From Stylophora pistillata (taxonomy: Eukaryota): 64,000 bases of DNA. The stretch lies in assembly GCF_002571385.2 (NCBI RefSeq), contig NW_019217893.1:87204-151203 (forward strand), in the 5' to 3' direction. Below the pieces are notes generated by a model that had not been told where the DNA came from, did not search any database, and worked only from the letters and a program-made list of their open reading frames with translations. Shown here piece after piece: positions 1 through 64,000 of the stretch (the stretch's first letter is position 1; every line of letters begins with the position of its first letter). The translations under genes and the position numbers were made by a program.

Positions 1-71
1 TATATATATATACCACAAAGGTTGGATCGTTTGGGGTGACCATATTGGTTCTCCTCCATCCTAGCATTAGC

Positions 72-117
72 ACTGCACTGATGAGGCCCAGAAGGCCGAA
101 ACAGTACTGTCTGCAGT
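72..117 (+). ncRNA. Type I hammerhead ribozyme, copy 1
   Basis: Stem I ACTGCA/TGCAGT; core CTGATGA; stem II GGCC-CAGAA-GGCC; GAAA; stem III ACAG-TA-CTGT; GUC cleavage triplet at 109-111. Confidence 0.92.
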
Positions 118-315
118 TAGATATAGCTCTTTGGCATACAAAGCTTTGCTTTCATGTCCAAATTGAGCACTCTAACTAGGATGAGTCATTGCTCTGCAAT
201 TGCGCATGCTCGCTAGTGTACTCTAGTTTGAGCACTCTGGCATGGCTTAGACGATACCACAAAGGTTGGATCGTTTGGGGTGACCATATTGGTTCTCCTC
301 CATCCTAGCATTAGC

Positions 316-361
316 ACTGCACTGATGAGGCCCAGAAGGCCGAAACAGTACTGTCTGCAGT
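316..361 (+). ncRNA. Type I hammerhead ribozyme, copy 2
   Basis: Same sequence as 72-117, offset by 244 bp. Confidence 0.92.
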
Positions 362-559
362 TAGATATAGCTCTTTGGCATACAAAGCTTTGCTTTCATG
401 TCCAAATTGAGCACTCTAACTAGGATGAGTCATTGCTCTGCAATTGCGCATGCTCGCTAGTGTACTCTAGTTTGAGCACTCTGGCATGGCTTAGACGATA
501 CCACAAAGGTTGGATCGTTTGGGGTGACCATAATGGTTCTCCTCCATCCTAGCATTAGC

Positions 560-605
560 ACTGCACTGATGAGGCCCAGAAGGCCGAAACAGTACTGTCT
601 GCAGT
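560..605 (+). ncRNA. Type I hammerhead ribozyme, copy 3
   Basis: Same sequence as 72-117. Confidence 0.92.
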
Positions 606-803
606 TAGATATAGCTCTTTGGCATACAAAGCTTTGCTTTCATGTCCAAATTGAGCACTCTAACTAGGATGAGTCATTGCTCTGCAATTGCGCATGCTCG
701 CTAGTGTACTCTAGTTTGAGCACTCTGGCATGGCTTAGACGATACCACAAAGGTTGGATCGTTTGGGGTGACCATATTGGTTCTCCTCCATCCTAGCATT
801 AGC

Positions 804-849
804 ACTGCACTGATGAGGCCCAGAAGGCCGAAACAGTACTGTCTGCAGT
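804..849 (+). ncRNA. Type I hammerhead ribozyme, copy 4
   Basis: Same sequence as 72-117. Confidence 0.92.
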
Positions 850-1047
850 TAGATATAGCTCTTTGGCATACAAAGCTTTGCTTTCATGTCCAAATTGAGC
901 ACTCTAACTAGGATGAGTCATTGCTCTGCAATTGCGCATGCTCGCTAGTGTACTCTAGTTTGAGCACTCTGGCATGGCTTAGACGATACCACAAAGGTTG
1001 GATCGTTTGGGGTGACCATAATGGTTCTCCTCCATCCTAGCATTAGC

Positions 1048-1093
1048 ACTGCACTGATGAGGCCCAGAAGGCCGAAACAGTACTGTCTGCAGT
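1048..1093 (+). ncRNA. Type I hammerhead ribozyme, copy 5
   Basis: Same sequence as 72-117; the array ends just after it. Confidence 0.92.
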
Positions 1094-1198
1094 TAGTTAT
1101 ATATATATATATATATATATCATACTCCCACACACTGCAATGGGAAAAAAGACAGTTTTTATACGTGCGTTTCCTTTTTATTGATCATGGTGTACAAA

Positions 1199-1492
1199 CT
1201 ATGCGTACCAAATGACAAGTCTATTACGATTATTGCCATACCCGTCACTACCTACATAAAAAATGATTCTATCTGGTAAGAGTGCAAAAGGTGATCGAGA
1301 CACTCGGAAAGAAGAAATGTTAAATAAAAAATTTAACTCATCAAATAAATAAAAATGGTACTCGTCTAATAGGAAGAGTGTACAGCACGATAACATGGAT
1401 GTATGGTATAAATAGCAGGCGTTGTAAAAAATATCTATAGGCATCCACTTCGTAATGAAATCTGTTAGGGGTCTAAGAAAAAAAAATTCCAT
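1199..1492 (-). CDS. Cassette G of the RING locus (uncertain: separate ORF or frameshifted exon)
   Basis: 97-aa ORF whose ATG directly follows the stop of cassette F. A T-rich TAG acceptor lies at 1473-1474 but is out of phase with the long frame. Minus-strand AATAAA at 1177-1182. Confidence 0.35.
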   Translation of the reverse strand: MEFFFLRPLTDFITKWMPIDIFYNACYLYHTSMLSCCTLFLLDEYHFYLFDELNFLFNISSFRVSRSPFALLPDRIIFYVGSDGYGNNRNRLVIWYA

Positions 1493-1783
1493 TCAATCTC
1501 TTTCATAAATAGACACGGTAGCAATTTCTCCTACTCTAAAATCTACGAGATGTCCACAACCCTCGTAATTTTGAGGATACATCATTTGCACTCTTACATC
1601 TGAATGAATTCGGTGTCTGTGTGTATAAACGGCATCCAAACACTCATACAAGTCTAAATGGGAAATGACGATAAGGTGAGAAGAATCTAGCTCGGGAAGA
1701 TAATCATATAAAAGAAATAAGGCCATATCTAAAGATTCATACAAAAGAGTTTCTTCAAAATTTATAGGTGGTAAATCAAAAAC
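1493..1783 (-). CDS. Putative alternative terminal exon F of the RING gene
   Basis: Acceptor TTTTTTTTCTAG, then phase-0 open frame VFDLPPINFEETLLYESLDMALFLLYDYL; similar to exon E. Confidence 0.55.
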   Translation of the reverse strand, partial: VFDLPPINFEETLLYESLDMALFLLYDYLPELDSSHLIVISHLDLYECLDAVYTHRHRIHSDVRVQMMYPQNYEGCGHLVDFRVGEIATVSIYERD

Positions 1784-1806
1784 CTAGAAAAAAAATTACA
1801 TGATTT

Positions 1807-2076
1807 TTAAATAAAAAGAAATAGTATCTTGTGTTCTAAAAGAGTACGTGCCACTAAACGATAATTATTTTCATATGTGTACGAGTAAAACCAATGAACC
1901 TGACACCTCGGAATGAAATTAAAAAAGTACAAGGAATGAAGGGTCCAAAATAATTCATGATTGTCAAGTATAATTAAGACGCGTTCCGAATCGTAAGTTT
2001 GTAAAAAATCATAAATCAAAAAAATTGCCGATCTTATCGGGCTGTGTAAACGGATATTTAGCGAGTCTTCATATAC
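1807..2076 (-). CDS. Putative alternative terminal exon E of the RING gene
   Basis: Acceptor TTTTATTTTGTCAATAG, then phase-0 open frame VYEDSLNIRLHSPIRSAIFLIYDFL. Confidence 0.55.
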   Translation of the reverse strand, partial: VYEDSLNIRLHSPIRSAIFLIYDFLQTYDSERVLIILDNHELFWTLHSLYFFNFIPRCQVHWFYSYTYENNYRLVARTLLEHKILFLFI

Positions 2077-2103
2077 CTATTGACAAAATAAAAAAAAAGT
2101 CTG

Positions 2104-2394
2104 TCATCTAAACGGTAGTTCATATTTAAATATCTTTATCTCGTAATCATTTAAAAAATTGCAAAGAGTGCATAACAGGTGATAATTGCTTTGTTCCGCT
2201 ACATTATTAAAAAAATAAACAATATGTGTCAATATACGAACGGATTCTGTCAATTCAAAAAGTTCTATCAATATTGCATATACGCAAAGCCAAGAATCTA
2301 TTTCAAACGTGAGTTCATATTTAATTTGTGAAAAGAATAGATGTAAAAACGTGATCGCATGCGATTCTTCTAAAAACGGTGTCACATTGCCAAT
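2104..2394 (-). CDS. Putative alternative terminal exon D of the RING gene
   Basis: Acceptor TTTACTCTCTTTTAG, then phase-0 IGNVTPFLEE; aligns end to end with exon C. Confidence 0.6.
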   Translation of the reverse strand: MGNVTPFLEESHAITFLHLFFSQIKYELTFEIDSWLCVYAILIELFELTESVRILTHIVYFFNNVAEQSNYHLLCTLCNFLNDYEIKIFKYELPFR

Positions 2395-2452
2395 CTAAAA
2401 GAGAGTAAAAAAAAAATCTGTTCACTATATTGTCACACACACACACAATGTA

Positions 2453-2740
2453 TTAAATAAACACCGGTGTATATCGATAAATTTTCACATCCGAGTTACC
2501 CAACCCACCAAAAGAAGATAAACAGTCATAATAGGGTTGTTCTAAAGGATTTGTAAAAAAATGGATGATGTGTGATAACGGTAGAATAATTTTCCCCATG
2601 TGGAAAATATCCCACCATGAAACATATACACAGATATAATCTTCTAAATCAAACGCTAGATCTACTTTAATGTTCCAAAAATAAGTTTCGAAAAATATAA
2701 TCATGTCCCGTTCGCTTGCAAGTGTCGTGTCAAATCCAAT
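2453..2740 (-). CDS. Putative alternative terminal exon C of the RING gene
   Basis: Acceptor TTTTATTTACTTTAG, then phase-0 IGFDTTLASERDMIIFF; paralog of exon D. Confidence 0.6.
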   Translation of the reverse strand: MGFDTTLASERDMIIFFETYFWNIKVDLAFDLEDYICVYVSWWDIFHMGKIILPLSHIIHFFTNPLEQPYYDCLSSFGGLGNSDVKIYRYTPVFI

Positions 2741-3091
2741 CTAAAGTAAATAAAACGGAAACGGCCTCAATTTCACGGTACACGAACAATTTCTCATTTG
2801 ACCTGCACCTACAATAACAATGTCTCCTTCTTGGTGGGTATATGGATAGTCTCTGTGCACGTGCACATAACGTTGTATGGATGGAATGGTTGTGAAAAAA
2901 TTACGTAAAAATACTTGAAACTCGGTATTAAATGGCCGAGAATTACAATACACAAAAACGCGCACATAATCATCTTGACCAGACAAACCATTGCACAATT
3001 CAGTACAAATTTGGTTTAAAACAAAATAGAAATCAAAATATCTCTCATATGTGATATGAACTGGTGTTATAAACCATCGCTGGCCCCGAAT
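2741..3091 (-). CDS. Putative alternative terminal exon B of the RING gene
   Basis: Acceptor CTGTCTTTTTCTTAG, then phase-0 IRGQRWFITPVHITYERYFDF, open to the TAG that is also the acceptor of exon C. Confidence 0.55.
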   Translation of the reverse strand: MRGQRWFITPVHITYERYFDFYFVLNQICTELCNGLSGQDDYVRVFVYCNSRPFNTEFQVFLRNFFTTIPSIQRYVHVHRDYPYTHQEGDIVIVGAGQMRNCSCTVKLRPFPFYLL

Positions 3092-3205
3092 CTAAGAAAA
3101 AGACAGACCGAAAATCAACGCTGACGATAATACATATGAAAATGTTAAACGAGTGAGTGGGTGAATTAGGTACCTCGTACGAACGTTAAAAAACGTTAAA
3201 AAACG

Positions 3206-3505
3206 TTAAAAAAGACATAAAGGATAACTGTGACTACGAAATATATCTCTAAAAAATTTAAAAAAACCTAAGACTAAAAAAGATGTAGAAAATAATCGCT
3301 GATACACTTGAAAGTCTTGCGATGAAAAATATCGTAAAAACAATCGAACAAAATTAGGTGGTATATAAATTTCTATCAGTACATAACAATTATCTCTAAA
3401 TGCATTGGGAGGATTTATGATGATTAACATGCGTTCTAAAACAGTGACTAAAAATTGGGCATGCCAAAGTGCTTGATGACAGAGCTCTTCGCGATTAGCA
3501 TAAAT
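3206..3505 (-). CDS. Exon A (proximal 3' exon) of the RING gene
   Basis: Follows an 85-nt GTGAGT...TTTTAG intron (3506-3590); phase-0 IYANREELCHQALWHAQF. Confidence 0.6.
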   Translation of the reverse strand: MYANREELCHQALWHAQFLVTVLERMLIIINPPNAFRDNCYVLIEIYIPPNFVRLFLRYFSSQDFQVYQRLFSTSFLVLGFFKFFRDIFRSHSYPLCLF

Positions 3506-3590
3506 CTAAAATCAAAATAAGAAAGGGGGAAAAATGTCACATGGACGAAAATAAAAAATCACTATATCATATTTCTCTTAAAATACTCAC

Positions 3591-3992
3591 TTCGCGATTT
3601 CTAGCCTCCAAGGCACCGGGTTCCAGCAATGCCCTTAAATCAGCGATGGCTTGCTGTCTCATGTTGACGTGTTCAGCACTTAATGGAGGAGGTATGTTTC
3701 CGAACTGAGCCACTGGGTTTTCTTGCGCTTCACCATATGCAAATGGTCCATCATTTTCATCATCATATAGCCTTTGTCGTGATGGGAATGGATGCCTGCA
3801 ATGCCCGCAGTAATTGGATGAAGCGCGATGCTCATCTGGGCAGCGCCTATGAATTCCTCTCCCGCAACACGTGGTCACTGTAACCTGCATTAAATTCACC
3901 GTTATCGGAACTAAACAGATGAAACAGGGATACGATTGTCCATCCTCTTCAGGCCCTTCCTCGCGTAACCTCCTCGAATAGCGTCTGGCCAT
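3591..3992 (-). CDS. RING-finger (E3 ligase-like) constant exon, 134 codons
   Basis: CFIC...CCGRGIHRRC...CGHC RING-like Cys/His pattern; ATG at 3992; upstream 5'UTR intron GTAAGA(4080)...TTACTTAG(4007); donor GTGAGT at 3590. Confidence 0.75.
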
Positions 3993-4410
3993 TTTTTCTT
4001 CTCCACCTAAGTAAAAAAAAAAGCATACATAGTCGAGAAAAAAACAAATTAAAAAACCTTCATGTCTCCACATGTCTTACCTCTATCGCTCTTCAAGTAC
4101 TACTGCGAAATGGCAAATGAAATGACATACTAAAATAATAAAATTAAAAGAATGGAGTCACGTAGCGGGAATAGAGATGAAAAGAACTTCAAAATATTGA
4201 AGGATTAGTAAGGTGTTCATGAATGACCACAGACCCAAAAAAAAATGCGAGGAATGACTGCACCCAAAAAATGCGAGGAATGAATTCTATTGTCCTACAT
4301 TTCACAATATAATGAGTACTACATCCCATCAAGTTCACAGTTGGTAGAGATTGTGTAGGAGAGTAGTAGTGGCAGGAAAATTCAAATTTGAAAAGAGAGG
4401 GAGAGTTAAA

Positions 4411-7400
4411 ATGGCGGCCAGAAAAAGAGCGTGGAGTGAAGAATCGTGGGTTGATGATGTGAGTGATGAAGATCTTGTGCGTATTGGGGAGTTGTATGAG
4501 GATCAATAATATCTCGAGGATGTAGGCGATGAAGAGCTTCTTCGCATGACCGATCAAGGACAGACAGGTTCTGGTACACCATTATTTAATTTTGAATATC
4601 ATCCTATTGGAGAACCAGCAAAATTTAAAAACACAGTGTTAAAACAGCGTGTTCGTACCGAAAAGAAGCAGCTTCGGGATGTAAGGGCGGGAGATAATTT
4701 GGGTGAAGAACTCACACGAGCTGTGGCACGTGTAGCGGGGAGAATTTTAGATGATGCTGGGAGGCGATGGCGCCGTGGGATAAGAGACAATGACCAAGTG
4801 TTATTTAATTTCTCTACCCCGCAGTTTCAACACCCACTTCAATCGTCGCATTTTAGAGTGAAAGAGGTGCGTAATGGGAGCGACCGCTGGGATGGTTATT
4901 TGCAAGTGCTGGTGAACCCGCTGAATTCCAGTGAAGCATTCGAGGCGGGTGATCCCTTTGACGTGGACGTGACGTTGGTGGCCCGTGATGGTAGAAAAAA
5001 CGTGGGGGGTAAATGGGGAGGTGACTGGGGCGTAAGAAACTTTCGACAGTGTTACACGATCGCAAAAGTGTGTTGGAAGTAAGCAATGACGACAACCTGT
5101 GCTGTGCGCGCGCTATTTGGCTCACGAAATCAACTTGCGACACGATTGACTGCCCCACAGACCAAGAGGCAAAGCGTTACTATAGAAATATCCAACATAA
5201 CCCGCAAACACTGACGAGATGTGCAAAATGTTTACATCGCGAAGCTGAGGTGCTTGAACGACCATGTGGAAAGTTAGAATTAGCAGCCTTTCAAGCGTAT
5301 TTAGCGCCGCAGTACCAACTTAAAGTGATCACGGCCTACTACCCCTATGGAGTGTTATTCGAAGGTCACGTGACAGAGCCACCTCAACACATTGTGCGAT
5401 TGTTGTACGTGCCTCCTGTTGGGAACTCAGACATTGGGCATTACCATGGGTGTACATCCTACATGGCCTTTCTAGAAAAATCCTATTACTGCGATATGTG
5501 TAACCGTGGATACGGCAGCGAAGAAATTCGGCATCATCCGTCTGAAGGGCGTCGCTGTAAAGCGTGTAAACAAGTGGCATGTGGCTCTAAACCCCATCAA
5601 CCCACCATCTATTGTCAGCATTGCCATCGACACTTTTATGATGACAGATGTGTGGCTTTCCATCACGCAGAAAGTATTTGCAAGAGCTGGGTTCGTTGTG
5701 AACTTTGCTGTAAAGAGTATACGCCTTCCGACGACCCTCACAAATGCTATACCGGCCGATGTCGCGCATGCAGAGAGGACGTGGATTTAACTACACACCA
5801 GTGTTACATCCAGAGCGTGGATGAAGAGGAAGATCTCCCCGTAAAAAAGCCTGCACAAAATCTGTACAAAAAAACAGAAACTGAAAAACCCCAATGTCAG
5901 CCGTTATGTCGACCCGCCGATTTTTGTCTATGCAGATTTTGAGGCGATCATCCAGTCTGATGGAACCCATACCCCCTTCTTGGTCCGCGCCGAAACGAGA
6001 GACTCGGACGAGTGTCACACCTTCTATGGCCCAGAATGCACTGGTGAATTTTTAGATTTTCTAGATTCCCTCATCTATGGTACCGAGACACAACCCATTC
6101 CCAAAGAAGAGAGTCGCGATGTCATCTGCATCTTTCATAATTTGAAAGGCTACGATAGTGTCTTTTTACAGGCACAACTCTTAAAAGAACATCGTAAATT
6201 TCATTTTATGATACCTAACGGCACAAAACAGTCGTCTCTTTCCTATAGGAGAGTTCAATTTAAAGATTCTCTCTGTTTCATCCCTTCATCGCTCGCCCAA
6301 TTTTCAAGCACGTTTGGAATAGAAGAAATCAAGAAAGGGTTCTTCCCGCATACCTTCCACACTCCTGAAAATGCTGATTATGTGGGTGCGTTACCTGACC
6401 GTATTTATTTTGACCCCGAATCCATGTCCGAAAAGAAAAAGGCTGAATTTGAAGAATGGTACCAAGAAGAATCTTCCCGTCAGCTGGTTTACGACCTAAA
6501 ACGCGAACTGATCGAGTATTGTGGGTCGGATGTGAAGTTATTGAAAGAGGGCTGTAAAAAATTTGTGGCTGAATTTCGTGCGGTGGCTGGTTTTGACGCC
6601 TTAGAAAAATGTGTCACGATTGTGTAAGCCTGCAATCGCTACTGGCGCAAGCGCGTGATGGAGGAGGAGAGCATTGCATTGGAGCCGTGCAGTGGGTGGC
6701 ATGATTCGCGCCCCCCACATTCTTTAAAATCGTTAGAGTGGTTGTTCTGGGAAGAGAGGCAGCGTGGAATTCACATCCGTCACGCAAGAAATGGAGGGGA
6801 AATGGGTATCCGTGTGGCAACCATCACCCATCACGTCGATGGATTTCACCATGAATCACGCACCTGTTTTGAATTTCAGGGCTGTTTGTTTCACGGATGT
6901 GCTAAATGTTTCCCAGATAGAAAAAAAGTGCTACACAGCGCCATGGGACTCACAGTGGGGGCGTTACTAAGGTGAACAGAGCAGAAAGTCAAAGCGTTGC
7001 GTGACGCCGGATATACAGTCATCGAAATGTGGGAATGTCAGTTCGACCTTCTAAAAAAGCAACATGGGGAATGCCGCCACTTTGTATCAAATTTAAATCT
7101 CGTATCACCGCTAGAACCACGTGATGCATTCTTTGGGGGGAAAACAGGGGCCGTGGTGCTTCATCATTGAGTGTCAGACGACCGCGAGCAAATTCGGTAC
7201 GTCGATGTGACTAGCGAATATCCATGGGTGAAAAAGAATGGTCTACACCCGGTGGGTCATCCCGTCATCTTGTACGAACCAGAAAATCAAGATCCCACAG
7301 TCTACTATGGTCTGTTAAAAGTGGACGTGCTACCTCCTGCCGAGTTGTTTCATCCCGTCTTACCATACAGACACAAGATGAGTTCTGGTTCGTACAAGTT

Positions 7401-8503
7401 GACATTCCCCTTAAGCGCCAAGTGTGTGGAAGAGGAAAGTGCCAAACCCATGCTGGCAAGATCCTTTTAATGCACTCACACAGACATCGAGCGCTGTTTG
7501 CGAGGCACGTGGTGTTCGCCCGAATTGAATAAAGCCATAGCACTGCGGTATAGAGTACTACGCATACATGAAGTATGGCATTTTGAAGAATCTGAGCAAG
7601 GGTTGTTTGCGCCATACGTGAACACCTGGTTAAAGATAAAACAGGAGAGTGCTGGATACCCAGCCTGGTGTCAAGACGACACAGATCGCGCCGGTTATGT
7701 CGACGACTTCAGGCGAAAAGAAGGAATTGAGCTAGACCCCACCAAAATAACAAAAAACCCCGGACGAAAAGCAGTGGCCAAGCTGATGTTGAATTCCTTT
7801 TGGGGGAAATTTGGCCAACAAACCAACAAATCTACCACGGATCAATTGACCGAAGCCCGTGATTTGTTAGAGATACTCGACGACCCTTTATTGAATGTAC
7901 AGGACATTCCAATTTTATCCCCAGAATTTGTCGAAGTGGTGTACCAGCGAGACGCGTCCGATCCAGTCAAAGGTATGACGACTAACATTTTCATTGCAGC
8001 CTTTATGACAGCCATGGCCAGGTTGAAACTTTACGAGTCGCTGGAAACAGTGCAGCAGCAAGTGCTTTACTATGACACGGACTCTGTCGTGTACCGATGG
8101 AAACCCGGAGATCCTGAAATCCCGCTTGGTGACCATTTAGGTGACATGACCAATGAACTTGACGAGGGGGACTGGATCAAAGAATTTATAAGTGCGGGGG
8201 CAAAGAATTATGCCTATCGCACTCATCTTGGTAAAATTTGCACAAAAGTCAAAGGCTTTTCACTCAACGTCAGTGGAAAGAAACAACTTAATTTCGAAGT
8301 ATTAAAGGACAATGTGATGCAGGAACTTATAGATCACTGTCACGTGGTCACTCATGTGCACAAATCCTGTGCATTTTGTCAGGGACCCAGTCGTAAAGAG
8401 AATCCGAACAGAACATCAAACAAAAACATATCAATTAGTGTTTGATAAGCGGGTGATAGGGGAGGGGAAAAGTTTTCCATACGGCTACAAAAGAATAGTC
8501 TAA
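4411..8503 (+). pseudogene. Protein-primed family B DNA polymerase (pPolB), multiple stops and frameshifts
   Basis: Exonuclease motifs FHNLKGYD and YCGSDV; polymerase motifs YVDVTSEYP, KLMLNSFWGKF and YYDTDS; C-terminal DKR...PYGY; N-terminal NDDNLCCARA...HYH; in-frame ATG at 4411. Confidence 0.93.
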
Positions 8504-8579
8504 TCTTTTCTTGTGTGTATATAGATCGAATTGAGCGGAAAATTGCGGACAGACACAACGTAGATAGACAATGTAAATA

Positions 8580-8960
8580 TTAAACAATTTTTCTATTATT
8601 TTTAAAACCTGCCCATCTCTTGTTTTTTAACAGTATGGATACTGACATTCTGATTGCTTCTAGGGTCGCTTCGGTTTCTCGTACTTTTTCCACCAAAAAT
8701 TTGACGATGCTAATCTGGGCTTCTTCCTCTTCCGCTTGTTTTTTGGCTGCTTCCGTCAACACTTCGTACACATGCGCTTCAAATTCACCGTCGGACATGT
8801 CTTGATAACTTTTCATGTTTTCATCCATTTTGTTCTGCCTTTCCTTGTCCTGCTCCTGCTCCTGTCCTGGTTCCTGTTCCGCGCGCTCCGGACTTGGGGC
8901 GTCCGCCCCAAGCTCTTTGAGAGATTTGACACTGTCTTCCACAGAATGACAACTATTCAT
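8580..8960 (-). CDS. Maverick hypothetical acidic/coiled-coil protein
   Basis: 126-aa E/Q-rich ORF, convergent with pPolB; no recognised family. Confidence 0.45.
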   Translation of the reverse strand: MNSCHSVEDSVKSLKELGADAPSPERAEQEPGQEQEQDKERQNKMDENMKSYQDMSDGEFEAHVYEVLTEAAKKQAEEEEAQISIVKFLVEKVRETEATLEAIRMSVSILLKNKRWAGFKNNRKIV

Positions 8961-9251
8961 AGCGGGAAGATCGATCGGCGATACGACATGAAATGAATCT
9001 TATTTAGAATTTACAGAAGCCATGGTGCGATTTCGCCGTCTTTTCTTTTTAGTTTTGAGGAGAGGGTTGCAACTCATCCGAGGTTTACTTCAAAATGAGT
9101 GTATCGGGTGCGCGACGGATTGTTTAATAGGAATCACTACATTTATGCTGACGTAAAGGGAAAAAAGTGACGTGGGATAAAATGATTGGATACACACACA
9201 ATAAACACACACACTTCTTTTTTCTTTGGAAACGCACACATGTTTTATTAT

Positions 9252-9662
9252 TTAAATTCCTATTCTTACTTTAGCAGACATAATTTTATCGATGACGCGT
9301 TCCGGCATAGTTTTTTTACCGGGAGATCGGCGAATGGCGGCAACCATTTTACGATCGGCCGTATGCTTGTCGGCCAGACTTTTGGCTTTACTGTAATCGA
9401 TATCGTGTTGTTTAGCCACTCGATCTAGTCGATTGATTCCCGGATCACCACGTTTAAATCGCATGGCTAATTTAGTACCCGGTCCTAAATACTGATACCC
9501 CGGCCAATGAAATTCGACTCCTAATTTTCAAATCCATTTTTGAAAATCTACTTTTCCAGCTCTCTGCCTAGGTGGCCCTCTTTTTCCTAACTTTGCCCCT
9601 TCCCCTAGTTTTGCTTCCCGTCGTCGTCGCCGATGCGGTCGTTTTTGATAGCGTCGTTCCAT
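9252..9662 (-). pseudogene. Parvovirus VP1u-type phospholipase A2 (PLA2) protein
   Basis: HWPGYQYLGPGT Ca-binding loop and DRVAKQHDIDY catalytic HD motif; one internal stop where copy 2 has Ser. Confidence 0.85.
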
Positions 9663-10439
9663 AAGCTTCGTACAACTCCACTCCTCGTCTCTCAAATGGT
9701 TCCCAACTTCCAAAACTTTTTAAAGTTTCTACTTCCCTTTTCCTTTTTCGGTACTTACGTTTGGGCCTTTTTTCGTGTACGAGAATTGGTTTTATAGGCC
9801 CCTGGGAGGCCCCCTCGGTAGCTGATTCACCGCTACTCGCAGGCCTACCTCCTTTTTTAGGTGTGACCGATAAAGGGGTGAGTGGCTTTTTTCCAACTAG
9901 CAGGTGTCCCCACAATGGCCGTTCCGATAGGAGTCGTCCACAGCGGTTGAGATATTGTCATTTTTTGTCCATTTCCTACCCCGAGTGTCTCTTGCAATGG
10001 CCTACCCAAGGGGGTACCCAAAGGGGTTCCCAAGGGTGTTCCCGAGGCAGGGGTAGATGGTAATTGTCTTTTTTTTCTTTATTACTTTTGGTGCTGTTTC
10101 AGATTTTTTACCACTTCTTATCGATCCGATCAATTGGTTTATGAGTTGATCTTCAACGGAATCTAACACGTTACCCTGATCCTTGTTTTCAGCCGCTTCG
10201 GGCCCACTTCCTGCGGGTATCGAACACAATTGTTCGGTCAAATCGCGTTCTCTACCCAATAATGTTTTAGCCACGGGCTCTTTAAGAACTGCGGGGGCGT
10301 GTGGATGGTTGAAAACCAATTGAGCTTCGGCGGCCACGCGAGCTGCTTTGTCTAACAGAGTGCTTTCGGTGATTTTACCTTTGTAATAATCGATCAGAGC
10401 CTGAAATTCTTGGGGGTCTACCATTAGTCTCGTTTCCAT
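9568..10439 (-). pseudogene. Maverick Pro/Thr-rich basic protein (frameshifted)
   Basis: METRLMVDPQEF...GTPL repeats...SWEPFERRG; collinear with copy 2 at 52335-53222. Confidence 0.6.
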
Positions 10440-10441
10440 TT

Positions 10442-10567
10442 CTAACACAGTTTTTCTATTAGCCAACGCAACAAACTTATCAAAAGACACTCTTTGCCTA
10501 CAGCTTCTTCAAAATCCATGTGAATCGATATACCTCCGTCCACTTCGTCTACCGGGTGATGGGGCAT
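10442..10567 (-). CDS. Small Maverick ORF (MPHHPVDEVDGG)
   Basis: Conserved in copy 2 as MPQHPVDDVDGG (~52207-52350). Confidence 0.5.
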   Translation of the reverse strand: MPHHPVDEVDGGISIHMDFEEAVGKECLLISLLRWLIEKLC

Positions 10568-33569: not shown

Positions 33570-36500
33570 ACCGACTGATATGCTTACTGACTGGTTGACT
33601 GACTGGTTGACTGACTGACTGACTGACTGGTTGATTGACCTCCTGACTCAATGCCTGACTGACTGGCTAACTAATTGGTTGACTGACTTTACATTTTACA
33701 TTTACATGTAAAATTTTACTTGCTGACTGACTCGTTACTGACTGTGTGACGAATCCGCGCTACAAAGGTGGGCGCCCTCTAGCACAGACAAAACACCAAG
33801 CACAAACGAACCCGAGAAGACACGCCACAACACAACTAAACGTAGGCCTACAAATATTTATTATCCTAGTTAAAACAATAAAGCAACCAACAATAACGAC
33901 AACACAATGAACTGAATTATTTATCTTAATTAATTTACAGAAATATGATAATTTAAACTACAGTACACTAAAACTATTTACAAGAGTCATTGCTATTAAG
34001 ATAAAAAAAGGTAGGTTTTTTTTAGTTCAGTTCCATTCACCTTCGCGTCCTGTGCTTGACATGTTCTTAACAACCCCGTTACACCAACAAACGACACATA
34101 ATCAAAACTCACGATTCACAAACCAATCTTCGCATTTAACAACCCAGACTCGCGTTTAACAAACCAAACTCAACTCGCGTTTAACGCAGCTAAACGTAGT
34201 AGTTTAACGTAACTTGGTCCTCGCCCATATTTTTCCTTCGCTCCTCTTGTCTTCACTGGCTTTCCCTTTGACAGAAGATAACCTTATCCTTTTCCTTCTT
34301 CTGCGTGTTTTTTTTTTCAGTCAGCCTCTCGGCACACGTACGCCCCCAGCAAATGAATTCTTTGTCGTGTGAAAGGACGAATTTTTCCTGAATGACTCTC
34401 AGTCAGTAAAACATTCCCCGATCCGAACGAGTCTCTGTAACTTTCCAACCATCGCCGCCGGTAACCCTCTCTCAAAAAAAAAAAAACCAACACAGGCCGT
34501 AACCACCCGAATCCTTAAATACATGTGGACGCAAGGTGCCAGAAAAGAATGAAGAAAACTATTTGATATATACAAAAAAGGTTAATTACACAACAGCTTA
34601 CACAAGTGAAGAATACAACTTGCGTAACAGACACAAATATCACGCACTACATTGATCCTAAGAGAAGAAAATAATTATTTACATATCCCTAGATAAATTC
34701 CTTAGCGCTTTCATGACAGACTGGCTGATTGACTATTTGACTGACTGAATAATGACTGGCTGGCTGACTGACTGGTTGACTGACTGGTTGATTGACAGGT
34801 TGACTCACTCGTTGACTGACTTGCTGACTGACTGACTAAATGGCTGACTACTTCTCTGATTGACTTATGACTGACTGGCTGACTGATTTTTTCAATGACA
34901 AACATCATGACTAATCGCCACCTGGCTGACTGACTGTTTCATTGCCTGGTTGATTAACTGTTTGACTGACTGACTTAACGGTGACTAACTAGTTGACTGA
35001 CTACTTTATGGACTTTTTGACTAACTAACCGACTGACTGACTGACTGACCGGTTAACTCACTGCTAGACTAGCCTGCTGACTGACTGAATAATTAACTGA
35101 CTTGCCAACTAACTGTCCGATTGACTGACTGACCGGTTTACCGACTAGTTGATTGACAAAGGGGCCAATTCACTGTAGAAGTGTTTGAATTTCCTCAAAT
35201 CAAATTGGGTCCAAGTAGAATCCGTCTTAAATCACTGAGTTGCCCCAAATCGCCCAACCGCCTCAAATGAACCACTCGGTTGCCATAACTCAACTGCCTT
35301 AATTAACGGAATCCGCTCCAGTGACCCAACCAGCTTAACTGAACTAGCTAGTTCAAATGACTGAGTGGCTCACTGACTGGTTAACTAACTGATTATTTTG
35401 CTGATTGATTGGCTGATCAACTATCTGACTGACGCACTTACCAGTCACCCAGCAAGTCGGTCCAACAGTCACTCAACCAGTCGTCATCCAATCAGTCGAC
35501 CAGTCAGTCTCCACACCAGTCAACCACTAGGTCCGTCCGTCAGTAAGCGGGTCAGTCAGTCACTCAACCACTCATTAGGCCAGTCAGTCAATAAGTTACT
35601 TAGTCAGCCCGTCAGTCAGTCAATGAAGCAGTCAGTCAGCTAGTCAGTGAACCAGTCAGTCAGAAAAACATTCAGTCAGAAAAACAGTCAGTCAACCACT
35701 TAGTCAACATGTCAGTGAGCCAGTCAGTCACCAGTAGTCGGTGAGTCACGAGTCATACAACTAGTCAGTCAGCAGGTCACTCAGTCACTCAACCAGTCAG
35801 CCAGTCAGTTAGCCAGTCAGTCAAGCAGTCAGTCACCCAATCAGTCGACCAGTCAGTCAACATACCAGTCAACGAGCCAGTCAGCAGGTCAGTCAGTCAG
35901 TCAACCAGTCAGTAAGCCAGTCAGTCTACCAATCAGTAAGTCAGTCAATTAACCAGCTAGTCACTATATCACTCAGCCACTTAGTGAACCAGTCAGTCTG
36001 AAGAAAAGTCAGTCAACCACTTAGTCAACATGTCAGCTAGCCAGTCAGGCACCAGTAGTCGTTGAGTCACCGTTGGAAAACTAGGAATGCCGGTATTCGG
36101 AACCGGAATACTTGGAATATCCGAATAAAATACAAAATAAAGTAAAGATTAAAATTAAAAGGAAAAAAATTAAAAACAGTTCTCTATATAAAAGGAAACT
36201 TTTCTATCCACCAGTCAGTCGAAGAAGAAGTCAGTCAACTACTTACTCGTCATGTCAGTCAGCGAGTCAGTCACCAATAGTCTATGAGTCATCAGTCAGT
36301 TACTCAGTCAACCAGTCAGATAGCCAGTCAGTCAATCCGTCAGTCAGTCGACAGGTCAGTCAGTGGGTCAACCAGTCAGCAGCCAGTCAGTTAGCCAGTC
36401 AGTCAACCAGTAGGTAAAACAATCTATCGACCAGTCAGTCACCACACCAGTCAACCAGTCAGTCACCGCACCAGTCAACCGGTCAGTCACCCCACCTGTC

Positions 36501-36800
36501 AACCAGTCAGTCAACCAGTCAATCAGCAGGTCAATCAATCAGTCAGTCAGCCAGTCAATTAGCAAGTCAGTCAGCTATTCAGCAAAATCAACCCGTCAGT
36601 CAGCAAAACAGTCAGGCAACCACTTAGTCACCATGTCAGACAGTCGGCAAGTCATCACTAAATCGGTGAGTCACAAGTCAGTTAGGAAGTCACCCACTCA
36701 GTTACCCGGTCTATTAGCCAGACAGTTAATCAGTCAGTGAACAGGTCAGTCAGTAAGTTAATAGTCGGTCAGCCAGTCAGTCAATCAGTCAGTCACCCGC
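33570..36800. repeat. Degenerate (GACT/CAGT)n tract with insertions
   Basis: GACT-rich to ~35430, then AGTC-rich; interrupted by unique sequence near 33745-34710. Confidence 0.85.
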
Positions 36801-37104
36801 TCGGACCAACACTTAGGGTCTTAAAGTAATTGAGAAGAATTTGCTACCTTTCTATGACATCAAGAAATGGTTAGATATTCTAGTCTTCTCGGATAGGGAC
36901 GAATAAATGGAGATCATGTCTCTTGCAGGGTTGGGGTAGGAGACGTTAATTTCCCACACACGAGATTACTGTGTGATGGATGTCCTCCCCTGGGGTGGGA
37001 TGGGTGGGTTAATAGAGGGCCACAGGATGATCAGCTTAACTACTGTCACGTGCTACCCTCTTGAAATAAAGTCTCTCTCTTAACAGTTAGCCCGTCAGTC
37101 AACC

Positions 37105-37420
37105 ATTGCATAACTTGCACCTATTGCAAAAAGATATACATCGGCGAAACAGGCAGAAGACCAGGTGACCGATTCCGAGAACACCTTCGAGACGTGGAAA
37201 AGAATGACAAGGACACATCGAAACCAGTCGCTAGACACTTTAATTTACCTAATCATTATAAGCAACATATGGCAATCTGCGGTCTTTCCTTAGGTAGCAC
37301 GGAAAGCCGTAAAACTCTTGAACAAAAGCTCATCTTTCAAACCGGCAGTCTAAATCCCACAGGGGTCAGCGAACGCTTTTCATTCCACTTCATTCCACTT
37401 CATTCATGAAGCAGTTCATT
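37105..37420 (+). mobile_element. Penelope-like element fragment (GIY-YIG endonuclease)
   Basis: CTYCKKIYIGETGRR.GDRFREH...PVARHFN...E..I......P.G. Confidence 0.8.
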
Positions 37421-39300
37421 TCATTCATGCTTCATGCTGCGGTATTCAACAAAGCGTGGTTTTGAACGTGGAATTTTGTTTTTGCGTACAACAAACACCA
37501 AGTCGTGGTCGCTCAAACCGAGGTGCAAATTGCCTGAAGCTACAAAGCGCTCATTGTTACTTGTCAGATTGACATCGAGAAGGCTCTTTGTTTTGTCAGT
37601 AACGCGTGTCGGTTTCGTGATTTTATTAGCAAGGCAAAATCGATCACAAAAGTCGACCAGGTTTCTGTTTGCAGTCCGNNNNNNNNNNNNNNNNNNNNNN
37701 NNNNNNNNNNNNNNNNNNNNNNNNNNNNNNNNNNNNNNNNNNNNNNNNNNNNNNNNNNNNNNNNNNNNNNNNNNNNNNNNNNNNNNNNNNNNNNNNNNNN
37801 NNNNNNNNNNNNNNNNNNNNNNNNNNNNNNNNNNNNNNNNNNNNNNNNNNNNNNNNNNNNNNNNNNNNNNNNNNNNNNNNNNNNNNNNNNNNNNNNNNNN
37901 NNNNNNNNNNNNNNNNNNNNNNNNNNNNNNNNNNNNNNNNNNNNNNNNNNNNNNNNNNNNNNNNNNNNNNNNNNNNNNNNNNNNNNNNNNNNNNNNNNNN
38001 NNNNNNNNNNNNNNNNNNNNNNNNNNNNNNNNNNNNNNNNNNNNNNNNNNNNNNNNNNNNNNNNNNNNNNNNNNNNNNNNNNNNNNNNNNNNNNNNNNNN
38101 NNNNNNNNNNNNNNNNNNNNNNNNNNNNNNNNNNNNNNNNNNNNNNNNNNNNNNNNNNNNNNNNNNNNNNNNNNNNNNNNNNNNNNNNNNNNNNNNNNNN
38201 NNNNNNNNNNNNNNNNNNNNNNNNNNNNNNNNNNNNNNNNNNNNNNNNNNNNNNNNNNNNNNNNNNNNNNNNNNNNNNNNNNNNNNNNNNNNNNNNNNNN
38301 NNNNNNNNNNNNNNNNNNNNNNNNNNNNNNNAATCACCGAGTAATAACAGCTCCTTCCTGGTGTTATACATTGTTTCTGCAGCGGAGGATAGTGAGGTCA
38401 TAAATTCCAGCTCATTGCATTTGCCTGGTGATCTATAACACGCACAAACAAGGAAACGACTGTTGTTATTGTCCTTGACATCCAAGCAGATTGATTCCAC
38501 TCCTTCAGGCTCTAACTTCGCTCTCCTGTACACTGACAAATCAGCTCTTATGTAGGCAATAAGACCACCTCCACCTTTTTTGCGATCTCTGCGAACAATC
38601 CGAAAACCTGGTTGGGCTAGGAGGAAAGTGGAAGTAGTAGCATCGATTTTAGTCTCAGCGATAAATAAAATGTCAAACATGTTCCTTCTGAGCATCTCTT
38701 TCGTTTCATCTATTTTGTTTATCAGGCTGTTGATATTTAAATAAGCAAAATTAAGATCGAACTTATAGTATTCCCTTATGTTGGCCTGGTACCAAGCGAG
38801 AGAATCTAACCCATCTTCGCTAACTTCGCTAAATGTAGACGAGTTGCAAGCTTCATCATCGAGAGGATCGAGTATAATTGGCGAAGCAGAGAGAACACTT
38901 GTATCCATAAGGTCTTCCGGAGCCAGTTGCAGAAGAGAACAGAGAGAACACACCCAGTCCAGATCCGGATGGTCTAAGTAATATTGGAAGCCGGTTCTAG
39001 ACAATTGGAGACACTTCGCATGAGACCTGTACAAGCATTGTGAACACAAGATGGCGTCTTCATTACTGCGTACCGCTTTACCACACTCTTTGCACGGGAC
39101 TTTCGGAACCGTAGACCTACGTGCAGGCCCGGGGTTGCAATGAATGTCTCCGCAGAGCGTCAGTAGACTTATTTGATAGCTACTTGAGCCATTGACAGAC
39201 TAAGGTAATGTTACATGTAGGTAGGAATTTCCACGATGCTTTCGATGTCGAGCATAGTTGACGATGCCTAAATTAACGGCCGAATAGCATCGAAGTAGTT
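37421..39300 (-). mobile_element. 5' part of a LINE ORF (PHD finger plus APE endonuclease), spans the assembly gap
   Basis: LCGDIHCNPGP, PHD Cys pattern, LNINSL, IAETKI, RRDRKKGGGG, YRSP, LGD, PTR, SDH. Confidence 0.85.
37679..38330. other. Assembly gap (N run)
   Basis: About 650 N. Confidence 1.
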
Positions 39301-39755
39301 GATTCCAGCCATAAATCTTCCCTCTACTGGCGCTTTGGTAGTTAACGGACAGGTGATGGTAAATATCACTGCTTGAGCATTGGTATGTCCATGCAGAGAG
39401 GCAAAGGAATATCAGCCATAGAAAAGCGTGACTGTCTGCCATCTTTGTACCGTAGTGAAAACCAAGCATAATCTATAAATGCCTTGGGGCTAGCCGTTGG
39501 GCCTAGGCATTTAGTCTGACAATCAGTCATTCAGCCAGTCACGAACCAGTCAGTAGCCAGTTGGTAAGTCAGTGAACCAATCAATGGCCCAGTCAGGCAA
39601 GCAGTCACTCAGCCAGTCAGGTACCAGTGAGTCAGTCGACCTGTCAGTCAGCCAGCTAGTCAACTGTCAGTCAGCCAGTCAGTCACCCGTCCGTCAGCAA
39701 GTCAGTTAACCAGTCAGATGGCCAGTCAGGTACCAGTATAGTACCCGATGGACCG

Positions 39756-40313
39756 ATGAGAGATTCTTCGGCTCAACCTCAGCCTAGTACCACGAAGAAG
39801 AAACCAGAAGACACAAAAGCTGTGGAGATTAAAACAATAGAAATCCCAGAACCTGGAGAAACTGTGGACAGCAGTGAAGGTAATTTCATCTTGGATACGA
39901 TTTTGCGTAATGTTCTCAACGATGCAAACGTCACGTATCCCTGCCCCATTCACAATACTCCGATGGAAGAGTTAAAAGCTAAAGATCCTACATCTTCAGC
40001 CGTGTATTTGCGATGTGTGGAACCTAACTGTCCCGTATTTACAAATCTAAATGATTATAGCGTGTATTTTTACGAGTGTAGAAAACAGGGGCATAAGTGG
40101 TAGACTCTAGATAGGATTCATACTATGAAATGCGAATGCGGTGTAGCCCCTTCGCTAAACCTGTCAAAATCGGAGCACAATTTTCACAAAATGTATTTGA
40201 GATGTAGAGAAAATGTGTGCGGTCTGTTTGCATTTTGGAGATTTCATCCTAGAAAGAAAACCATTGAAATTTTAATGGATTGTAAAGAAAATGTAGGCTG
40301 GCAAGGCTTGTAA
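39756..40313 (+). pseudogene. zf-GRF-like protein (copy 2), internal stop
   Basis: Near-identical to 15356-15900. Confidence 0.6.
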
Positions 40314-40480
40314 GGCAATTTGTTACATTTTTGTCAGATGAAAGAGATGAAGAAGAGGAGACACATAACCGAACTTTTGTATGGGTAGCGCAATTGAACG
40401 GACCTAAGTGTAAAAGCCTTTCCATTAAAATCGACCGTTAGAAAGGGGTTTTTAAACCCTTTGTTTTCTTATATTTGTAG

Positions 40481-40720
40481 CATTCCTTTCCAAGGAGGAG
40501 ATTTTTGAAATAGCACGTCTGTATGGGATAGTGAAATTTAAGTTATTAGCGGAAAGACTTGGAGTGACCGCTAAAGCATTAGAATGTATCCAGTCAGATT
40601 TAGAAATGATGGAATACTATGCTGACAAATAAAAATAATGTGTGTGATGACTCGGTTGTCATTTTGTGTGTCGCCAGCATACGAGATGTGGACGTACTGT
40701 CATTATCGTTGCGTGGATTA
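40481..40720 (+). pseudogene. Death-domain-like ORF remnant
   Basis: FLSKEEIFEIARLYGIVKFKLLAERLGVTAKALECIQSD...RCGR; preceded by a T-rich TAG. Confidence 0.4.
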
Positions 40721-41014
40721 TTTATGCCAAAAAATCGAGCGTATGGTCGAATTTCCCCAAGACAAAGTACATTTTGCGTGGACACCCGAAGGAAACGAAT
40801 TGGAATTGTTTCGTTAGATCGTTCGCCCCGATTCTTATGATGTGTCGCAACGCATTTTCCATCTGATGTGTTTCATGAGAACGTATCGTGGTAGATATAG
40901 CTATAAGATATATCGCCAAATGTACGAAAGGTATTTGAGGTCCCCTTGGATACTCTACTCTTGTATAAAATTGTGGTGTCGCTTAGGACTGTTACGATTG
41001 TTTGAAAAGATAGG

Positions 41015-42052
41015 ATGGCTAAAAAAAGAATCCTGCCCGACTACGAAACCCCAGGTGTCGTAGGAAGTTTGGGAGATGTAGCCACATATGCGCGAGCAGC
41101 TAAAATACCCGTCAAACAAGCCCGGAAATTATTAGAAAAAAAACTCTCGTATACTTTACACAAACTCGTACGTCGACGTGGAATTAGTGCACCTGTAGTG
41201 GTGTTTAATATAGACGAACAATGGGTGGCCGATCTGATTGACGTGCAAACGTTAAAATCGCAAAACCGCGGGTACCGATATATTTTGGTGGTGGTGGATG
41301 TCTTATCGAAAAGGGCATGGGTCGAGCCGATCAAGAAAAAGACCGGAAAAACCGTGACGGAAGCGTTTAAGAAAATTGTGTCGCGAGCCGGTCAAATACC
41401 TTTTAGAATACAAACAGACCAAGGTAAAGAATTTTTCAATTCCACCATTCAAGCGTGGTGTCGTAAAAACGAGAATCATCATTTCGTCACGCGAGGAGAT
41501 TCGAAAGCCAGTATTGCCGAGCGATTTATTCGCACCTTCAAATCAAAATTGTATCGTTATTTTACGGCCAAAAATACTTTTAAATACGTGGATGTGATAC
41601 AAGATTTGGTCACGCAATATAGTTACACACCTCACAGGAGTATTGGCATGACTCCGTCGGATGTCACGGAAGACAATGTGTCAAAATTGTGGTCGTGTCT
41701 GTACGGGCCGCATACACGGTCGAAAGCTGTGTTTAAAAAGGAAGACAAAGTGCGTTTGCAAAAGAAATTTCGTCCGTTTAAAAATGGATATTTACCCGGA
41801 TGGACGGAGGAAGTGTTTGAAGTGTATAAAGTAGTGCCCGGTAGAGTGTCCACCTATAAAGTGCAAGAACTAGATGGAACGCCACTCAAAGGGCATTTTT
41901 ACGCACGAGATTTACAAAAAGTTCACGTGAATGAACAGACTTATTTTCGCGTGGAAAAAGTATTAAAGCGCGCCAAAGATCGGTTGTACGTCATATGGAA
42001 ACGATACCCGAGCAAATGCAATAGTTGGATAATGAAAAAAGATTTGAAATAG
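41015..42052 (+). CDS. Maverick retroviral-like (rve) integrase, intact ORF
   Basis: YTLHK; DDE triad in WVADLID, QTDQGKEF and AERFIRT; C-terminal chromo-like region. Confidence 0.93.
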   Translation: MAKKRILPDYETPGVVGSLGDVATYARAAKIPVKQARKLLEKKLSYTLHKLVRRRGISAPVVVFNIDEQWVADLIDVQTLKSQNRGYRYILVVVDVLSKRAWVEPIKKKTGKTVTEAFKKIVSRAGQIPFRIQTDQGKEFFNSTIQAWCRKNENHHFVTRGDSKASIAERFIRTFKSKLYRYFTAKNTFKYVDVIQDLVTQYSYTPHRSIGMTPSDVTEDNVSKLWSCLYGPHTRSKAVFKKEDKVRLQKKFRPFKNGYLPGWTEEVFEVYKVVPGRVSTYKVQELDGTPLKGHFYARDLQKVHVNEQTYFRVEKVLKRAKDRLYVIWKRYPSKCNSWIMKKDLK

Positions 42053-42055
42053 AGA

Positions 42056-42896
42056 ATGCGAGGAGGAAGTTTGAGAAGATTTCAAGTCTACGTACCCAGC
42101 AAACATCGCGGTCCTGTGCTTACAAACAAACAAGGAGGTGGGTCGGTGTGGCGATGCCAACAAGATTGGGTGAGTCCGCCGTTTTTTGGCGACTACCAAT
42201 CAATTCCTCAGCGAGGTAAAGGTTGGAAGACAGACATGGCCAAAACACTACTTAAAGAAAGGGGTCGTGGGCTAAAAAGAACATTGAGTGAACGTTCGTT
42301 AGGCGAAATACCGCGCGGTATTAAACGAGGCGTCAAGAAAGTCGTCAAGTGAGAAGTATCGAGACGAGTTCATAAAGGATTAGACGATATTTTTGGGTGA
42401 AAAAAAAAATGGTTGGCGTAAGTCATGTGCGTAAGGGGGACCCGTTCATTGGTGTGGGGTCATCGTTTCCTGCAGATCCCGTGATGACCGTGTTAAGAAA
42501 ATACCGCGTGACCAAGAAAAGGCGTCCCACACAAAAAGGAAAAGGTTGGAAGACAGACATGGCTAAAACGAGGATTCCGTAAAGCATTACGCACTAAATC
42601 ACTTCGCGAAGTTCTAAGAGTTATTAAAAGAGGTGCAAAGAAAGCCGTGAAAAAAGAAGTGTCTAGACGCATTCAGAATCGCCTGAATACTATTTTCGAT
42701 TAATAACATGAGGTTGCATAGGACAAGAGTGCAACCGGGCGATGCGAACATAGGAGTGGGAACTACTACGATACAACAACACTATAAGGTGGCTAGAAAA
42801 AGAAAAAGAAGGAGGGCCGTACAAAAAGGAGGTTATGTAGCGCTATATAAACGGGGCCGATGGAGTAAATCGCAGAGAAAGAGAAGAACGAGCTGA
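42056..42896 (+). pseudogene. Three basic core-like ORFs (copy 2; two disrupted)
   Basis: Orthologous to 13948-14810. Confidence 0.65.
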
Positions 42897-42906
42897 GTGT
42901 AGAAAC

Positions 42907-43338
42907 ATGTCGATGGTTCAAGGGGCAAGTGTAAATCCGGCACTTAATGTGTTTACCATACCTCCTACAGATTTGTCGGCGGTCAAATACAGATACGTCA
43001 AAGTATCACCTCAGACATCGAGTTTGACTCCTATAGAGGTATACGTAGAAAGACATCGGAATGCATCGATTTGAGTCGAGGTTTTATAGAAATCGATGCT
43101 GGATTTAAAACGGATGTGGACGGAAATTGGACTTTGCGAGCAAATAATGTGAAAGAGATGTTATGTCCGATCAATAATTTGGCGCACTCGTTGTTTAAAG
43201 AGATTAACGTAAAATGCAACGGTGTACTGTTAACGGAAAATGTCGACATGTATCATTACAAAGCCTACATTCAGACATTGCTGAATTACGATCGAATCGA
43301 TGGAGATACCATTCTAAGACCGCAGGGGTGGCGTAACG
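42907..43338 (+). pseudogene. Major capsid protein N-terminus (copy 2), truncated
   Basis: MSMVQGASVNPALNVF...RPQGWRN, then non-Maverick sequence. Confidence 0.85.
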
Positions 43339-44161
43339 GAAGCTGTGTATAGTGGATGGCAAGCTCCCCTATACACTGTAACTACAGTAATCGTAACCTC
43401 ACAACAGCACGATGATAAAGACGTATTTATTCGGTACGAATGATGTTGACGATATGTGGATTGAAAATTGAAACAATAAATGAATACGAAATTACAACAA
43501 TTGACTAATAAAAGTGACAAGAAAGAAATACACTGAACGAACTGAACAAACTTGAAATGACAATACTTACATTGTTACGATTTCTACGAAACTGCTGGAC
43601 GAATATAAACTGCCAAAAGGCGAAAATAAGATAAACTAGAGTAACTGCTCAAAGCGCACTACTGTATGACTAACGGTGACTAAACTCTGAACTTGAGAAA
43701 AACTAATTTATAGATGCGAAGACGACTAGCCAACTTAAAGTGCAATTAGCGCCTATATTACGAAAGAAACTAATTAACGAAGATGCGTGACATAGAAACA
43801 ACAGAAGCTAACTAACCAGCGAAAAAAATACTAACGAACGACGAGTAACAGCGACAACACAAAAGGACACCCTAATGATTGATTGAATGAGAAAAACGAA
43901 AAACAGAAAAAAAACATTCCGCACGCTAAGACCCTACACGAGGGTAGAGCACTGATAAACATTTGGAATTCTAATCCCATTCATGAAGGTCAACCTTGAA
44001 ACATATGGTAAAGCTCTAACCTGTTCTGCGAAGAAAGGGCTAAGGTTTTGATGTATTATTTTTTTGAAAATCAAAGGCTCAAAAATTAAAAGAATGGAAC
44101 TTGTACAGTGGGTTCCCTGTACGTCGAACCAAGACATATAAACGGTTAGAGGAGAAACGTA

Positions 44162-44381
44162 CCTGCTAGAAGTGAGCCTGTCATTATAGGAATTGAGAAT
44201 ACCAAATATAGAAAGCCGAGAGCTGATGACAGCTTGTTCCTGCCGACGATATCTCCAGTGACGATAGGAATCAAAGTCACAAACACTCCATCAAAAATCC
44301 CAAATAAAATTGTATATAGGATGAGTCCGCCATAATTTGTCGCCAGTGGACACAGCGTTGTTGTGACTGCCATTATTAGAA
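44162..44381 (-). other. Exon fragment of a host MFS transporter (SLC16/monocarboxylate-like)
   Basis: YTILFGIFDGVFVTLIPIVTGDIVG...SALGFLY..SIPIMTGSLLAG then GT donor; bounded by a single N at 44382. Confidence 0.65.
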
Positions 44382-47300
44382 NAAACAATAAATGAATACG
44401 AAATTACAACAATTGACTAATAAAAGTGACAAGAAAGAAATACACTGAACGAACTGAACAAACTTGAAATGACAATACTTACATTGTTACGATTTCTACG
44501 AAACTGCTGGACGAATATAAACTGCCAAAAGGCGAAAATAGATGAACTGGAGTAACTGCTCAAAGCGAACTACTGTATGACTAACGGAAGACTAAACTCT
44601 GAACTTGAAAAAACTAATTTATATATGCGAAAACGACTGACTAACTTAAAGTGCAATTAGCGCCTATATTACGAAAGAAACTAATTAACGAAGATACGTT
44701 ACATAGAAACAACAGAAGCTAACTAACGAGCGATAACCGGCGAAAAAAAATACTAACGAACGACGAGAAACAGCGACAACACAAAAGGACACCCTAATGA
44801 TTGATTGAATGAGAAAAACGAAAAAAAAAAACATTCCGCACGCTAAGACCCTACACGCCGGCCCCTAAGTGCTGAGTCTGCAAAGCACTTACACATCTAC
44901 TAATTTGAGTCTAAGCGAAAAACTCTTAACATACATGTTATTTATAAGAAAAACCTTATAACTTTCTCATCAATGTCTCTGGAATTGTAGTAACACGGAA
45001 AATTCTAAAACAGTGCTTTCATCATTGGACAATCTCTTATTCCTTTCTCTTTACCAATAACACAAGCTTGTCTACGGGACGCTCGAGAATGGAAGACTTG
45101 ACGTTGACCTTCACTTTCCGGACGAATCCTTTTTTATCCGGAAAGACCTCCTGAACTCTTCCGAGTGGCCTGGAATTCCGACTGGTGTTCTCAGCAGAAA
45201 CTAAAACAACGTCTCCAACTTCGAGGTTTCTGCCTGGATATAGCCACTTCTGTCGACTCTGTAGCAACGGGAGGTACTCTTTAGACCATCTCTTCCAGAA
45301 TATATCGGACAGATATTGGATTTGACGCCATCTCCGCTGAGAGAACAGATCTTCCTTTTGGAAAACGCCTTGGGGCATGGGGGAATCAGATTTGAGCAAA
45401 AGCAGATGACTCGGCGTGAGAGGCTCTAGGTCTCTGGGGTCGTTGGAGACCACAGTGATAGGGCGGCTGTTTAAAATACTCTCCACCTCACACATAAGGG
45501 TGCTAAGACCTTCATCGCCTGTTGTTTGCTCCTGGAGAAGGGCGCGAAGGATTCTTCTAACTGAGCGAATGCTTCGCTCCCAAATGCCTCAGTGGTGTGA
45601 GCCGCACGGGGGATTGAAATTCCATTTGACGTTTCTTTGTAACATCTCATCTGAAATCTTGTCCTGGTTCCAGGCCTGGATCGACTCACTTAGCTCACGC
45701 TCTCCGCTTGTAAAGTTTGACCCGTTGTCCGAGCGTATCTCTTTAACCTGGCCTTTTCTTGGGATGAATCCTCTAAGTGCGAGCAGGAATGAGTCGGTGT
45801 CGAGGCTATGGGCCACTTCAATACGAACCGCGCGAACTGTTAGGCATGTAAAGATAACACCAAATCTTTTAACGAGGCTTCTGGAACGGCGCACTTGAAA
45901 GGGGCCAAAACAGTCCACTCCAACTGTCGTGAATGGTGGCTTGTCGGGAACCAAGCGATCGTTCGGCAGATCAGCCATTTTCAGCTGGCAAAAGGGTGCT
46001 TCTTGCCGGCGACAGCTATAGCAACTCGTCAGGACTCTTCCCACCATGGAATTTCCTTGGATAATCCAGTATTTCTGGCGTATCATACTCAACACATGTC
46101 TTCCTAAATGACCTGAAAGCTTGTGAAAATAGTCGATGGTAAGGCTTGAGACGTGGTTCTTTTTGGCCAGGATTAATTGATGCATTGCGTTATACGAGAA
46201 GCGAGCACGAGCCAATCTTCCGCCCACGCGCAACAAACCGTCCTCCAAGATCGGGTCCAGTTTGAAAAGGCAACTGCTACGTTTGACGCGTTTGCTACCG
46301 CTGAATTTATTGAGCTCATTAAACTCCTCGGGGAAGGCTTCTTGCTGGACATTTTTCAGAGTTGCTTTCTCGGCATTTTCCATTTCTTCAAGAGTAATTG
46401 GTGAATGTTTCTCTTGTAAGGTCTTCGGCTGAGCGCTCCCTTTTCTACTCTTAGCCGCCATCAGGAGATTGTTTCGATAGCGCAAGATCCAAGCAAACGA
46501 CTTCTTCAAGGGATACCAGCAAGAGAACCTCTGGAAATAATCTGATAAAATTGGCAAGACCACCACTGCTGCTGCTGCTGACAACTTCTCGTTGAACTCC
46601 ACCACTGGATTAGGTTTAACTTCCGGGTCTTCGTCCTGAATAGCAATTGAAGCACCAAGCTCTTTTATCCAGTGATGCATAGGATTCCATAGGAACTCTG
46701 GCCCCAATAGCCACTTCTCGCAGTTCAACAAAGAATCAGCTGATATTCCTCTCGAAGTGTGGTCACCAGGGTTCATGGTTCCCTCCACATGATACCATTG
46801 GTCGGGGGTTTGAGCCATCTCGTATTACCGCAATGCGATTAGCAACAAAAGTGTGAAAACGCCTGTTCTCGTTCTTCACGTAGCGAAGTACGGACATACT
46901 ATCGGTCCAAAAGACAGAAGGGTCGCTAATTGGCATTTCAATCTCTCTTTTAAGCATCTTGTCTTGACGGATGGATAGAATCGCAGCGGATAGCTCCAAA
47001 CGGGGAATAGAGACGGACTTCAAAGGAGCCAGGCGAGACTTTGCAAACAAGAAAGAACAGTGAACTCTCTCTTCCCCGTTAACCAAACGCAGATAAGAAA
47101 CTGATCCATACGCAACTTCCGACGCATCGGAGAAATGATGGAGTTGACTGGACAGCACGGGACCAAACTCCTCGGGTAGCACGCAGCGGTTGACGGAAAA
47201 CAATGAAAGCCTTGGGAGATCGTCCATCCAATTACGCCAACTTGAAGCGTATTCGGGCGGAAGTTCTTCGTCCCATCCTAGTTTGATGCGGCAAAGATTC

Positions 47301-64000: not shown

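Follow-up and report, generated by a model that had tools for sequence, protein, structure and literature searches.

The RING-finger gene of a Maverick (polintovirus) in the coral Stylophora pistillata is, on well-supported evidence, an alternative-last-exon array, in which one RING exon is followed by competing 3' splice sites within a single 3'-coterminal unit. It lies on the minus strand of the window analyzed here (64,000 nucleotides of contig NW_019217893.1, positions 87,204 to 151,203). We put the splicing-and-fusion model as a whole at a probability of about 75%. Features of the window copy are as follows.

4510..8445, plus strand: protein-primed PolB region (PF03175), broken, divergent to the RING gene
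4007..4080, minus strand: predicted 5'UTR intron (GTAAGA...TTAG)
3591..3992, minus strand: constant coding exon, 134 codons (ATG at 3992)
3795..3926, minus strand: RING-like zinc finger, residues 23-66, Pirh2-like, with Cys-Cys replacing Cys-x-His
3585..3590, minus strand: phase-0 splice donor, GAA/GTGAGT
3206..3505, minus strand: cassette A, 99 aa, phase-0 frame from the AG, own stop
2741..3091, minus strand: cassette B, 116 aa, phase-0 frame from the AG; its TAG stop doubles as acceptor for C
2453..2740, minus strand: cassette C, 95 aa, phase-0 frame from the AG, own stop
2104..2394, minus strand: cassette D, 96 aa, without Met, phase-0 frame from the AG, own stop
1807..2076, minus strand: cassette E, 89 aa, without Met, phase-0 frame from the AG, own stop
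1493..1783, minus strand: cassette F, 96 aa, phase-0 frame from the AG, own stop
1199..1472, minus strand: cassette G, acceptor at 1472, stop ending at 1199, frameshifted about 20 codons in
1177..1182, minus strand: polyadenylation signal AATAAA, presumably common to all cassettes

For the intron, the RING exon, the donor, the phase-0 frames of A to F and the joint B stop and C acceptor, these coordinates match those of the first-pass annotation throughout. The constant exon leads from a basic N terminus through the RING-like finger and an acidic linker to a conserved helix that reaches the donor, and a polypyrimidine-AG resembling an acceptor sits directly 5' of its ATG, in relatives too. Each cassette likewise begins after a polypyrimidine-AG, and one AATAAA stands 3' of the whole row; as first reported, it is the only one on the minus strand between 1000 and 4200, but two ATTAAA hexamers occur at 2320 and 2666. 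Six phase-0 frames of at least 85 codons are found in 2408 nt, whereas 300 dinucleotide shuffles gave 0.06 on average and never more than 2. Stop-to-next-exon gaps measure 114 nt (A-B) and then 0, 58, 27, 23, and 20 nt, which corrects the 0 to 57 nt initially given for B to F. A lack of any ATG near the start had been described for B, D, E, and F; this is true of B (first Met at codon 99) and of D and E (none), but not of F, where Met occurs at codon 20, and A and C have theirs at codons 26 and 13. The original count of six or seven cassettes resolves in favor of a real seventh, G, which in copies L025 and L026 has a phase-0 start. We found no transmembrane-like stretch (maximum 19-aa hydropathy, 1.53), and a branch-point scan was uninformative.

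The same layout is present at 16 of the 25 RING loci of the S. pistillata genome, from which alone the DNA layout of the array is known. Four other loci (L028, L031, L037, and L039) have a donor-like GT without an array, and five are broken. The 16 array loci span three Maverick lineages, between which cassette sequences are barely related, and the arrays hold 5, 6, or 7 cassettes, varying between copies. Following strong acceptors (138 acceptors at 20 loci), frames of at least 80 codons fall at offsets 0, 1, and 2 in 49, 4, and 1 cases; at a looser threshold the counts are 66, 8, and 11 of 252 on the sense strand versus 1, 0, and 2 of 59 on the opposite strand. The 49/4/1 bias matches the phase of the donor and would otherwise be purposeless, which argues that the frames are fused to the RING exon.

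Conservation among family copies, of which the proposal had made a prediction, agrees with the array: the acceptor AG is retained at 28 of 31 positions in group 1 and, in group 2, at 33 of 34 that could be aligned; acceptors recur in a fixed order across copies of about 65 to 85% identity, and the cassette number varies. The GT of donor 3590 is retained in five of five group-1 copies, and the AATAAA has a positional counterpart in L018, L022, L023, L024, and L026 (absent from L021, deleted in L025). A dN/dS below 1 is obtained for 66 of 68 cassette pairs (31 of 32 in group 1 and 35 of 36 in group 2), pairs that have one reference in common and are thus not independent; judged by these ratios, the cassettes are under purifying selection. 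By cassette, dN/dS and AG retention are 0.36 to 0.69 and 5/5 for A, 0.33 to 0.61 and 5/5 for C, 0.25 to 0.42 and 4/4 for E, 0.27 to 0.43 and 4/4 for F, and 0.29 to 0.61 and 4/4 for G; B ranges from 0.32 to 0.60, and D, with its AG in 3/5 copies, from 0.20 to 0.70 in four copies and 1.25 in the decayed L021. The constant exon shows 0.16 to 0.31 where measurable. Pattern searches returned 68 matches in viral_contigs and 403 in metagenome_contigs, none confirmed as related loci.

A splice junction is seen in one public contig, probably RNA (X4 record 10), which joins 3591 to 3091, the acceptor of B, with GT..AG ends and zero mismatches. It is the sole junction in the 4 of 24 runs examined, occurring in one of the four, and run X4 was taken as RNA by guess. 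Of the several junctions proposed from the 3590 donor, the one to B is thereby observed, while the one to F exists in the NCBI gene model AWC38_SpisGene8162 (P0001), a prediction; exclusive use of exon A is at odds with a junction that runs past A. Record 10 does not itself encode RING plus B, because a noncanonical 265-nt deletion takes out the RING. X4 record 9 is unspliced from 1164 to 2325, across D to G, ending 13 nt beyond the AATAAA, where 1164 is a contig end and as such no proof of an RNA end. In the poly(A) run X8, depth is confined to 1125-2664 and is maximal over G. X1 record 8 keeps the 5'UTR intron, and X1 contains unspliced pieces over intron 1 and several acceptors that could be DNA; the raw-read run X22 gave two partial reads. 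No cassette-to-cassette joint appears in the four runs. Homologue searches for spliced RING-cassette proteins of the lineage returned only P0001, the unspliced model P0002, and the single-ORF P0003. Overall, the splicing architecture first proposed is well supported by conservation, phase bias, selection, the donor-to-B joint, and the read-through over D to G.

According to the model, coral Mavericks have an accessory unit, directed away from pPolB, whose single pre-mRNA would comprise a short 5'UTR exon, the RING exon, and all cassettes and end at one poly(A) site. The spliceosome of the host would link the lone phase-0 donor with one of the 5 to 7 competing acceptors, and the selected cassette would be read in frame to its own stop, leaving later cassettes as 3'UTR. 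All acceptors are probably used and the products presumably translated, so that a 3-kb unit could give up to seven proteins of about 225 to 250 aa, in which the constant part, RING finger and helix, is followed by a variable alpha/beta C-terminal domain of about 100 aa. Arrays would grow as the last exon is duplicated in tandem, C and D being a recent case.

The fold of the constant domain is supported as a RING cross-brace by profile and model evidence. The window exon alone scores under the zf-RING_2 cut-off in Pfam, and 12 of 12 aligned members match this family at an E value of at most 0.1 (best, 3.2e-5). AF2 pLDDT is 86 to 90 over the RING core and about 70 over the helix. The P0001 model gives middling fold matches to RING E3s (Z 4.3 to 5.4), and the model of relative P0032 superposes on RNF165 with an rmsd of 1.3 over 49 aa.

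In the libraries searched, the cassettes have no match above cut-off in Pfam and no meaningful match among PDB sequences. Of the two likenesses initially pointed out, that of C and D is strong, as expected of paralogues (hhalign E 8e-15), and that of E and F is weak (E 0.007). Between groups, weak homology links A to the first group-2 cassette (E 9e-4) and B to the second (E 2.5e-4). A similar helix-strand-helix-strand order in predictions suggests one fold common to the cassettes. The RING-cassette fusion that was modeled carries F, which is of low confidence in the P0001 model (pLDDT 36 to 65), and RING dominates its fold-search list. Hits of F to RWD domains (2dax, Z 5.1, rmsd 5.1 over 85; 2daw, Z 4.6) and to a Mediator chain (Z 5.2) fall short of Z 7 to 8, where the tool's noise lies, and were rejected. 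We took WASH-7_C on B (E 0.003) and DUF7085 on one L038 cassette (E 0.002) as chance matches, and dismissed a Rossmann-like fold in the Atlas (partial matches, TM about 0.5, model pLDDT 0.48); the P0032 C-terminal domain had no Atlas match.

As to the surroundings, 20 of the 25 loci have a PolB-region match next to the RING exon, and in the window PF03175 is fragmented (E 1.7e-21 at 5845-6624, E 1.3e-7 at 7471-8442). A P-loop ORF at 11366-12175, a candidate packaging ATPase, matches Pox_A32 below cut-off (E 0.008), and the sole candidate for a retroviral-like integrase is a C-terminal chromodomain piece (14814-15230, E 2.7e-5), with no rve core in frames of at least 55 aa. By their motifs, two ORFs (12876-14003 and 12277-12576) and, in other copies, the one that follows G may be major or minor capsid or cysteine protease genes; they had no match in the library. 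No terminal pair was found among the 25 longest inverted repeats, the window copy being cut off near 1120.

In relatives found on long DNA contigs, a single ORF covers RING, helix, and one C-terminal domain, and the profile match of this domain to any cassette is not significant (best E 0.018). In a RING tree (46 rows, 77 columns), single-ORF and donor-ending forms are intermixed, with 3 and 5 changes, and the tree does not give the order of events. Among Desmophyllum gene models, an almost identical RING exon is linked with two downstream pieces that differ from each other.

Common N termini with alternatively spliced C termini are found in HCMV IE1/IE2 and the polyomavirus T antigens, which differ in having two to four products, unrelated architectures, and no extendable row of last exons of similar size. 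In its predicted RNA layout the coral unit resembles the adenovirus E4 and major late L1-L5 units, with their common 5' exon, various 3' splice sites, late families with one poly(A) site, and closely packed ORFs in a DNA virus of the pPolB type (PMC7851563). The analogy with adenovirus late transcription stops at that layout because adenovirus leaders are noncoding: there are no AUGs in the tripartite leader, and every ORF gives a protein of its own (PMC7851563), whereas the coral common exon codes for 134 aa under purifying selection and its cassettes are all phase matched. In protein logic it is closer to Drosophila lola (10.1101/132027) and mod(mdg4) (PMC13490949), which combine a constant N-terminal domain with one of many C-terminal exons that arose as an array. 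Like lola, the coral unit has a constant coding exon for the N terminus, a single donor, and several terminal exons in matching phase; in contrast, lola and mod(mdg4) are cellular BTB and zinc-finger genes, partly or wholly trans-spliced, with 20 to 30 or more isoforms, whereas the coral unit is viral, spans 3 kb with gaps of 0 to 114 nt and one poly(A) signal, and has RING instead of BTB.

What the proteins do is less settled than how they would be made. The likeliest role is that of a RING-type ubiquitin ligase or E2-binding regulator whose partner would be set by the cassette; E3 activity is slightly more likely than not, and determination of the substrate by the cassette is a tentative suggestion. 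The initial label of RING E3 ligase thus stands as to fold, but the canonical fourth-ligand His is absent: seven C3H2C3 ligands are in register, and Cys-Cys-x3-x-His occurs at that place. With the same splicing, the products could instead be inactive as ligases, the RING serving as a zinc-binding or dimerization scaffold or an E2 decoy on nuclear regulators, a reading of real but less than even plausibility. The Cys-Cys pair fits it, as do the N-terminal basic motif, a place upstream of PolB like that of Oncoid genes, cassettes without match to substrate-binding families, and, in these lineages, His at a helix position that is often Trp. The top sequence and fold matches, however, are RING E3s (the Pirh2 RING as best PDB profile match, E 0.0014; RNF165 for P0032), the Ile that follows the first Cys pair is retained, as is the Arg behind the last Cys, and many relatives do have Trp; such positions are taken as E2 contacts. 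Pirh2/RCHY1-type RING-H2 and viral RING E3s share the fold with both models, but the coral RING has Cys-Cys for Cys-x-His at ligands 3-4, lacks a CHY domain, and is joined to C-terminal domains of no known family. Adintovirus Oncoid genes (PMC8502044) likewise lie upstream of PolB and have paired CXXC motifs, but are defined by LXCXE/CK2 motifs and handled as single ORFs; the main text has no hits for "splic" or "ring", and the window's RING exon contains no LxCxE.

Other readings concern the array itself. Normal use of one or two acceptors, with the remaining cassettes a reserve reached by DNA deletion or recombination, or relics of duplication, is improbable: internally deleted copies are common (L018, L019, L022, and L023), cassette number varies, and the B junction alone is seen, but that junction bypasses an intact A acceptor, selection and retained order extend to every position, and we found no copy in which deletion brings an intact RING exon next to a later cassette. 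It is very unlikely that the cassettes are independent small genes, with the RING exon a mere leader or with internal starts or reinitiation. An ATG right behind the AG often opens the first group-2 cassette, and A, C, and F have a Met by codon 26; the Met-less D and E, the late Met of B, and the phase bias contradict this, and read-through lacks a common frame, with gaps of 0, 0, 1, 0, 2, and 2 modulo 3. Least credible, and largely refuted, is a chain of consecutive exons of one long protein joined through internal donors. Two of four Desmophyllum models (P0107 and P0201) do chain two downstream pieces, but they jump at different points. Donor 3590 is the sole donor-like GT that is conserved; of the candidate links, 2812 and 3173 are not retained, and 2464 lacks donor context. 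Record 9 is unspliced over D to G, and record 10 skips A.

The splicing-and-fusion model places a real alternative-last-exon array, of a kind itself already known, inside elements described as intronless, as reported for vertebrate Maverick genes (PMC8097293). Since Mavericks are so described and annotated ORF by ORF, ATG-less cassettes of 90 to 130 codons are easily missed, and the RING exon is annotated as a short ORF continuing into the intron. The first-pass annotation knew of no such system in Polintons, and our literature searches, with subscription journals mostly and Repbase outside coverage, gave no description either. A further-reaching and rather doubtful extension is that of a splice-selected ubiquitin-ligase repertoire of stony-coral Mavericks against host defense, in which regulated 3' splice-site competition would couple one RING module to 5 to 7 target-binding domains that diverge fast and form a new alpha/beta fold family, gained and lost by exon duplication, with sister lineages keeping a one-domain intronless form. 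No earlier alternative-exon array would then be known in Polintons, and viruses would have their own equivalent of lola. If the model is true, Mavericks expand one regulator into a protein family via the host spliceosome, which implies a nuclear, adenovirus-like expression program and would offer host-interaction proteins of reef-building corals that can be tested as a set, as well as a small natural system for studying how seven closely spaced acceptors compete as 3' splice sites.

The first-pass annotation had placed a constant RING exon and its tandem cassettes, candidate alternative last exons, on the minus strand; all the elements it listed were found there by sequence check. It had left the number of cassettes at six or seven, and G emerges as a true seventh cassette, whose phase-0 frame is open in copies L025 and L026.

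Constant RING exon and cassettes of the window unit
3992 (ATG) to 3591, minus strand: constant RING exon, 134 codons, then GAA/GTGAGT
acceptor 3505, minus strand: cassette A, phase-0 frame of 99 codons
acceptor 3091, minus strand: cassette B, phase-0 frame of 116 codons
acceptor 2740, minus strand: cassette C, phase-0 frame of 95 codons
acceptor 2394, minus strand: cassette D, phase-0 frame of 96 codons
acceptor 2076, minus strand: cassette E, phase-0 frame of 89 codons
acceptor 1783, minus strand: cassette F, phase-0 frame of 96 codons
acceptor 1472, minus strand: cassette G, frameshifted about 20 codons in (window copy)

The six phase-0 frames of the 2408-nt array compare with a mean of 0.06 and a maximum of 2 in 300 dinucleotide shuffles. 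We consider it most likely (about three chances in four) that one pre-mRNA with a single donor, competing acceptors, and a single poly(A) site is spliced so that the chosen cassette completes the protein. The remaining cassettes would then become 3'UTR, and since no exon junction would lie 3' of any stop, junction-dependent decay is not expected.

The RING exon has 26 matches in the 398 Mb Stylophora pistillata genome, representing 25 loci, all examined, and the region of the protein-primed DNA polymerase (PolB) adjoins it at 20 of them. At 16 of the 25 loci a donor at the same helix end is followed by an array. These comprise group 1 (the window, L020, L021, L024, L025, and L026, with cassettes A-G), group 2 (L027, L030, L032, L033, L034, L035, L040, L041, and L043, with five or six cassettes; L030 was included by homology, its first AG being lost), and group 3 (L038, at least five cassettes). 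Four loci (L028, L031, L037, and L039) show a donor-like GT without an array, and five are broken within or behind the RING exon. L031, L037, and L039 make up a fourth RING lineage, in which a shorter exon (111-112 aa) is accompanied by a 5'UTR intron and a donor; public model P0005 connects the donor of L039 with a short frame of 42 codons. L018, L019, L022, and L023 are group-1 copies in which internal deletions removed the RING exon and most cassettes, so that a single cassette or a few remain (G; D; C-D-G).

Cassettes of groups 2 and 3 gave no tblastn match to A-G at E<0.01. Profile comparison matches first cassette to first (E 9e-4) and second to second (E 2.5e-4) across groups 1 and 2, bears out the proposed likeness of C and D (E 8e-15), and recovers that of E and F weakly, with no other links. 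Because cassette links across lineages are so few, the array layout has outlasted the cassette sequences.

For 138 strong acceptors at 20 loci, none farther than about 2.6 kb from the donor, frames at least 80 codons long open at offsets 0, 1, and 2 in 49, 4, and 1 cases; at a looser threshold the counts are 66, 8, and 11 of 252 on the sense strand versus 1, 0, and 2 of 59 on the opposite strand. The anticipated conservation of acceptors is borne out, with the AG present at 28 of 31 positions in group 1 and at 33 of 34 aligned positions in group 2 (two unaligned). Of the seven other group-1 copies examined, five retain the AATAAA behind G; in L027 and L034, both of group 2, it overlaps the last stop. 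That the cassettes are a silent reserve seems unlikely: 31 of 32 group-1 pairs (0.20-0.70; exception, 1.25) and 35 of 36 group-2 pairs (0.14-0.73; exception, 1.35) have a dN/dS below 1, although the pairs have a common reference and are thus not independent. Independent genes are less probable still; B, D, E, and F had been said to lack an early ATG, which holds for D and E, without any Met, and fails for F, with Met at codon 20. Slightly less probable again is a chain of exons, as the candidate internal donors that might link cassettes are not conserved; 3590 is the sole GT in donor context for which conservation is seen.

Transcripts were sought in 4 public runs (X1, X4, X8, and X22) of 24 candidates, with X4 presumed to be RNA. 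Instead of the predicted joining of the donor to several acceptors, we observe 3591 joined to 3091 (B) alone, with GT..AG ends and A skipped. The four runs yielded two joints, both within one 204-nt X4 contig: this one, whose short side spans 45 letters, and a noncanonical 265-nt gap. Because that gap takes out the RING, the contig must be either an artefact or the product of a damaged allele, and it does not encode RING plus B. Among the pieces listed for the four runs, there were no junctions from the donor to any cassette other than B and no joints between cassettes; the NCBI gene model P0001 (AWC38_SpisGene8162) predicts donor to F. A second X4 contig covers 2325-1164 without splicing and stops 13 nt beyond AATAAA, and depth in the poly(A) run X8 is confined to 1125-2664, peaking over G; both are compatible with nested 3'-coterminal mRNAs, and with plain 3' bias as well. 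X1 holds unspliced pieces, intron 1 included, which may be DNA, and X22 gave two partial reads. The RING exon deletions in public contigs (265 nt in X4, window:3684-3948; 20 nt in X1, window:3887-3906) suggest that the window insertion decays differently among colonies.

The constant exon encodes a Pirh2-like RING with Cys-Cys in place of the RING-H2 Cys-x-His, and both AlphaFold models contain the RING fold. The C-terminal domain of a single-ORF relative is modeled with confidence (pLDDT 82-94 for most of its length), in the order helix, strand, helix, helix, strand, strand; cassette F has a similar order at low confidence, and no cassette matched a known family or an above-noise fold. By analogy with other RING fingers the product may be an E3 ligase, a role slightly favored over the other possible one, as scaffold or decoy.

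A profile from 12 RING exons retrieved 136 proteins at E<=0.001, part of them generic RINGs. Of these, 19 fit a strict motif for the helix end with Val as its last residue (required by the pattern); Ser or Arg comes next in 14 of them, an indirect hint, since read-through into a GTRAG donor would put one of the two there. Fourteen carry RING, helix, and one C-terminal domain, at most about 125 aa long, within one frame, and some of these fall in clusters with 18-140 members, on DNA contigs >100 kb. The RING relatives P0062, P0133, and P0081 have C-terminal domains unlike that of the single-ORF relative P0032; P0133 is a Desmophyllum model also present in Logan contigs. Four Desmophyllum pertusum gene models have a near-identical exon with the same helix at its end, three running into one piece and one directly into another, and two of those three also chain pieces by differing internal jumps. 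These predictions suggest a second coral with the same layout.

In the window, the RING unit and a broken PolB are arranged head to head; farther along come a P-loop ATPase, a chromodomain piece of an integrase, and ORFs that, by their motifs only, are putative capsid and protease genes. A Stylophora pistillata gene model begins with a stretch 100% identical to the RING exon. Upstream of the capsid-like ORF, two similar tandem Arg/Lys-rich frames (window:14148-14813, minus strand) are possibly duplicated core-protein genes. The copy is truncated near 1120; in place of the rest of the Maverick, window:10-1120 holds 4.5 near-perfect tandem copies (98-100% identical) of a 244-bp unit plus a TA run, with assembly Ns immediately to the left of the window. 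A TATAAAA box and short GA/TA repeat lie 3' of the poly(A) signal in L018, L022, L023, L026, and the window (1120-1165), and L026 repeats a 21-nt unit containing the box several times over. Next on the same strand, downstream of the poly(A) signal, other copies have a minor-capsid-like ORF; it is missing in the window, and none was seen in L026. A second, inverted Maverick with insertions (window:39788-53337) is 83-96% identical to the structural module at 9471-15881, and no RING exon match was found within it. At window:33549-36740, 39539-39746, and 62763-63622 there are long tracts of degenerate 4/12-nt satellite of the (CAGT)n type, on both strands.

Adenovirus, in its E4 and late families, likewise joins one shared leader to alternative 3' splice sites (PMC7851563, in the part available); the RNA layout is alike, but the tripartite leader differs in having no AUGs. 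The protein logic resembles that of lola (10.1101/132027, in the part available). Vertebrate Maverick genes are reported as intronless in the accessible part of PMC8097293. The available portion of a coral polintovirus survey (PMC11131425) makes no mention of splicing, introns, or ubiquitin, and that of the adintovirus paper (PMC8502044) none of splicing or RING; the RING exon may be labeled there as an Oncoid or Adintoc ORF in the supplementary genome maps. We found no description of such an array in the literature searched. The splicing logic is known; what is new is its occurrence in Polintons as an expandable coding array.
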